Made by a program: the position numbers and the translations under genes
Notes under the pieces: generated by a model
What the model was told of the DNA's origin: nothing
What the model saw: only the letters and a program-made list of their open reading frames with translations
Databases searched by the model: none
Shown: positions 1 to 64,000 of the stretch, in pieces
Layout: every line of letters begins with the position of its first letter
Numbering within the stretch: the first letter of the stretch is position 1
IMG/VR virus record: IMGVR_UViG_3300049847_000663
Location: 15,821 to 79,820 of that record
Source of the DNA: a virus
Length of the DNA stretch: 64,000 bases
Reading direction: 5' to 3' (one strand)

Positions 1-269
1 TTTTCTTCTAAAACCTCAAAATCATGTGGACATTCTAGCTTGTATAATTCTTGATTGATCTCAAGCCATTTATTATAAGGGATTAATCTTACTCCAGTAG
101 ATAGTGTAGATTCAATTACCAAACAGTCACCAAACAGAACAGCAACATGAGATGGAATTCCTTTATTTAATTCGGTAACATCGTCTTTATAAAAACCGCT
201 ACCCCAAGAAATAAGCTTAGATCCTATTTTTTTATTTTTACTAAATAAATAATAAACTTTTTTATTCAT
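1..269 (-). CDS. Permuted papain-like (YaeF/YiiX, NlpC/P60-related) protein, runs off the window
   Basis: Manual translation MNKKVYYLFSKNKKIGSKLISW...PSHVAVLFGDCLVIEST. The 'S..I.W...SHVA....V.ES' pattern fits permuted NlpC/P60 proteins. Confidence 0.55.
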   Translation of the reverse strand, partial: MNKKVYYLFSKNKKIGSKLISWGSGFYKDDVTELNKGIPSHVAVLFGDCLVIESTLSTGVRLIPYNKWLEINQELYKLECPHDFEVLEE

Positions 270-270
270 A

Positions 271-681
271 CTATTTAGTCAATCGTTGCTGTAGCTTGTA
301 CTGTCTCACTTCAGATTTATCTGCAATTCCACCAATTAACTGTTCGGTCCCAACTGACACTTGATTAGATCGAACTAATTGTTCTATTATTTGACAAGAA
401 GCTTTTTCTAAATCTAAACACGCATGTAATTTGCTATAATTATCTTGACCTAATTGAATCGATACCGCTTTTTGACAAGCTAACATATTAATTTCATTTA
501 AATTAGGAGAAAGTCCTAAACCTATCATACGTTCAACTACGTCGTCGTAATTACTATCAGCTTCGGAATATATTTCACCAAGAAACTCATGATCTTGATT
601 AAAAACAACACGGGATACTAAATTATGTGCATTATGTGCAAATATATTTAGTGTTTTTAAAATAACAGCCAGTTCTTTCAT
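271..681 (-). CDS. Ferritin/Dps-like four-helix protein
   Basis: AHNAHNLV...F.QDHEFLGEIY...D.VVERMIGLG resembles the Dps ferroxidase pattern. Confidence 0.7.
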   Translation of the reverse strand: MKELAVILKTLNIFAHNAHNLVSRVVFNQDHEFLGEIYSEADSNYDDVVERMIGLGLSPNLNEINMLACQKAVSIQLGQDNYSKLHACLDLEKASCQIIEQLVRSNQVSVGTEQLIGGIADKSEVRQYKLQQRLTK

Positions 682-689
682 AGTATCTC

Positions 690-1100
690 CTACACGACTT
701 CGTGTAATGTAAAGTTAACTCCAATTAACGGAGTTGTGTCCGTATCATTTTTTACAACAAGCTGAATGACCATTCCTAAATACAAATCCGCATCATATTC
801 ACTGTGATCTCTATAATAATCTTTAGACATATTAACATTAAATCCAAATTGATTTAATTTATAATTAGGGACTGTTGAATAAGTACCTACTGGAGTATCT
901 ATAATTGAAAAATCAACTTTTACCATATGAGTAAGACCGACAACTTCAATCGTTGTAATTTTACACCAATTATATGGAATTATAAATTCAATTACAGTGT
1001 TCCCGTTTGGATTTAAAGTTGCTTGAACGCCTCTTGATCTTCTAAATAATTTTTTTTGTATATCTGGTAATTCTTTTGAATGAAATGGATATAATTTCAT
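690..1100 (-). CDS. Hypothetical beta-rich virion-associated protein
   Basis: Located in the late operon, alternating hydrophobic beta pattern. Confidence 0.35.
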   Translation of the reverse strand: MKLYPFHSKELPDIQKKLFRRSRGVQATLNPNGNTVIEFIIPYNWCKITTIEVVGLTHMVKVDFSIIDTPVGTYSTVPNYKLNQFGFNVNMSKDYYRDHSEYDADLYLGMVIQLVVKNDTDTTPLIGVNFTLHEVV

Positions 1101-1101
1101 A

Positions 1102-2757
1102 CTAAACGTCCTCTACTGTAAATACTACAGTAATTGTGAAAGTCCCTACTATGGTATTTGTGTTACATTTTACATGCAGACCTTGGTTTTGAATAAGTGT
1201 TATACCTTCTTCATTTCCTTCAGCTTTATACCAGGGAGTCAATTCCTGACTAGTATGATCTGTAGATTCGACATCAGGTGTTCCTGGTGCCCATTCATCA
1301 TTTGACCAAAATGTGTTTCTAAACATAGCACTTTCAGATGTAAAAGTTGCTCCTGTTGCCATTGTTATTGTTCCAGGAAGTACGTTTACTGTATTGTGTG
1401 GATAAGAAATTAAAGCGGTACCGGCACTAAAACTAGCTATACGTTGTAGTGTTATGTTAGCAATTACTCCAGTAACCGCTGTTGTAGTTTCGTTCACTAA
1501 ATAAATTTTAGAAATACGAACAACCGAGGTTCCTGTATTTTGTATAGCAAATAAACTTTTTTGATTCCCCAAAGCGACTTGTGACGCTGTTACTGAATAA
1601 GTAGGTGGTCTATAAGGAATAGCTCTAACAACAAGAGCCGGTGATGAATATGCAGGATTGACGTTTGATACTGCAGAATTGTTAGTACCATCTGTAATTC
1701 TGGTTCTTGCTGTACCATCTGTCTGTTTAGTATCTATACTATTTAAAGAACTATTTCCTGTAGTTTGTAAAGCCGACGTAGCGGCTCCTGAAGGTAAAGG
1801 TAAAGAAGCAGCTGATATCGGTTGAGTAGTGGCTGAACCGTCAACTTTTAAAGAATTAGTTTGATTTACTGCTGTATCAGCTTTTATAGTTACTGTATTA
1901 GTAATAGATGTTACGGCAGCTAATGTAGAAGCCGGTTTCAATAAAGAATTAACACTAGTATCTAAGGCCAAACCATTAGTAGTTCCTATATTTGACGTAA
2001 CTGTACCGTTTACGCTCTGAGTACCTGAAGGTATATTTCTAACAATCAATGCTTGTTCAGTCCCGACTGGTGTTGTATTCGTTAACGTTGCATTATTAGT
2101 TCCGTCTGTTATTTTTGTTCTAGCAGTACCGTCGGTTTGTTTGGTATCTATAGACGCTAAAGATGAATTTCCTGTAGTTTGTAAAGCTGAAGTTGATGCC
2201 CCTGTAGGAAGAGAAACTGTACCCGAAATATTAGTTATATTCCAAGTACCACTTTGGTTTGTTGAAACCGTTCCAGATATCGGAACCGCTGTCGCTCGTA
2301 ACTGCGTATCAGTTAACGGACCCGTTACTGTAATAGAAGATTGATCTGATGATAAAACTACAGGAACTGAATTTAACATAGGTTTTTGACCAAGAGAATT
2401 AAATTTACCGTTAAGTGCCGACAGTGTAGTCTCAGTTGCGGCTCCGGTAGGTAATGCGCTAGCTGTGACATTTACGTTTTGGGTAGCCGGAAAATTACTT
2501 ACGCTTATGTTACCATCAACAGTTATACTATTACCACCGTCTTGTATATTAACAGCACCGGCTCCTGACGAATTTTGTACGGTAATCGATTCTAAAGCCG
2601 TCAATGTAGCTGAATCTAATGCAATTGGTCCACTTACAGCAACTGATCCACTTGATACACTAACATTAACCGACGGTTGATCAGCAGCTAATACGACAGA
2701 AACTGAATCTGTTGATGTTTGTTGACCTACTATAGGATTACTTGATTCTATACCCAT
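1102..2757 (-). CDS. Fibre/decoration-like virion protein built from repeated S/T/G/V-rich modules
   Basis: Internal repeats (LPTGASTSALQTTGNSSLASID, QTDGTARTxITDGTNN) and modules shared with the 2757..4316 protein. Confidence 0.6.
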   Translation of the reverse strand: MGIESSNPIVGQQTSTDSVSVVLAADQPSVNVSVSSGSVAVSGPIALDSATLTALESITVQNSSGAGAVNIQDGGNSITVDGNISVSNFPATQNVNVTASALPTGAATETTLSALNGKFNSLGQKPMLNSVPVVLSSDQSSITVTGPLTDTQLRATAVPISGTVSTNQSGTWNITNISGTVSLPTGASTSALQTTGNSSLASIDTKQTDGTARTKITDGTNNATLTNTTPVGTEQALIVRNIPSGTQSVNGTVTSNIGTTNGLALDTSVNSLLKPASTLAAVTSITNTVTIKADTAVNQTNSLKVDGSATTQPISAASLPLPSGAATSALQTTGNSSLNSIDTKQTDGTARTRITDGTNNSAVSNVNPAYSSPALVVRAIPYRPPTYSVTASQVALGNQKSLFAIQNTGTSVVRISKIYLVNETTTAVTGVIANITLQRIASFSAGTALISYPHNTVNVLPGTITMATGATFTSESAMFRNTFWSNDEWAPGTPDVESTDHTSQELTPWYKAEGNEEGITLIQNQGLHVKCNTNTIVGTFTITVVFTVEDV

Positions 2758-4316
2758 TAAGCACCTTCAACTATTGTAAATGTTGCATTTGCGGCTCCGC
2801 CTCTAATAACATTAACTGATTGTGTTGTTATAGTGTTATTTTCTAGAGTAAAAGATGATCCGCTTGTTAATTGTAATGACGGAGCAGCTGCTACCGCCGC
2901 TGCTCCAAATCTAAGCCAAATTGTTTGATTGCTATTATTTTGTATTAATAAATATTTTCTTGATGTATTTGCTGCTAGTGCAACTGAAGACGCGTTCGTC
3001 GCTGTTGCGCTTGAGTGAGTAAATGTTACAGGGAGAGGACCTCTAGGATCAATTTGTACCCCGGCTACATTTATACCTACATCTAGTGCTTGTTGTGAAC
3101 CATTTGTCTGAGATGTTAAATTGTTACCAGCACCATCTTGAGTTCTAGAACTCCATGTACCACTTTGAGTTGCTGAAACTGGAATCGAACTTTGATTCGA
3201 TGCAATAACGACCGGAGTAGAACCTGACATCGTAGATTGACCTAAAGCTGGAGTTTTAGCATCAATTGAAGATAATGAAGAATTTCCTGTAGTTTGTAGA
3301 GCGCTTGTTGAAGCTCCGGTTGGTAATGGTAAACTAGAAGCCGAAATTGGTTGAGTTGTTGCGCTTCCGTCAACCTTAAGAGCGTTCGTTTGATTTACTG
3401 CAGTATCCGCCTTTATAACAACAGTATTGGTAATTGAACCGAGTGTAGTAACTGCTGATAAAGTTGATGTTGGTTTTAATAAAGAATTTACTGAAGTGTC
3501 TAAAGCTAATCCGTTTGTTGTACCAATATTAGCAGTAATTGTACCAGAAACGGGTACTGGGGTCGCTCTAAGTTGAGTGTCAGTTAGAGGACCGGTAACC
3601 GCGACAGAACCAGTTATCGAAACTGAACCGTCTACTGTGATTGAATTTCCGCCGTCCTGTATATTAACGGCAGAAGATCCGCCGGGATTCTGTACAGTAA
3701 CTGACTCTAGGGCAGCTAATGTAGTAGCGCTTAAATCCACAGTTCCACTCACTGGCTGTACGGCAGGAAAATTAGAAACAGAGATACTAGATCCCGATGT
3801 ATCTACTTTATCTGTAGCAAAAGCTAGATCTCTAATATCTAAATCGGCAGCTTGTACAGTTAATGGCGATGTTAATTTACTATCAATACTAGCTAAACTA
3901 GAATTACCTGTAGTCTGTAAAGCTGATGTAGACGCTCCTGTTGGTAACACAGAAGATACAACAGTAACATCTAAACTAGTGGGAAATCCAGATATCGCAA
4001 TAGTACTTCCGCTTACGTCAACTTTATCTGTAGCAAAAGATAAATCTCGAATATCTAAATCAGTAGCCGTTACAGGAAGAGGGACATTTATAATAGCAAC
4101 ATCTAAACCGACCTGCGGTCCGACATGTGTACTTGTTAAAAAGTCGGTTCCATCACCCAATCTAACAGAATCTTCAGTGTGTGTAATTAAAACTTCTAAT
4201 TCTCCCCCGCCGCCAGGAGTACCATTTACAACTTTTACGCGCAAACAATTGTCTTCTACTTCAAAGACGCTACGTAAAACCTGAGGAAAATCATATTTTT
4301 TTAAATCAACAGCCAT
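2757..4316 (-). CDS. Fibre/decoration-like virion protein, paralogous to 1102..2757
   Basis: Repeats DLDIRDLxFATDKVDxSGS x2 and LPTGASTSALQTTGNSSL x2, with a C-terminal beta domain (RKYLLIQNNS...IWLRFG). Confidence 0.6.
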   Translation of the reverse strand: MAVDLKKYDFPQVLRSVFEVEDNCLRVKVVNGTPGGGGELEVLITHTEDSVRLGDGTDFLTSTHVGPQVGLDVAIINVPLPVTATDLDIRDLSFATDKVDVSGSTIAISGFPTSLDVTVVSSVLPTGASTSALQTTGNSSLASIDSKLTSPLTVQAADLDIRDLAFATDKVDTSGSSISVSNFPAVQPVSGTVDLSATTLAALESVTVQNPGGSSAVNIQDGGNSITVDGSVSITGSVAVTGPLTDTQLRATPVPVSGTITANIGTTNGLALDTSVNSLLKPTSTLSAVTTLGSITNTVVIKADTAVNQTNALKVDGSATTQPISASSLPLPTGASTSALQTTGNSSLSSIDAKTPALGQSTMSGSTPVVIASNQSSIPVSATQSGTWSSRTQDGAGNNLTSQTNGSQQALDVGINVAGVQIDPRGPLPVTFTHSSATATNASSVALAANTSRKYLLIQNNSNQTIWLRFGAAAVAAAPSLQLTSGSSFTLENNTITTQSVNVIRGGAANATFTIVEGA

Positions 4317-4502
4317 TTTACAATCCTGACATTAATTATCTTTTGACTTCTTCTTTAATACTTCGTCAATTTTTTTAAAAAATTTATTTTTACTTTTTTT
4401 ATTATATTCCATTTCAACGATTTGATCCTCGTTGTATGCTTTTCCATCAGAATGAAGTCTAACCTGAGCACCTTTTCCATGTAGTGGTAATTTTTTCATA
4501 CA

Positions 4503-4883
4503 TTACTTCCCGTAGCGTTTTCTTAATTTTTCAAAATTTTCAATTGAATTAAAATTAGGATTATCAATGAATTTTTGTTTAATTGAATCGGTCGTTTTTT
4601 GATAATCGGATTCTTCTACCGGTTGACTTTCTCCAGCATATTTAGTATCGACTGTTACATCTGGCGTTGGTTTAAAATTTTCGTCAGGTTTCATTGAAGA
4701 TGGTAAGTTGCGAACTACCTCTTTAATTTTAGAAAATTGATCCGGTCTTTTTGAATAATCTCCGCGAGGAGGTTCCATAAGAGAAGCTTCGTGTACGCTA
4801 GGTACATCATCAGAAGCTGCTATCTTAATGTTACCTTGATCTTGTAACATTTTTAACGCTTGTTTTAGTTGTTCGTCTGTCAT
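4503..4883 (-). CDS. Hypothetical late protein
   Basis: ORF downstream of the portal gene, co-oriented with it. Confidence 0.5.
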   Translation of the reverse strand: MTDEQLKQALKMLQDQGNIKIAASDDVPSVHEASLMEPPRGDYSKRPDQFSKIKEVVRNLPSSMKPDENFKPTPDVTVDTKYAGESQPVEESDYQKTTDSIKQKFIDNPNFNSIENFEKLRKRYGK

Positions 4884-4982
4884 TTCTTCTTTCCTTGTTT
4901 TAAAAATTTTAATAGTTTTTTAAAGTTTTTAGTTTCAAAAGGATCTACTATTTCTTTAGCGTAAACGCTTTTTAAGTTAGCG

Positions 4983-7034
4983 TTATCCACCTTGATTTAG
5001 TCCTACTTGGTCGGCAGTTACGGGAGCATTTTCAAATGGAGGCGGAGGAGCTGGGGGTTGAGGCAAAGAAACACCCTGTTCAGCTGCCATATTATTAGCA
5101 GGTTGATTAGGTATCTGTTGATTTACTGGTGCGTTGGGGTCCATTTGTGAAGTATTAACCATTTGATCGGGACTTGGTTGATTAGCCGGACTTCCGCCAA
5201 TTGGCGCTAGTGGTTGTTCACCATTAATCTTTAAAAGATTAGGGTCAGTTGTACGAAGTAAATCTAAATGTGCTTGAATATGAGTTAAAACTCTTTCAAC
5301 AAGAACCGGATCATTCTTTAAATCTGGATCAGCGAGAACGTTCATATGTTGTTTAATATGAATACTATGTTTTTCCGTAGCAACAGCGTTTACGTCGTCT
5401 CCGCCAACGAGTTTATCGTTCTCGGCTCGAATTAACATCATTGTTCTATCAACGTCGTCGGTCATTACATCAAGATTTCCTGTATTAAGAACTGTGATAT
5501 ATTGTTGTGGTGTATCAATCAATCCCATTTGTAAAAGTTCACTTGCCATCTGAGCTTTACCTGCTGTAGTTTTACTCAAGGGGTTTGTAACATCAACAAT
5601 TACGCGATTAATTTCAGAGAGATCATCCCCAGTAAACTCTTTCATGTAAGAACGATTAGCATCCCCGACAATTGCAGCAATTCTAGGTACAGAAGCGAAG
5701 TCTTTTAAGATATTAATAAGACCGGTTCCAACATCTTCAATAAGTTTTACGTAGGATTGTTGAAGGCCAGAAGCGTATTGAAGCGCCATTGAAGAAACGA
5801 GAGCTAAAGCGTTACCTGACTTCAATGAACTTTCGGGATTTCCTCGAGCAACAGAGTTAACTCCGGATAATGTTTCAATAGTTTGTTCTAATTGTTGTAA
5901 GAAACTAAAAATCTCAGGAGGGGTTTGAGTTAAATTCATAGGTTCAGGTTTACCGAACTCTTGATTAAACTCAATTACGTTAAGACCACCAGCTAAAACG
6001 CTACTATCTACTTCACAACCGCGAGGAACTAGAACGTTTTGTACACCGAATGTAGTTTGGTTAGTTAGAATTGTGCTATAAAGAGAGTTAATTGCGTTCT
6101 GAAGGGGAAGAACGTCAAACATATCAGTATATCCAAAAGGAGTACCAAGAATATCTGAAGCGCTTACTCTATAAATAGGTAATGTTCTATAAGGCATTGG
6201 TACATCAAGAAGAACGATGTCATGATCCAAGAACATTAAGTAACGACCTTGAGGCATAGACTCAGTTCGCTTATGATAAAACTCATAAACAAAAACATCA
6301 TCGGTCTTATCTCTATACATAGCGAAGTAAGATCCACCATACATACGATTGTCTTTAGTGTCTACCTTAAGAATTTTATCACGAAGTTCTGGATATTTTT
6401 CTGCGAGATCGTATCTATTTTTACTAGTGCGAGTAAGAACCCAATCCTGAAGACTCGAATCTTCTTTAGTTGGATCAAAAACAACATCAAATGGAGAAAG
6501 AGTTTTAAAAAGAACATCACCTTGATAAATTGGGGTATTTGTTTCTTCGTTAAAATCGTAAATTTCGCCCGTAGTAGCATTCCATTCAAGTTTAACGAAA
6601 CCTGAACCCATTATAATAGCCATCTCAATAGCACGTTTAAAATAGTCTTCTAAACGCTTTTCGCGAATATAATAATCCAATAGACCATTAGCTAATTTAG
6701 TTTGAACTAAAGATTTATAATCAGTATTTGTTGCACGAGCTTGCATAGCGGGTCGAGTAGCCGTGACCATTACTAAAAGATGTCTAGCTAAATTTCTAAA
6801 GTGATTGACAGGAAGAGTTGTTAATTCACCTTGCTCTCCAGCAAATGTAATCTTATGGGCATTTCCTAAGTTATCGTAAAAACCACCGTAATAGGCCGTA
6901 GATGATTCTCTAAGTACGTTTAGGTAGCCATTGCTATCAAGCCCTAGAAACCAACCCTCAGCTTTAGTTAATACGATTTTAGCTGTTTCATTAGCTTCTC
7001 TCGCCGCAAAATACTTGTTTTTACTTGTATCCAT
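4983..7034 (-). CDS. Portal protein (podovirus-like)
   Basis: 683 aa directly after TerL. Motifs GSGFVKLEWN, SPFDVVFDP and ETLSGVNSVARG, plus a Pro/Gln-rich tail. Confidence 0.85.
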   Translation of the reverse strand: MDTSKNKYFAAREANETAKIVLTKAEGWFLGLDSNGYLNVLRESSTAYYGGFYDNLGNAHKITFAGEQGELTTLPVNHFRNLARHLLVMVTATRPAMQARATNTDYKSLVQTKLANGLLDYYIREKRLEDYFKRAIEMAIIMGSGFVKLEWNATTGEIYDFNEETNTPIYQGDVLFKTLSPFDVVFDPTKEDSSLQDWVLTRTSKNRYDLAEKYPELRDKILKVDTKDNRMYGGSYFAMYRDKTDDVFVYEFYHKRTESMPQGRYLMFLDHDIVLLDVPMPYRTLPIYRVSASDILGTPFGYTDMFDVLPLQNAINSLYSTILTNQTTFGVQNVLVPRGCEVDSSVLAGGLNVIEFNQEFGKPEPMNLTQTPPEIFSFLQQLEQTIETLSGVNSVARGNPESSLKSGNALALVSSMALQYASGLQQSYVKLIEDVGTGLINILKDFASVPRIAAIVGDANRSYMKEFTGDDLSEINRVIVDVTNPLSKTTAGKAQMASELLQMGLIDTPQQYITVLNTGNLDVMTDDVDRTMMLIRAENDKLVGGDDVNAVATEKHSIHIKQHMNVLADPDLKNDPVLVERVLTHIQAHLDLLRTTDPNLLKINGEQPLAPIGGSPANQPSPDQMVNTSQMDPNAPVNQQIPNQPANNMAAEQGVSLPQPPAPPPPFENAPVTADQVGLNQGG

Positions 7035-7068
7035 GAACTACCTTTATTTGAAGGAAAAGGACATACTA

Positions 7069-7079
7069 TATTTGTTAAA
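7069..7079 (-). promoter_or_regulatory. Putative late promoter motif TTTAACAAATA (before portal)
   Basis: One of four intergenic or gene-boundary copies upstream of minus-strand genes. Confidence 0.55.
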
Positions 7080-8502
7080 ATCTTCGCTTAAAAATTTTAA
7101 CTAATTTATCCCGCTTTTCGTTAGTGTTTTTATATACATGCACGTTTTCCCCAACAAGATCACCATAACCCGGAGGAAACGGGTTTTTTCCGTAGCTTAT
7201 ATTACGTATAAGATAAAGTAATGCATCTAGGGCATCAAAGTGGGAACCGTCGGCTCCATATCCAAATTTCTTATAGTTTCCAATAGTTTGCGACTTAGAC
7301 CAGGTGGCATTTTTTATGTGATATTGTAATGTTTTACATTTAGAACTGATTAAGATCTTACGGTTTTGAACTTTTACCCGTAATGTATTTATGGAAGCTT
7401 CTTTGTTATCTTTTTTTGTAGCTATAAACCGTAAATCATGCTGTATAAACAAGTCGTTAAGCAATATTTGATTATTATTATCAGCAAACATCAAATAAGG
7501 AGCCCTGTCTTCCCAAAGCTCAAACATCTTATCCTTGATTTTCTTAGCTAATTCCATAGAATTCTGGCGGTTTTTCATGACGACCTCGTCCTCAACTACC
7601 ACTATTCCCTGCATAAAATCGTAATAACCGAATAGAACTACAGTGAAATCCTTACCACCAATATCCATACTTACGTATTTATCGCTAACTTTTGGTCGCA
7701 TATAAGAATCAACGATGATTTCTTTTTCAGCCATTGCATCAAATTCAGGAATAACTATGCTTGCTGAGTTACGATCAATCTTACACATGTACTCAGCTTG
7801 GAATTGTGGATTATTTACACCACCGGGATATTCGTCAATAATTTCTTGTCTTTTTTTATCATCAATTAAAGGATTATCGAAAATGGTATATTTAAAAAGT
7901 TTACCCTTAGATTCAGCCGGCTCTACAAAATCAGTAATAAATTCATGATCAGGCTTTGCTGGATTTGGGGTTGAAGCTAATATCCCACGACCTTTAGTAG
8001 TTGCTGTAGTTGGAGAAAGAACAGATCTAACTATAGTCTTAAGTTCTCTACAGAAACCGGCTTCATCAACAATCCAAAGATCAGATTTACCACCACGCAG
8101 TCTATCATAATGGCCGCTATCACTACCGGCAATTCTAAGAATACTACCATTTTTAAACTGATAACATTTATCAGCCTCTTTCCATTCAGGTTTTAAATGT
8201 TCGGGACAATCTTCTATTATAGGTTCGATATTTTGTCGAACAATTTGTTTAACCATTTCTTTAGTTTGACAAACATAAAGGACAATAGCATTCTTTTGTC
8301 TTAAGCACGTTTCAATACCAAGAACACACATAAGATAAGTTTTACCTGAACGCCGAGCAAGAAGCATCGTCGTGATATAATCTTCGCCTGTATAGAATTG
8401 ATCGTAGATCTTTTGTTGAAGCGCGTGAAGTTTATGACGTAGAACGCCTCTACCCCAAAGAATCTTCTCCGCTTCCGACTGGACTTTCGATTTTTTGGAC
8501 AT
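7075..8502 (-). CDS. terL: Terminase large subunit
   Basis: Walker A ARRSGKT, Walker B WIVDEAG, coupling motif ASTP, nuclease motifs SMDIGGKD and HFDALDALLY. Confidence 0.93.
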   Translation of the reverse strand: MSKKSKVQSEAEKILWGRGVLRHKLHALQQKIYDQFYTGEDYITTMLLARRSGKTYLMCVLGIETCLRQKNAIVLYVCQTKEMVKQIVRQNIEPIIEDCPEHLKPEWKEADKCYQFKNGSILRIAGSDSGHYDRLRGGKSDLWIVDEAGFCRELKTIVRSVLSPTTATTKGRGILASTPNPAKPDHEFITDFVEPAESKGKLFKYTIFDNPLIDDKKRQEIIDEYPGGVNNPQFQAEYMCKIDRNSASIVIPEFDAMAEKEIIVDSYMRPKVSDKYVSMDIGGKDFTVVLFGYYDFMQGIVVVEDEVVMKNRQNSMELAKKIKDKMFELWEDRAPYLMFADNNNQILLNDLFIQHDLRFIATKKDNKEASINTLRVKVQNRKILISSKCKTLQYHIKNATWSKSQTIGNYKKFGYGADGSHFDALDALLYLIRNISYGKNPFPPGYGDLVGENVHVYKNTNEKRDKLVKIFKRRF

Positions 8503-8899
8503 CGGTTTTTTCACTTTCAATTAGCTGAAGTAATTGTTCATTCGTCATACTATCGTTGACGGGTAGAGAATTAAAATCAGCATTTAAGGTGCTCTTATCT
8601 TGTAGTAATCTTTTATTTTTAATATAAAGATCAAGCATTTTGGCTTCGTTCATCTCAAGCATTCCTACTCTAGATTTAGCTTGAAGCAATCTAATTTGCT
8701 GATCTAAAATTTCTTCTTCGGGAGTAACGTGTATTTTAATTAGTTGAGGCTTAGGAACAATAGTCGATCTAAGCGTGTCTATTTCTTTAAGTAATTTATC
8801 TACTGTTAGTTGAAGTGCTTGATTTTCTTTTTCTAATTTTAATTTTTCAACAGCATCTTCAAAGCCTTCAGATATTTTTTTAATATTTGAAGTGGACAT
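8450..8899 (-). CDS. Candidate terminase small subunit (coiled-coil)
   Basis: Immediately upstream of and overlapping terL; helical, 149 aa. Positional inference only. Confidence 0.4.
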   Translation of the reverse strand: MSTSNIKKISEGFEDAVEKLKLEKENQALQLTVDKLLKEIDTLRSTIVPKPQLIKIHVTPEEEILDQQIRLLQAKSRVGMLEMNEAKMLDLYIKNKRLLQDKSTLNADFNSLPVNDSMTNEQLLQLIESEKTDVQKIESPVGSGEDSLG

Positions 8900-9213
8900 T
8901 AAAAGTACCGCTTACCTTCTTGTGGCATTTGTTTAGGTGCGCCAGTAAAAGTAGTTAAAACCGATAATGAATGTTTTAAAGTTTTAAGTTCTTCTTCAGT
9001 TTGTTTTTTATATTTATCTTCAACTGAATCGCGCTCAAAGCGGGCACAATGAGTCTTATAACCAGATAAAGCACAAAGAGCAACAAAAACAAGAGCATCT
9101 TCATAAGCTACTGAAATAGTTAAACATTTAACTAAATATAGAAATAGAACAATGGATTCAAATTTTACTGATTTTTGTAAAGTATTGAAACCATTCATAA
9201 AAAGTTCTTTCAT
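8899..9213 (-). CDS. Small membrane protein (two hydrophobic segments)
   Basis: SIVLFLYLVKCLTISV and ALVFVALCALSG segments. Confidence 0.5.
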   Translation of the reverse strand: MKELFMNGFNTLQKSVKFESIVLFLYLVKCLTISVAYEDALVFVALCALSGYKTHCARFERDSVEDKYKKQTEEELKTLKHSLSVLTTFTGAPKQMPQEGKRYF

Positions 9214-9325
9214 ATAAATATCCTTTTTAGAATGTTTTAAAACACGTTATTATTGGGCGTAACTACCTAGTTTATTTTAAACTGCGACTAACCGCTGTGT
9301 ATATTGCCGTAATAGCGTTATACCT

Positions 9326-9336
9326 TATTTGTTAAA
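9326..9336 (-). promoter_or_regulatory. Putative late promoter motif TTTAACAAATA (head of the packaging operon)
   Basis: Same 11-mer at the divergence point. Confidence 0.55.
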
Positions 9337-9378
9337 AAAACGGTTTTCTTTTTTAATTGTTTATGGTACATTAAATAA

Positions 9379-10005
9379 ATGATACTATTTTTATTGATGT
9401 TATTTGTTCAAGCAAAAGAACCAATGCGAGTAGCGGTCATTGATTCCGGATTTAATCCTTATGTTGTTGAAAAATTACATAGATGTGATAACCTCCAAGT
9501 AAAATCCTTTGGAAATCCCACTACTTATAAACAAATAGAACATGGTACTAACGTTGCGGGTTTAATTGAAAAGTATGCAAAAAATAAATCTAAATTTTGT
9601 TTCATTCTAATTCGGGGATTATATACAACAAAAAGTACAATTGAATCAATACGTTATGCTATATTAATGAAAGCTAATATTATTAATTATAGCGGAACTG
9701 GAAAATATGAATCTAAAGAAGAACATCAAGCTATATTAGATTTTTTAAATACTGGGGGAAAGTTTTTTACAGCTACTGGAAATGACTCTAAAAATTTAGA
9801 TAAAGAATGTTCTGCATTTCCTGCATGTTATTCGTCACTTAAGATAAATGTAATAACTAATAGAGAATCCTATTCAAACAAATATTCAAAAGCTTTTATT
9901 TCCGATAAAGATGGAAAAAACGAAAACGTATATGATACTGAAATGACTGGAACTAGTCAATCAACTGCTATAGAGACGGGAAGATTTATTAATGAATCAA
10001 ATTAA
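9379..10005 (+). CDS. Secreted subtilisin-like (S8) serine protease
   Basis: Signal peptide; triad motifs VAVIDSG, HGTNVAG and GTSQST; oxyanion TGND. Confidence 0.88.
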   Translation: MILFLLMLFVQAKEPMRVAVIDSGFNPYVVEKLHRCDNLQVKSFGNPTTYKQIEHGTNVAGLIEKYAKNKSKFCFILIRGLYTTKSTIESIRYAILMKANIINYSGTGKYESKEEHQAILDFLNTGGKFFTATGNDSKNLDKECSAFPACYSSLKINVITNRESYSNKYSKAFISDKDGKNENVYDTEMTGTSQSTAIETGRFINESN

Positions 10006-10132
10006 CGTGCAATATTATAAATATACAAGCAATATTAAAGAATATATTTTTGATTATATTGCTTGTGAAAATGATAGATTAATACTTTGTATTTTTTATT
10101 ATGAAAACTATTTTTACATGGAAATAACATGA
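9992..10132 (+). CDS. 46-aa microprotein (family A)
   Basis: Manual translation MNQINVQYYKY...LILCIFYYENYFYMEIT; overlaps both neighbours. Confidence 0.6.
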   Translation: MNQINVQYYKYTSNIKEYIFDYIACENDRLILCIFYYENYFYMEIT

Positions 10133-10344
10133 AGCGCGTTGATATGGTAGATAAAATCATTCATTTCGTTAATACCATCACTAAAGGTAAAACTATACTT
10201 AACTCTATAGAGTCTGATATTTTACTAACGAGGATAGAGCAAACTGGTATGGTACCACCAAAAATTACAAAAATGAAAGATACTTAGTTTCGTGATACGG
10301 GTGATTATGGTTATGAGGTTCATGAATGGGACGAAGATGAATAA
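10129..10344 (+). pseudogene. Small ORF interrupted by an in-frame TAG at 10285-10287
   Basis: MKRVDMVDKII...GMVPPKITKMKDT*FRDTGDYGYEVHEWDEDE*. The final TAA overlaps the next gene's start (ATGAATAA). Confidence 0.5.
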
Positions 10345-10522
10345 AGTAATAGTAAAATACTACAACATAAGATCGATTAAAGAATATCCACTAGAATCTT
10401 TAACTATCATTTTAAATAGCGGAGCTATTACAATGGAAGACAATTCTATTTCATTTCCGGAACATGAATGTCTTTTAATGGGTCTTTTTTTGATTGAAGA
10501 AAACGGAGAATTCTATGAATAA
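10337..10522 (+). CDS. 61-aa microprotein (family A)
   Basis: MNKVIVKYY...[16 protein letters not shown]; the ATG at 10337 fits translational coupling. Confidence 0.6.
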   Translation: MNKVIVKYYNIRSIKEYPLESLTIILNSGAITMEDNSISFPEHECLLMGLFLIEENGEFYE

Positions 10523-10661
10523 TGTTAACGTACAATATTATGATTATCGCCCAGGTATCGAGTTAATAGATATTTTTTTTGATGCTTGTATACGAATGGG
10601 ACATAGAAGTATGTTACTTTGTCTTTTTTATGTAGAAAGTTATTATGACTTCTATAACTGA
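10515..10661 (+). CDS. 48-aa microprotein (family A)
   Basis: Manual translation [11 protein letters not shown]...[16 protein letters not shown]. Confidence 0.6.
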
Positions 10662-11244
10662 TCTATGTTTAAAAATAGCTAAAGAAAACGGACCTTTTTT
10701 CCCAGAAGAGAAGAATGTTTTTCGTGCATTAGAACTAACACCAAATCCTAAAGTAATTATCCTAGGCCAAGATCCTTATCATGGAGAAGGTGAAGCTAAC
10801 GGACTAGCGTTCGGTATAAATCAAAATATAAAAATCCCCCCATCTCTTAGAAACATTTTAAAAGAATTAAAAAATGATTTAGGTATTGAGTGCCAAAATT
10901 TGTCACTAGAAGGTTGGGCGAACCGAGGCGTTCTTCTTTTAAATACAGTACTCACTGTTAAACCTAACAGACCTGGGTCTCATTTTGGAATCGGCTGGGA
11001 AATATTTACAGACGAGATAATAAAACAACACGCCGATACCGGAAACAAGGTATTTATTCTTTGGGGAAAGAAAGCCCAATTAAAAAAAAGCTTGATTAAT
11101 CCTAACAAAAACTGTATATTAGAAAGTAACCATCCATCCCCTTTATCAGCAAATCGAGGTGGATTTTTTGGTACAAAACCTTTTAGTAAAGCTAACGCTT
11201 TTCTTGAAAGTATAGGAGAAGAACCCATTGACTGGAGTAAGTAA
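10645..11244 (+). CDS. ung: Uracil-DNA glycosylase, family 1
   Basis: Motifs [24 protein letters not shown] and HPSPLS. Confidence 0.95.
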
Positions 11245-12772
11245 GTTGTTAAAAGCTTTAATTTACGCTGGATTTAGTGCATTAATGGGGTATTATTTTG
11301 TTAATACTCAACCATTAAATTATATATTACTAGCTATGCAGATTTTAAATTTAATCTTAAGTATTTATTATTTATTAACTGCAATTGATGAGATTAAAAG
11401 TAAATGAGTTCTAATAGCGATGAAGAAATTCAATTACCATTAGGTATTAACAGTTGGTGGGGAGAAGCTTTTGATAAAGACGGTAAATCGAATTGTTATC
11501 ATAAATGGGTTAAGTATGAAGGCTTCACTGATAAATATGAGTTTTGTGAAAAGTGCGATGAAAAAAGAACATTAACTGAGGGACATGATTATGAAAAATC
11601 AGGAACAAGTTCTAAAAGAACTTTTTGAATTTGCTGAAAGTTTAGGTATGTTTGTTTTTTTCAATAGTGACAGTGAAGAAGAACATATGAATGGTTTTAT
11701 TATAGGAACTGAAGATTATTTTTATAATATCGCCGATGGGCTTGAAGATTTAGAAAATTATAACAAAGTTATGGGTGTAGAGACTATATCAAAACCGGAT
11801 ATGCATTAATGAATTTTTTTACATTTGCTTTTTATTTTTTTATATGTCAAACTGTATACGATGTAATTTCTAGTTTAGTTAGAAGTTACATGTTAAAAAA
11901 AGAATTTGAAAAAATTAGAGAACAATTAGTAGAGGATAAAAATATATGGAATTAAAAAACTACGTGATTACTCTTTCAAACGGCCAAGGATATCCAGTAA
12001 CGTCCAAGGCGGTTAACGGAACTGAACTAATTTTACGCCTAAAGGGTAGTGATGTAATTGAAATTATGAAAGTAAATACATCCAAGTTTATAGTAACCGA
12101 TCATATTGTAGAAGTTTACGAAACTGAAAATAATGTATATCAAACCGAGAAGTCTTGGACTTTAGCTAGGGAGTAATTATGAAACAAATTGTTATGTTAT
12201 TAATCGATGTTAATGGAAATATAGTAGCTTCTTATAATAATAAGGATTTTATTCAAAAACTCCTTCCCGCTATTGAAGCCAAACTTGTTACTAATATTGT
12301 ACAAATTAAAGAAGTGCTGTTAAATCCACCACTAGACTTAATTGGTAATGAAAATTTTACTAAAACATATACAACAGAAGAATTTCTTAGGACTTTAGGA
12401 TGAGAATCGAATATGTATGTTACAGCGAAACTTTAGATAATTTGGTTATTGTAAGTCAAATACCTAAAAGTGAATTTAGAAATATACAATTTTCTTTAAC
12501 TACCGAGTTTGGAGAAGATCCAGTAAATAAACCTGATCTTAAACAAATGGAATCTAATTTAAAACTTCACCTAATTGCGATGGAGACAGTATGCGATTAA
12601 AGATATTATTATCAGTATTAACATTAGTTATTGTTACCGGTACATATTTCTACGGTCACAACAAAGGTAGCATGGAAACGCGGTTGTTTGTAAAACAAGT
12701 AGTTCTTCCTTTATGTTACCTTATGACACCAAATGATAAAGAACAACTAACAGTTTGTTTGGATCAGAACTT

Positions 12773-13027
12773 ATGAGTAGTGATGTAAAGATCAGACCCA
12801 TTCCGGGGTACGAATCCCAATACCTAATTGATACCTATGGTAACGTGTTCTCTGTTAATCGCTTTGTGCCAACTGGCATTGGTGATAAACTAAGAGAAGT
12901 TGGTGGTAATATGGTTCGTCCATACACAAATAAAAAGAATCGGCAGGTTTGCGTTAAGCTAAACAAAAACGGCAAACGGTCAACTCATATGATTTCGACC
13001 CTCCTTAAGCGAACTTTTGGAGAATAA
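12773..13027 (+). CDS. NUMOD4-domain protein (no HNH part)
   Basis: RPIPGYESQYLIDTYGNVFSVNR matches the NUMOD4 N-terminus. Confidence 0.7.
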   Translation: MSSDVKIRPIPGYESQYLIDTYGNVFSVNRFVPTGIGDKLREVGGNMVRPYTNKKNRQVCVKLNKNGKRSTHMISTLLKRTFGE

Positions 13028-13765
13028 ATAATGCTTCTTGAAGCTTTGGTAATTGGAATGTGTTTAGGTAAGTATGAATGCGCAAAAACTCCACAAGCCT
13101 ATTACCTTTCTAAGCCTAAACTTCGTAGCTGGGTTAAGGAAAAAACCGACACAATGAAAGATAGTCTTAAGACACGTCCAGTAGCTCAGGTGGTGGTGCC
13201 TACTTTGCTCGGTTCTGCCTTTCTAATGACTGGCGGTAAACCTCGAATCAGGGTAACTGATAACGCATCTTTAACCCTAAGTCAAAGACAACTGGACATT
13301 ACTTTTACTTATGTTTTTTAAGGAATCTTATGAATCGTAATTATACCTTCCTTGCTACTTTTGTTCAACAAAGACGTCGTAGAATTTTAATATTTGATGA
13401 AATTTATAAAATGTGCCCATGTATATCATATACAATTAAAAATGCTATATATCAAGACCTGTTTTATTAAGAATAAATACGGTCGATAAGAAAAGAAAAA
13501 CCATGAAAAAACAAATATCAGAAAACCATAAGTCGATAAGCGCCACAAAAACAGCAATGAGTCCTGAAGTGGAGCTTGAATATAACTACTATAAATTACT
13601 AGAAGATATTAAAGAATGTTATGATAAAGAAGTGAACCATTTAGAGGTACCCTTTTCTTGCGCTAAAGACTATCCAAAAGACCTATGTTATCGACTACAA
13701 AAACTACAACTCAATGTTGACATTACAAAACAATCAATTCTCATCCAACTTCCCATAAAAAAAGC

Positions 13766-13794
13766 TTGACTTATCGACTACTTCCAAATATTCT
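13766..13794 (+). promoter_or_regulatory. sigma-70-type promoter
   Basis: TTGACT-N17-TATTCT upstream of an AGGAGG RBS and ORF 13825. Confidence 0.65.
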
Positions 13795-14596
13795 ATTATC
13801 TGTGACGCAATTAGGAGGAATAAAATGCTTGACTATCTCAAGGCTAATTTGGATCTGAGCGAGATTCTCAGTTTCAATTATAACGTTCAAAATGGCGTTT
13901 TAACGGTACATGGTAAGAACGACCTCGGTCAGCTAGCAGTTCGCACTAAAACGCTTTCTAGGCTTGATGGAGCGCGTTTATTTAGGCTGCATATTTCTAA
14001 CATGCCGGGACTCTAAATGGAACTAATTAAAATAAGAAACCCTAGATTTTGGGCTCTAACTGACCTAAAGTTTGATTCACTATTTAATGCTTTATTTGGA
14101 ATTAGTTTTTTTATTTGAATACTACAATTAATTCAATAAGTTAGGATAATATGCTTAAGGTAAACATAAATAATGAGGACTATTATTGGCTTCTAATTCG
14201 GATGAAGACTCGTCATTTGTGGGAGGACATCCTCCCTTGCAACGATGTACCAATTACTATACAAGATCTTTATTATTATAACTAAAATTCTTCCCCAAAT
14301 CCTTAACAATTATAAGCATTTAAATTAGAATTTCTTTGGGGAAGGGGAGCTAGTAAACTTCACAAGCTCAGTTTCCTGCGCTCATAAAGCCCTATACAAA
14401 CTGACTGGAAGTAATGCTGGACTGATAGTAGAGGAGATATATATTTTATTGTACATAGCACAATCTCAACACAACACAGACTACCCTACCCCCCCCTACC
14501 GCCTCAGATCTAGCTGCGCTACGATCGTAGCGGCTTGCTATCCTATTAGGATCATTCATCTATTTAGAATGAGAAGCTTCGCACAGTGTTATGATC

Positions 14597-14698
14597 TTAA
14601 ATCTCATCAGTGCTAAACATCAGATCGGGATTGCAGATGTGATCTTTAATAAATTTCTTTACAGCATCTATTAGTTTTTTCATTGAACGCAAGTTCAT
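14597..14698 (-). CDS. 33-aa peptide downstream of the leftward sigma-28-type promoter
   Basis: MNLRSMKKLIDAVKKFIKDHICNPDLMFSTDEI with an AAGGCGG RBS-like sequence. Confidence 0.5.
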   Translation of the reverse strand: MNLRSMKKLIDAVKKFIKDHICNPDLMFSTDEI

Positions 14699-14722
14699 TG
14701 TGTACCGCCTTTTGTATATAAC

Positions 14723-14749
14723 TCATCGGCGGACTTCTTTAAAACTTAA
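14723..14749 (-). promoter_or_regulatory. sigma-28 (FliA)-type promoter, leftward
   Basis: Minus strand TTAAGTTT-N11-GCCGATGA. Confidence 0.75.
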
Positions 14750-14886
14750 GGACTATTTGCATTATTAATTATTTTCTTTTTTATGCAAGAATCATACCAA
14801 TTTATTTGCTGTATCATTGTGGGATTAAGTGACGTAAGTAGTTGATATCATTGATGAATATGTTACAATCATTCTGTCCAGTACTA

Positions 14887-15186
14887 CTATTCTTCATTCA
14901 TCCTATTTACTATCGACCGCAGTGAAGCAAGGTCATCGTTTGTTTTGGATATGGAAACACCTACTGTCTCGTTTTGATACGTTTCAGCATTTATTTCCTT
15001 AAGATCATTTCCTATCTCAGGTTTGGACTTTTTCAATCCATGTCTTTTGTTGACGGTCTTTACGCTAGTGACTACTCTCAAACGTCTACTAGAATCCACG
15101 ATGGACTTAGGATGTGAGCGACCTAAGCTTAGAGGTGGACCTGTCTCGGTGTCTTTTCTCATTTTGAGACGACTGCCCTTTTTCAC
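14887..15186 (-). CDS. Isolated hypothetical protein preceded by the late motif
   Basis: ORF track; TTTAACAAGTA lies just upstream at 15202-15212. Confidence 0.45.
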   Translation of the reverse strand: MKKGSRLKMRKDTETGPPLSLGRSHPKSIVDSSRRLRVVTSVKTVNKRHGLKKSKPEIGNDLKEINAETYQNETVGVSISKTNDDLASLRSIVNRMNEE

Positions 15187-15201
15187 GGTCCCGTCTTAAT
15201 A

Positions 15202-15212
15202 TACTTGTTAAA
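15202..15212 (-). promoter_or_regulatory. Putative late promoter motif TTTAACAAGTA
   Basis: One-mismatch copy upstream of ORF 14887..15186. Confidence 0.45.
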
Positions 15213-15309
15213 TTTTCCTCATTAAAAGTGTATCAAATTGAGATAGTTTTGTCAACTTTTCTTTATTCTTAAGTAAAATCAATGAGTTCTCATTATTTTT
15301 ATTTTTTCC

Positions 15310-15336
15310 TTAAGTTTTATTGAAACTGCCCGATAA
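15310..15336 (+). promoter_or_regulatory. sigma-28 (FliA)-type promoter
   Basis: TTAAGTTT-N11-CCCGATAA, 35 nt before the first early gene (AAGGGAG RBS). Confidence 0.75.
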
Positions 15337-15371
15337 GTAGTATATAAGATTGATAACTAAGGGAGACTAAG

Positions 15372-15854
15372 ATGAGTTTGATTCAAGAATTGAAAAATAA
15401 GCTAAACGAAGCAAAAAAACGGTTTTATAGCCTTAAGACCAAAAGAGCAAAGGAAAAACAACGCGACATCATTCGGGACCTTAATTTTCAGCTTGAGGAC
15501 GCTCTACTTGAAGGACTAAAACCTTACCTAAACATGAGGCATGAGGGTGTCATTGTTTCCGGTGGGACTGACGCATTAGCAAGGACTGAATTTGGTATTG
15601 TGCCGGTTTATGCGGTGAATGACCGACTAAGCAAATCGTGGTATGATACTACTTGCTGCGTGTCTTATAAGGATGGAGACAAGATCACTTTTGAAATAAA
15701 ACATCCCAACGTTGAAAATGGTCGTCTTAATTGGTTTGCCGCCGAGGTTGAGGGTGGCTCTTTAGATACAGAAAAATATAACAAGTTATGTAAACAAGAC
15801 AATTTGGCGTTCTTTAAAAAACAAGACGGTTCAATGACCGGACTATTTAAATAA
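15372..15854 (+). CDS. First early hypothetical protein
   Basis: 160-aa ORF with a strong RBS after the sigma-28-type promoter. Confidence 0.7.
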   Translation: MSLIQELKNKLNEAKKRFYSLKTKRAKEKQRDIIRDLNFQLEDALLEGLKPYLNMRHEGVIVSGGTDALARTEFGIVPVYAVNDRLSKSWYDTTCCVSYKDGDKITFEIKHPNVENGRLNWFAAEVEGGSLDTEKYNKLCKQDNLAFFKKQDGSMTGLFK

Positions 15855-16693
15855 GGAGACTTTATGAGGACTAAAGAGTTTACAATAATGTGCGCGATTG
15901 TGATGACGATTGTTACAATCCCAATGTGGTTGTTGTTTCAGTTTTTTGTGCTACTTAATACAGGACTTTAAGTATGTGGGTTATTAAGACTAAATCAGGA
16001 CACGAATACGACCTAGTTTTTAAATCTTATGAGACCGCTGAGGATTGGTTGTATTCAACGCTGCTTAAAGGGGCGACTTATGTTAGGGACCGTTACTTAA
16101 TTGTGCCTGTAGACTAAACAAGGGAGTTTTTAGATGAAAACAAAAGAAGACATGAAAAATACATACGAAGTGATAAGATCTTATGTTAATGAAGTTATAG
16201 GCCTTGAGCTTGACCTTCCACGCGCTCTGAACCTGATAGAACAAACGCTTGATACTGAGATTGATTGGTCAAACAAGGAAGCCTCACAACGGGCACTATT
16301 TGACTTCATTGAAAAACGTCAAGGTGAGGTGATACAATGAAAATTTTTTCTTATGAACTAACTAAAGTTACGTTCAGGGTTGCAGACCTAGTTATGGGTT
16401 TTTCCATCGTTTTAGTTTCCATGGTGTTTTTAATTAAAATCTTATGCGAGGTGTTTTCATGAAATACCTAACTAATTCTTTACGTTCTACCGGTTTAGTT
16501 AGTGAGTTTGATTTACAGCAACTAAAGAAAGAAGCTATTGAATTCACGAACTTAATCAAACAGTTAAAAGCTGACGGTCAACATAGCTCTAGTGATTTAA
16601 TACGATCTTCAGTAAAAAGACTTTATGAAATTAGGGCAATTGCTGAGCTACACATTAAGTCTCTTAAAAGAGCGCATCTACGGATTGTATCAA

Positions 16694-17038
16694 ATGAAAC
16701 AGATGAAAATGAAAAATAAACGTAGAAACTCAATTGAGATTAGTCCTGAAACGCGGTTAAAAACGCTGTATTTCCTGTTACAAGGGCTTGACGCACATGA
16801 GTTAGCCGTTAACCTAGAAATAGGTTTTAAGGCTTTAAAACACCGTTTAACCCTTATTTATAAGTTTTACGGGGTTAAAAACAGGATTCAATTGATGAGT
16901 CTTTATATAAACATCCCAACACGAGTTAGAAAATCTTTTATAAATGATGAAAATAAAGTAGTTACGCGTAAAAAATACAAAACTAAAGAGCAATTTAAAG
17001 AAAATGAAAATATTTTGCCACAAGGCCTAAAGTTTTAA
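16694..17038 (+). CDS. LuxR/GerE-type helix-turn-helix regulator
   Basis: LLQGLDAHELAVNLEIGFKALKHRLTLIYKFYGVKNRIQL matches the LuxR HTH pattern; start codon uncertain. Confidence 0.75.
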   Translation: MKQMKMKNKRRNSIEISPETRLKTLYFLLQGLDAHELAVNLEIGFKALKHRLTLIYKFYGVKNRIQLMSLYINIPTRVRKSFINDENKVVTRKKYKTKEQFKENENILPQGLKF

Positions 17039-17054
17039 AAAATTAGTCCGATGA
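17028..17054 (+). promoter_or_regulatory. sigma-28 (FliA)-type promoter
   Basis: TAAAGTTT-N11-TCCGATGA. Confidence 0.75.
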
Positions 17055-17355
17055 GATATATGAACCGCGATGAACATGGTTCGAGCATAAGGGAGAAATA
17101 AAATGACAATGATTTACAAAATAACAAAAAAATTCACAAAACTTGATAAAAATCCTTATTTCGAAGACACCAGAGCATGGCATACATTTATTGATATATG
17201 TTGTACACATAACGTCGTTGAAGGTTATGAATTAAATATCGATTTAATGATGAAAGAGCACTCTCAAACTTATGATTATTATGATGATACTTTGTTGTTG
17301 TTTGTTGAAGATGGACTTCTTGAATGTATTTACGACCTTAAAAAGGAGAAATAAA

Positions 17356-17769
17356 ATGAAATACATGAAAAGATCAAAAATTTATAAAGCTTCGAACGTA
17401 ATATTTAATCCTAACACCATTGAGGCGTTTTCCTATCGTTGGTGGAAATTTGTTAAAGTTATTGATGGTTTAGTGGTTTTTAATAAATATCGCTATTCAG
17501 TTTCAACCGCCAAACATCAAGCTAAAGTCAGACAACTAATGATTGAATTAGGAATTAAGGTTGATCTATATGTTAATGTGCGCGAATCATTAATAGACCA
17601 GACGATTGAAGAGCTTATTATTCAAACTGAAGAGAACATATGTGATGACTTTTTGTATAAAAAACTAAAACAAGGCGAAGCTTATGATAGAAAAAAAGCT
17701 AAACAAGCTTCATTAGTCGAGCGTGTTATTGAGAATACTTATAACCAAGTTGAGGTGAGTTGTGGATAA
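17356..17769 (+). CDS. Early hypothetical protein
   Basis: ATG at 17356 after an AAGGAG RBS. Confidence 0.6.
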   Translation: MKYMKRSKIYKASNVIFNPNTIEAFSYRWWKFVKVIDGLVVFNKYRYSVSTAKHQAKVRQLMIELGIKVDLYVNVRESLIDQTIEELIIQTEENICDDFLYKKLKQGEAYDRKKAKQASLVERVIENTYNQVEVSCG

Positions 17770-18410
17770 AAAAATAATTTTAAGTAAAACTGATGAAATT
17801 TTATTAGAAGATATTTTAGAATATTTGTTACATGATAAAGAAAAAGAAGACTTGTTAACTTCTTTTGAAGTTAATGAAACAGATTTTTTTGATGAAAATG
17901 GTGATTTAATGGTAGATAGACTACCAAGAACCGCGCACGATCATATTTATGTAAAAGCTTTTAAATTATTTAGTCAATTAAAAGAGGTACAAAATGTTTA
18001 ACTATAAAAACTTAATTCAAGATTGCGCGATTAATCAAGGGTATTGTTTAGGCCTTGAAGCGTTTCATCGCTTAAAAGGGTCTTTAGACCACGCTAACTT
18101 TTACTTAAACCTAGCTTCAGACTTTAATAAAGTAGCTGTAAAACTTAAAAATAGAGCTTTAAAACAAGGTTTAAACCTAAACCGTGAAGAGCTAACTTCG
18201 TTGATTTATTCAGGCCTTAAACAAGGTAAACAGGAAGCTTCGGAGAATGTGAAATGTTGTTAATCCTGATTATTTTAGCATGTTTTGGTTATATACCGTT
18301 TTGGGTTGTGTTAATTGGATTGTTTTTTTGTTAGAAAGGTTAAGTATGAATAAATATTTATATAATTTAGTTTTGATAATTATATTTTCATTATTTTTTA
18401 TTAGTTTAGG

Positions 18411-18437
18411 TAAAGTTTTTTAAAAATCTTCCGAAGA
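18411..18437 (+). promoter_or_regulatory. sigma-28 (FliA)-type promoter
   Basis: TAAAGTTT-N11-TCCGAAGA before an AAGGAG RBS and ORF 18464. Confidence 0.7.
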
Positions 18438-18463
18438 GATAGTAACGACAAAGGAGTAAGATA

Positions 18464-18766
18464 GTGAGTAAAAATAAATTCACGTCCGGACCATGGACAC
18501 CTGAATTAGACACAACACAACTTAATCATAAGACATACATAAGGACGACTAAAGATAAAGATAACGAATTTGTTCAAATTGCTGAGATAAATCGTTTTGT
18601 TGATATTAAGCTTGACGGAGCTAACTCTGCTCTTATCGCCGCCGCGCCGGAAATGTACGAAGCTTTAGAAGAGTTACTTGAAGTTGTTAGACGTTTTGGT
18701 GGTATTCCTCTTGAAGATCCTTTTAAGTATGACAAGTTACTAAAAAAAGCCCGAGGTGAAAAATGA
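18464..18766 (+). CDS. Conserved phage hypothetical protein ('TxGPW...AN.xLIAAAPE' family)
   Basis: FTSGPW and ANSALIAAAPEMYEAL motifs. Confidence 0.65.
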   Translation: MSKNKFTSGPWTPELDTTQLNHKTYIRTTKDKDNEFVQIAEINRFVDIKLDGANSALIAAAPEMYEALEELLEVVRRFGGIPLEDPFKYDKLLKKARGEK

Positions 18767-18886
18767 GTGAAGAAACAAAGAAAAAAATTGAAGATTTAAA
18801 ATATAGAATAAACTTAGGGTCATGTAATACTGAACAATTAGCAGCATGGCTTTTTGAGTTGTTAGAGATTTTATCAGGAGATCAAC

Positions 18887-19306
18887 ATGAGTGAATTATT
18901 TTTATTATTTAACTTAGTTTTTGCATCAAATGAATTAGATTTAGCTATTGATAAGGCAGCGCAGAAATACAACATTGAGTCTCAAGACCTAAGACTAATT
19001 GCGGCGGTTGAGTCGAGCTATTCAGTTAATCCTAAAATCAATGAAAATAGGAATAAAACTATTGACATGGGACCTTTTCAAGTAAATTCAATACACAAAA
19101 ACACAACTTGTAAAATGTTTAATATTGAAACACTTGACGGGAATGTTCTTTGCGCGGCTAAACTAATAGCTATGCATAAAAAACATAAAGGGACTGATTT
19201 TTACTGGCTTGCACGTTATCATTCTAAAACACCTAAATATAAAAAAATATATCAAGAAAAACTAGAAAAAGCTAAAGTTTTATTTTTAATTGCCGATAAG
19301 AATTAA
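18887..19306 (+). CDS. Exported lytic transglycosylase (SLT family)
   Basis: Signal peptide; IAAVESS catalytic Glu, DMGPFQVN and ARYHS motifs. Confidence 0.88.
   Translation: MSELFLLFNLVFASNELDLAIDKAAQKYNIESQDLRLIAAVESSYSVNPKINENRNKTIDMGPFQVNSIHKNTTCKMFNIETLDGNVLCAAKLIAMHKKHKGTDFYWLARYHSKTPKYKKIYQEKLEKAKVLFLIADKN
19273..19299 (+). promoter_or_regulatory. sigma-28 (FliA)-type promoter, perfect consensus
   Basis: TAAAGTTT-N11-GCCGATAA. Confidence 0.85.
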
Positions 19307-20396
19307 AAGGAAGAAATTATGAATAAAGAAATATTAATTATAGTTTTAACAATTTTACTTTTACCGATTTGGTTTCCTATGTTTTTAATTAGATTTTGTT
19401 TTGATAGAGCTGAAATATGCATGAAAATATTAGAATAAAGGCGGTAAAACAAATGATTTTTAAAAATGTATATGATTATTTCTATTGGTTAGGCGTTCAA
19501 GATAAAAGAACAAAAATTAATAGAAATTTTATCAAAACTGGAATTGTAAAGAAAATTAAAATAGCTTATTTAAAAGGTTATAACAAAGGAAACAAAAATG
19601 CAAATAAACAAAAAAGAAATTCTAGAGCAAGCTAAGCAATTAAAAGTGGATTTTATTGTGGGAAATAGTGGGACTAAACATTTATGCGGGCTTCACGTTA
19701 AAGACGAAGGGTCAGCCAGCCTTAATGAAGCTTTATCTCAAGCTTTAAAGATCGGTTACGACAGAGTTTATCTTTACAGAGAAGATCCCAAAAAAGTAAC
19801 AAATGTGTCTAAAATTAATACAAATTTTAACTCAAATCAAAGTGAATATAGCAAAATTAAAATGTCTTTAGATAACTTGAAAAACACCTTTGGGGTTGAT
19901 ATACTTAAAGCTGTAGCTATGACTGAATTAACTTTAACTGAAAATAGAGGATAAATATGAACATTTATCAAGTTAAGTTTGACGCTAAAAAAGAAAACAT
20001 ACAAAACAGCTTTACAATTGTTGTTGACGCGCATTGTGCTTATGAAGGTGACGCGATTGAAGAGGCTAAAAACCACATTAAACGTCATTATGAAGGTATT
20101 TTAAGCCTTGAGTTAAAGTCGGTTTGTTTTCTTGAAACGGTTGAAAATAGAAGTAAAAAGATTAATCAATTTAATAGGGATTAATATGAAACCAATTAAA
20201 TTTATCGATTTAGATGTTGATGGAATTGATACAAACGACTACCCTGATTTTTGCGACGCTTTTATTTCATCAGCTACGGCGGTTTTTGAAGACGGTTCTA
20301 TGCGCGATGCTAACGATGATGAATTAGAAGAATTAAACGAAGATTCAGATTTAGTCTATTCACTTGTTTTAGAGCGTATTTACTAGGGAGAAAAAA

Positions 20397-21446
20397 ATGA
20401 ACATTCAAGAATTTAAAAAAGTATATCCTTTTCTAAGGAAACATAAAGTAACTCCTTTTTTGTGGGGAAACGAAGGGGTAGGTAAAACTCAAATTGTGGG
20501 ACAAATTGCTAAAAGTCTAGACACTGGACTTGTTCATTTGTATCTAGCCACTCAAGACGTTGGGGATTTAATTGGCCTTTTAAAACACAATCCTGACGGT
20601 TCAGTTTCACATTCTAAACCTAGTTGGTTTCCAACCCAAGGAAATGGTATTATTTTCCTAGATGAAGCAAACAGATGCCATCCTGACGTTATGCAGGCTA
20701 TGTTTAGCTTTATCACGCGAGGAATGCTTCATGAGCATGTTTTACCTCAAGGTTGGACTATTATTGCAGCAGGAAACTATGATAACGAAGATTTTAATGT
20801 GACGAGCACTTCAGACGCCGCTTGGTTATCGCGTTTTTGCCACATTGATTTTCAACCAACAACGGAAGAATTTGTTTTGTACGCGGAAAATAAAGAAGCT
20901 TATGACGTTGCCGGTTTTATCCGCGAAAATGCTGATTGTCTTGAACGAGCTAACAAAAAAGACAATTTAAACTTTATAACTCCAGATAGACGTGCTTGGC
21001 TTGAAATGGTAAGTCCACTTGACAATGAAGATGAGATTGAAAATGAGAAGTTTGAATTATTTAAAGGATGTGTTGGCCAAGCTGCAGCAAGTAGTTACAT
21101 GACTTATAAAAAGAAAAAGGAAAAAGCAGTTTCTGCAGGTCAAATCATCAATAACTACGAAAAAGTGCGAGAAACAATTTTAACTTTATCTAATCCTGAA
21201 AATGTTAGGCTTGATATGATTACAAAAACTTGTAACGAATTAATTGCTAGAATTAAAACTGATGATGAATTCCTAAAAGATGAAACAAAACTTAATAATG
21301 TATTTCAGTTTGTTTTAGATATTCCCCGAGAATCTTCTCTTACTTTTATTAATGAAATTGTTAAAACAACAAGCGTTAATAAAGGACTTATCTTAAATAA
21401 TAAGAATTTTTCAAATAGAATGAAAGTTAGAATTTTAGAAAAATAA
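20397..21446 (+). CDS. MoxR-like AAA+ ATPase
   Basis: Walker A GNEGVGKT, Walker B IIFLDEANR, IIAAGN and SRF arginine finger. Confidence 0.88.
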   Translation: MNIQEFKKVYPFLRKHKVTPFLWGNEGVGKTQIVGQIAKSLDTGLVHLYLATQDVGDLIGLLKHNPDGSVSHSKPSWFPTQGNGIIFLDEANRCHPDVMQAMFSFITRGMLHEHVLPQGWTIIAAGNYDNEDFNVTSTSDAAWLSRFCHIDFQPTTEEFVLYAENKEAYDVAGFIRENADCLERANKKDNLNFITPDRRAWLEMVSPLDNEDEIENEKFELFKGCVGQAAASSYMTYKKKKEKAVSAGQIINNYEKVRETILTLSNPENVRLDMITKTCNELIARIKTDDEFLKDETKLNNVFQFVLDIPRESSLTFINEIVKTTSVNKGLILNNKNFSNRMKVRILEK

Positions 21447-21455
21447 AGGAATAAA

Positions 21456-22556
21456 ATGCGTTTAGATAAAGCTATTAAAATATTATTAAATGAAAAACCG
21501 TTTTATGCTTATTTTTTAATTAATAGCACGGTTCTTTGGGATGCTTATGGTGTTGAAACTGCTGCGGCGGGAGTAATGAACGCCACCCCTACGCTATTAT
21601 TTAATAGTAAATTTGTTTCAACTTTAACAACTGAAGAATTAGCTGGAGTTATTGAACACGAAGTTGAACATTTAGTTCACGACCATGTAAATACGGGAAA
21701 AAACTTATCACTTGATAAACATATTCACAACATAGCAACTGACTGGTCAATTAATCAAAGAATTAAAGTTCTTCCCGAATGTGCAATTACTCACGAATCA
21801 ATGGAAAAAAAATTAGAACAACAAATAGAAAAATACCAAGATTCTATTTTTTATTATAATCTTTTACTTAAAAATCAGGATAAAATTAAAGATCTAATGC
21901 CAATGGATGACCATGATTTAGAAGAATTAATAGGAAAACTTGAAAAAAGTGGTTTAAGTCAAGCTGCTATAAAAGAAGCTTTAAGTAAAGCAATTAAACA
22001 AGCTAATGGGAATGTACCGGAACATTTAAAAAACGTTATTTCTTCTATTATGAAGCCACAAGAATTACCTTGGCAACAAATATTAAGAAATTTTATTTCA
22101 ACATCGACCTCTTCTTTAAATTTAAACACGAGGAAGAAAATTAATAGAAGATTTGGACTTGATGCGCCAGGAAAAAAGAAAAAACGCGTTTTAAATTTAG
22201 CAGTTTGTGTTGATAGTTCAGGATCAGTAAGTGACGAGCTATTTAGTCAATTTTTAAGCGAAATTTATCACATTACTAAACACACAGGTTCTACTTATTT
22301 AATTGAAATTGACTGCGAAATTAAAAAGGTTGAAAAACTTAAGAAAAAGACTAAAATTAATGAAAGAACTGGTTACGGCGGAACCGCCTACAATCCAGGC
22401 CTTAAAAAGGCTAAGGAATTAGGCTGTGACGCTGTGGTTTATATGGGTGATGGTGATTGCGCAGATACCCCAGAAAACCCTAAAATGCCAGTTCTTTGGG
22501 TTTTACCTAAAGAGACTAAATGTCCTGCTAATTTTGGAAAAACATTATACATTTGA
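21456..22556 (+). CDS. HEXXH metallopeptidase-like plus VWA domain protein (MoxR partner)
   Basis: HEVEH motif and MIDAS motifs VDSSGSV, GGT and MGDG. Confidence 0.88.
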   Translation: MRLDKAIKILLNEKPFYAYFLINSTVLWDAYGVETAAAGVMNATPTLLFNSKFVSTLTTEELAGVIEHEVEHLVHDHVNTGKNLSLDKHIHNIATDWSINQRIKVLPECAITHESMEKKLEQQIEKYQDSIFYYNLLLKNQDKIKDLMPMDDHDLEELIGKLEKSGLSQAAIKEALSKAIKQANGNVPEHLKNVISSIMKPQELPWQQILRNFISTSTSSLNLNTRKKINRRFGLDAPGKKKKRVLNLAVCVDSSGSVSDELFSQFLSEIYHITKHTGSTYLIEIDCEIKKVEKLKKKTKINERTGYGGTAYNPGLKKAKELGCDAVVYMGDGDCADTPENPKMPVLWVLPKETKCPANFGKTLYI

Positions 22557-22581
22557 TTTTAAAGGAGTTATATGTTATTAT
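22553..22581 (+). promoter_or_regulatory. sigma-70-type promoter
   Basis: TTGATT-N17-TATTAT upstream of ORF 22631. Confidence 0.55.
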
Positions 22582-22630
22582 TTGAATTGTTTTGTATTTA
22601 TGCGCTTTTTATTGTGTTTAAAGGGATTTT

Positions 22631-23407
22631 ATGATTAAAAGTTTAACAAAACATCAAGAAAACCAAATAGATGTATATTTACAAAAATGGCTTAAAATAG
22701 GATTAAGAACCGAACCTATTTGTGTAGAAAAAGCTAAAGAAGCTGCTGAATTTTTTTATGAAGAAATTTTACAAATAAAAACACCACAAATTATTTTTTT
22801 AGATTCACCGATGGCCTGTCAGATTTTTTTGAATAAAAATTCACAGCTTTATTCACAGCTTTATTCACAGCTTCGTTCACAGCTTTATTCACAGCTTCGT
22901 TCACAGCTTGATTCACAGCTTCGTTCACAGCTTGATTCACAGCTTGATTCACAGCTTTATTCACAGCTTTATTCACAGCTTGATTCACAGCTTTATTCAC
23001 AGCTTGATTCACAGCTTGATTCACAGCTTGATTCACAGCTTTATTCACAGCTTCGTTCACAGCCAAATTTAGAGCATTTTTATCCAGCCTGGTCTAATTT
23101 ATTTATGAATTATTATGGATTGTATGATTATATTTTAAATGAAATCTTTGAAGATAAAAAACCTCACTTTAATAAATTTTTACAATTTTTAAAACATTGT
23201 GAAGAATTTCATCAAATTTATATGTCTAAAGAAGTATGTTTAATATCTAATTTTCCTAAAGAAATTCACAGAAATAACAAAGGTCAATTACATAACGTTA
23301 ATGATTTAGCTTTAAGATATAGAGATGGATTTGGTCTTTATTCAGTTAATGGATCTTTAAAAAATAGTTTACTTGAAACTGTAATGGAAGAATGTTATAA
23401 TTACTAA
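22631..23407 (+). CDS. DUF6745-like protein with an internal SQL(Y/R/D) tetrapeptide array
   Basis: DSP motif, C-terminal GQLHN..LALRYRDGFGLY, and a repeat region. Confidence 0.7.
   Translation: MIKSLTKHQENQIDVYLQKWLKIGLRTEPICVEKAKEAAEFFYEEILQIKTPQIIFLDSPMACQIFLNKNSQLYSQLYSQLRSQLYSQLRSQLDSQLRSQLDSQLDSQLYSQLYSQLDSQLYSQLDSQLDSQLDSQLYSQLRSQPNLEHFYPAWSNLFMNYYGLYDYILNEIFEDKKPHFNKFLQFLKHCEEFHQIYMSKEVCLISNFPKEIHRNNKGQLHNVNDLALRYRDGFGLYSVNGSLKNSLLETVMEECYNY
22841..23062 (+). repeat. Coding tandem array: 18 x 12 bp TCACAGCTT(TAT/CGT/GAT) plus a partial unit
   Basis: Read directly from the sequence; the first 9 nt of each unit are invariant. Confidence 0.98.
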
Positions 23408-23438
23408 GCTGAGCTAAAGCTCGATAAAAGGGAGTAAA

Positions 23439-24086
23439 ATGTCCGAATTAAAATTAACACCAGAACAACAAAAAATAGCAGAAAAATATAAAACATTTTA
23501 TAAAAATGTTAATTTATGTACAAAACCCGCGGATAGAGCTTTAGTTGAGGAAACTTTTAGAAAAATATATAAAAAACAAAAAGAAAATGGTGAAAATGTA
23601 AGCTTAAATCCCATATTTCATTGGGAAGATTCACCACTTAAAGGGGCTAAAAAAGTAATTGAGCTTTTAAAAGCGCACCCAGAAACTAAAGAAAAACATA
23701 AAGATTATGATGTAAACAAAAAAGCAGACATTACAAATATTTTAAGTTTTGCAAATTATGGTTCATTTGAAGCTTATTGGGTGGCTTATTATGATTTTGA
23801 AAATACAGTATTAAATAATAACAGAAATCAAGAAGAAGTAAATTTAACAAAAACAATCTGTCAAGAATGTGGCGTTTTCTGGACTTTTAATGAAAATATT
23901 ATTATTACTGAAAAACCCATTAGAATTACAGTAAAAGATAATAAAATCCATTCTTATGACGGAGAAAAATGTATTGAATATAAAGATGGAACTGGGATTT
24001 ACGCAATTGATGGATTTCTTAAGAAAAGTCTCCTTGAAGCGGTACTTGATTCTTGTTATGAAGAGCCTAAAAATAATAATTTATAA
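23439..24086 (+). CDS. DUF6745-like protein, repeat-less paralog of 22631..23407
   Basis: Shared DSP motif, IHSYDGEKCIEYKDGTGIY, and C-terminal LKxSLLExVxxxCY. Confidence 0.7.
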   Translation: MSELKLTPEQQKIAEKYKTFYKNVNLCTKPADRALVEETFRKIYKKQKENGENVSLNPIFHWEDSPLKGAKKVIELLKAHPETKEKHKDYDVNKKADITNILSFANYGSFEAYWVAYYDFENTVLNNNRNQEEVNLTKTICQECGVFWTFNENIIITEKPIRITVKDNKIHSYDGEKCIEYKDGTGIYAIDGFLKKSLLEAVLDSCYEEPKNNNL

Positions 24087-24331
24087 AGGATTTATATGAC
24101 AAAAGAAGAAATTGAATTAGTTGAAAATGCTTTAAGACAAGACTGTCCTCCTGGAATGAAAGTTTTAGAAATTGTAACTATTCAAAATAAAGTTAAATAT
24201 TTTAATATGCCGGCCTTTTTAACCCATGTTAAGATTGAAGATGAAAAAACCGGCCTTCAAGGATCGGTTAGCCATAATACATTAAAAAGATTTAGAGAAA
24301 TTAAGAAAAAAGAAAAATATAAGGATGTTTT

Positions 24332-24844
24332 ATGAAATCCATGCTTGAGCAAATAGAAGCGGCGGGGGCTTGGGAAGATCCACTGTTTAATTCCTTGGAA
24401 CGATTTTTTTCTAAAATAAATATTCAAGAAGAAGATAGGTGCTGGGAATGGATAGGATGCAAAAACCGAAAAGGATACGGATATATCGGTTTTAAAAATA
24501 GAAACTTTTTAGCACACAGGCTTATGAAATTTTTAGCAGAACCATACGAGTTTAAAAATCAAAAACTTTTGGTTTGTCATCATTGTGATAATCCAAGTTG
24601 TGTAAATCCGAATCATTTATTTTTAGGGACTCACGCTGACAACCTGGCAGATATGTCAAAGAAAAAAAGACATTGGCTTGGAAAGAGAAGCCACTGCAAA
24701 AATGGGCATGAGCTTAACGAAGAAAACTCGCGACCTAGAAAGATCGGCGGTAGAAAATGTTTAATATGCTGTCGAAAAGCTAATGCTGCTTATAGGCGCA
24801 GACAAAAAGAAATCGCCGCGCTCGTGCCGAAGGGGGATGAATAA
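24332..24844 (+). CDS. HNH endonuclease (HNH_3 type)
   Basis: Motifs [31 protein letters not shown] and HCKNGH. Confidence 0.9.
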
Positions 24845-25077
24845 TGAGAAGTAAAGATCATTGTGCGTTTCCTATAGTTGTAGACGACGCATCAACAAAA
24901 CAAATGCTGCTAGATCTTTGCGACAAGCACAAAGAGATCATCGTGGAGTTGGTTGAAAGCTTAGAAGAAATAAACGAGCGCACTGTAGACGGGCCAGACG
25001 CTTGGCATAGAGCACAACAAGCCCTCGCAAAAGTCGAGGCGCGATTGAAACAAACCCACGGCGCGGAAGGATAGAGG

Positions 25078-25416
25078 ATGAGTAATTTACTTAAGGAAAC
25101 AATAGAATACTTAAAAAGAAACAATAAAACTCCTTCTGACGTACTTTGGTGCGGAAACACCGAATTTTATTTTTCGTGGGAAGTTTTCACAGAAATGGCG
25201 AACAAAGAATATAACGACGGCTATGGCGGTAATAACGTGCCTCTTGAGCTAAAGATCGTAGGTAAAGATTTTTGGCTTGAAAGACATGAATATGACGGAT
25301 CAGAATGGTGGGAGTATAAAGAACTTCCAATGAAACCTGAATTGAATTCCGCTCCAAATGATTTATTCTGTGGTTCTTGCGACTTAGAACCCCAAGACAA
25401 AAAGGGCGAAGGATGA
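25078..25416 (+). CDS. Conserved phage hypothetical protein
   Basis: YNDGYGG...WLERHEYDGSEWWEY motif. Confidence 0.6.
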   Translation: MSNLLKETIEYLKRNNKTPSDVLWCGNTEFYFSWEVFTEMANKEYNDGYGGNNVPLELKIVGKDFWLERHEYDGSEWWEYKELPMKPELNSAPNDLFCGSCDLEPQDKKGEG

Positions 25417-27570
25417 GTGAATCATGTACTTACTGCGAAAATAAAATCTGCGGCTGTTGCTGTGAAAACGGTAAGTTTGGCGACGGCCACGAATGTAGAA
25501 AGCAGCCTGACACCACCCCAAAGCCCACACAGAGCGATAGCGACGAAAGTCGCCGCTCCCTCGACGAGCGAAGGGATGAGCTGGCTAAAAAAGAAATCTT
25601 TGAAGCTATGTCACAGGACACGCTTGAGACGATGTTTAAAAAAGGCTGGGACGCCGCCATAACCGAGATGCAGGCGGAATTTGAACGGCTGTGTGGTGTG
25701 CAAAATTGCCCATCTTGCGGAGAGCAGATGCAATGGACACCAGACGACTACAAAACATTCAAAGCTACTGAAATAGAAAACCAAAAGCTGCGTGAGGCGC
25801 TTGAGTTTGCAATCGAATATTTAGAGCCAAGACTTGCAAATAAACACGGTTCGCGTGGCCTAAAGGTAATATTACCTGCATTGAAAAAAGTCCTGGAGGG
25901 GAAATGAGTGAGCACGAAAAGGTAACTAAAGACATAATTCCCCACGCTCAAATGATCTCTATGTACATTGGTCAGTGGCGTAGAGTTGATGGAGAATACA
26001 CCAAAGCCCTAGATCTCCTGCGCGAGGTCTCAACTTATCTTAACGACAAGATTGCAGTTTTACCTTGCGAAAGTCGCCAGCGAGATTTACCAGAGGATGA
26101 GTGGGGGCACTTAATGTTTTTAAGAGACAAGCTCGACAAGTTTTTAGGGAGAGATGCATAAAAGATGGAAATTTATAAATGTCTAGTGTGCGGGGTGCAG
26201 AACTGGAAGCATTCAATAGTAAGCTGTGAAGGATGCAAACCGCATCCTGCCGTAGAATGTATAAATTGTAAAACGCAATGGGATAATTTGCATGGAAGTA
26301 TAATTTATGAAGCGGTTTGTAAAAGTTACGGAGTGAACAACTCAAGAGATATAAATAAAAAGCTTGATGAGTTTTTAGGAGAAGGAAATGAATAAATTAA
26401 AAGAAATTATCGATAAATGGTCTCAAGAAGGAATTAGATTCCCATTCGCTTATGATAACGAAGGTGGAAAAGGAAGTGCAACTCTTTTATTTTACTACGT
26501 TTTTAGTGTATTTTTAATTATATCTTTAATTCTTCTTCATTTTAATATAGAATATACCATGGCAACTTGTGTAACAGCTATGGTTTGGATTATTTCTTAT
26601 ATTTGCTATAGAGTTAGAAAAATTGATAAGTTTAAACTAGATTTAGATGATAAGAGTCTAGAGGTTGAAGCGGATGACGCGGATTGATTTTACTAATATA
26701 TATCATCATTATAATTCAAATTTATACATTGATGAACTTGATATATTAAATAATATAATTTTTTATAAAAAGCCGGGAAATTATTTTTTAATTGGATTTT
26801 TTAAACAGGATATTGATTATTATGAATAAAGTTAAAGTATTTAGAAAACGATGCCAAAATTGGGAAGTTGAGGAGAGAATCATATTTATAACAATGTGCT
26901 ATAAAATATGGACACGTTGTGATTATACATATACTACGTATTTAGATGGTATTTTTGTTTATGATGGTGATTTTTATGGCTAAAAGAAAAAGAATTGAAT
27001 ATACAAAACACCCAGAAGATCCCAACATTTGGATTTCATGTGAAATTTCTTTAAAAAAGAAACGAGTGCGCGCTGTTATAAACTGGCATAATCACACTTT
27101 TGAAATTATGGATTCAATTGGGGAATCTGTTTTTAGTGGAGAAAAAACTGGAGAAGACTACGAATCTCTTCTTAGACGAGTTAAGCGTGTATTAATTAAA
27201 CTTGGAGCTAAAGTTGAAAAGAAAAAAGTTAAACCTAAGCAAAAGTAGTTATACTCGAATTAGAGAAGCTGCGTTAAATAGCTATAAAACTGCGGTAGTT
27301 ACATCTGACTTAACTGATGTATTTCTTTCAGCTTGTTGGACAAGCGCCGTAGTTATTGAACTTCAAAAATTAGGATTAATGGAAGAAATTGACTGGACGT
27401 CTATTGATTTAAAACAAAATATAAACGTGGAAAGTGACGATGAATAAAATTATAGTTTGTAGAACTAAAACTTTAGTACCATCGTCTTTTGATATGAAAT
27501 ATCCGGTGTGCATGATATATGATTTGTATCCATTGAACATAATAAATTTATTCAGACATGGGTTTTTCGT

Positions 27571-28425
27571 ATGATAAAATTATCTCACTCAGCTAAAGAA
27601 CTTTATAAAAGATGCCCTAAAGCTTATTACATTCATTACATGCTTAACTTAAGAAAAAAAGTTGTAGGATCGGCGCTGCCGTTTGGTTCAGCTATCGATG
27701 CTGCTCTTGAAGTTCTTCTTAAAGAAAAAGATTTAGTAAAAGCTAAGGAAATTTTTAAAACTAAATGGTTTACCTTTGAAATTAATAAAAAACCGGTAAA
27801 TGGACCAGAAACAACCCAAATACGTTATTATAAGGCCGATATGGACCCGGCAATGTTTGAGGAAGGTGAAGTTACCACTCAACACGAAAGTCTTTATAGA
27901 AAAGGAATAATGTTTCTAGAGGCTTATAAAGATCAGGTGGTCCCAAAAGTTAAAAAGGTTTTAGGCACGCAAATCCCAATATCTATTAAAAACGCAACGG
28001 GAGACGAAATAGTTGGATTTATTGACTTAAAATGTGAATGGGAAGATGGTCGAATCTTAATCGTTGATAATAAAACTTCAAGTCGAGCCTATAAAACTGA
28101 TATAATTCAAACAATTGACGCTAGCCAGCTGGCCTTATATGGGTTTGCCGATAAAGAACATGATGCTTTAGCTTATTTTGTTATTAATAAAGAAATTAGG
28201 AAGAAAAAAGAACCTAGGGTTGTTATTCAAACTATTATAGACAAAGCACCAAAAGAAGTAATTGAAAAAACTCTTGACAGTTTCGATCAAACGTTATATA
28301 ACATAAGAAATGGTTTATTTCCTTCAAATAATCCTGACTGTTTTGCTTACGGAGAAGAATGTACTTGTCAGCTATTTGAACGAGAAGGCTACACCGCTTT
28401 TGATTATGTCGGAAAGGACAAATAA
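27571..28425 (+). CDS. PD-(D/E)XK (RecB/Cas4-like) exonuclease
   Basis: Motifs LSHS...RCPK, GFIDL, IVDNKTS and QLALY. Confidence 0.85.
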   Translation: MIKLSHSAKELYKRCPKAYYIHYMLNLRKKVVGSALPFGSAIDAALEVLLKEKDLVKAKEIFKTKWFTFEINKKPVNGPETTQIRYYKADMDPAMFEEGEVTTQHESLYRKGIMFLEAYKDQVVPKVKKVLGTQIPISIKNATGDEIVGFIDLKCEWEDGRILIVDNKTSSRAYKTDIIQTIDASQLALYGFADKEHDALAYFVINKEIRKKKEPRVVIQTIIDKAPKEVIEKTLDSFDQTLYNIRNGLFPSNNPDCFAYGEECTCQLFEREGYTAFDYVGKDK

Positions 28426-28765
28426 TGAGCACCAATCAAACTAAGAATAAGGATATTTTAAAAACTATTTCTGAGCGTTTTATTAAACCTAAAGTTACAG
28501 AAGATTCAGTAACTGAAGTTAAAACTGAAACGGTCCCACAACACATTGAAGTTACCCCAACAAAAAAACATATAGCTTTTGATGTTATTTCTATGGGAAA
28601 AGATTATTTAATTGTTGAAATTGAATACGATCTTAACACTATGACTTCTACTTTACTTTCATCAACTCCTCTGGATAACCGAGTAGCGGGTCTTTCTTTT
28701 CAACACGGAAAAAGCGGTCTTGAAGGTGTAGTTAATAGAACGAAACGAATGAAGGAAGGTAAAAA

Positions 28766-29299
28766 ATGAGCAATTTGATTTACAAAAAAATGTCAGAAGT
28801 AATGATGGATGTAGGATCTATTTCTAAAGATCAAACTAATTCAGCTCAGGGTTTTAAATTTAGAGGAATTGACCAGTTTGTAAACGCTCTTTATCCAGCA
28901 TTAACTAAACATGGTGTTTTTATGACACCCCGCACTACTCAATATGAAACCGAACTTAGAGAAGTAACTCGTTCTAATGGAAAGTCTGGAGTAGATAAAC
29001 ATGTAAAGTTAATGGTGGAGTATGACTTTTTTGCAGAAGATGGATCTAAAGTTACAGTTGGGCCAATTGCAGCGGAAGGTTTGGACTCAGGGGATAAAGC
29101 TACTAACAAGGCATTAAGTGCCGCTTTAAAGTACGCTTTAATTCAAACATTTAGTATCCCGACAGTAGACATGGTTGATAGTGACAGTGATAGCCCTGAA
29201 ATTACGACAACTAAAACAACACAAGTAAAAACAGTAACGTCTAACGGTAAACTTGATTCAAAATCTTCATTCTCTAACGGAACGACAAAGGCATTTTAA
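28766..29299 (+). CDS. ERF-family ssDNA-annealing protein
   Basis: Motifs GFKFRGID and DSGDKATNKALSAALKYALIQTFSIPT. Confidence 0.88.
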   Translation: MSNLIYKKMSEVMMDVGSISKDQTNSAQGFKFRGIDQFVNALYPALTKHGVFMTPRTTQYETELREVTRSNGKSGVDKHVKLMVEYDFFAEDGSKVTVGPIAAEGLDSGDKATNKALSAALKYALIQTFSIPTVDMVDSDSDSPEITTTKTTQVKTVTSNGKLDSKSSFSNGTTKAF

Positions 29300-29617
29300 T
29301 GAGCGAACAAAAACAAACAATCCAAGATCCAGAAAAAGAATATGAAGCCGCCAGACATTTATTTCACACTGAAACTTATCAAAATCAATTAGCGACTATT
29401 GTAAACGGTATGGCTCAAAAAAAAGGTAAAGGAATTGGTCGAGTACTTAGAAAATTGGTTCTTGAGCCAATGGACGGAGTAAACGGCGCTCCAGTAGAAC
29501 TTTTAGGAGACGACGAAAGAAGTCTTTATGAGTACTGCAAAGAGATTATGTACGCAAAAGGTGTAATTGTTAGAAATCATATTAATTCGTTAAATGAAGA
29601 AAATAAAGGAGAAACAA

Positions 29618-30076
29618 ATGGGTAAATGGGCAAAAATCGGAAATGTAGTAAAATCTAAAGAAAATAATGGACAGTATATTAAGTTTGCTGATAATATTAC
29701 AGTTCTTAAAGACAGCGAAGAAATGGATATGAACGTTTCTCGAACTGCAAATATTATAATGTTTGAAGCTACTGGAATGGTTCTTGGGGAAATTCTTATT
29801 AAAAAAGAAAAGATTGCGGAGATTCGCAAAGGAAAAGAAGGTAAACCTAATTATGTTAGTTTTGATAAAAATGTAAGTTTTAAGGTAGACGCGGTTCCAT
29901 TTAAAGCGAATAAAGATAATGTTGCGCACTTACAAGATCCCGTTCAGAATTTAGAAAAACTTATTAAACTAGGTAAAGTTAAAGAAGAAGACGTTGAATC
30001 TCGACGAAAAAAAGTAGAACAAATCGCCACATGGCTCATTTATGAAGTAGTTGCTCCTGACAATACGACAAAATAA
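29618..30076 (+). CDS. Hypothetical protein, possibly an ssDNA-binding protein
   Basis: Beta-rich, last gene of the recombination operon before a terminator. Positional inference. Confidence 0.35.
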   Translation: MGKWAKIGNVVKSKENNGQYIKFADNITVLKDSEEMDMNVSRTANIIMFEATGMVLGEILIKKEKIAEIRKGKEGKPNYVSFDKNVSFKVDAVPFKANKDNVAHLQDPVQNLEKLIKLGKVKEEDVESRRKKVEQIATWLIYEVVAPDNTTK

Positions 30077-30110
30077 GATTACTTCGTAAAATCTCCCTCC
30101 TTTAGTTTGG

Positions 30111-30139
30111 GGGCAGGGGTAAAATCCTGCCCTTTTTTT
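30111..30139 (+). terminator. Rho-independent terminator
   Basis: GGGCAGG-loop-CCTGCCC followed by T7. Confidence 0.85.
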
Positions 30140-30141
30140 AT

Positions 30142-30170
30142 TTGTAAAAATTTATATCTAGTGGTATAAT
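30142..30170 (+). promoter_or_regulatory. sigma-70-type promoter for the replication operon
   Basis: TTGTAA-N17-TATAAT with an extended TG. Confidence 0.7.
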
Positions 30171-30177
30171 AATTTTA

Positions 30178-32163
30178 ATGAAACAGGAGAAAAGAATGTA
30201 CGTTAGACTTACTCGTGGCTTAGCTGATGTCGGCACCTTAATTCCTAAGAATGAAAATCCATTCAATTACATTAAAAATTTTGACGAAGATTATTATCTC
30301 TCTCTTTACGAATATACAGAAGAGCAAAAAAATCAAGCAGAAGAAGTTATTTTAATAACTGACGAAGCTAAGGGTTCAAGCTATAAAAGACAGCGCGGAG
30401 TTAGCGGAATCAACAACGTAGTTACTGACTGCTTAGCTTTTGATTTTGACTCTAAGGATCTAGAAGTTGCCCGAAAAGATACTGTAGTTTTAGTTGATAG
30501 ATTGATTGATTATGGGATTGATAAGAATTCAATTAAGGTTTCGTTTTCAGGTAATAAAGGATTCTCTGTAGTTGTTAATCATGACACCGAACTTAGTCCT
30601 GAAAAGCATAAACAAATCGCTAAAGCTTTAGCTGGAGACCTTGAAACTTTTGACACTAAAATTTATAATGCTTCTCGCATTTTTCGTTTGGATTACACTC
30701 GTCACGGAGAAACTCATCTTTATAAAACTCCTTTGAACATAAGCAATCTAAAATCATTAACGATTGATTCAATTAAAAAACAAGCAAAGAATAAAAAAGA
30801 TCCCTACTATGAAAAAACTTTAACTAAACTTCCCGAAAAACTTCTAGCAATTAAAGAACAAGAAGTACCTAAATCCTTAGTTGAACTGGACATAAAGGAA
30901 GAGATCGATTTTTCTAGTAGACCTAACTTTTTGACACAAGCCAAGTTTGTTCTTCATAAAGGATTCATTCCTGAAGGCTATGGTAATACAGCTTTTATGA
31001 TTTTAGCCGCCACTTATAAGAAAGCCGGTTTCGATAGGAACGACGCTTTTAATATGCTTTGGTCAGTTAATGAGAAACGCGCTGCTATTTACGGCGAAGC
31101 TAAAAAACGGTCTGAAGACGAAATAATGACTCAGGTTATTAACGTTGTTTACAGCGACTCCTGGCAAGGGGGAACTTATTCCGAAAAGGATAACGAGCTT
31201 TTAGCTAGCATTAATGAGAAATATCAAGTTAAAGCTGAAAAAAGCGATTCAAAACTCGTTTCTTTAAATGATGTAACTGGTATTTTTAAAGATTTTGCTG
31301 AAAATATTGATAAAAATACAATTAAAATTGGAATTAAAACTATTGATGATAATGTTAGAATGACGACTTCAATGTTGGTTGAACTATTGGCAGCACCTTC
31401 GGCAGGAAAAAGTTCTATTACCTTTGGTATCCTTGAAAGTCTTTCTTCAATGAATATCGACTCTATGTTTTTATCTTTAGATATGGGAGCGCCTTTAGTT
31501 TATCAAAGATTGGTACAAAGAGCATTAGGGTTCTCTGGAGATAAAATCTTTGCTGCCTTTAGAAATAAAGATACAGGAAGAATTCTTCAAATACAAAGAA
31601 GCGTAAGTGATAAATATAAAAATGTTAGTTTTTGTTTTAGATCCGGTATTACAGTTTCTGATATTAGATTAATGTTAGAAGAAGAGCGTAAAAACGGAAG
31701 AAATATCAAATTCTTAGCAATTGACTATTTAGAGTGTTTACAAGGTCCATATAGCGATTCTACTGCGAACAAAGGATTTTTAGCTCAACAATTAAAAGAT
31801 ATTGCTAATGATTTCGAATTGTGTTTATTTCTTTTAGTTCAACCTCAGAAGCACGCTGGAGATCCCTCAGACGAATTAAATAGTTATCGGCTCGTCAAAG
31901 GAAGCTCAGTTTTGGAGGAACAGGCCTCAATAATTCTTTCCATGCATAGACCGGGCTTTGATCCTCAACACGTTGACGACGATAATTTTTTAAATATTAC
32001 GGTACTTAAAAACCGAATGGGACAACTTGGAAGTTACGATTTTAATTGGGACGGTTTGCGCGGATCAATTACTGAAATGTCTCCAGAAGATCGGGCCACT
32101 CTTAAAACTTTACGAGAACAAGTTAGTTTGCGTAAAAAAGCAAAAGAAGAGAAGCCTTTTTAA
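30178..32163 (+). CDS. Fused AEP-type primase and DnaB-like (SF4) helicase
   Basis: N-terminal AFDFD and FSGNKGF; C-terminal AAPSAGKS, AIDYLE and LKNRMG. Confidence 0.85.
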   Translation: MKQEKRMYVRLTRGLADVGTLIPKNENPFNYIKNFDEDYYLSLYEYTEEQKNQAEEVILITDEAKGSSYKRQRGVSGINNVVTDCLAFDFDSKDLEVARKDTVVLVDRLIDYGIDKNSIKVSFSGNKGFSVVVNHDTELSPEKHKQIAKALAGDLETFDTKIYNASRIFRLDYTRHGETHLYKTPLNISNLKSLTIDSIKKQAKNKKDPYYEKTLTKLPEKLLAIKEQEVPKSLVELDIKEEIDFSSRPNFLTQAKFVLHKGFIPEGYGNTAFMILAATYKKAGFDRNDAFNMLWSVNEKRAAIYGEAKKRSEDEIMTQVINVVYSDSWQGGTYSEKDNELLASINEKYQVKAEKSDSKLVSLNDVTGIFKDFAENIDKNTIKIGIKTIDDNVRMTTSMLVELLAAPSAGKSSITFGILESLSSMNIDSMFLSLDMGAPLVYQRLVQRALGFSGDKIFAAFRNKDTGRILQIQRSVSDKYKNVSFCFRSGITVSDIRLMLEEERKNGRNIKFLAIDYLECLQGPYSDSTANKGFLAQQLKDIANDFELCLFLLVQPQKHAGDPSDELNSYRLVKGSSVLEEQASIILSMHRPGFDPQHVDDDNFLNITVLKNRMGQLGSYDFNWDGLRGSITEMSPEDRATLKTLREQVSLRKKAKEEKPF

Positions 32164-34655
32164 TGACAACAATTGATTTCGGTAAATACAAAGGTAAATC
32201 AATCTCCGACGTAGAGGAATCCTATTTACGTTGGGGAGCCGAGAATCTTAATAACCAATGGAAAGAAGTCTTTAAAAGTGAACTCGTTCTTAGGTCAGCT
32301 AAAAAGATATTAAAAAATCACAGCAATACTTTGTCAAAACTATCCGATAGAACTTATGACCCTTTAATCTTTGGTAAAGATTCCACCGAGTACATCACAA
32401 ACATTTCGTTCAAAGATAATAAAATCTACAAGTATTTATTAACTGGAATTGTTATTGAAGAAGATTACAAGCCTTGGTATTTAAATATAAATCGAGAAGG
32501 AACTAAGCTAAAAGGTCCTCAGTTTTATAATTATATTAATCATGTAGATTTTGATGAGTACGCAGAATTAAGTTCAAGATGGGATAAAAGTAAATGGTTT
32601 CCTAGAAGTATCGAAGAAGGTTACATGATGCTTACGGGGACCACTTTATTTAAAAATATGAAGATCTCAGAAGTAAGTCTTCATTCATTCGACATTGAAA
32701 CTACCGGGGTCGATCCTGAAGATAAAAACGCCAAGGTTCTTTTAATTTCAAATACAGTTAAAAAGAATGGTACTTTAACTAACAAGCTTTTTGATATAAA
32801 AGATTACGAAACCGAAGAAGCGATGATAAATGATTGGTGCGCTTTTGTTAGAGAGTCTAACTGTGACGTTTTAATCGGGCATAACATTTTTAGCTTCGAT
32901 TTACCTTATCTAGCTCGTTATGAATTAAACATAGGTCGAGATGGGAGCTCTCTTAAATTTAGCGAGAAGTCATCTAAAAAGCGTAAAGACGGAAGTCAAT
33001 CTTACGAATACCACGAAGCTTATTGTCATGGACGAAGTATTGTTGATAGTATGTTTTTATCTATTACTTATGACATCGGTCGAGCGTTTCCAAGCTACGG
33101 ATTAAAACCAATTGAAAAACATTTAAAACTAGTTGATGAAAATCGTATTGAATGGGATTTTGATAAATACCCAGCTAGACTTATAATAGACAATGAAGAA
33201 TTGTGGGCTAAGTTTCGGGAATATTGTAAACAAGATAGCGACTCTCCAATTAAGATGTTTGAAATTATGGCTCCAAGTTTTTTTTATATGAATCAATCGG
33301 TTCCTAAAACATTTCAACAAATGATTAATGAAGCGACGGGAAGTCAGCTCGATTCAATGATGATTCGATCCTATCTTCAAGACGGGAATAGTATTCCTAA
33401 GACGTCACCTAAAGTAGAGTTTGAAGGCGCGATCTCTATGGGGATTCCTGGTGTGTATACTGCTGGGCGTAAAATTGATATAGTTTCTATGTATCCAAGT
33501 ATAATGCTTGAGTACGATATTTATGATAAACAAAAAGATCCGAATAAACATTTAATTAAAATTTTAGAATATTTTAGGAACGAGCGTATTTTTAATAAAA
33601 AAAGATTTAAAGAAACTTCAGATAAATATTTTGATGATTTGCAAGGTAGCCAAAAAATTGCGATAAATTCGTTGTATGGATACCTTGGGGCTGGCTATTT
33701 GCTTTTTAATTATCCCGAAGGTGCCGCAGAGGTAACTAGACACGGAAGAGAAATTATTCAAAATGCTATTTTATGGGCAACGGGATATTCAATTAAAAAA
33801 GATATTAAAAAAACGCGTAATAAAGGTAAAGAAAACGAAGAAAACGAAATGCATTGGATTCTAGATAAAAAAATCCAAGAAGGAAAAGGCTATTCATTAA
33901 TAAATACAGACACTGATAGTATAACCTATACCAACAAAATTACCCCCACAAAAGAAGAGTTTAAAAGAGAAATTGACGAAATTAACACAACACTTCCTTC
34001 AAATATAGTTTTTGAAGATGACAGCGTTTACGATAAATTGATTGTATCAAAAGCCAAAAACTACATAATGAAAAAGAATCCCAATTGGTGTAAACCCGAT
34101 GATTTTGATCTAAACGGTAATGTTAAACTGACAATCAAAGGATCTTCTTTTAAGAGTTCAAACAAAGAACCCGCACTAAAAGAGTTTCAAATTACAGTAG
34201 TTAACGAAATGTTAGGAAACAACGATCTTAATGTTATCAAAACTATTTATAAAAAATATATAGAAGAAGCTAAAAACATCAAAGACATATCCCGATGGAC
34301 TACAAAAAAGACTTATACTGAAAAAGTAGAAGAAAGTGAACGCGCTAACGAAACCAAAGTTATGGACGCAATTAAGGAAGGTTTAGATAAAGGGGTTTTA
34401 AAATCCATTCAACAAGGCGACAAGATCTATCTTTACCAAACTATTAACGGGACTAAACAAAAGAAAGCAAAAGGAGAATTTCTTTTTTATAAGAAAACTG
34501 GCCTTCCAATAATGGAACCCAATAGAATCCTTAGACTTTATGCTTTATTTAATAATGACGCTGATTCAGAACATTACGAAGATCGAGTAAAAGCCACCCT
34601 TGAGATCCTAAGCTCGGTTTTACCTGTTAAGGAAATTATTAATGAAGATATATGA
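32163..34655 (+). CDS. Family B DNA polymerase with 3'-5' exonuclease
   Basis: ExoI SFDIET, ExoII GHNIFSFDLPY, DIVSMYPS, KIAINSLYG and TDTDS. Confidence 0.95.
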   Translation: MTTIDFGKYKGKSISDVEESYLRWGAENLNNQWKEVFKSELVLRSAKKILKNHSNTLSKLSDRTYDPLIFGKDSTEYITNISFKDNKIYKYLLTGIVIEEDYKPWYLNINREGTKLKGPQFYNYINHVDFDEYAELSSRWDKSKWFPRSIEEGYMMLTGTTLFKNMKISEVSLHSFDIETTGVDPEDKNAKVLLISNTVKKNGTLTNKLFDIKDYETEEAMINDWCAFVRESNCDVLIGHNIFSFDLPYLARYELNIGRDGSSLKFSEKSSKKRKDGSQSYEYHEAYCHGRSIVDSMFLSITYDIGRAFPSYGLKPIEKHLKLVDENRIEWDFDKYPARLIIDNEELWAKFREYCKQDSDSPIKMFEIMAPSFFYMNQSVPKTFQQMINEATGSQLDSMMIRSYLQDGNSIPKTSPKVEFEGAISMGIPGVYTAGRKIDIVSMYPSIMLEYDIYDKQKDPNKHLIKILEYFRNERIFNKKRFKETSDKYFDDLQGSQKIAINSLYGYLGAGYLLFNYPEGAAEVTRHGREIIQNAILWATGYSIKKDIKKTRNKGKENEENEMHWILDKKIQEGKGYSLINTDTDSITYTNKITPTKEEFKREIDEINTTLPSNIVFEDDSVYDKLIVSKAKNYIMKKNPNWCKPDDFDLNGNVKLTIKGSSFKSSNKEPALKEFQITVVNEMLGNNDLNVIKTIYKKYIEEAKNIKDISRWTTKKTYTEKVEESERANETKVMDAIKEGLDKGVLKSIQQGDKIYLYQTINGTKQKKAKGEFLFYKKTGLPIMEPNRILRLYALFNNDADSEHYEDRVKATLEILSSVLPVKEIINEDI

Positions 34656-34895
34656 CCTTTACGCTTATAAACAAGCTAAAGCGAAACTTGAGCGTTATGA
34701 GCCTCATTATAACTATTTATGTAAAGTTAGTGACTATTTGTTTAAAAACTTGCAATTACCTGGAGTTTTTGATATAATTGAACAAGTGGAATCTCAAAAA
34801 GTCGCGTATTATATTGAAATTAGTGAATGTAAACGTATAATTAATGGTAAATCTTTAAAAAATCAAGTAATACTTTTAAAACGGGATGAGAAATA

Positions 34896-35669
34896 ATGAA
34901 ACACACTGGACCTAAGATTTTGCTCGTAGACATTGAGACTATGCCCATAATTGCACATGTTTGGAGCCTTTGGGATAATAACGTCGCTTTGAATCAAATT
35001 CAACAAGACTGGAGCATTTTATCTTGGTCAGCGAAATGGCTTCATGACCCAAAATCAAAAATAATGTACGAAGATCAAAGAAACGCTAAAGACATCAACG
35101 ACGATAAAAAACTACTGAAAAATATTCACAAGCTTATGGACGAAGCTGATGTGATTTTAGGACAAAATTCAAAACGTTTTGACACTAAAAAATTAAATGC
35201 TCGGTTTATTTTAAATGGATACCCGCCGCCTAGTAAGTATCAACAAATTGATACAATGGTTATGGCTAAAAAGCATTTTGCCTTTAGTAGCAATAAACTT
35301 GAATACCTTTCAAATAATCTCGGCGTAAAACATAAAAAACTTAAAACAAAAAAATTCCCAGGACATGCTCTTTGGTCTGAATGTATGAAAGGTAATATCG
35401 AAGCTTTTAAAGAAATGGAAGCTTATAATAAAATGGACGTTTTAGCTTTAGAAGATGTTTATAAAAAACTTGCTCCTTGGGATAATATGGTTAATCTTAA
35501 TGTTTACGGAGAAGAGTTAGTTTGTACTTGTGGGCATAAACAATTTCAAAAGCGCGGATTTCAATATACAAATGGCGGAAAATATCAAAACTATCGTTGT
35601 AGTCATTGCGGAAAATCCTACCGAGATGGTGTAAATTTATTAAAAAATACAAAAACTATATTGAGATAA
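34896..35669 (+). CDS. RNase H-like/DnaQ-like exonuclease with a C-terminal Zn ribbon
   Basis: Motifs VDIET, GQNSKRFD, YNKMDV and CTCG...RCSHCG. Confidence 0.85.
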   Translation: MKHTGPKILLVDIETMPIIAHVWSLWDNNVALNQIQQDWSILSWSAKWLHDPKSKIMYEDQRNAKDINDDKKLLKNIHKLMDEADVILGQNSKRFDTKKLNARFILNGYPPPSKYQQIDTMVMAKKHFAFSSNKLEYLSNNLGVKHKKLKTKKFPGHALWSECMKGNIEAFKEMEAYNKMDVLALEDVYKKLAPWDNMVNLNVYGEELVCTCGHKQFQKRGFQYTNGGKYQNYRCSHCGKSYRDGVNLLKNTKTILR

Positions 35670-35671
35670 TT

Positions 35672-36163
35672 ATGGGAATTAGGGACGAAGAATTAAAGCG
35701 AGTTGAAAAATACTGCCAAGCCTTAGGAATTAAAGTTACCTATAAGAAACAAGGTAAAACTGACCCTGAAGCTGAATGGGCTACTGATGGTAGTGAAATT
35801 ACTGTATATTTACGTCCCAAACAATCAATCACTCAAATTATTTTAGATTTAATTCATGAGCTGGGACATCACCAAGCTTGGGTTTATAATGATCGAAAAA
35901 CTGCCATTAGTCTCGATAACGCTTTAGGTCGAGAAAAACACAATAAAAAAGACAGACTTGCTATTTTAAAAGATGAAGAAAATGGTGCCGAATATCATTT
36001 GATGATTTATAAAGAACTGGGACTTAAAATCCCAGAATGGAAAGTGCGACTTGAACGGGACCTATCTTTAGAGATTTATCGTTATTATGCTAAAAACAAC
36101 AATTGGCCGACGTTTAAGTGGAGAAAAGAAAAGAAGAAGGAACTCCAGGAGAAATTAAAATGA
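35672..36163 (+). CDS. HEXXH metallopeptidase-like protein
   Basis: LIHELGHH with a downstream EE; ImmA/IrrE-like layout. Confidence 0.6.
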   Translation: MGIRDEELKRVEKYCQALGIKVTYKKQGKTDPEAEWATDGSEITVYLRPKQSITQIILDLIHELGHHQAWVYNDRKTAISLDNALGREKHNKKDRLAILKDEENGAEYHLMIYKELGLKIPEWKVRLERDLSLEIYRYYAKNNNWPTFKWRKEKKKELQEKLK

Positions 36164-36379
36164 AAACAAACGACATTACTTATACCGGAATTGACATTAA
36201 TGAAATGGTAAAAAAACTTAATGAAGAAAGGTCAAAGATCCTAAATGAGTTCAGTAAAGCTTATTTAGCCGAAACAGGGATTATGCCTTCAGAAGTTGAA
36301 CTTGTAACAATTCAGGAAACTAAAGATAAAACCATTGAAACTATTTGCTTTTTTCGTAAAAAACAGAATCCCTAAAATT

Positions 36380-36453
36380 AGCCTAGGCAGGTTTGCACAT
36401 TGGGCTCCTTCAAGGCCTTAATGACCTAAGTTCGATTCTTAGCTAGGCTTCCA
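36380..36453 (+). tRNA. Non-canonical tRNA or tRNA-like RNA (apparent anticodon TTC, Glu)
   Basis: 7-bp acceptor AGCCTAG/CTAGGCT, T-arm CTAAG-TTCGATT-CTTAG, encoded CCA. The D-arm is shortened and position 33 is C. Confidence 0.65.
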
Positions 36454-36461
36454 TTTTTTTC

Positions 36462-36490
36462 TTGATTCTTAATAAAATAATTGTTATTCT
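36462..36490 (+). promoter_or_regulatory. sigma-70-type promoter for the downstream ncRNA
   Basis: TTGATT-N17-TATTCT; the predicted +1 (~36497) coincides with the 5' end of the closing stem. Confidence 0.65.
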
Positions 36491-36496
36491 AATTTT

Positions 36497-36703
36497 GTAA
36501 CGTGCGGCGTGGAAAGCAGTGATACAGAGTTTAAGAAACTTACTACCCCGACCAGGGCAGCCTTGTTGCCTGACTCGAGCGGGTTCTTGTAATCAGAGGT
36601 ACACCGGAGACACGCCCCTGCAAGCTGGGCCAGAGCTGTCCCCTTAAATGGGAAAAGCGTCAGTAGTTATCCTGGGAGCAAGAGTCGCGTCTTGCCACGT
36701 TAC
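36497..36703 (+). ncRNA. ~207-nt GC-rich structured RNA of unknown family
   Basis: Closing stem GTAACGTG/CACGTTAC, adjacent hairpin GCAAGA-GTCGCG-TCTTGC, GGCGTG/CACGCC helix, no tracked ORF, followed by a T-run. Confidence 0.7.
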
Positions 36704-36724
36704 GCTTTTTATTAAAGGAGATTC

Positions 36725-37162
36725 ATGAGCAAAGTTTATCGCCATTCTGATGGAACATATAACGATTACCCAGAACAGACTATCGTAAACAGAATTCCAA
36801 CAACAGTTAATATTTATAGTACATTTGAAGAAATCCCAGTTTCCAAAGGTTTAAAATTTGACGAAAACAAAGTACCTCTTGATTTAATTCCTTATGATGC
36901 TTTAGTTGAAATTGGTAAAGTTTTACAAGCCGGAGAAAAAAAGTACGGGACTGCTAACTGGTCAAATGGAATCGAAATGCGAAGGCTTCTTGCTGCGGCA
37001 ATGCGACATTTAGGACAATTTAATAATGGCGAGGACATTGACGAGGAAACTCAAACACTTCACATAGCAAATTCTGCTACTAATTTATTATTTGCAATTT
37101 GGATGTATAAGAATCGCCCGGACCTAGATAATCGTTGGGCTAAGAAAAAGGATTCAAAATGA
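36725..37162 (+). CDS. dATP/dGTP diphosphohydrolase-domain protein (DUF5664-like)
   Basis: GLKFDENK...LIP...VLQAGEKKYG..NW..G...AAMRHL...GEDIDEETQTLHIA. Confidence 0.85.
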   Translation: MSKVYRHSDGTYNDYPEQTIVNRIPTTVNIYSTFEEIPVSKGLKFDENKVPLDLIPYDALVEIGKVLQAGEKKYGTANWSNGIEMRRLLAAAMRHLGQFNNGEDIDEETQTLHIANSATNLLFAIWMYKNRPDLDNRWAKKKDSK

Positions 37163-37792
37163 AAAACTATTTATTAGGATTTTTTACTTTTTTTTGTTTA
37201 AATGTAACAACCCATTATTTATGGGTTAAACACTTAGATTTAAATAACGACTGTTTAGCTAGTTTTTATTACAACTTAAACGCTAAACTAGACGGAACTG
37301 GTGTAGTTCATGTTATTACTGGAAGATGCAAAACCAAAAAACAGATTGAATATTTTGATTGTAGTAAAGTTCAAATATTTTTAAGTAATTTAATTTATGG
37401 AGTCGAAAATGAGCAAAAAGAGATCAATTAAAGATGTGAGTAAAGAAGTGGCTATGCTTCACAGAAATCTAGTTCCTAACAAGAAGCTCGGGAAGATCAA
37501 ACTCTTTATCCTAAATTTACTTGGAATCAAGCTTAAGCCTGTATTGTTTGTTGTGGGCGACCTTCTTAAGCGTACTTCAAGCGAAGACCCTACAGAACTT
37601 TATGAAGTTAAAGATAATTTGCTAGATAAGAATTTTGATCGAGTTCTTTACGTTTACGACATGAAACAAAAGCAGTTTGTGGTTATTTACGAACGAAACT
37701 TTGAAAGCTTTAAGGTTTGTAATGGCGTAATCCCAGGAACCTTAATAAATCCCGCCGATAAATTCGACTAGTCTCAAAATGGTACTTAGCTA

Positions 37793-37821
37793 TTGACATT
37801 TAACCTTTTTATTGATAATCT
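37793..37821 (+). promoter_or_regulatory. sigma-70-type promoter
   Basis: TTGACA-N17-TAATCT before an AAGGAGG RBS. Confidence 0.7.
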
Positions 37822-37980
37822 TTCTGTATAAGGAGGAAAAATGTACAAGCTAATTATGCAAAGCGATTACGCGACATTTGAGCAATTATTCATATCTGAA
37901 ATTGAATTAATGAAAAAATTTAACGATCTTAAGGGTTTATTTAAAACTTATAAGATTGAAATCATAAAGGAGAGCCTATA

Positions 37981-38361
37981 ATGCTTTTTATTACACTTTT
38001 AATCAGTAACCTACTATTTGCCCAAGAACCAACAATTGACGCTTTAAAAGCCGAAAACGAGCGTTTAAAGAAGGAAAATTATGAGCTTTCGGTTCAAGTT
38101 GGACTTCTTGAGTCAAATCTTATGCAAACTCAAATGAAACTTGAAGAAGGTCCGCCAGTTTTGCTTCAAAAAATTGAAGTGCCTGTAAAAGTTCATGTTT
38201 ATCGTGTTAATCGTTTATCAGTTCTGACTGGAAGCCAATCTAATCGAAATGGTCTTTTAGGCGGAGTTCAATACCAAAGAATGCTTAATAGCCGAGTTAG
38301 CTTTGGTGGACAAGTTCAAACTAACGACACCGTTTTATTGAATTTAGGCCTGGAGTTTTAA
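37981..38361 (+). CDS. Exported coiled-coil protein with C-terminal amphipathic beta-strands (outer-membrane candidate)
   Basis: Signal peptide, heptad region, about four beta-strands ending LNLGLEF. Confidence 0.55.
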   Translation: MLFITLLISNLLFAQEPTIDALKAENERLKKENYELSVQVGLLESNLMQTQMKLEEGPPVLLQKIEVPVKVHVYRVNRLSVLTGSQSNRNGLLGGVQYQRMLNSRVSFGGQVQTNDTVLLNLGLEF

Positions 38362-39315
38362 ATTGTACCTAAGTGATGATAAAAATTTAAATTATGTATT
38401 AAAAAATACAGATTTAACTTTAAATGAATTAGAGTTAATTGTTGGAAGATTTAAAAAAGATCATCACTCTTGGGCAAACAAATTTAAAGGTTTATATTTA
38501 GAAGACTGGGATGGTAATAAGAAAATTGTTCATCATTTTACGCGAAAAGTTTTATGGAGGAATAAATGACGGTTTATTACACTAAATTGAAAGTAGCGGG
38601 AACTAATTTTCATTATTATGGTTGTTATTATAAAAGAAATTCAAGCAATTTTATTGACGTTTTTAGTTGCATTGATAATCCACAAAAACCCCATAAACAC
38701 GAGGAGTATCTAAAAGAAAAATTATCAGAAATGATAACTTTCTTAAGTCCTTATAAATTAACAGTCGAGCCTACTGAAACGTATCGTGAAATAGTTTCAA
38801 GAGAGATTTATAAATGAAAAAAATATTCCAGCCGAGTGATTTTATGTTTACAGGACTAGAACCAAAAGAAGCCGCTGATATCGCTAACGCCAAAATGGAA
38901 AAGCTCATGAGCGAGTGGCCAACTTGGTATGCCGATAAGAGTATGCGAGAGGTGTCACCAACAATTCAAGATGAAAAAAATCATGTAGCGATAAGCTCTA
39001 ACTTTAGAAATTCCTATTACCAATTTAAAATGGCATTCATCGAGCCGATCAAGCGGGAGCCTTGTAAGCATGAGCCAGTTCTTTTTTCAGTTAATGCGGT
39101 TTATAGGCCTAATGGCCCGGTTCCTGAAGATGAAAACTATAAATGCAAACACTGCGGCGTCTCCTTAGAGGTAACATGGACGGAAAAAACGTGATTTACC
39201 CAGAATTCAAACAGAAACCTGCATATATGTTTTTGCTCGCTCGCATTTTCGGCAAGCGTATTGGTAAAGGTGCTTATGAGTGGCGAAATCAAATTTGGAT
39301 TGTACAGGATGTTCT

Positions 39316-39822
39316 ATGAAAATCATCCCAAACCCAATTTTATACAAAGTATTAAATCGAGGAAGACTTGAAGGATTTATTGTAGCTTCCTTTTTTTGTA
39401 TACTATTCTTTTTACTTTCAGGATGCTCAAGTTATAAAAAAGTATATTCAGTGGATGAAAAACTTCAACCTTATGTAACCCAATTTGAGAAAATAAGCAA
39501 TAAAAAAATAGATAATTTAATTGTAAAATTTAGCTATTTATCTAATAAAATCGTAGCTCAATGCACTCAAGGATTTAACCCTTTAATTGAAGTAAATTCA
39601 CGTTTTATAAACAAAATAGGAAATTCGGCTGAAATGGAATCTATTATGTTTCATGAGCTTGGTCATTGCATTTTATTAAGAACTCACACAAAAGATACCA
39701 ATTCTATAATGTACCCATACATGATTCCTGTGGATTTCTATTTAGTTAATTATAAACTTTACATTTCAGAGCTTTTTGGTGTAGAATATGATAAAGAATT
39801 TGACTGGAGTGTTTATGACTAA
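39316..39822 (+). CDS. Matrixin-like (metzincin) metalloprotease, probable lipoprotein
   Basis: Lipobox LLSGC, HELGHCILLRTH and Met-turn SIMYP. Confidence 0.85.
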   Translation: MKIIPNPILYKVLNRGRLEGFIVASFFCILFFLLSGCSSYKKVYSVDEKLQPYVTQFEKISNKKIDNLIVKFSYLSNKIVAQCTQGFNPLIEVNSRFINKIGNSAEMESIMFHELGHCILLRTHTKDTNSIMYPYMIPVDFYLVNYKLYISELFGVEYDKEFDWSVYD

Positions 39823-40123
39823 ACTAATGTGTTTTCTTTTTCTTTTACCGTTACAAGCCAATGCCTTTTTCTATAAACAAGAAGATAAAAATCTTCATTT
39901 GGCGACAAGCATGGCGCTAACTTATACTATTTCAAGTGGACTTATGCTAACAAATCCTAAAATGAGCTCAAGAAAAGCCGCTCTTATTGCTGCAACTTCG
40001 GTACTTTTAATTGGATTAGCTAAAGAGTCTTTTTATGATGATAAATTTGATTGGAAAGATATGGAAGCTAATACTGTAGGAGTCGCTTTAGGTGCAGTTC
40101 CATTTTTAATCTGGGAGTTTTAG
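39815..40123 (+). CDS. YfiM/DUF2279-like membrane protein
   Basis: QEDKNLH...IGLAKE..D...DWKDMEANTVG. Confidence 0.7.
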   Translation: MTKLMCFLFLLPLQANAFFYKQEDKNLHLATSMALTYTISSGLMLTNPKMSSRKAALIAATSVLLIGLAKESFYDDKFDWKDMEANTVGVALGAVPFLIWEF

Positions 40124-40313
40124 TGGTAAACATTTTAGAAGGTATTGTAAACGGCGTTTTTAAACTAGTAAAAGTAATTGCTTCTGTAGTTTTATTATGG
40201 TATATTTGTTATGGTTTAAGTCACGTTTTAGATTTAAACACTAGAGAAATATTTATTCGAATTACATCAATTTCAACTGTTTTGTTTATTTTATATAGTT
40301 TAGGAAGAAAATA

Positions 40314-40670
40314 GTGAAAGTTATAAAATCAAATAATATAACAGTTTTTGATATAGATGACACACTTTTAATGCATATTGATCGTAGAGTTCGTACTAAA
40401 GATAAAATAGAAATTGAGTACGGAGATGAAAAAATCTATTTGACTCCCCATAAATTTCACGTTACATTTTTAAAACATTGTCATAAACGTGGCGATTTTG
40501 TTGTTATTTGGTCTAAGAATGGTCATCAATACGCCGAACAAGTAGTTAAAAAGCTTAACTTAAGTAAATATGTTCATTTAATTATGAGTAAACCAAGTCG
40601 TCACGTTGATGATAAAAAAGATTTAAGTTCTATCGTTGGTGATTGTATCTATTTACCTTTTGAGGAGTAA
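40314..40670 (+). CDS. HAD-superfamily phosphatase-like protein
   Basis: Motifs VFDIDDTL, VIWS, SKP and VDD. Confidence 0.8.
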   Translation: MKVIKSNNITVFDIDDTLLMHIDRRVRTKDKIEIEYGDEKIYLTPHKFHVTFLKHCHKRGDFVVIWSKNGHQYAEQVVKKLNLSKYVHLIMSKPSRHVDDKKDLSSIVGDCIYLPFEE

Positions 40671-40675
40671 CAGCA

Positions 40676-43483
40676 ATGAATGCATCAAATATGCTACTTA
40701 GCGCAATTGTAGCTTTTAGAACTTACGCGAAATTTGTTCCACATTTAGGCCGAAGAGAATCATTAGCGGAATCTATTAATAGAAACATGAACATGCATCT
40801 AGATAGATTTCCTAAACTATCTAGTGATATTACTAAAGCATACAATTATGTTCATAATCTTAAAGTAATGCCTTCAATGCGAGCTTTACAGTTTTCGGGC
40901 GAAGCAATTTTAAAGAATCACGCAAGACAATATAACTGTTCATTTACGAATATTGATAATGTGAGAGTTTTTGGTGAAATTCTATATTTACTTCTTTCTG
41001 GTGTTGGAGTTGGTTTTTCAGTTCAAAAACATCACACTAGAAATTTACCAAAATTAAAACAACCAAAAGAAAATGGATTTTTTTCAGTTCAAGATTCTAT
41101 AATGGGTTGGGCTCAGTCTATCGATTTATTAATGGAAGCTTATTTTTATGGAAGAGTAAAGCCGCGTTTTGATTTTGGTGATATTAGACCAAAAGGTAGT
41201 TATTTAGTTACAACGGGCGCAAAAGCTCCAGGACCTGAACCTCTAAAAAAAATGTTAGAAATGGTTGAAGAAAAATTAAAAAATGCTATCGGTAGGCAAT
41301 TAAGACCTATAGAATTACACGACATTATTTGTATAATTTCCGATGCTGTATTGGCTGGAGGTATAAGAAGAGCTGCGTTAATTTCTCTATTTGATCGAGA
41401 CGATACCGAAATGCTTAAAAGTAAATCAGGTGAGTGGTGGAATAATTTTCCATGGAGAGCGAGAGCTAATAACAGCGCGGTTCTTCCAAGAAACGAAGTC
41501 TCCAAAGATGAATTTTTTGAAATATTTAAAATTTGTAAAGAATCAGGAAGCGGAGAGCCGGGTTTTAGTTGGAGTAATAACACTGATTGGGGATTCAATC
41601 CGTGCGTTACTGGCGAAACAGAAATCTTAACTTCGGAAGGTTATCAAAGAATTGACGAATTAGTAGATCAACCTACTAAAATATGGAACGGTTTTGAGTG
41701 GAGTGAAGTGACGCCAAAAATTACAGGTTATAATCAAGAAATCCTCACAATTAACTTTTCTGATGGAAGAACTCTAAACTGCACTCCTTATCATAAATTT
41801 CATATTTCTATTGATTATCGCGGAGGAACTAAAATAGTAGAAGCTAAAGATTTAGAGCCCGGAATGAAGTTAATTAAACACGAGTTTCCGATAATGGATA
41901 CCATGTTAGAATTAGAAGACGCTTATACCAACGGATTTGTTTCAGCTGAAGGTATGGAATTAAATAAAACTTTATATGTTTATAAACCGAAAGAAATGTG
42001 CTTAGAAAGAATACAAAATAAAAAATTAGTAAAATGGGAAGAAAACAATAATAGATATAGAGTTATTTTAAATAAAACTCCATTATCTAAAAATTTTGTA
42101 CCACTTGATTATAGCGTAAATTCTAAACTGGAATGGTTATCTGGTTTGTTTGATGGTGACGGAACTGAATTAAAAGAAGGCGGATTACAATTAGTTTCGA
42201 TTAATCGAGATTTTCTAACAAATTTACAAAAATTATTATCAACTTTAGGTATCCAGTGTAAAGTATTATTTGCAAATAAAGCGGGAATGAGATTAATGCC
42301 CGATGGTAAAGGTGGTAGCGCTTTTTTTCAATGTCAAAATGCGTATAGAATTTGTATTGGTGCTAAACAAATGCAAAATTTAAAATCTCTAGGATTAAAG
42401 TGCGAAAGAATGAGTTTTGAAAAAACGCCACAAAGAGACGCATCTCAGTTCGTTTCTGTTGTTGATATCACAGAAAATGGATTTGCTGAAAAAGTATATT
42501 GTTTTAATGAGCCTAAACGCCATATGGGTATTTTTAATGGAGTATTGACTGGTCAATGTCATGAAATTGCACTGAATTCAAATCAATTTTGTAATTTAAC
42601 AACAATTAATCAAACTGACATAAAAAGCGAAAAAGATTTTTTAAATCGAGTTTATCAAGCAGCTTTACTTGGTACTTTACAAGCCAGCTATACTAATTTT
42701 GATTATCTCCGTCCATCTTGGCAGATTACAACAGAAAGAGAATCTCTCTTGGGTGTTAGTTTTACAGGAATAGCGGATAGTAAATCTATGATTAATGCTG
42801 AAATGCTTAAGAAAGCCAGTCAATTAGTTTTAGATGTAAATGAAAAATATTCTAAAAAAATTGGTATTAATTTAGCGGCTAGAACAACCACGATTAAACC
42901 CGAAGGTACGTCTAGTTGCGTTCTAGGTAGTTCAAGTGGAATTCACGCTAGACACGCGCAACACTATATTAGAAGAATTAGAATGAATAAAGATGACAGT
43001 CTCGCTGTCTATTTAAAAAACACAATCCCAAGTCTAGTTGAAGATGATATTTTTAGCTCAACTGGTGTTGTAGTGAGTATCCCACAAGAAAGTCCAAATG
43101 GTGCTATTTTAAGAGAAAACGAAACCGCTCTTTCTTTGTTTAATAGAACTCTTTATTACAGTAGAAATTGGGTGAATCCGGGACATAGATATGGCGATAA
43201 CAAACACAACGTTTCTGTTACCATTTCCGTAAAAGATAATGAGTGGGAAGATTTACGTAATCAAATGTGGGAAAATAGAGATCTTTATTCAGGAATCAGT
43301 TTGTTGCCTTATGACGGCGGAAATTATCAACAGGCACCTTTTGAAGAGTGTTCTAAAGAAAAATATGAAGAAATGAGTAAGCAGGTAAAAGATATAGATT
43401 TAAAACAAGTTAAAGAAGAAACAGACAATACAGCCAGAGTAAAAACTGTTGCTTGTAGCGGTGGAGCTTGTGAGATTGTATGA
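40676..43483 (+). CDS. nrdJ: Class II (B12-dependent) ribonucleotide reductase with intein
   Basis: Motifs YNCSF, GGIRRAALI, NP|CHEI, TTIKPEGT and C-terminal ACSGGACEI; no small subunit gene nearby. Confidence 0.9.
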   Translation: MNASNMLLSAIVAFRTYAKFVPHLGRRESLAESINRNMNMHLDRFPKLSSDITKAYNYVHNLKVMPSMRALQFSGEAILKNHARQYNCSFTNIDNVRVFGEILYLLLSGVGVGFSVQKHHTRNLPKLKQPKENGFFSVQDSIMGWAQSIDLLMEAYFYGRVKPRFDFGDIRPKGSYLVTTGAKAPGPEPLKKMLEMVEEKLKNAIGRQLRPIELHDIICIISDAVLAGGIRRAALISLFDRDDTEMLKSKSGEWWNNFPWRARANNSAVLPRNEVSKDEFFEIFKICKESGSGEPGFSWSNNTDWGFNPCVTGETEILTSEGYQRIDELVDQPTKIWNGFEWSEVTPKITGYNQEILTINFSDGRTLNCTPYHKFHISIDYRGGTKIVEAKDLEPGMKLIKHEFPIMDTMLELEDAYTNGFVSAEGMELNKTLYVYKPKEMCLERIQNKKLVKWEENNNRYRVILNKTPLSKNFVPLDYSVNSKLEWLSGLFDGDGTELKEGGLQLVSINRDFLTNLQKLLSTLGIQCKVLFANKAGMRLMPDGKGGSAFFQCQNAYRICIGAKQMQNLKSLGLKCERMSFEKTPQRDASQFVSVVDITENGFAEKVYCFNEPKRHMGIFNGVLTGQCHEIALNSNQFCNLTTINQTDIKSEKDFLNRVYQAALLGTLQASYTNFDYLRPSWQITTERESLLGVSFTGIADSKSMINAEMLKKASQLVLDVNEKYSKKIGINLAARTTTIKPEGTSSCVLGSSSGIHARHAQHYIRRIRMNKDDSLAVYLKNTIPSLVEDDIFSSTGVVVSIPQESPNGAILRENETALSLFNRTLYYSRNWVNPGHRYGDNKHNVSVTISVKDNEWEDLRNQMWENRDLYSGISLLPYDGGNYQQAPFEECSKEKYEEMSKQVKDIDLKQVKEETDNTARVKTVACSGGACEIV
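41603..42556 (+). mobile_element. Intein (318 aa) with LAGLIDADG homing endonuclease and C-terminal Gln
   Basis: Starts CVTGETEILT; block B CTPYHKF; blocks GFVSAEG and WLSGLFDGDG; ends FNGVLTGQ|C. Confidence 0.92.
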
Positions 43484-43769
43484 AATTGATTAAATTAATT
43501 TTAATTGGAGCAGTTTCCAGTTTAGCGTCACTTGGTGCAGGTATTGTTTTTGGTTTTCCTGCATGGTTTTCTTGGGCGGTAATTATGTCACAGGTAACAG
43601 TTAGTTTAGAAAAATCACTAATAATTGCTCTAATTACCAATGTAATATGGTATAATATTTGGGTATTAATTTGGCCACAACCTTCATTTTTTGTATTATA
43701 TTTTTTTCTTTGTTCTCCGGCTGTTTTATTAAGTTCAGTTCTAACGCACACTTTTAAGGAAAAATTAAA

Positions 43770-44390
43770 ATGAATGTAAAACTCATATCGATTACTCCAG
43801 AAGCTGAAAAAAATATAATGTATATGGCAAGAGTTTCAAACCCTAAAAATCAAGATAGCGAAAATACTAAACTATTAGATTATTGTATTAAACATGGCCA
43901 TTGGTCTGTTTTTGAAATGGCTCATATGACGGTCGAGATTGTTACAAGTCGAGCTATCGCAGCACAGATCCTAAGACACCGATCATTTTCTTTTCAAGAA
44001 TTTTCCCAACGCTACAGCGAAGCTCAGAACTTTGAAATATACGATGCCCGAAGACAAGATACAAAAAATCGTCAAAATAGTATTGACGATTTGTCAGTAG
44101 AAGAACAAGCCTGGTTTCACGATGCTCAAAGCCAAATTATACTATTAGCAAATGATCTTTATGCAAAAGCCTTAGAGAAACAAATAGCAAAAGAATCGGC
44201 TAGATTTTTATTACCACTATCAACTCAAACTAAGCTATATATGACAGGATCAGTTCGTTCATGGCTTCACTATCTTGATGTTCGTTGCGGTTCGGGAACT
44301 CAGCTCGAACATGTCGAAATAGCTAATGAAATTAAAAAAATATTTATTGAACAATTACCCATTATAGCAAAAGCTAAAGAATATCAATAA
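43770..44390 (+). CDS. thyX: Flavin-dependent thymidylate synthase
   Basis: HWSVFE and the [14 protein letters not shown] signature. Confidence 0.96.
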
Positions 44391-44414
44391 CTTATAAAAT
44401 AATTGAATAAATAT

Positions 44415-44443
44415 TTGACATTACTTTAAATATAAGTTAAGGT
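44415..44443 (+). promoter_or_regulatory. sigma-70-type promoter
   Basis: TTGACA-N17-TAAGGT. Confidence 0.6.
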
Positions 44444-44653
44444 AAAAGTTATGAAATTAATTTGTTTAATTGAAATTGTTTTTAGCCTAGGAAATGTTAA
44501 TTTCGTTCAAAAAGAACAAGTTGAAGGTGTTTTATTAAAGAACGATTTGACTAGTGAATATTATCTTGTTGATTTCTCAAAAGAAGCTAAAGATAAACAA
44601 TATATAGGCGATTATTCTAAAAAATTAGTAAAAAAAGAAAATTGTGTTGAATT

Positions 44654-45103
44654 ATGAAATTTAAAAAGCTTCATGAAAACGCTAAGCTCCCAACTCAGGC
44701 AACTACTGGATCTGCGGGCTACGACATTTATGCCGTAAAAGAAGAGTTCGTTGCTTCTCCTACAGGACCCATCTGGGAGTATGAAACTGGATTGGCAGTA
44801 GAGATCCCTAAAGGCTTTGTTGGTCTTTTATGTGCTCGAAGTAGTGTTACTAAAAAAACTACTCTAAGTTTAGGTAATTGCGTTGGAATCATCGACAGCG
44901 ATTATCGCGGAGAAATGAAGTTTCAGTTTAGAGATATAAAAAGCATGGGCGCTCCAACTAAGCGATTTGATTTAACTCAAGCCATTGGTCAACTAGTTGT
45001 AGTTCCTTATCACTCGTCTCCAGCGGAGTTTGTTGATAATTTAAGCGAAACAACTCGCGGTAGTGGCGGATTTGGTAGTACCGATGTTAAGGATAAAAAA
45101 TGA
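44654..45103 (+). CDS. dut: Trimeric dUTPase
   Basis: Motifs AGYDI, ARSS, GIIDSDYRGE and RGSGGFGST. Confidence 0.96.
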   Translation: MKFKKLHENAKLPTQATTGSAGYDIYAVKEEFVASPTGPIWEYETGLAVEIPKGFVGLLCARSSVTKKTTLSLGNCVGIIDSDYRGEMKFQFRDIKSMGAPTKRFDLTQAIGQLVVVPYHSSPAEFVDNLSETTRGSGGFGSTDVKDKK

Positions 45104-45805
45104 AAACTATTATTATCAGTGCTATTGTTTTTAGTTTAGGTTTATACTCAGGTATTTACATAGCTAATGCACCAAAGAAAACTACTAAAATTGAAGTCGG
45201 AGATTGTGCTAAAATGAAAACTAGCACTATCCCATTTGCTTATTTAGTTACGGCTATAAATGGAACTGATGCTGAATTAGAAATGGCACCCGGACTATTA
45301 ATGATTTATCCGATTGATCAATTAGAAAAAACAGATTGTCCAAAATAAAGGAAAAAATGACACATTTACAATTAGATCAAATGTATTCTTCACTTTTTAG
45401 CGATGAAGTTATAAAAAATTATACACCATTCACGTTTGATATTACAAAACTAAATCCAACATTAGAGCCTAAAAACGTAGACGCGTTTATGTTAAACGAT
45501 TGTATTGTTGGATTATTGAAATCGAATGAAAGTTTAAGTCTGGTTGATTACAGTATAGAAAATTGCGGACTTATTATTAGAGCAAGAGTTAGTTATTTTT
45601 TAGCTAATGATGCTTTAAAAAACTATAATCAAGGTTGTATTATTTTTGGTACTATAATTAATGGAATGTTATTAAAAGCGGAACGATATAAAGATAAGCA
45701 AAATCAACAATTTAAATCGGTGACGTTTAAATCACCGAATGGATCAATTTTTAGAGAATTAGAAAGTACAAATGCATATGAGATCCGACTTTACGTGAAA
45801 TTTTA

Positions 45806-46318
45806 ATGGTAAAAAAAGTTAACTACCTTGGTATTAATCATGAACTAGTTCCTAAGCATTTCAAAGGAAATCCTAAGTTCATTAATTATTTTAATATTAA
45901 TGGGATAGTTACTGCCGTTTATTTAAATAGTGATAAATTAGCTAAAAAATTATATGACTATAAGAAGTACATGCTTCTTTATAAGCAAGACGATAAGTTT
46001 ATGGTTTCTGGACTCGATAAACTTAATCATATAGTAAATGCCGTTAAATGTGATCTCTGTGGTGATGTTATTTATTCTTGTTATACACATGATTACAATA
46101 CATGTTCTTGTCTTGAATCTTTTATCGATGGTGGACTTGATTATACTAGATATAACCCAGATAGCGCAAAAATTGGTACTTTAAATTTATTAAATGACAC
46201 ATTTAAGGAATCTAAAATTGGGAAAGATAAAAAACAGCAACAGATCCGAAGTAGAACATCTTCGCGGGGAAATAAGAAAGCTACGAAGCGAAATCAAAAG
46301 AATAAAACAAGAAAATAG
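45806..46318 (+). CDS. Zn-binding hypothetical protein
   Basis: KCDLCGDVIYS...HDYNTCSC...IDGG. Confidence 0.6.
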   Translation: MVKKVNYLGINHELVPKHFKGNPKFINYFNINGIVTAVYLNSDKLAKKLYDYKKYMLLYKQDDKFMVSGLDKLNHIVNAVKCDLCGDVIYSCYTHDYNTCSCLESFIDGGLDYTRYNPDSAKIGTLNLLNDTFKESKIGKDKKQQQIRSRTSSRGNKKATKRNQKNKTRK

Positions 46319-46507
46319 ATCTTTATCAAAAAAGTCTCATTTTTACGAAAATATAGTTGATGACGTTGCGGAAGAAATAGACATGGCCCCTGAGATTTGC
46401 GAGAATTGCGGGAAAGGTCACATTGTCGTAATAGAACTTCCCCACTTGAATATTGAAACTTGCGATCTTTGTGAAAATCGACAAACAGTTAAGAAAAGAA
46501 AAAAGTA

Positions 46508-46846
46508 ATGGAACCTAAAAAATTCCAATCTTGGTTAAAGGCGCATCTTAGAACAGCTTCCAAGTATTGGCCAGAAAAGACTAAAGTTTATCATCGAGTC
46601 AAACAAGGTCGAGGTGAATATAAATGCGAAGCTTGTGGGATTGTTCTCCCTCAAAAACAGTTACAAATTGATCACATTGAACCTGTAATTGATATAACCG
46701 GCTTTCATGACTGGAATACTTATATTGAGAGATTGTTTTGTGATTCTAGTAAGTTACAAGCTTTATGTAAACCGTGTCATATGAATAAAAGTCGAATTGA
46801 GAATGAAAAAAGAAGATTATTTAAAACAAATAAGAAAAAACGTTGA
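46508..46846 (+). CDS. HNH endonuclease
   Basis: CEAC...IDHIEPV...LQALCKPCH..K. Confidence 0.88.
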   Translation: MEPKKFQSWLKAHLRTASKYWPEKTKVYHRVKQGRGEYKCEACGIVLPQKQLQIDHIEPVIDITGFHDWNTYIERLFCDSSKLQALCKPCHMNKSRIENEKRRLFKTNKKKR

Positions 46847-46871
46847 CAAAACTGTATAAATAATATACAGT
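46843..46871 (+). promoter_or_regulatory. sigma-70-type promoter
   Basis: TTGACA-N17-TACAGT before an AGGAG RBS. Confidence 0.7.
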
Positions 46872-47237
46872 AATTGTAAAGTAATTAGACAGGAGAAAAA
46901 ATGTCAAATGACGTAACATATACCGATGACCTAACCCTCGACTTTCCCGATGCGGAAGAAGTTCGAAATGAAACAACACCTAAAGAAGTTATTTATCGAA
47001 ATAAAAAGCGCACGTTTCTTGCAAGCCTTGGAAGTGACATTTTAAATCGAGCCCGCACTCAAGGTATTTTCGATCATTCAGCAACATTAACTGCTAATTT
47101 TTTAGGGTTAACTTCAGAAGATCAAGAACGAATGATTAATGAAGTTATTGCAGTTGTACAAAATAATGGATTTAAAATTGAAGTTACGAAAAACGAAGAT
47201 GGTTCACGTTTAGTTAAAGTTGACTGGAGTAAAACTG

Positions 47238-48065
47238 ATGTTTCTAATTAATTTAATTCTTATTACATTTTCTTTCGCTTCAGTAAATCAACCTAAAACA
47301 AATAAAGAGCTTCGAAATGCTGCTGTAATGGTCGTTAATAACGAAATGTCAAGTGGGGGGACTGGCTCTATTTTAAAAAGCGATAATACGGGCTCTTTAA
47401 TTTTAACTAATAAGCACGTTTGCCGTGTTGTTGAAAACGGAGGCTATATTATTCACGAAAGACTTCGCTCAAAAGTTGTTGCTTATAAAGTTTACACAAA
47501 ACACGATCTGTGTATTATTAAAATTAAAAACAATCTAGGTGTTAATTTAAAGCTCGCTGATAAACGACCGGAAATGGCAGATACCAGCGTAGTTTCTGGC
47601 TTTCCCCAGCTTAAACCTAACACGATCACTAGAGGTCACTTTTCCGACCTACTATTAGTTAATGTTATGGTTGGAGAAGATGAATGTACCGAAGAGGAAT
47701 TCCTTACTAATATGTATTGTATTTTTATGGGATTTAAGCCTCGAATCGAAACGTTCAAATCCCAACATACCTCTAATCTAATTCAACCCGGAAATTCCGG
47801 TAGTGCCGTTTTTAATGGCGACGGTGATCTTGCTGGTGTGGTGTTTGCTGGAAGTGGAGATCTTGGATTTGCTTTAATTGTCCCTTATGATTTTGTTGTT
47901 GACTTTGTTAAAAATCAAGAAACATATCCATTTGTTAAGCCTACTTTTAATTTCACAATCATGACTGCATCTAGATCTACCGATGCAATTAAAAATATAT
48001 GTAATTTAATTGATATTGATCTTTGCAAGAAAACCGCATTTAATATGCCTTATATTTCGAGATAA
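47238..48065 (+). CDS. Exported trypsin-like (S1) serine protease
   Basis: Signal peptide; motifs LTNKHV, HDLCII and PGNSGSAV. Confidence 0.88.
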   Translation: MFLINLILITFSFASVNQPKTNKELRNAAVMVVNNEMSSGGTGSILKSDNTGSLILTNKHVCRVVENGGYIIHERLRSKVVAYKVYTKHDLCIIKIKNNLGVNLKLADKRPEMADTSVVSGFPQLKPNTITRGHFSDLLLVNVMVGEDECTEEEFLTNMYCIFMGFKPRIETFKSQHTSNLIQPGNSGSAVFNGDGDLAGVVFAGSGDLGFALIVPYDFVVDFVKNQETYPFVKPTFNFTIMTASRSTDAIKNICNLIDIDLCKKTAFNMPYISR

Positions 48066-48067
48066 TT

Positions 48068-48346
48068 ATGGAATATCTACTTACTGTAGTCGCCACATTA
48101 GTCGCTCTTTATTTTTACCAAACCTCTAAACGAAAAGACGCTGAAGTTAATTCTCTAATTGCAAATACCAAAGGTCAAGATTTACAGCTTAATAAACAAG
48201 AAATTGATGTTAAGAATGAAATTAGCGAAATTGATGAACGTTTAAGTGCAATTAAAAAACAAAGAGAAGAAGCAATTAAAATACAAGATAAAATGACTTT
48301 AATTGAAAAAGCTGAAAAAGCTAATAAGAAATTTGGAGGAAATTAA
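48068..48346 (+). CDS. Membrane-anchored coiled-coil protein (i-spanin-like)
   Basis: N-terminal TM segment followed by a long helical region. Confidence 0.35.
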   Translation: MEYLLTVVATLVALYFYQTSKRKDAEVNSLIANTKGQDLQLNKQEIDVKNEISEIDERLSAIKKQREEAIKIQDKMTLIEKAEKANKKFGGN

Positions 48347-48765
48347 TGATTTTTTTAGTAATCGCGGGTGTAATTACAATGTTGACTGTATTCGTACTTT
48401 CTATGGATAAAAAAGTAGAACTAATAGAAAAAAAATTATCCGAACAAAACCAAGATAAAAAAGAAGATACTAAAGTAGATCTTCCGCATAAAGAGATGAA
48501 GTTATCTCAACGTGCTAAACTAACTAGATCTAAATTTAATAAAAAGAAATAATATGATCATATATAAATTAGTTCTTGAAAAAACAATACAATCTAATAA
48601 TGGCGTTCTAATTAGTTCATACGTTTCTCCTAAAATTGAAACAAAAGTTGAATATTATGCACGCAAAGAAGCCGCTGATATGAAAAAAGCCGAATACGAA
48701 GCTGCCTCTACGTTACTGGGTGAGACAACACTTAGAGCAATAATTACCGAAATTAGAGTTTTTGA

Positions 48766-49194
48766 ATGAAATTGACTGATCGGTTTAATATATTCATTAA
48801 AACTATACTTCTGGTATGTTTATTTGGAATATTTCAAACTGCCCACGCCGATTCCTGCGACAAAGCTGTAGTTCTTCTTAAAAAAGGAGAACCTGCTCCT
48901 TGTGAAGGGTTTTTGTTTAGCCCAGATGCTGAAAAGAAAGCTTCACAAGCTGTTGATGACGCTAAGTATTATAAAGATCTTTCTGAGCTTCTTCACTCGA
49001 GAAATGATCTATTACAAAAGCAATTAGCTATTAATGATGAACGTTTAATGCTTTACATGAAGACCACAGAAGAACTTGCTCAAGAAGTAGTAAGAAAGCA
49101 GCACGAAGACTTCTGGCAAAAAGCCGCTTATTTTGGATTAGGAATTGCTGTTACGGGATTAAGTATTTATGCAGCAGCGCAAGCAATTAAATAA
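48766..49194 (+). CDS. Exported coiled-coil protein with a C-terminal hydrophobic segment (spanin-like candidate)
   Basis: Signal peptide AHA, LKKGEPAPCEGFLF, coiled coil, C-terminal TM. Confidence 0.4.
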   Translation: MKLTDRFNIFIKTILLVCLFGIFQTAHADSCDKAVVLLKKGEPAPCEGFLFSPDAEKKASQAVDDAKYYKDLSELLHSRNDLLQKQLAINDERLMLYMKTTEELAQEVVRKQHEDFWQKAAYFGLGIAVTGLSIYAAAQAIK

Positions 49195-49472
49195 TCTTTC
49201 GGTAGATGATCTACTTAAATTAGTAGAAAATGAAAAAGTCTTTAAAGCGGAAGAAACAGATATTCCGACTTTTGTTAAAAATCATCAATTAAGACCCGGA
49301 AATAAATTTTATTCCAGTCAGTTTCTTTATTTCTTATATTTAAGAGACGGTTTTAAAGAGATATATATTAATAGTTTCACTAAAGCTTTAAGTGCTTTTT
49401 TACCTAAAAAAAGAAAAGCTAAGATACGCGGATTTTCATTAAGAGACATCAAAGAACGGCAAATAGATTTAT

Positions 49473-49961
49473 ATGAGTATAACCAAGAAAAAAAGAAAAA
49501 GACCAAAAGATTCATCATTAAAGTCTGAATATAATTCAAAAATTCGTCAAGAATATTTAGACTATGATTATTTAAATAAATTATCAAAAGAAGAGTATGA
49601 ATGGCTTGCTGCCTTCACCCATGAGTATAATTGTGCTAATTTAAAACACGATTACGATAAGGTCTTTAAACGCAATAAACTGGCCAGAAAAGAACATAAC
49701 GATAGAAACAACTCTAGAAATAGAGATACTTACAGTCAGATTAGAGCTCAAAATAGAATGATTTATCTTCAAGGTGGAGCACCTGAGTTTTTAGATAGCG
49801 TAAACGAACCCGATGCTTTAAATCCAGAAGATTCAATGATTGAATTAATTGATAATAAAAACAATAGTTTTAAATTAGATAAGCTTCAAATGGAATTTAA
49901 GAGAGCCGAAAATACAGCTATAAGAAATAAGCAAAAATCCCAAAAACGCCAGCGGCGATAG
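49473..49961 (+). CDS. Hypothetical basic protein, last gene of the plus-strand arm
   Basis: ORF converging on the late arm. Confidence 0.6.
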   Translation: MSITKKKRKRPKDSSLKSEYNSKIRQEYLDYDYLNKLSKEEYEWLAAFTHEYNCANLKHDYDKVFKRNKLARKEHNDRNNSRNRDTYSQIRAQNRMIYLQGGAPEFLDSVNEPDALNPEDSMIELIDNKNNSFKLDKLQMEFKRAENTAIRNKQKSQKRQRR

Positions 49962-50235
49962 ATACACCCATAGAAATAAATCCTATAAATTTGGCTACCC
50001 CTTCAACCATCGCTACGTGACGAGCAATGGGCTTAATATCTTGTTCTTTAGTTTTTTCAAGAAGACTTTCTAAAGCGTCAGATCTTTTCATATGAATTTT
50101 TAAATTAGATTCTTGTAGTATTAAAACTCGTTCAATACTATCAAATCTTTGATCCGCTTCTTTATGAAAAGAATCAACCATAACGTAAAGAGCGTCAATT
50201 TTTTGAACAACTTCGTCTTTTTGTTTTTTTGTCAT
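49918..50235 (-). CDS. Coiled-coil protein with C-terminal TM (holin/XhlA-like candidate)
   Basis: C-terminal FIGFISMGVSIAAGVFGIFAYFL. Confidence 0.45.
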   Translation of the reverse strand: MTKKQKDEVVQKIDALYVMVDSFHKEADQRFDSIERVLILQESNLKIHMKRSDALESLLEKTKEQDIKPIARHVAMVEGVAKFIGFISMGVSIAAGVFGIFAYFL

Positions 50236-50246
50236 AAAAATCCTTT

Positions 50247-52163
50247 TTAATAACCATCTCTATCTTTTTCATCTTCCATTTCGTCAAAATCGCCCCAATC
50301 AAACTGTTCTTTCATTACAGCTCTAGATTCAGGGCGTTGCTGTAAATCAAAATTTACAGCTGCTTTTTTAACATCATCGCCTTGAGCGGCTTTTTCGAGT
50401 TTATCACCAACATACTGAGCTTGTTTTGATGGATGTTGCTTTAATTGTTGAGCATCGCTGTATAATTGATCATTAGATTTACTAGTAATGGGGGAGATTT
50501 GTCCAGCAACTCTAGCTGTATTTAATCCGGCAGGACCTAATTGTCCTAAAGTATTTTGAGCACCTTCAATCGCGGAAGAAATTTTAGTTTTATCTAAACC
50601 TTGGTCTTTTAATTTTTCAAGTTTATTTTGAAGAGAAACGTAGTCTTGATACTTTTTTTGTGCTCCATAAGCCGGTATAATATCAGTTATATCTTTCCCG
50701 GTAGCAGATTTAACTGCCTTAGATCCAGCTAAATAAGCCGGCCCGATCCCCGGAATATCAGTAACTCCACTTAATACACCGGAAGCTACCCAATCACCTA
50801 AAGTAAATGCTGTACCTTTAGATTTAGATTTTGCTGCAAACTCTTCAGCCATATTTTCTAAATCTAAAGCCGCTGAGTATTCTTTATCAAGTTTACTGAA
50901 TTCTTGACCAATGTTGGGATCGAGTTCGTTAATTAAAGATCTTTGTTTACCTTTAATAGCGTTTCGCATTACTTTCGCGACATCACCAGAAGCTCTATTG
51001 CTAAATGCGTCTTTATTGTATTTTACATAAAGATTTTGAAGCTCTTTCATTGGATTGTCACTTAAAAAAGCTACTTCTAGTTCATCTTTAAGAGCGTCAG
51101 CTTGTCTCATTAATTTTAATTTTTGCTCTTCACTAAGTTTTAAATCAGTTTTAGCAAATTGATCCAATTGATCATAAATCTCTGAGTGAAGCTGACTTGC
51201 GACTTCTTTAGCTTCGTCTAAATCTTTAACGGCGTAACCGTGAAGTTTATCGTATTCTTTATTATAAGAATCGCCTATTCTAGATTTAAATTCTAAAGCT
51301 TTTTGATATGATTGTCGCGGTTTAACTAAAGGATCTATAATTCCTTCACGAACACCAACTACACCGGATAAATCTTCTGGTTGTAATTGTTTATTCTGCA
51401 TAGCCGCACGAGTCTCGGCTTTCAATGCGTCAGTGAAAACATCTTTATCAGCGTTTATTGAACGAAGGGCTTGATCAGAAGAATCACCAAGAAGTTCTCC
51501 TGCAACTTTAGGTATGTCTTCTACATTACCTCTTCTACGAACGTAATCTAGTCCCTTAGCGCCAGCTTTACCAAAAGCGCCCATCCCAAGACCAGCAACT
51601 GCTCCTAAAGAAGCGTCCGTAGCACCGTTATCTTCAGATCTACCGTAAGCACCTAAAGCACCTTCTCCAGCGATTGTTGCGGCCTGTTTAGCTCTATTTA
51701 AATTTTTATATGTATCTAAAAGCTCTTTTACCGACTTACCTTTAGTTAAAAGCTTTGCTCCGCCGATAATCGGAGCTGGAGTTGCAACAGCAGAAGCCAA
51801 ATCGCCAGCTAAGAAAGTTTTAGGATTAGCTTGTTCTAAAGCTTTTTGACGACCACGAATTCCAGTTAAATAATCATTGTATAATCTTTTGTATTTATCT
51901 AAACTAGATTCTTCAGGTAAAGATGGTGAATTTCCAGTTAAAACATCTAGACCAGCAGTAACTCCACTTGATGCTTCATCTCCATAACCTAAACTAGAAC
52001 CTTCACCAATTCCGCCCAATAAAGAATCTAATTGACTAAATTGTTGAGGATTAACCGGAGGATCTTCATTTTGTATTTGAGTTTCTACTGGAACTTCTGA
52101 AGTTGGTTGAACCTCTTCAAAATCATCCCAGCTAAACTCTTTATTTGGGTTAGCGTTACTCAT
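50247..52163 (-). CDS. Internal virion (ejection) protein candidate
   Basis: Large, helical, with Gly/Ala-rich membrane-like segments (GSSLGYGDE); end of the tail operon. Confidence 0.6.
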   Translation of the reverse strand: MSNANPNKEFSWDDFEEVQPTSEVPVETQIQNEDPPVNPQQFSQLDSLLGGIGEGSSLGYGDEASSGVTAGLDVLTGNSPSLPEESSLDKYKRLYNDYLTGIRGRQKALEQANPKTFLAGDLASAVATPAPIIGGAKLLTKGKSVKELLDTYKNLNRAKQAATIAGEGALGAYGRSEDNGATDASLGAVAGLGMGAFGKAGAKGLDYVRRRGNVEDIPKVAGELLGDSSDQALRSINADKDVFTDALKAETRAAMQNKQLQPEDLSGVVGVREGIIDPLVKPRQSYQKALEFKSRIGDSYNKEYDKLHGYAVKDLDEAKEVASQLHSEIYDQLDQFAKTDLKLSEEQKLKLMRQADALKDELEVAFLSDNPMKELQNLYVKYNKDAFSNRASGDVAKVMRNAIKGKQRSLINELDPNIGQEFSKLDKEYSAALDLENMAEEFAAKSKSKGTAFTLGDWVASGVLSGVTDIPGIGPAYLAGSKAVKSATGKDITDIIPAYGAQKKYQDYVSLQNKLEKLKDQGLDKTKISSAIEGAQNTLGQLGPAGLNTARVAGQISPITSKSNDQLYSDAQQLKQHPSKQAQYVGDKLEKAAQGDDVKKAAVNFDLQQRPESRAVMKEQFDWGDFDEMEDEKDRDGY

Positions 52164-53496
52164 CTACTTCTTCTCCACCGGCATTGAGCGCATCTTGAAG
52201 ACGACTTCTTGGAATATTTTTTATCGATCCATCTGGTGCTCGAACTTTAACTGGAGGTAACAATAAATCCTGTATATCTTTTTTATCAATTTTATTAGCT
52301 TTTGAAAGTTTAGGAACTTCTCTTTTAGCTACATTTTCTATGTTTTTAGCAGCTGATTTTTTTAATGTTCCGGTTAGATCCAAAATAAATTTTTTGTTTT
52401 CAGGAGTTAGTTTTCCTGAACTATAATCAGAAATAACTTGCTGGATTCTTCCAGTTAAAGCTTTAGTTCCACCAAAAGGAGCTTTGTCTGCTTCAGTTAA
52501 AGCACCAACTTCACCGGCAGCCCTAGCCATAAAAGTAGGAACTGCGGCGTGACCTATCGGATTATTAGAATTAACCAATGAAACTATATTATCAGCAGCA
52601 GCTATCTGTTCATTAGCTTTTTGTACAACTTTATCTTTATTAAAATTTTGTACTACTTGTCCTTCTTGTCGTTGTTGATCTTCGTCTTTTTTATAACCAA
52701 ATTTATCACGAAGTAAGTCTAACATAGCATCACGCTGATTCTGTCCTCTTACTCTACTATCTAAACTTCTATTTCTAAAATCTTGAAGTAATTTCATTTG
52801 ATTAGCTAAACGTGCTTCTTTTGCTACTTCAGAAGCTTGAGCTGCACTTAGAGTAGAAAGATCTTCATTTTGTAAAGATTCATTAGCTTGAGCAAGTTTA
52901 CCGTATAAATCGGCAAGCTTAGTTCCGGGTAAATTTAATTGCTTTTTGTTTTCTAAATCTAAATCGCTTGATTCCATTGCATTTAGATTTTTAATATTAG
53001 CAGCAGCTTGATCTTGCTGAGCGCGTTCGTTTTGTCTACGCTTATAAAATTCAGAAACTAGATCGGAACCTTGTTGACGTAAAGCTTCTGGAACAGCTTT
53101 TTCTTCTTGAAAGTTAGGAACAACTGTAGCCATGCTATTTTTAATAGTATTATTAAATGAGCTTAAAAGATTTCCATAAAGCTTAAGTTTATTTCCTTTA
53201 TCAAGAGACTGATTATAACCAGTATCGTCTTCATTTTTGACTTTAGAAAGAGCTTCTAGATATCTTTCTGCTGTGGATTTTTTGGGTTGTTCAAGTTTAG
53301 ATTCATCAAAAGGAGTTTCATCCATTTCGGGACTTAAATCCATTTTAAGAGGTTCTCTTTCCGGTTCAACTAATTGATCTTGAAATTGAGCTGCTTGAAT
53401 CTGAGGAATGGAGGAAGATTCATCATCAGTTGCTACAATATTATTATCTTTATCAATTGCCGATTCATTTTCTAATTCATCAAACATATTTGCCAT
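52156..53496 (-). CDS. Internal virion (ejection) protein candidate
   Basis: Helical; C-terminal VKVRAPDG...ALNAGG motif; operon position. Confidence 0.55.
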   Translation of the reverse strand: MANMFDELENESAIDKDNNIVATDDESSSIPQIQAAQFQDQLVEPEREPLKMDLSPEMDETPFDESKLEQPKKSTAERYLEALSKVKNEDDTGYNQSLDKGNKLKLYGNLLSSFNNTIKNSMATVVPNFQEEKAVPEALRQQGSDLVSEFYKRRQNERAQQDQAAANIKNLNAMESSDLDLENKKQLNLPGTKLADLYGKLAQANESLQNEDLSTLSAAQASEVAKEARLANQMKLLQDFRNRSLDSRVRGQNQRDAMLDLLRDKFGYKKDEDQQRQEGQVVQNFNKDKVVQKANEQIAAADNIVSLVNSNNPIGHAAVPTFMARAAGEVGALTEADKAPFGGTKALTGRIQQVISDYSSGKLTPENKKFILDLTGTLKKSAAKNIENVAKREVPKLSKANKIDKKDIQDLLLPPVKVRAPDGSIKNIPRSRLQDALNAGGEEVDE

Positions 53497-53504
53497 AAAA
53501 ATCC

Positions 53505-54533
53505 TTAAAAAATGTCATCACGACTATTTACTAATTTTTTTATATCATTTTGTACAAAAGCGTTATTAGCTGGGGCATTATTATAAGCACCAAGTCCGGC
53601 ACCTAAAGCTCCACCAATTCCTTGAAGAATGGCTCCAGTTTGAGCTGCCCTAGCTTGGCCCACGCCGTAATTAGCAGCGGCTGTATTAGAAGCTCTATTG
53701 GCTTTAGCGTTAGTTAAATTTAATTGATTATCAAAATCTTGTTGTAATAAAGCTTTATTATGTAATTGTTCTTCATTAGATAATCCGGTATTAGCATTAC
53801 TAACCGCTTGACGAGCCCCAAGATTTCTAAGTTGAGCTTGATTTCTATTTCCTATATTTTGATTAGAAATATCCTGACGATTATTTAAGTTAAATTTATT
53901 AATTGCATCCTTGGCTTGGGCTTTTTGTGAACCTTCGTTAAAGCTTTGATAACGCATTTGCTCAGAAAGACCGCCAGTTTGAGAAAGAGCTTGTAAAGCG
54001 CGAGCTTGAGCTTGTTGAATTAGTTTATCATTAGCATCGGCTTGATTTTGCGTAGAATCTTGCGCTCCTTGAAGCTTAGCTGCAAGTTCCATACCAGAAC
54101 CTAAAACTCCACGTTGAGCCATTTCATTTAAAACGGATTTACGACGAGCCATGTCCGAACTATCAGTTTTACGCTGAATTTCACGCGCAGCAGCTTCATC
54201 AGCTTCGGTTAATCCGCCTTGACTGATTTCACGCATTTTATTTAAAGCATCAACTTGTGCATCTAAAGCTTGCTGATCGGCTTGAACGTTTTCCATAGAC
54301 GAAGGACCAAGACCCAAAGCTTCTAAAGCCTCGGGAGAATAATCACCTTCGTAAGCTAATCTTTCTAAAATTGCTTGTTGCTCTTCTACAGATGGAGCTT
54401 TTAAATCATTATACATGGATTGAATTCGAGCCATATCATCAGCTTGTCTTTTAGCTGCATTTTTAGCTTGATTTCCCGATATAGCTCCGCCAACTAAACT
54501 AGCTGCGGCTGTACCAACTGCTACCCAAGACAT
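53505..54533 (-). CDS. Pilot/ejection protein candidate
   Basis: MSWVAVGTAAASLVGGAIS N-terminus, Q/A/N-rich, MAQRGVLGSG motif. Confidence 0.65.
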   Translation of the reverse strand: MSWVAVGTAAASLVGGAISGNQAKNAAKRQADDMARIQSMYNDLKAPSVEEQQAILERLAYEGDYSPEALEALGLGPSSMENVQADQQALDAQVDALNKMREISQGGLTEADEAAAREIQRKTDSSDMARRKSVLNEMAQRGVLGSGMELAAKLQGAQDSTQNQADANDKLIQQAQARALQALSQTGGLSEQMRYQSFNEGSQKAQAKDAINKFNLNNRQDISNQNIGNRNQAQLRNLGARQAVSNANTGLSNEEQLHNKALLQQDFDNQLNLTNAKANRASNTAAANYGVGQARAAQTGAILQGIGGALGAGLGAYNNAPANNAFVQNDIKKLVNSRDDIF

Positions 54534-55018
54534 TTTTTCTCCTCTGATATATCTATTATATATTCTTGTTCAAAATCGTAATTTTTAGCAATAAAAGTTT
54601 CTTCTATTTTATCAACATCTTTTTCAGAAGTTCCGTGAATAGTAGTCCAAACAACGTCAGTATGAGCGTAGATTAATCTCTTTGCTCCAACGCTACCAAC
54701 AAAAGTCGTAGGAGCTTTTAATCGTTTATACCCATCAATTGATAAAACTGACACTTCACCTTTACTTAAGATATTTAAATTTTCAAATTTATGTATCTTA
54801 CCTACAATCAAAGATCCCGCATCTAATTTCATTTCACGAGCATAAACATCTTTTGAAAAATAATGCTCAACAGGAACCTCAATTGTTTCACCTTTTTCTA
54901 ATGTGGTTTGTACACTAGAAATAATATCTCTTATTTCAATCTTACTTAAAGAACTAGCGTGATTAAAAAGAGAAACCACTTCTTTATGTTTTTTTTTCTT
55001 AATTTTACCCTTATTCAC
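54521..55018 (-). CDS. Cupin-fold protein
   Basis: HYFSKDVYAREM..AGSLIVGKIH...SKGEV...W.TIH. Confidence 0.7.
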   Translation of the reverse strand: MNKGKIKKKKHKEVVSLFNHASSLSKIEIRDIISSVQTTLEKGETIEVPVEHYFSKDVYAREMKLDAGSLIVGKIHKFENLNILSKGEVSVLSIDGYKRLKAPTTFVGSVGAKRLIYAHTDVVWTTIHGTSEKDVDKIEETFIAKNYDFEQEYIIDISEEKKCLG

Positions 55019-55022
55019 AAAA

Positions 55023-56882
55023 TTATGAATCCCATTTTTTTAATCCGCGGACGTAGGATAAAAAATCATCCAAATTTCCAGTTTTATTAGTTCCGACTGT
55101 CGGTTGTTTAAACTCACTATTTGTGTTTATTTTATCTTTACCTTTTAGGTTAGAAATTTTACTAGTATCAACACCCAAAGATTCTAAATTCTTTTTAATC
55201 TGTTCATCCATGTTAGTTCCATAATTTCTTATGGTTCCACCTGAATCCCTCAATTCACCTAAGTTCATATTTTTTTCAGTTAGAGTAGGTTTTATTCCGG
55301 AAAGCGCGTTACTTACGTTACCTTCGGTAGATAAAACATTTCCAAATCCGGTATTTTTTAGATTATTTAAAAATTTATTATATGTATCTTTAGACATTAA
55401 TTCAGAAAAAGAAGTTCCTGCTGAACTAATACCACGGTCTGAACCCATTATGTTTTTTCCAGCTAATATATCAGCACCGGAAATACCATGTTGATTAGCC
55501 CAACCGCTCCCACCAAGATTTAGACTATTTCCATAAACGTCTTGACCCATTTTTCGATAAAATTCATCTTTAGCTGAATCTAAACGATTTTGTAAGTTAG
55601 CTGCGCCTTCTTGTGCAATAATAGATTTTTCTAAAGTTGAAGGTGCGACCAGTCTCTTTGCTCCTTCATCCATACCTAGAATTTTAGCTAAACTTGAATA
55701 ATCTTCCACATTTTTTTGATTAGCCACATCTTGGTATGCTTTTGCGTTTTGACCGACTTTAGCCCCGGTACGAGCTACCTGATCTAATTTCGTTTTATTA
55801 AAAACATCAAACATACTATTAGCTTTATTTACACCCAATAGTTTTAAATCATCAGCAGTCAATCCTGAAACGGGGGACATAGCTTGTGCTTTTTGTAAAC
55901 CCACCGGATTTCCGTTTTTATCCATAGGTTGACTTCTATCTAGTAATCCACCTGCCTGTAGAGAAGGGGTTTTCATTGATGCGTAACGATTAGATAAATC
56001 TTCAAATTCTTTATCTCTACGTTTCTGTAATTCAGGAGCATAACTTTCTAACATTTTTAAATAACTATCTTCGTTAGTTTTGGCTTGTGTATCAATATCA
56101 CCAAGCAACGAACGTTCTTGTTCTTGTGCTAATCGAGTACCTTGTCCAGTTTCTTGCGTTTGAGCTTGTAGATTTTTGGCCTGATTTATATTTTGTTTCA
56201 AATCTTGTCTAAGTCCACCTAAACCTTGACGAGCTAGAAATAATTGATCTAATCTTTGTTGACCCGAAGTGTACTTAGGATTTACATTTCCACCAAATGA
56301 TTTTTTTAGTAAGTCAAATCTTCCGCTCTCATTACCGGCAAGATTAGCCTGTTCTTGAGATAATTGATTATATTGATTAGCTTGATTAGCAAAAGCTTGT
56401 TGTTGAAGATTTAATTGGTCTTCATTTACCCCTTGTCCTTGTTGGATACGCTGAAAGTCACTAAAAGAAGGACTTTGAGTAAAGGAATTTATACCCAGAT
56501 CTTTATCTTGACCGTAAAACTGATCCCCGGTATTAGCTTGTATATTTGACCCAATCTGCTTAAGTTGACCTAATTGCCCTTGACCTTGCTGAAGAGTATT
56601 CTGAGCACTTTGAATACCTTGACGCACTTGGTCATTATATTGTTGAGCTTGAGTTTTAACTGGATCTAAAGTCTTTTGAACTTGATTACCTACCCCTTGA
56701 GCAAGCTTCTGTCCAGCGCCTTTATTTGCGTTTAAATATGATTGAATATTAGTGAATTGACCGGAACCTTGACGTTTTGGTGCTGGAGCCGCGCTTTGGG
56801 CTTGTTGTATATTAGTGGCAGGTGCTCCTACCTGAGGAATATTAGTATTTTCTTGGTCTTGGGGTTTTAAAAAAGTGGCCAT
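55023..56882 (-). CDS. Gln-rich internal virion protein candidate
   Basis: GSGQFTNIQSYLNAN motif, Q-rich helices, preceded by the late motif. Confidence 0.55.
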   Translation of the reverse strand: MATFLKPQDQENTNIPQVGAPATNIQQAQSAAPAPKRQGSGQFTNIQSYLNANKGAGQKLAQGVGNQVQKTLDPVKTQAQQYNDQVRQGIQSAQNTLQQGQGQLGQLKQIGSNIQANTGDQFYGQDKDLGINSFTQSPSFSDFQRIQQGQGVNEDQLNLQQQAFANQANQYNQLSQEQANLAGNESGRFDLLKKSFGGNVNPKYTSGQQRLDQLFLARQGLGGLRQDLKQNINQAKNLQAQTQETGQGTRLAQEQERSLLGDIDTQAKTNEDSYLKMLESYAPELQKRRDKEFEDLSNRYASMKTPSLQAGGLLDRSQPMDKNGNPVGLQKAQAMSPVSGLTADDLKLLGVNKANSMFDVFNKTKLDQVARTGAKVGQNAKAYQDVANQKNVEDYSSLAKILGMDEGAKRLVAPSTLEKSIIAQEGAANLQNRLDSAKDEFYRKMGQDVYGNSLNLGGSGWANQHGISGADILAGKNIMGSDRGISSAGTSFSELMSKDTYNKFLNNLKNTGFGNVLSTEGNVSNALSGIKPTLTEKNMNLGELRDSGGTIRNYGTNMDEQIKKNLESLGVDTSKISNLKGKDKINTNSEFKQPTVGTNKTGNLDDFLSYVRGLKKWDS

Positions 56883-56907
56883 GAATTCCTTAGTAAATCC
56901 TATATTA

Positions 56908-56918
56908 TATTTGTTAAA
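56908..56918 (-). promoter_or_regulatory. Putative late promoter motif TTTAACAAATA (before the ejection-protein block)
   Basis: Same 11-mer about 25 nt upstream of ATG 56882. Confidence 0.55.
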
Positions 56919-57321
56919 TTACGAGTAAATTAATTTGGTAACTTAATCCGGGGGTTAGCCCAGAAATATAACTAATTGTTATTAAACTTTGATCTTGAGT
57001 AAAAGTAATAAAAGGAGCTTGAGTTATCTGAATTCCTGTAGAATTCCCTTGTATTTTCAATGAGATAGGAATAACACCCGAAACCTTGGAGACTGAAGTT
57101 TTAAATTTTAATTGGCTTAGAGGCTGCCCACTATCGTTAGTTGAAAAAGTCAAAGTAATCAAATCTTGAGCTAAGTTATTGAAATCTATTGATTTATTTA
57201 AAGCTGCGCGAATTTCTTCAAAAAATGAGTTAATAGGAAAAGCAAGTCTCGAGATCAAAGATTGTTGATCTGGAGGGAAATCTTCTACTATGATTCGTTT
57301 TATTGAAGGTAGTTTACTCAA
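56914..57321 (-). CDS. Hypothetical tail-associated protein
   Basis: Directly follows the nozzle-like gene. Confidence 0.5.
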   Translation of the reverse strand: MSKLPSIKRIIVEDFPPDQQSLISRLAFPINSFFEEIRAALNKSIDFNNLAQDLITLTFSTNDSGQPLSQLKFKTSVSKVSGVIPISLKIQGNSTGIQITQAPFITFTQDQSLITISYISGLTPGLSYQINLLVI

Positions 57322-57323
57322 AA

Positions 57324-60300
57324 TTATCCTCTATAAGCTCTTTCTGAGATTTGTCTTAATGTGTAAGAAATTCCAAAAATAGCCCAGGCTTCACGAGCCG
57401 AAGTGTGCTGAAAGAAACATTGAATATAACGACAACGTTGTTTGTCGTAAGGAATATACGTCCTAAGAGGAACTCCGGAGAACCCGCCTCCCCAGTTTTG
57501 TTGTCCCCAAACAAAGCTTCCCCAGTCACCTTTACCAGATTTAGAAAAAGGTATTTGAGTAATTCCCGGACTAATGTCAGATCTATAGCCAACAACCCCA
57601 CGAGAGAAAGTACAGTTTTCAAACATTACGGTACCTTCTCGTACTTGTTTAAGCATGGAAGGATCACCAAAAACCTCAGGAGCGTAAATGATTTGAGAAA
57701 CAATTCCTTGATATAAAGTAATAGTTCCTTGAACAAAAGCAGTTTCGTAATCTATTTCAATAATGTTACTATTAGATTTAGCTAAAGTGATCAAGGCTTC
57801 AACATCTTCGTAACCTTCAGATAATTGATAATTAGCAAAAAGCGGTCCTGCGTCATTATTTAATTTATTAACGATACAATTAAATCCACCTTGTACTTCG
57901 TAGGAAGTTGTAATTGGTGAACTAAAATCTAAAGTACCAATTATAGATGTTGAGATCGGTATAGAGAAAGTATTTGCTGTTAAACGAGTAACTACGTACT
58001 GTCCATCAATAAAATTCGTACTGTTTGTTATAGTAACAACTCTACCTGTTTGTAAACCGTGATTGGTATAAGTAATTATTGTTGGATTTCCGGAAGTGCT
58101 AGTTGCTCCGGTTCCGCTATAATTATTTAAAGAAGTTAAAAAGTCAGTTTGAACGATATTAGGATCATTATCTAATTTAATAGCCAATTGATCTATTTTA
58201 TCTTTCATATTATTTCCAGGAACCGCAGCTAATGAGGAAAAATAATCTCCGTAACCTTGTACTAAAACCGCTAAAGAAAAACCGTTTGATATTGGATGCA
58301 AAATACTCTGTGAAGCGTCGGTTGTATTTCCTGATTTTACGGTAGTTGTCGTAAATAAACTACTACCAGGAGTATAGTTTATAACGAAATCTGTTGTTGT
58401 TCCTTGTATTGCTGTTTTTGTTAAACTTGCTAATTGTGAAGTTGAATTTGATGATGAGATATCAACCCTCACCTGAGTGGACCCCATAACATCAGTATCT
58501 ACATTTGGATTTAAACTGGGCAAGTTACCAAAAGCATCATAAAAAATACAATATTTATTAGTGTTAGATGCTGAATACAAAAAGAAGTATTTACCATGAA
58601 GATCGTTAGGAATACTTCCAGTATAAGAAGAAAAATCAATCTCAGTTACTTCTTTTGAACCGATATATGGATCTAAATCGAGTTGCTTTAAAACTTTATT
58701 ATACTCGTATATTTTTATATATTGTTGTTGAACTAAAGCGTCACCATTAGAAGCCAGACCAACCTGAGCTAATGTTATTTTTTTACCATCAACACCATCG
58801 CCGGTAATTGTAGTTAAAAATTCACGATCAGCATAATCAGTTCTATTAAAATTTTTACGTTCTCTTTCGATAAAATTTTCATCACCCGCACCTAAGTACA
58901 GTTTATCGTCGGCTGAATTCACTATACCGCAAGTTTTAGCAGTTTGCATAAAACGCGTCCAAGTTTGTGTATAAACATTCCATCTGAAGCATTGAGTTGC
59001 TACAGTATCGGTATCGTAAGTTGGAACAAAAAGAAGATAAGATCTATCATTTTCATAAGATACACCAAAAGAAGTAAACTGAAAATCGTAATTACTGCTA
59101 GTAATTTTTTTAAATTCTATATCTAAAGGTTTAGAAATAATTTGAACACCGGTGTCTGAAATTTGAGCAACGCCTTGAGAAGTTAAACAAAAGATATTAT
59201 TATTCAACACAACAGCCGTATCTGGTGAGATAATTTTACAATTTCTATCAAATCCGTCAACAACAAAGTTACCATTTAAACCCGTTAAACGATAAACCCC
59301 TTCGGTCTTTAAGATAAAGAGAGATTCACGAAGAGCTAAGATCCTAGAGATTTCTTCGTCTTCGGAACCAACGTCGATAAAATTTAATAAAGGAACAGCT
59401 TCTGGTTGTTGAAGTTTTGAATAATAAAGACGATTAGGTTTAATCTCAGCTTCACCAATTACAGGTTCTGCATTAGTTACTGGAGGAAGTGGTGGATTGA
59501 ACGATCCACCGGTAGCTGCTGAATTTGCGGTAATTGAAAAAGTATTTAATCCGATATCTTTTGATTGAAGGGATATTTGACCAGGAAGATCATTTGGTCC
59601 CGAAATATAAAAAGCATTTACAACTTCATTTGCGTTTGAATTTATGATTTCAACTAGACTTCGAGCAGTTTCATCAATTTGTTGTGCTGGACTCGCAGCT
59701 GCTGATAAAAGAACATGAAGAAGAACTTTATCTTCTCCATCTCCCTGATTAAGAATGGTTATTGCGAATCCACTTCCAATACCATTAATTAAACTATCAT
59801 GAGGATCTTCACAGTTTCCGTTATTACTATTTTCGATATCTAAATATTGATTTCCGCTAGTGTATTCAACATTAAAATCTAATGCTGAATCTTGATCAAT
59901 AATGGCAGCGGCAGTAGCGTCGGCCAATTGAGCCTTAGTTGTTATATTTCTAGCAATGCTTACTTTAAAACCAATTCTTCCAACAACGTCAGCATTTGGT
60001 ACGTTTTTTGGGTCACTATTTGTTGGTGTAGTTAAAGTATAAAAGAATCCTCGACCGATATTTTCACTAGGAGTTACTGAGTCCTCCGGAAAAGCATCAG
60101 TTTCAATTTCTACATAAGAATTGCCTGAAGTATAAACAACATCGTAATCATTAAAAATATTACCGTTAGTTAAAGCTAAAGATGTAGCATTTGCTAACTG
60201 AGTTACGTTATTTACACCAGATGAAATATTAACTCGAATTCCTAAGTAACCAGCTAAAGTAGTATCATTTAACGAAGGATCGGGAGTCGTTCCGGTAGCA

Positions 60301-61622
60301 TCGTACCAAAGATAGTAAGTACGATTATCGTTAGTAAAAAATACACAGTAACGACCATCAAGTTCGGAAGGGATTGATCCTATATAAGAAGAAAAATCAA
60401 ATTTTTGTGTTGTTTTTGTTGTATCGTACCAAACATAATATTTATGATTATCTGATGCACTATTGATTAAAAAATATCTACCATTAAGATTAGTTGGTAT
60501 TGTTCCGCTATATGCAGTAAAATTAAATCGAGCTTTTTCTTTAGCCCCAACAAAAGTATAAGTATTGGTGATTAAATTACTAGTTATTGTAATAGAAGAA
60601 GTGCCTGAAATTAAATCTTCTACTCCAAGAAATGCTATTGATTTATTTGCGCGAGCTTCTGTATTTGCATAAAATACTGTATTTTGAAACATCGCGACAT
60701 CTTTAGCTAGAGGAGGCGGCTCATTAGCCTGGCCTATTCCTTCACCAGAAGATGGATTTGTATAAAGAGGAAGTCCATTTTGTCTAAAGTCTTCTGGAAA
60801 AACATCAGTAATTTCAACTTCCTTCGCTACTAGTTGTGGATTTGTGGGGAAATCTTCTAAAACCAGATTCATTTCGTCGCCCGGATCTATCTCATCAATA
60901 GTGAGGCTTCCAGACGCGGTGAATACTCCAGTTCGATAAACTTGATAATAATAGTTTGATGTTAGTCCGTTTGGAATTGTGAAGTATAGATTTACGTTAG
61001 CATAATCGGTGCTATAATTTGTAATAACAAAACGACTAGAAGGAGATCCTAAAATGACATTATTATTTACGTCGGTGTATCCCCAAACTATTCTATAAGC
61101 GACTTTACTATCAGGAGGAAGAAATCCCTCGGTATCGAAGTTTAATTGAGCAGTAAGATCTAGAGCTTTAAACGCACCGGCATCGACAATAAATCCAGGA
61201 GCTATAGTAAATTGAGCGGCAGTTTTTGCTGCTATTTTTTTAATACCATCGGCTGTTGTAAGATATAAATTTTTATTTGATTCAACTGCGCGGATTCTTC
61301 GCCCTTGTTGAGTTTCTTCATAAACTCCATCGAAAGGTAAAAATAATCCATTGTTTTCAGAACTTGAAGGAACTGAATTGTAAAGCAGTTTATCGTTATA
61401 ATGAACTAATAAACGTTTTTTATAAGCTAAAAGCTGTTTAGCCACGTCAGTACTATCGTTACCAAAGGAATTACCATATTTAGCCATTCCTCGACGAGGT
61501 TCAATAACGTCATCTCTATTAATAACAACGTCGTCAGCAACAACTAAAGCACCTTCAGGAACCGCAGATATGAGGTTCGGATCTAAAAAAAGCCCCTTAG
61601 CTTTCAACGTTGTTTTTTGCAT
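57324..61622 (-). CDS. Tail tubular/nozzle-like (stabilisation) protein with inserted repeated domains
   Basis: N-terminal PEGALVVADDVVI...PRRG, NRLYYSKLQQPEAVP propeller-like motifs; position after the adaptor-like gene. Confidence 0.7.
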   Translation of the reverse strand: MQKTTLKAKGLFLDPNLISAVPEGALVVADDVVINRDDVIEPRRGMAKYGNSFGNDSTDVAKQLLAYKKRLLVHYNDKLLYNSVPSSSENNGLFLPFDGVYEETQQGRRIRAVESNKNLYLTTADGIKKIAAKTAAQFTIAPGFIVDAGAFKALDLTAQLNFDTEGFLPPDSKVAYRIVWGYTDVNNNVILGSPSSRFVITNYSTDYANVNLYFTIPNGLTSNYYYQVYRTGVFTASGSLTIDEIDPGDEMNLVLEDFPTNPQLVAKEVEITDVFPEDFRQNGLPLYTNPSSGEGIGQANEPPPLAKDVAMFQNTVFYANTEARANKSIAFLGVEDLISGTSSITITSNLITNTYTFVGAKEKARFNFTAYSGTIPTNLNGRYFLINSASDNHKYYVWYDTTKTTQKFDFSSYIGSIPSELDGRYCVFFTNDNRTYYLWYDATGTTPDPSLNDTTLAGYLGIRVNISSGVNNVTQLANATSLALTNGNIFNDYDVVYTSGNSYVEIETDAFPEDSVTPSENIGRGFFYTLTTPTNSDPKNVPNADVVGRIGFKVSIARNITTKAQLADATAAAIIDQDSALDFNVEYTSGNQYLDIENSNNGNCEDPHDSLINGIGSGFAITILNQGDGEDKVLLHVLLSAAASPAQQIDETARSLVEIINSNANEVVNAFYISGPNDLPGQISLQSKDIGLNTFSITANSAATGGSFNPPLPPVTNAEPVIGEAEIKPNRLYYSKLQQPEAVPLLNFIDVGSEDEEISRILALRESLFILKTEGVYRLTGLNGNFVVDGFDRNCKIISPDTAVVLNNNIFCLTSQGVAQISDTGVQIISKPLDIEFKKITSSNYDFQFTSFGVSYENDRSYLLFVPTYDTDTVATQCFRWNVYTQTWTRFMQTAKTCGIVNSADDKLYLGAGDENFIERERKNFNRTDYADREFLTTITGDGVDGKKITLAQVGLASNGDALVQQQYIKIYEYNKVLKQLDLDPYIGSKEVTEIDFSSYTGSIPNDLHGKYFFLYSASNTNKYCIFYDAFGNLPSLNPNVDTDVMGSTQVRVDISSSNSTSQLASLTKTAIQGTTTDFVINYTPGSSLFTTTTVKSGNTTDASQSILHPISNGFSLAVLVQGYGDYFSSLAAVPGNNMKDKIDQLAIKLDNDPNIVQTDFLTSLNNYSGTGATSTSGNPTIITYTNHGLQTGRVVTITNSTNFIDGQYVVTRLTANTFSIPISTSIIGTLDFSSPITTSYEVQGGFNCIVNKLNNDAGPLFANYQLSEGYEDVEALITLAKSNSNIIEIDYETAFVQGTITLYQGIVSQIIYAPEVFGDPSMLKQVREGTVMFENCTFSRGVVGYRSDISPGITQIPFSKSGKGDWGSFVWGQQNWGGGFSGVPLRTYIPYDKQRCRYIQCFFQHTSAREAWAIFGISYTLRQISERAYRG

Positions 61623-61639
61623 TTAAATCACCTAATCTG

Positions 61640-62587
61640 TTATCTTCGGTAGTAAAAGCGACCAAAAGGATTTCTTAAAAATCCAAATCTATTTCGTACT
61701 TTCTTAGGAGCGTTTGTGACGCGGTTATCAATCAGATATCCACCGTCATCTTTCATTTGTTGCAGCTTAACCATAGCATTTTTAAGACCTTCAGAATCCC
61801 CTTGAGATTCCATCAATCGACACGCAACCATTTGAGCGAGCATGGCGTGAAATTCTTCCGGTACTTGAGGAATGCTGGCTTCGTTAGAAAGGGCGATATG
61901 ATCCCCAACGTCGATTTCCTCGGGAATAGATTCAACTGTAATTGTATTAGTTGTTGTATTTAAAGACAAAACATTAAAATCAATTTTTACTACGTTAAAA
62001 GGAGAAGACGCTTTGTAAAAATCGTAAGTTTGTTGTGTGGTAAATACTTCAGGAATTTGATCTACAACAATAGTGTTATTAGTTCTATTAATTGAAGAAA
62101 TTACACCAACTCTATCCTCTAATACTAATTGAGAAGGACGAATGTAAATAACAAAAACTAATTTATAATTACTATAATTAATGTTATTATTACCAAGAAA
62201 AACAACTTTATTATTTTTAATATAAAATTGATTTAAATAGTAGAATGCTTGTCCGTATTCATTTCCAAATCTATCGCCGATTGAAATGCGAGTAAGTTCT
62301 CGGTAATTGCCCGAGCTATCTTTTAACTGAAGATCTTTTAACTTAACACCAGCGGCTCTTGATGGAATTGGGTATTCTAATTGTCCGTTAACAAAAGGAA
62401 CTTCTACCTCAAAAAGAAAATAGTCTTCATTCGCCAGTAAAATATATGGCGTAAGAGTTAAACGCATTTCTTCTGTAGCAAAATCTAAAAATCTTAACTT
62501 AGTAAATGTATCTTGATTAACAGGAACGTGAGACCTGTTCTCAATAGATTGAATTAATTTACTAGTATTCATTCCATCGCTGGACAT
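61640..62587 (-). CDS. Head-tail adaptor/tail tubular protein A-like
   Basis: GQLEYPIPSRA and PQVPEEFHAML motifs; position before the nozzle-like gene. Confidence 0.6.
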   Translation of the reverse strand: MSSDGMNTSKLIQSIENRSHVPVNQDTFTKLRFLDFATEEMRLTLTPYILLANEDYFLFEVEVPFVNGQLEYPIPSRAAGVKLKDLQLKDSSGNYRELTRISIGDRFGNEYGQAFYYLNQFYIKNNKVVFLGNNNINYSNYKLVFVIYIRPSQLVLEDRVGVISSINRTNNTIVVDQIPEVFTTQQTYDFYKASSPFNVVKIDFNVLSLNTTTNTITVESIPEEIDVGDHIALSNEASIPQVPEEFHAMLAQMVACRLMESQGDSEGLKNAMVKLQQMKDDGGYLIDNRVTNAPKKVRNRFGFLRNPFGRFYYRR

Positions 62588-62631
62588 TGTAAAGTCTCCT
62601 CAATAAAGTTAAAATGTACTGAAGAGGAAAA

Positions 62632-62937
62632 TTACATTTCTTCGTCTTCGAGTTCTTCCTCGTCTGAATGTGGAGCAAGATCCATACCCAGTTTATGATC
62701 AGCAAGAACGTCTTCAGCTTTTTCTAAGCCTTTTTTAAGACCTTCTTTATCTGGTGCCATAACCGAAACTTTTTGCATTTCGCGAGCATGACCGTCATCT
62801 TCTGGAGATTCCATGTCAGAAGCCATGATTTCATCCATCTGTTTAATTAGTTCTTTTAATGCAGCAAGTTTACCGCTTTTTTCTTGTTTTGGCATTGCTT
62901 CGGCTTGCATTAGTTTTTTCATTAGTAAGTCTTTCAT
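62632..62937 (-). CDS. Hypothetical acidic late protein
   Basis: ORF with an AAGGAG RBS. Confidence 0.6.
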   Translation of the reverse strand: MKDLLMKKLMQAEAMPKQEKSGKLAALKELIKQMDEIMASDMESPEDDGHAREMQKVSVMAPDKEGLKKGLEKAEDVLADHKLGMDLAPHSDEEELEDEEM

Positions 62938-63112
62938 TTTTATTTTCTCCTTTTAAAAAATGAATTTAATTGCAATTATAATTAATGTACTAACATAAGA
63001 AAGTACATATAAATGTTTAACTTTTTTCTCTAACATCTTTACCCGTTTATCTAATTGCTCAGATTCACTCGGTGGTGCTAACTCTAAATCTGGAAATCTA
63101 AGTCTCGCCATA

Positions 63113-64000
63113 TTATACGTTTGTTACCACGGCGCGGAATTTAATTGTTCCAGAAACAAATCCAGCGTAGCTTGATGAAGTATATTGAATTTGTCCAGCA
63201 TTAGTTATAGTAAAAGAAACTCCAGAAGTATCTCCGGTAGAATCATAAGATAAAGACCAGTCTGATCCACGTTGAACACCTAAAAGTTTAAATGTTTCAA
63301 AAACATCACTTGTCGCATCAACTGAAACTGACACTAAAGCATCAAAACTTCGAACTGACGCATTAGCAAAGGCGAAACCTGTCACATCAGCTGGGGATGC
63401 TTGGTTATTAGCTAAACTAAAGGAAGTTTGAGCTATATCACCCGGAGATCCTCCACTGCTAACAGCAGCATCGACGTATGCTTTAGTTGCAGCATCTTGA
63501 GCACTTGTTGGATTAGTTACATTTACTATTTTTGTGGAACTTGCATTTATTTGACGACCATTTAGAATTATGTCACCACGAGTTCCGCCGGTAGAGGTAC
63601 CTGTTTGAAAAGTAATAGACCCTGAATTTCCGGTGCCCGCCGATTTATTTCCCGATTCTATATTTATACTATCTGTAGGATTGGCGTTTGCTGTTGCGTC
63701 ATTTGGTGAAAAAAGAGCAAATCTGCGATTAGTAGTGTTATTAAATGAATTTAAATATACATTAGTGTCAGCACCTGATGGAAGTGATATTGCCGAGCTA
63801 GAACTAGCCTTAACATCCATTAAAGGATTTTCTGACGGATCTTGAAATTGTAAGAGTCCGTTATTTTTTAAATAAACTTCTCGACCAAATAAATATCTCC
63901 ACAAATTAGTATTAGAGTTTGCTCCCAATGCTCTATTTGCTGAATCTGGTATTAAGCTCGCGTTAATTGAAGTTGTGCCTAAATTATTAAGCGTAGTTGA
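63113..64000 (-). CDS. Tail-fibre-like protein, C-terminal part; start probably beyond the window
   Basis: NVTNPTSAQDAATKAYVD fibre motif; the frame appears open to the window edge. Confidence 0.6.
   Translation of the reverse strand, partial: STTLNNLGTTSINASLIPDSANRALGANSNTNLWRYLFGREVYLKNNGLLQFQDPSENPLMDVKASSSSAISLPSGADTNVYLNSFNNTTNRRFALFSPNDATANANPTDSINIESGNKSAGTGNSGSITFQTGTSTGGTRGDIILNGRQINASSTKIVNVTNPTSAQDAATKAYVDAAVSSGGSPGDIAQTSFSLANNQASPADVTGFAFANASVRSFDALVSVSVDATSDVFETFKLLGVQRGSDWSLSYDSTGDTSGVSFTITNAGQIQYTSSSYAGFVSGTIKFRAVVTNV

Follow-up and report, generated by a model that had tools for sequence, protein, structure and literature searches.

Five blocks of small, early-type genes in an uncultured freshwater phage are probably turned on by the motility sigma factor of the host, sigma-28 (FliA). 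This reading was drawn from the DNA sequence of the 79,820-bp (~80 kb) phage genome, designated G000 (34% GC), 64,000 nucleotides of which make up the stretch analysed here, hereafter the window. Five sites resembling sigma-28 promoters are present, all confined to 4.6 kb. In the mechanism that we propose, the five sites would function as promoters of the sigma-28 class (FliA/SigD/WhiG), with four directed rightward and one leftward. Each would drive a short run of small genes of early type, located immediately before the MoxR and replication modules. The sites would most likely be read by the RNA polymerase of the host together with its sigma-28, so that expression of the 4.6-kb block would require active (FlgM-free) host sigma-28 and thus a cell that is motile or flagellated. 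We estimate the probability of this reading, in which the sites are sigma-28-class promoters of early-type units tied to the motile state through the host factor, at roughly 60%. No paper was found that describes phage early genes wired to a host flagellar sigma factor through such promoters.

The published sigma-28 consensus of class 3 flagellar and chemotaxis promoters is TAAAGTTT-n11-GCCGATAA (PMC2859248), and the five sites agree with it in both boxes and in spacing, as the earlier note on this DNA had claimed. Every site was recovered with the coordinates and strand given there. Total mismatches range from 0 to 3 across the five sites, and the spacer between the octamers is exactly 11 nt in every one. 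The -35 box carries at most one mismatch throughout (TTAAGTTT in two sites, TAAAGTTT in three), and the -10 box contains CCGA in all five, with box mismatches of 0, 1, 1, 2 and 3. Three positions outside the search pattern are also shared, namely a C before the -35 box, a T after it and a G after the -10 box. The form CTAAA, with a C preceding TAAA, is familiar from the SigD literature. Each site is followed by a Shine-Dalgarno sequence and a start codon, the latter 24, 35, 48, 26 and 19 nt past the -10 box.

Across the whole genome, four matches with up to two mismatches to TAAAGTTT-N11-GCCGATAA were found compared to 0.16 expected from 200 first-order Markov simulations. When up to three mismatches were allowed, the 64-kb window contained 10 matches against 1.82 expected, a count not attained in any of 100 shuffles. 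Six exact copies of the core AAGTTT-N12-CCGA exist genome-wide, namely the five sites and one antisense copy at window position 24486. Scans at spacings of one nucleotide more or less than 11 revealed no further strong site, and the claim that the window has no comparable match elsewhere holds. Collectively, these results support five sites that are non-random, positioned as promoters and consensus-like in both boxes and in spacing.

The leftward promoter, TTAAGTTT-N11-GCCGATGA (14723-14749, minus strand; PWM score 29.6), has an ATG 24 nt past its -10 box. It does stand upstream of a start codon as proposed, but the sole reading frame behind it, read from the sequence, is a 33-codon ORF (14698-14597, minus strand). 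Nothing unusual was seen in the predicted structure of the leftward transcript (z = -0.74). In a ~90%-identical relative, positions 14601-14792 are without a listed substitution and both flanks are dense in differences.

The other four sites lie on the plus strand. P1, TTAAGTTT-N11-CCCGATAA (15310-15336; score 29.5), precedes putative transcription unit 1 (15372-17038), which by the ORF list comprises about seven small orphan genes, including a 160-aa protein, two small ORFs judged hydrophobic by eye and a terminal possible HTH protein (16694-17038); none of the unit 1 ORFs gave a Pfam or PHROG match. P2, TAAAGTTT-N11-TCCGATGA (17028-17054; score 26.3), overlaps the 3' terminus of the gene before it and would serve unit 2 (17103-18423), which the ORFs and a homologue search show to consist of small genes, including 17356-17769. 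P3, TAAAGTTT-N11-TCCGAAGA (18411-18437; score 15.7), is the weakest site with three mismatches, and this weakness counts against reading by host sigma-28. A ribosome-binding site and an ATG had been reported after every site; the Shine-Dalgarno sequence and a start are indeed found at all five, but the gene behind P3 begins with GTG (18464), 26 nt on. Profile matches identified in unit 3 (18464-19306) a phrog_1273 protein (18464-18766; E 4.6e-13) and a lytic transglycosylase (18887-19306; SLT E 6.4e-05), and the unit also has a 43-aa ORF. P4 is a perfect copy of the consensus, TAAAGTTT-N11-GCCGATAA (19273-19299; score 31.6), falling within the final codons of the gene for the transglycosylase. 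Unit 4 behind it (19319-20386) contains a 39-aa ORF, hydrophobic by eye, and small genes, and runs into the MoxR-type ATPase module from 20397 onward. The small orphan genes behind the sites are positioned upstream of the replication module. The suggestion that the phage starts infection from this block is speculative; a 5-kb block of rightward genes upstream of it (9379-14616) has no such sites.

The sequence directly after the -10 boxes offers material for a different reading. Behind four of the five -10 boxes stands a hexamer of the form TATATA, TATATG or TATAAG, and a weak sigma-70-like TTGAAA-N17-TATAAG, read from the sequence (15320-15348), overlaps P1. Clear overlaps are seen in two relatives, as TTGAYW-N16-TATTAT in G007p and TTGACG-N17-TATAAG in G001. 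The sites could therefore be mainly sigma-70 or dual promoters that start from the A/T-rich TATATR hexamers just past CCGATAA, with the sigma-28 likeness secondary. We regard this as distinctly improbable, since recognition by sigma-70 would not account for the positions that are conserved best, which are TAAAG, CCGA and the constant spacer of 11 nt. The would-be -35 hexamers of G000 are also poor (TTTTAA or TTTTTT), most of the downstream hexamers do not end in the conserved T, and sigma-70-type matches are not enriched in the region. Given the TATATR elements and the overlapping sigma-70-like promoters in relatives, sigma-70 may contribute to transcription from the sigma-28-type sites. The earlier note had described promoters elsewhere as being of the TTGACA-N17 type and the replication genes as left to sigma-70. 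Sigma-70-like matches numbered 53 compared to 53.5 in shuffles, so neither description has statistical support; a few good sigma-70 candidates do sit before genes, and sigma-70 is a plausible choice for the replication genes.

Six-frame searches with Pfam Sigma70_r2 and NCBIfam TIGR02937 gave no match in G000, G001 or G002, all of which are complete, nor did Sigma70_r4 and r4_2 in G000, the one genome scanned with them. Pfam searches of 30 uncharacterised ORFs at E up to 1, and of about ten more at stricter thresholds (E down to 0.001), found no sigma factor, and neither did PDB sequence searches of five ORFs. As no sigma gene was detected in the phage, host sigma-28 would be the most economical reader of the sites. 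None of the RNA sequencing runs searched holds the sequence. Phage sigma factors may diverge too far for Pfam, and the sites could be read by a phage sigma or sigma-like factor that is unrecognisably diverged or borne by the virion, in which case the genes of the block would be middle genes and not early ones read by the host. Sigma-like proteins are encoded by some of the other motif-bearing contigs, which counts against the host factor as reader: G012 has a 260-aa sigma-like ORF (40.6 bits to TIGR02937) and G015 has one at 20.5 bits. The relative G004 gives a weak match (15-19 bits). The site-free upstream block could also be expressed first. However, G000, G001 and G002 hold nothing sigma-like at any threshold tried, G000 has no counterpart of the sigma-like ORFs seen in G004, G012 and G015, and apart from a subtilase-like protein and a UDG the upstream block encodes nothing but ORFs shorter than 100 aa. 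A sigma factor that escaped detection would in addition have to retain, or converge on, the full sigma-28 specificity for both boxes and the spacer. We therefore consider a phage-encoded reader unlikely.

The small protein that closes unit 1 (16694-17038) resembles a LuxR/GerE HTH protein by eye, and repeated regulatory sites are common before phage gene blocks. This raises the question of whether the sites are operators for a phage DNA-binding protein, such as this one, or some other repeated signal. Such a role appears highly improbable, because the motif is asymmetric, bipartite and promoter-spaced, always points towards the gene that follows and is separated from the start codon by a distance typical of promoters. 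Relatives that retain the motif have no homologue of the HTH candidate, and the HTH reading, made by eye only, received no support from any tool tried.

Conservation in related phages is consistent with sigma-28-class promoters. The relatives compared share 40-60% protein identity with G000, with G002 more distant, and have 2-13 sites each, nearly all on the gene strand (11-13 in G001, 4 in G003, 2 in G004, 3 in G007p and 5 in the distant G002). The promoter embedded in the transglycosylase gene, P4 or its orthologue, is kept in three phages (G000, G003 and G004). Within it the codons for KVL....[AT]DK are kept, and the codons of the spacer differ while the spacer length and both boxes are fixed. 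Dozens of unrelated viral contigs, ranging from 25 to 56% GC, also have the motif. For 130 sites in uncultured viral contigs, a Shine-Dalgarno sequence, a start codon and an ORF followed within 12-80 nt in 80% of cases compared to 14% of random positions, with a median site-to-start distance of 30 nt, and sites were co-oriented within contigs. Three loci (L007, L008 and L010) show an N16 variant, TTGAG-N16-ACGATA. By these sequence comparisons, the sites behave as a conserved promoter class.

The motif-bearing phages were fetched using the family of 17356-17769 as bait. This is a widespread phage family of unknown function with 35 homologues, and it is also found in many phages without the motif. 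Elsewhere, the homologues sit directly behind either a sigma-28-type or a sigma-70-type (TTGACA-N17-TATAAT-type) promoter. Since the same gene stands behind ordinary sigma-70-type promoters in other phages, the promoter class varies with the phage and not with the gene. Beyond this family, no uncharacterised gene of small or medium length is common to all motif-bearing phages. The AF2 model of 17356-17769 is beta-rich (pLDDT 91) and gave no fold match beyond a long helix.

Which host would supply the sigma factor was approached through the nearest record with a named host, Proteobacteria phage MWH-Nonnen-W8red 1 (CP017838.1), which is associated with Silvanigrella aquatica. The two phages share a virion module, with identities of 29% for the portal, 31% for the capsid, 29% for a terminase-like protein and 34% for a large tail protein, and the Silvanigrella phage is likewise from freshwater and has 33% GC. 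It is, however, very distant, and its 43-kb partial record has no sigma-28-type site at a PWM score of at least 12. This faint link is the only hint of a host in the Oligoflexia/Bdellovibrio lineage. In 401 genomes of a single phylum, searched at the DNA level, no spacer-like or prophage link to the phage was found. Related phages were binned in MAGs labelled Flavobacterium and Saccharibacteria (without FliA), which speaks against reading by host sigma-28. FliA exceeded the curated cut-off in one MAG with a related phage contig but not in four others. Such binning of phage contigs is unreliable. A Shine-Dalgarno sequence precedes 51% of genes compared to a background of 6.5%, and such heavy use argues against a Bacteroidota host.

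Silvanigrella belongs to the class Oligoflexia, which now also includes the Bdellovibrionales. The earlier note had placed the phage in a Bdellovibrio-like predator, with genes fired through FliA in a non-replicating attack-phase cell and thereby tied to the life-cycle switch. FliA-type promoters make up about two thirds of the mapped attack-phase-specific promoters of Bdellovibrio bacteriovorus, with the consensus printed as TTAAG-N16-CCGATA (Karunker et al. 2013, PMC3627812), and the TTAAG form of the -35 box is found in two of our five sites. In that attack phase, sigma-28-type promoters serve a large non-flagellar gene set tied to a motile cell state, a use that the mechanism proposed here would share. 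Flagellar and chemotaxis genes are present in Silvanigrellales (PMC12321486). In contrast to the printed N16, the distance from TWAAG to CCGATA is 15 nt (N15) in all five sites here. The Silvanigrella link is remote, at 29-34% identity in four virion proteins, and the motif spans viral contigs too varied in GC content to be tied to one host lineage. The GC content of B. bacteriovorus, about 50%, also differs from the 34% of this phage. A predator host is doubtful on this evidence, and the claim stands unsupported bar the faint phage link. A wider proposal, to which we give somewhat more but still little credence, is that a whole class of uncultured phages, to which this one would belong, leaves its early programme partly or wholly to the host flagellar sigma, so that infection would proceed only in motile cells with free sigma-28. 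The host of this family would be a freshwater bacterium of the Oligoflexia/Bdellovibrio lineage, either one of the Silvanigrellales or a predator. Sigma-28 would govern its swimming stage, and the phage would thereby read the life-cycle switch of the host.

Textbook phages begin infection at promoters read by the housekeeping sigma, or else supply a polymerase or sigma factor themselves. Regulons of phage-encoded sigma factors include the T4 late promoters (gp55) and the SPO1 middle and late promoters (gp28 and gp33/34). As in those phages, a dedicated non-sigma-70 promoter class here appears to mark one temporal block of genes. T4 and SPO1 encode the reading factor themselves, and their sigma-regulon promoters are not known to resemble any host alternative-sigma consensus, whereas here the sites reproduce such a consensus and no phage sigma was found. 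The sites share their boxes, 11-nt spacer, upstream C and distance before genes with the class 3 promoters of FliA (E. coli, Salmonella) and SigD (Bacillus subtilis). Unlike those promoters, they lie in a virulent-type phage genome, five within 4.6 kb, and the genes that they precede are small orphans with no flagellar or chemotaxis gene among them; their sigma-28 dependence is predicted. If this prediction is true, placing early genes behind an FlgM-controlled host sigma would be a new form of host-state sensing, in which the phage commits only in motile cells. This would fit entry through flagella, or hosts that can be infected at a swimming stage, and phage expression would be heterogeneous within the host population. 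Because the consensus is shared across phyla, the prediction is directly testable with the sigma-28 holoenzyme of a model bacterium. The motif is easy to score and conserved in the phage family, and could thus mark host state or host range in viromes.

Between the divergent sigma-28-type sites lies one copy of a separate phage motif, TTTAACAAGTA (15202-15212, minus strand), a putative late promoter class. It has five exact copies in the 64-kb window compared to 0.54 expected, all of them on the minus strand.

The earlier note had placed five sigma-28/FliA-type elements at 14723-14749 on the minus strand and at 15310-15336, 17028-17054, 18411-18437 and 19273-19299 on the plus strand, and each was confirmed at exactly that position. 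Matches with up to three mismatches numbered 10 in the window against 1.82 expected, and those with up to two numbered four in the whole genome against 0.16 expected from 200 Markov simulations. The exact core AAGTTT-N12-CCGA was present in six copies, namely the five sites and one antisense copy within a gene at 24486. A relaxed weight-matrix scan allowing one-base changes in spacing revealed no additional strong site anywhere in the genome, in line with the claim that comparable matches are absent elsewhere. Outside the query pattern, further bases are usually shared by the sites: the -35 box is flanked by C on its 5' side and by T on its 3' side, and the -10 box is followed by G. Each had been described as standing upstream of a ribosome-binding site and an ATG; a Shine-Dalgarno sequence is indeed present at all five, and the start codon is GTG rather than ATG at one. 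The -10 box lies 24, 35, 48, 26 and 19 nt from the start codon, and the leftward site has only a 33-codon ORF behind it, with no unusual structure found in the leftward transcript. The motif observation is real and statistically solid.

A weight matrix was built from 24 sites in the phage genome and related loci, and was applied to the relatives of the phage and to 59 further viral stretches holding the exact TAAAGTTTT-N11-CCGATAAGT. For 80% of the 130 sites with a score of 20 or more, a Shine-Dalgarno sequence and the start codon of an ORF of 30 or more codons follow on the same strand within 12-80 nt, compared to 14% of random positions, and the median distance from site to gene start was 30 nt. 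Orientation was uniform inside contigs (for example 8:0, 7:0, 5:0 and 5:0). This placement before genes, together with the co-orientation, suggests that the sites behave as promoters and not as symmetric operators or chance motifs. As an exact 18-base pattern, the motif was found in ~55 IMG/VR contigs with a GC content of 25-56%, several of which contain clusters of 4-8 sites. Phage promoters read by sigma-28 were not reported in the papers that we found.

Homologues of the protein encoded at 17356-17769 led to 40 viral loci, and in several of these the motif is clustered on the strand of the genes. Whole-record comparison places G001 (87.6 kb, with terminal repeats) in the family of this phage together with G003 and G004; their portal, terminase, capsid, primase-helicase and polymerase proteins are 37-60% identical to those of this phage. 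These three carry 11-13, four and two sites, respectively, and five occur in G002 (59.7 kb, 46% GC), a complete but more distantly related phage, so that the conservation in related phages that the earlier note wished to see checked was found. The perfect site at 19273 is embedded within the final codons of a lytic transglycosylase gene. The transglycosylase orthologues of G003 and G004 (~40% identity) have the same embedded site in the same frame; the codons beneath both boxes are kept (KVL ... [A/T]DK), and the spacer codons vary (FLI, AMN, KCP) at constant spacer length. A variant of ~90% identity is known from another study. Its listed differences reach 15029 and cover the leftward site alone of the five; among them, no substitution falls in 14601-14792, the stretch with that site, and both flanks are dense in differences. 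A scan of metagenome contigs gave no closer relatives, and a phage isolate collection contained neither a homologue of the 17356-17769 protein nor a DNA match to another motif-rich contig. Judged from sequence, the sites form a conserved class of predicted sigma-28-type promoters on early-type phage genes.

The genes behind the sites encode small orphans, a phrog_1273 protein and the transglycosylase. The block headed by the sites immediately precedes the MoxR and replication modules, a location that fits an early class. The proposal that the phage starts infection through these sites gained no support, since 5 kb of rightward genes (9379-14616) lies further upstream without any. Nor was the assignment of other genes to sigma-70 promoters statistically supported, as sigma-70-like matches were not enriched; good candidates of this type precede the primase-helicase gene and a few others. 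The window also has five copies of a further motif, TTTAACAARTA, where 0.54 would be expected; all are on the minus strand (4130-4140, 7069-7079, 9326-9336, 15202-15212 and 56908-56918). Four copies lie in or flank minus-strand virion gene blocks, two of them visibly just upstream of virion genes, and the motif is likely to represent a separate, late promoter class. The fifth copy (15202-15212) lies between the divergent sigma-28-type sites. This inter-site region (14750-15310, 560 bp) also contains TTGATA-N16-TACAAT at 14842-14869 on the plus strand and TTGACA-N17-TACACT at 15255-15227 on the minus strand. Many 1-8-nt indels are spread across it in the ~90% relative, and a 99-codon minus-strand ORF at 14887-15186 is therefore probably not coding.

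The sigma-28 consensus as printed (PMC2859248) is the consensus of these sites, and the factor reading them could be supplied by the host or by the phage. Six-frame searches with two models, Sigma70_r2 and TIGR02937 (sigma-70 family in general), gave no match in the complete genomes G000 (this phage), G001 and G002, and Sigma70_r4 and r4_2, run on G000, gave none there. No sigma factor emerged either when ~40 ORFs were scanned with Pfam, 30 of these at E up to 1, or when five ORFs were used in PDB sequence searches, and a FlgM-like gene is absent from G000, G001, G002 and G004. Among the other contigs with the motif, sigma-like ORFs were seen in G012 and G015 and, as a weak match, in G004; no homologue of these ORFs was found in this genome. 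For a possible HTH protein, the single-sequence fold was too poor for a fold search (pLDDT 60). Enzymes and virion proteins aside, the sole gene common to all motif-bearing phages is the 17356-17769 family used to fetch them, which is beta-rich and also occurs in many phages without the motif. The main rival, a hidden phage-encoded factor that reads the sites, appears unlikely.

Elsewhere, 17356-17769 homologues follow ordinary TTGACA-N17-TATAAT-type promoters. Two related phages, at loci L012 and L017, have homologous sequence before the same gene; it reads TAAAGTTT-N11-GCCGAATA at 9924-9950 in L012 and TTGACA-N17-TAATAT in L017, an apparent switch of promoter class through a few substitutions. 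Since the same gene stands behind a sigma-28-type or a sigma-70-type promoter depending on the phage, promoter class goes with the phage and not with the gene, and presumably follows the phage's host. The sigma-28 of the host is the most likely reader of the sites, and we assign a probability of about 0.6 to this best supported, as yet unproven, mechanism. In relatives, good sigma-70-type promoters overlap some of the sites, with TTGAYW-N16-TATTAT in the related phage G007p (G007:C6) at 66425-67416 and TTGACG-N17-TATAAG in G001 at 82560-82598, which suggests that these may be dual-sigma promoters. In this phage, however, the sigma-70-type overlaps are only weak, so that dual use with sigma-70 is possible but secondary here.

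The phage contig, an IMG/VR record of 79,820 bp of which the window is bases 15821-79820, has 127-bp direct terminal repeats, an estimated completeness of 100% and 33.9% GC. Identical sequences or close variants are present in metagenomes that several studies obtained from freshwater and freshwater sediment. The virion genes occupy the minus strand. Small orphan genes are found in the long rightward block (9379-49961), along with a MoxR-type ATPase module, an exonuclease and ERF recombinase, a primase-helicase, a family B DNA polymerase, ribonucleotide reductase, ThyX and a dUTPase. No tRNAs or Rfam families were found in the phage genome. Among phage isolates, the DNA polymerase has only distant relatives, in phages of Salinibacter and Nostoc, and a ThyX query of the ESM Atlas gave viral clusters only and no host lead. 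Among records that name a host, the closest is a Silvanigrella aquatica-associated phage (freshwater, 33% GC), with which four virion proteins share 29-34% identity; that record contains no such sites. Portal relatives were found in MAGs labelled Flavobacteriaceae, Flavobacterium, Saccharibacteria (twice) and 'Proteobacteria NORP111', placements that we take as composition-based mis-binning. Only 'Proteobacteria NORP111' among these has FliA, and the motif was not enriched in the MAGs over a reversed-pattern control. A comparison of 20 kb of phage DNA with 401 genomes of one phylum yielded short, chance-level matches only. To our knowledge, Bacteroidota largely lack AGGAG-type ribosome-binding sites; their frequency in this phage argues against a Bacteroidota host.

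Silvanigrellales belong to the class Oligoflexia, to which Bdellovibrionales have also been moved, and possess flagellar and chemotaxis genes (PMC12321486). The earlier note had tied the phage to the life cycle of an attack-phase, Bdellovibrio-like predator, a reading whose host-side biology comes from PMC3627812. The attack-phase consensus is printed there with N16 spacing, and these sites have N15. With one faint hint in its favour, this scenario is speculation and we consider it improbable. In the phages at loci L007, L008 and L010 (GC 43-46%), genes of the 17356-17769 family are preceded by TTGAG-N16-ACGATA, some 60-95 nt before position 10001. This sigma-28-like variant has the spacing that is printed for attack-phase promoters of Bdellovibrio, longer by one base.

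Unlike this phage, the flagellotropic Salmonella phage Chi (L173, JX094499) has no early-gene cluster of such sites. Chi has one sigma-28-type site with two mismatches, TCAAGTTT-N11-GCCGATAT, at 1744-1770 on the plus strand, in the 3' end of chi_001 and ~215 nt upstream of lysis gene B; this single site may be due to chance.

The 17356-17769 protein, encoded on the plus strand, belongs to a widespread phage family (35 homologues), whose genes frequently come first after an early promoter. A confident AF2 model of the family (pLDDT 91) predicts a five-stranded sheet, a helix and a 53-residue C-terminal helix; matches in the PDB span the long helix only, with no solved fold beyond it. Three peptidases are predicted in the phage, subtilase-like S8 (9379-10005), trypsin-like (47220-48065) and a weak matrixin-type match (39280-39822). 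The MoxR-type ATPase is followed by a gene at 21456-22556 for which the PHROGs label is HNH endonuclease family only. The protein at 36725-37162 on the plus strand matches Pfam PF18909 (dATP/dGTP diphosphohydrolase N-terminal domain, E 6e-29), a family that we take to be associated with MazZ of phages with modified purines, and has homologues in G001, G002 and G004.

Follow-up and report, generated by a model that had tools for sequence, protein, structure and literature searches.

A Family of tRNA-Shaped Phage RNAs with a Constant Core and Exchangeable Arms

A locus of 207 bases on the plus strand of a phage genome specifies one member of a large family of phage RNAs that is absent from Rfam. 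The locus occupies positions 36497–36703 of the window, the 64,000-nucleotide stretch of DNA analyzed here. Comparison of the aligned family members shows a four-way junction with the layout of tRNA, that is, a cloverleaf.

An Unclassified RNA with Relatives in Phages of Many Phyla

The phage genome is 79.8 kb long, carries terminal repeats, and has a GC content of 0.339; the phage is present at freshwater and sediment sites. Within it, the locus forms the GC-rich island without a tracked open reading frame that the initial annotation had described: GC content is 0.555 at 36500–36699 compared to ~0.32 in the flanks, and no open reading frame inside the island exceeds 42 aa. The island is situated in the replication module, 1.8 kb after a family B DNA polymerase gene. 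All helices named in that annotation are present in the sequence, and the sequence likewise agrees with its remark that there is neither a CCA nor a G3:U70 pair. Measured against shuffled sequences, the minimum free energy of 36497–36703 has a z-score of 0.02 on the plus strand and −1.10 on the minus strand; the family-consistent fold of this copy reaches −62.4 kcal/mol, compared to a minimum of −64.0. Because the folding energy of this single copy is about that of shuffles, the case for an RNA depends on its relatives.

Membership of the window copy in a family was tested with a covariance model, R1, that was built from 22 short members with this copy left out. R1 has a single match on either strand of the window, at 36497–36703 (+), with 43.3 bits and an E value of 6e-8, and the match spans model positions 1–121 of 121. 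Besides this score, the window copy displays the abutment of the closing helix P1 and the hairpin P4, the CG linker followed by helix P2 and its loop L2, and the P4 stem and loop that characterize the family. Conserved-motif searches located the RNA on at least 250 viral contigs (90 + 31 + more than 120). A scan of MAG contigs yielded 80 matches, ~67 of which are estimated to have arisen by chance; the ~13 that satisfy a full-structure test are real family matches from many phyla. The RNA is also carried by the Pseudomonas phages Persinger (MT613935) and PotUPM1, in whose GenBank records the region is unannotated. This breadth across phyla fits a partner or a fold requirement that is universal among bacteria. 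A search for homologs and covariation had been proposed as a check of the locus, and it returned both: the family numbers hundreds, and P1, P2, P2a, and P4 covary.

The earlier description of the locus as an unclassified phage RNA holds as well, since no Rfam 15 family matches the RNA, either at gathering thresholds across the whole window or at E ≤ 10 within 36300–36800. Comparison of the region with 50,697 phage records by blastn produced no match, none of the 5,426 complete E. coli genomes searched yielded a copy, and a search with the exact pattern of the P2a hairpin returned 0 matches. A synteny approach on viral contigs, which started from genes related to those for the downstream dGTP-diphosphohydrolase and the DNA polymerase, recovered few loci, none with the RNA at the equivalent place. 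Within the 79.8-kb genome itself, the exact P2 and L2 pattern (36505–36517 and 36608–36615) has no second occurrence, near-matches to the 5′ motif at 24366–25071 of the window fall within ordinary coding genes, and a search for antisense targets of the RNA produced nothing above chance. Literature searches turned up no account of the motif, which may be among the ~10,000 candidate RNAs of viruses catalogued in 2023 (PMC10690425).

Family Members Share the Layout of the tRNA Cloverleaf

The elements of the RNA follow one another in a fixed order: P1 of 7–9 bp, a CG linker, P2 with L2 (GRAAGC...AGA), the P3 region, and P4 (loop NGUMGCGN), after which the 3′ strand of P1 closes the structure. The junction lengths of 2, 1, a few, and 0 nt are those of the tRNA cloverleaf. 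In the window copy, GTAACGTG at 36497–36504 pairs with CACGTTAC at 36696–36703, which forms the acceptor-stem-like closing helix with the 5′ strand GUAACGUG and the 3′ strand CACGUUAC. The linker J1/2 (CG, 36505–36506), comparable to tRNA positions 8–9, leads into the D-arm-like helix P2, in which GCGUG (36507–36511) pairs with CACGC (36611–36615); in this copy, G36506 is able to pair with C36616, extending the helix to GGCGTG (36506–36511)/CACGCC (36611–36616). L2 comprises the conserved 5′ half GAAAGC (36512–36517) and the 3′ half AGA (36608–36610), and a variable arm, P2a, is inserted in it (36517–36607; base C-A-GUG/CAC-C-G). A second variable arm, the P3 region (36616–36677), takes the position of the anticodon arm and ends in A36677, at a position that covaries with L2. 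P4 (36678–36695) is a T-arm-like hairpin with the stem GCAAG/CUUGC and the 8-nt loop AGUCGCGU; it corresponds to the GCAAGA-GTCGCG-TCTTGC hairpin and directly adjoins the 3′ strand of the closing helix.

Base pairing was assessed in an alignment for which P1 and P4 had partly been selected during assembly; 97.2% of its cells are paired, compared to 71.7% in shuffles and 31–43% with slid partners, and its covariation score of 0.607 (against 0.141) was equalled by 0 of 500 shuffles. Unbiased checks were provided by a P4-anchored sample for P2 and by a set of 138 members unselected for P1. At least 5 contiguous P1 pairs are present in 132 of these 138 members, with a mode of 7–9 bp, compared to mismatched-partner controls, 94% of which have 4 pairs or fewer. 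Most or all four Watson–Crick pair types occur at each P1 position, and the first base of J1/2 is C in 86 of 89 members. The P2 variants in the P4-anchored sample are compensated (GCGGG/CCCGC, GCAUG/CAUGC, GCACG/CGUGC, and GACGGG/CCCGUU). The AGA of L2, invariant in alignments A2 and A3, where it was part of the search pattern, is mostly retained in that sample. The base helix of P2a shows 89.6% pairing, and 4 of its pairs vary at both bases. P4 always has 5 bp; its stem is 98.8% paired and covaries (CG, UA, AU, and GC types), and its loop is almost invariant. The acceptor-stem and T-arm geometry first proposed for the single copy is thereby found throughout the family, with P4 abutting P1 without a spacer.

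Covariation links position 2 of L2 to the base that immediately precedes P4 (A-A in 59 members, G-U in 11, G-G in 10, and G-A in 6), although the correlation could partly reflect subfamily ancestry. Since this is the site of the 15–48 pair of tRNA, the covariation points to an L-shaped fold, which we infer for the RNA. Together with the junction lengths, a D-loop-like position that covaries with the nucleotide preceding P4 supports the tRNA-like top half recognized in the initial annotation.

A small invariant core with variable arms would also suit a self-cleaving ribozyme of a new class, as would the phylogenetic breadth of the family and its locations between the genes of phage operons. In such a ribozyme, the two conserved loops on adjacent arms of the four-way junction would dock as an active site and cut the phage transcript; stacking of the junction would juxtapose L2 and L4. 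However, the known self-cleaving ribozymes (hammerhead, twister, hairpin, hatchet, pistol, and HDV-like) show no match at E ≤ 10 in the window copy or at E ≤ 1 in 26 homologous loci, the cleavage site is undefined, and the tRNA-like junction lengths and the 15–48-like covariation are explained without catalysis. We consider a ribozyme very improbable.

Two Arms Are Exchanged between Relatives

The two arms vary widely in size across the family, from 0 to 91 nt for P2a and from 32 to 293 nt for the P3 region. Among close relatives, the flanks and P4/P1 are kept while an interior of 211–215 nt is replaced by 213 or 174 other letters. In the P2a of the window copy, CAGGGCAGC pairs with GTTGCCTG, and a recurrent sub-module lies at 36545–36584 (+); TCCC pairs with GGGA in what the initial annotation described as a second arm. 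Locus L420 shares only part of this P2a, namely the sub-module, whose CAGGGCAGC/GUUGCCUG hairpin has changed there in a compensatory manner. Locus L427, conversely, has P3 in common with the window copy (82.6% over 92 nt) and a different P2a. The helix CCAG (36630–36633)/CUGG (36672–36675) of the window P3, the remaining internal fold of which is uncertain, appears there as CCGG/CCGG, a compensated change. In locus L131, P3 encloses a whole tRNA body (31.7 bits with the tRNA model). The swapping of both arms between relatives is consistent with the scaffold that had been suggested among the possible functions of the RNA.

Alternatively, the RNA could act in trans as a decoy or sponge, with the core, and especially its two invariant loops, titrating one conserved host factor that handles tRNA-shaped RNA, and with the arms tuning specificity. 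Such a factor might process or modify RNA, associate with the ribosome, or serve in defence as a tRNA-directed nuclease. The near-invariance of the loops in phages of many phyla would be expected in this case, as would a tRNA-like shape without the D and T loops of tRNA, the several copies on some contigs (L142, L165, L221, L388, and L049), and a promoter-like box at some copies; furthermore, a search for a linked protein gene across the family loci found none. On the other hand, many copies lie between co-oriented genes, separated by gaps of 5–30 nt, an arrangement more typical of operon elements. No part of the RNA is less conserved than the arm in the anticodon position, an argument against anticodon nucleases being the titrated factor, and nothing in P3 resembles an anticodon loop, so that a decoy for these nucleases, as initially proposed, is unlikely. 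For the decoy in its general form, we regard the prospects as poor, though not negligible.

Transcription Signals and Gene Neighborhood

Of the promoter assigned to the locus by the initial annotation, the sequence elements were confirmed. The candidate sigma-70-type elements TTGATT-N17-TATTCT are present on the plus strand at 36462–36490, 6 nt before G36497, the first paired base, but the site scores 8 of 12, below the threshold of the promoter scan; its promoter function and the independent transcription of the RNA are putative. Across the family, −10-like hexamers are enriched 4–10 nt upstream of P1: 16% of copies have one that matches at 5 or more of the 6 positions, compared to 2.5% in the background. 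Downstream of the window copy (36704–36727, +), GC is followed by the previously noted T-run (TTTTT, 36706–36710), a Shine–Dalgarno sequence (AAGGAG, 36715–36720), and the ATG at 36725, which is the start codon of a gene with a dGTP-diphosphohydrolase domain. A terminator scan of this copy called no plus-strand terminator. Many other copies are located within operons or at gene 3′ ends.

The order seen in the window, namely promoter-like site, RNA, T-run, Shine–Dalgarno sequence, and an ATG 22 nt after P1, is what a cis-acting leader might look like, which could stabilize the 5′ end of the downstream message, promote terminator read-through via RNA polymerase, or switch in response to a ligand. 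In agreement with this notion, 25 of 88 copies (28%, compared to 7% in the background) are followed within 45 nt by a Shine–Dalgarno sequence and start codon, −10-like boxes stand just upstream, and conserved junction and loop nucleotides combined with variable arms are a typical aptamer pattern. However, the downstream genes share nothing: they encode a Dam methylase, an RNA ligase, DNA polymerase A, a helicase, a chaperonin, and unknowns, and the common functional class expected downstream of a metabolite riboswitch is missing among them, with some copies positioned at gene 3′ ends. The RNA shows no evident alternative pairing with the ribosome site, and only 29 of 89 copies have a T-run after them. 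In Persinger, the RNA comes after an integrase gene, and beyond it lie a terminator and a convergent gene; more generally, the downstream gene is on the opposite strand in 20 of 51 copies, according to crude gene calls. A leader function seems rather improbable, and more so than a decoy.

It is important to note that covariation alone fits RNA and single-stranded DNA equally, and the window copy resides in a replication module, so that a priming or replication signal acting as single-stranded DNA might be envisaged. Several observations speak against such an element. G-U-type pairs are tolerated on the plus strand in P1, P2, and P4, where the other strand would have A-C mismatches. By crude gene calls, the RNA tends to lie on the same strand as its neighbors (47 same and 19 opposite for the upstream gene, 40 same and 27 opposite for the downstream gene). 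Promoter-like and Shine–Dalgarno signals occur at fixed offsets, and the genomic locations are diverse, including sites beside terminase and integrase genes. We give a DNA element hardly any credence.

Discussion

Based on these data, a simple model would suggest that the constant core folds by itself into a mimic of tRNA that is recognized by host tRNA-processing enzymes, resulting in a stable RNA with exchangeable payload arms. By analogy with other RNAs, we hold this to be a reasonable working model whose chances fall somewhat short of even. The tRNA-processing machinery found in every bacterium, with RNase P acting at the 5′ end and trimming enzymes at the 3′ end, would handle the core as a tRNA-like body. 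Such handling would leave a discrete, nuclease-resistant RNA, whether transcribed from the RNA's own promoter or excised from an operon transcript, and excision would separate the neighboring messages. P2a and P3 would constitute the exchangeable payload.

Genomic context bears on the processing model in both directions. At three loci (L114, L153, and L181), a tRNA gene begins 9–15 nt past the RNA on the same strand, and upstream of the window copy a tRNA-like element with a weak match to the tRNA model (36380–36450) ends about 44 nt before the RNA; both arrangements count in favor of processing. Nonetheless, only 5 of 81 copies have a tRNA gene within 1 kb. The −10-like boxes 4–10 nt upstream of P1 imply a primary 5′ end, which would leave nothing for RNase P to remove. 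Recognition of the RNA by RNase P is itself argued by analogy. The RNA has no 3′ CCA, its loops do not resemble the D and T loops of tRNA, and neither the tRNA model nor ARAGORN matches it. Finally, the near-invariance of the loops across phyla exceeds what recognition of shape needs and may instead reflect a specific partner or a catalytic core.

A more far-reaching proposal is that the RNA represents a universal tRNA-shaped scaffold, common to phages across bacterial phyla, that hosts fast-changing plug-in RNA modules. Small recurring motifs, T-arm-like hairpins, and whole tRNA bodies would be such modules, and recombination at the constant core would allow variable effectors (sponges, aptamers, or decoys) to be delivered to any host. 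The RNA would then be the natural counterpart of the engineered "tRNA scaffold" used for stable RNA expression. We put this forward as a speculative idea, less probable than the processing model and still more probable than a decoy.

If the family is what it appears to be, it would constitute a major class of phage non-coding RNA, with at least hundreds of copies in phages of many bacterial phyla and with conservation on a par with that of a ribozyme or riboswitch core, yet missing from the curated RNA catalogue. It would also show the tRNA shape reached a second time, independently, with the same architecture and other loop sequences, and would thus be relevant to RNA structural biology and to what tRNA-handling enzymes really read. 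The combination of a constant core with swappable arms suggests an RNA analogue of the accessory-gene slots of phages in conflict with their hosts, and might offer a portable scaffold for RNA expression in diverse bacteria. Two cultured Pseudomonas phages carry the RNA, which makes the question testable now.

Comparison with Known RNAs

The closest architectural parallel is tRNA (RF00005), with which the family has in common a closing stem of 7–9 bp set directly on a 5-bp hairpin, a four-way junction with linkers of 2, 1, a few, and 0 nt, and covariation between a purine at position 2 of the D-like loop and the nucleotide preceding the T-like stem, the 15–48 site. The pair types at this site in the family (A-A, G-U, and G-G) differ from those of tRNA, and its geometry here is predicted from sequence. 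Some copies also stand a few nucleotides from real tRNA genes. In contrast to tRNA, the family has GRAAGC...AGA and NGUMGCGN in place of the D and T loops, the T-like loop being 8 nt long, and it has no CCA; in the window copy, GCUUUUU follows P1. A large arm may extend from the D-like loop, and because P3 is free-form (32–293 nt), there is no anticodon arm. The tRNA model gives no match to 36497–36703 even at E ≤ 10, and ARAGORN finds no tRNA in the window or the genome. The initial judgment that the RNA is not an obvious tmRNA is in line with the absence of a tmRNA call by ARAGORN, of an Rfam match, and of a CCA. A GTPase-center rRNA mimic and a signal-recognition-particle mimic were also considered, as was a K-turn in L2; these comparisons relied on consensus sequences and were dropped, as no Rfam model supported any of them and the strand arrangement of L2 is unlike that of a simple K-turn.

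Other orphan and modular RNAs resemble the family in part. Proteo-phage-1 RNA (RF03044) is likewise an orphan phage RNA in the same non-coding slot, but its model spans 82 positions with two hairpins, its sequence differs, and it gives no match in the window; its matches ~200 nt upstream of short-form members at two loci (L029 and L082) identify it as a neighbor, not a relative. GOLLD and ROOL are large phage and prophage RNAs of unknown function that are often found near tRNA genes, and GOLLD can enclose a tRNA, as the family does at L131. Both are several times larger than the family RNA and unrelated in structure, and their Rfam models do not match. YrlA, a Y RNA-like RNA, is modular, has paired ends, and contains a tRNA-like module with real D and T loops; the family shares the modularity, the paired ends, and the tRNA-like module but not the real loops. 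No YrlA match by Rfam was found in the window, and the phage genome has no gene for Ro (TROVE) or RtcB.

Precedents exist for tRNA-like shapes that direct RNA processing. In plant mitochondria, tRNA-like "t-elements" set the ends of mRNAs (PMC1920247), and RNase P cleaves phage M3 RNA, the C4 RNA of phages P1 and P7, viral tRNA-like structures, and mRNAs (PMC11143913). The C4 antisense RNA and M3 RNA have no sequence or model similarity to the family, an Rfam scan that included the C4 family having returned nothing. By analogy, however, they may be its functional counterparts, as phage non-coding RNAs whose shape lets host tRNA-processing enzymes set their ends (PMC11143913). Compared to them, the family described here is far more widespread, and its arms are exchangeable.

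The Flagged Locus and Its Setting

The window (G000:C1:15821-79820) belongs to a complete 79,820-bp IMG/VR virus record with terminal repeats; this phage genome, with a GC content of 33.9%, is present in freshwater and sediment metagenomes. The flagged stretch at 36497-36703 (+), the window copy of the RNA, has a far higher GC content (55.5%), contains no ORF longer than 42 aa, and occurs once in the genome. Within the replication module, it lies downstream of two small genes and an RNase H-like gene, which in turn follow the family B DNA polymerase gene at 32163-34655; the gene that starts downstream at 36725 carries a dATP/dGTP diphosphohydrolase domain.

The flagged stretch is preceded by a tRNA-like element of 74 nt that encodes its own CCA (36380-36453, +) and ends 44 nt upstream of the RNA. 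This element combines a perfect 7-bp acceptor stem and a canonical T arm (loop TTCGATT) with a shrunken D region and a C at position 33. It scores 19 bits against the Rfam tRNA model (threshold 29), ARAGORN makes no tRNA call on it, and it is retained in close relatives with three base changes, among them one that preserves a T-loop purine. Elsewhere in the window, a block of tightly packed small genes (24300-26150, +) reaches a GC fraction of 0.55, above the rest of the genome, and was perhaps acquired from elsewhere; near-matches to the 5' motif of the RNA occur there by chance, in ordinary coding sequence.

The initial annotation had proposed a structured noncoding RNA with a tRNA-like top half, a promoter, and a T-run. 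Inspection of the sequence located all of its listed helices at their positions. The proposed promoter is present in the sequence but scores 8/12, under the scan threshold, and no + strand terminator was called by the scan at the window copy. The minimum free energy of −64 kcal/mol is no better than that of shuffled sequences (z = 0.02 for the + strand, −1.10 for the − strand), and ARAGORN found nothing. Taken alone, the window copy is not distinguishable from chance, and the case for it rests wholly on sequence comparison.

An RNA Family Enriched in Viruses

A synteny search returned relatives of the flanking genes without the RNA. The first lead came from a blast comparison of the region with the entire records of four related phages, which yielded two short matches of the right order and spacing in one 41-kb contig. 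At this locus the closing stem differs, the 5' and mid motifs are unchanged, and the 3' hairpin has an identical loop on a compensated stem. Family search patterns were derived from the motifs common to both loci. The pattern GGCGTGGRAAGC-N36-66-AGACACGC was found in 90 viral contigs, with about 9 expected by chance (an estimate); with a spacing of N67-97 between GGCGTGGRAAGC and AGACACGC it was found in 31, 21 of which pass the full-structure test, and one 3' hairpin variant used alone occurs in more than 120 contigs. Against 596 Gb of prokaryote genomes, the N36-66 pattern gave 80 matches, of which about 67 are expected by chance and about 13 are real. Based on these viral and prokaryote match counts, the family is strongly enriched in viruses.

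Every real prokaryote match is on a MAG contig, the carriers being Verrucomicrobia, Cellvibrionaceae, Armatimonadota, Thalassospira, Dependentiae, Bacteriovorax, Rhodobacteraceae, and Saccharibacteria; complete E. coli genomes contain zero copies. The two cultured carriers are the Pseudomonas phages Persinger and PotUPM1, whose GenBank records have no annotation at the family locus. Rfam 15 has no family that matches the window copy, at gathering thresholds or at E≤10, or 26 homologous loci.

Architecture and Covariation of the Family

The architecture was parsed from 89 full-length members (minimum 101 nt, median 177). An acceptor-like closing stem, P1, is followed by a CG linker and by the D-arm-like P2 (GCGUG/CACGC), which surrounds loop L2, consisting of GRAAGC, an optional arm P2a of 0-91 nt, and AGA. 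A single linker nucleotide leads into the variable P3 region (32-293 nt), at the position of the anticodon arm; then come a short linker whose final base is usually A, the T-arm-like hairpin P4 (5-bp stem, 8-nt loop NGUMGCGN), and, with zero spacer, the P1 3' strand.

In an alignment of 49 sequences, which were picked for paired P1 and P4 helices and for exact P2 motifs and hence carry a selection bias, 97.2% of pairing cells are paired, compared to 71.7% in shuffles and 31-43% with slid partners, and both sides have changed in 269 cells versus 70 in shuffles. The covariation that the initial annotation had looked to homologs for is found there, with a score of 0.607 versus 0.141 in shuffles, 0 of 500 of which reach it. 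The P2a base helix, which was never selected, is 89.6% paired in this alignment, with both sides changed at four pairs.

Because of how this set was chosen, unbiased checks of P1 and P2 were run. With only the 5' motif and a perfect P4 as anchor, the flanks of 132 of 138 loci form at least five contiguous P1 pairs (mode 7-9), whereas mismatched partners form at most four in 94%. In loci anchored on P4 and P1 only, the 5' motif turns up unforced, and P2 occurs as the compensated variants GCGGG/CCCGC, GCAUG/CAUGC, GCACG/CGUGC, and GACGGG/CCCGUU. Overall, the comparisons establish a conserved, covarying, predicted tRNA-shaped fold with exchangeable arms in phages of many phyla.

A covariance model built from 22 short members, all lacking P2a and excluding the window copy, has a single match in the window, at exactly 36497-36703 (+) over the full model (43.3 bits, E 6e-8), and takes the 91-nt arm as an insertion. 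Folded consistently with the family, the window copy has a predicted energy of −62.4 kcal/mol, compared to −64.0 kcal/mol unconstrained.

Exchange of the Arms

Contigs of close relatives from public runs X4 and X8 align with the window as far as 36465 and pick up again at 36677 or 36681. Between these points, 213 or 174 other letters replace 211-215, such that the neighbors, P4, and the P1 3' strand are retained and the interior is swapped. The window copy shares its P3 region with contig L427 (82.6% over 92 nt), where the P2a arm is different. A P2a sub-module at 36545-36584 (+) recurs in the otherwise different member L420; its outer CCC(G)/CGGG helix surrounds a hairpin that covaries, and its internal-loop letters are conserved. 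The hairpin is the CAGGGCAGC/GUUGCCUG one of the initial annotation, borne out by compensatory changes in L420.

Four contigs (L142, L147, L176, and L188) have one P1 and core in common with differing arms, and five (L049, L142, L165, L221, and L388) contain two family copies. The paired copies in L388 (4848-4977 and 5261-5384, +) and L221 have nearly identical closing stems and different arms. In L412, L416, and L436, the P2a arm contains T-arm-like hairpins. An entire tRNA body makes up P3 in L131 (1658-1794, −), matching positions 5-66 of the Rfam tRNA model at 31.7 bits; it is predicted to be a tRNA-like fold nested within a tRNA-shaped scaffold.

Genomic Context

No protein family consistently linked to the RNA was found among 82 loci; the commonest neighbor, large terminase, occurs at 11 of them, on either strand. 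By crude gene calls, the RNA tends to agree in strand with neighboring genes, with exceptions. Hexamers resembling a −10 element (at least 5/6 matches) lie 4-10 nt upstream in 16% versus 2.5% in the background, and 29 of 89 copies have a T-run downstream. A Shine-Dalgarno sequence and start codon are present within 45 nt downstream in 28% versus 7%. A cis-acting leader would nevertheless be unlikely: downstream genes are mutually unrelated (Dam methylase, RNA ligase, DNA polymerase A, helicase, phosphoesterase, and chaperonin), and 3'-end positions occur. In Persinger (MT613935, 1196-1300), the member, whose P4 loop is the variant GUUAGCGA, lies immediately 3' of the integrase gene; on its other side come a strong terminator, made up of a hairpin and a T-run, and a gene in convergent orientation. 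In L114, L153, and L181, a tRNA gene begins 9-15 nt past the RNA. The element behaves as an autonomous module that can stand at the start, middle, or end of a transcription unit.

A separate Rfam RNA, Proteo-phage-1, neighbors short-form family members in L029 (7056-7136, +; 71.7 bits) and L082 (7178-7256, −; 59.4 bits), on the same strand and about 200 nt upstream. Given this proximity, these phages string different orphan RNAs into one non-coding slot.

Relation to tRNA and Possible Function

tRNA has a tertiary pair between nucleotide 15, the second of the D loop, and nucleotide 48, the final one of the variable loop. In the family, the second L2 nucleotide and the last nucleotide before P4 are A-A in 59 members, G-U in 11, G-G in 10, G-A in 6, and A-U in 2; among the few core positions that vary, no other association is as strong. 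Because it parallels the 15-48 pair, this association suggests an L-shaped fold that would bring L2 together with L4, the P4 loop; it could derive partly from the common ancestry of a subfamily.

We tentatively favor a model in which the core would self-fold as a tRNA mimic and be recognized by universal tRNA-processing machinery. Processing of the tRNA type would yield a discrete, stable RNA and separate the flanking messages, with the arms serving as payload. This model draws indirect support from the tRNA-like ruler of P1 and P4, the tertiary covariation, the copies in tRNA clusters, and the breadth of hosts. Precedents are the action of RNase P on phage and viral tRNA-like RNAs (PMC11143913) and the definition of mRNA ends by tRNA-like elements (PMC1920247). 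One of its main weaknesses is the near-invariance of the loops, which hints at a catalytic core or at one specific partner. A trans-acting sponge titrating a conserved host factor is a doubtful but credible candidate, a new self-cleaving ribozyme is improbable, and an ssDNA element is very improbable; functions other than these and the leader take up the remaining probability.

Full-text literature searches found no description of the family, which may be among the unnamed candidate RNAs of PMC10690425. As in tRNA, its predicted topology is a cloverleaf, with a 7-9 bp closing stem abutting a 5-bp hairpin and linkers of 2 nt, 1 nt, a few nt, and 0 nt. In contrast to tRNA, it has loops of its own, including a T-like loop of 8 nt, no anticodon-arm look-alike, and no CCA after P1, and the window copy gives no match to the Rfam tRNA model. 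Phage and viral RNAs that mimic tRNA are already known; this family, with its own loops and swappable arms, is a new and very widespread form of such mimicry.
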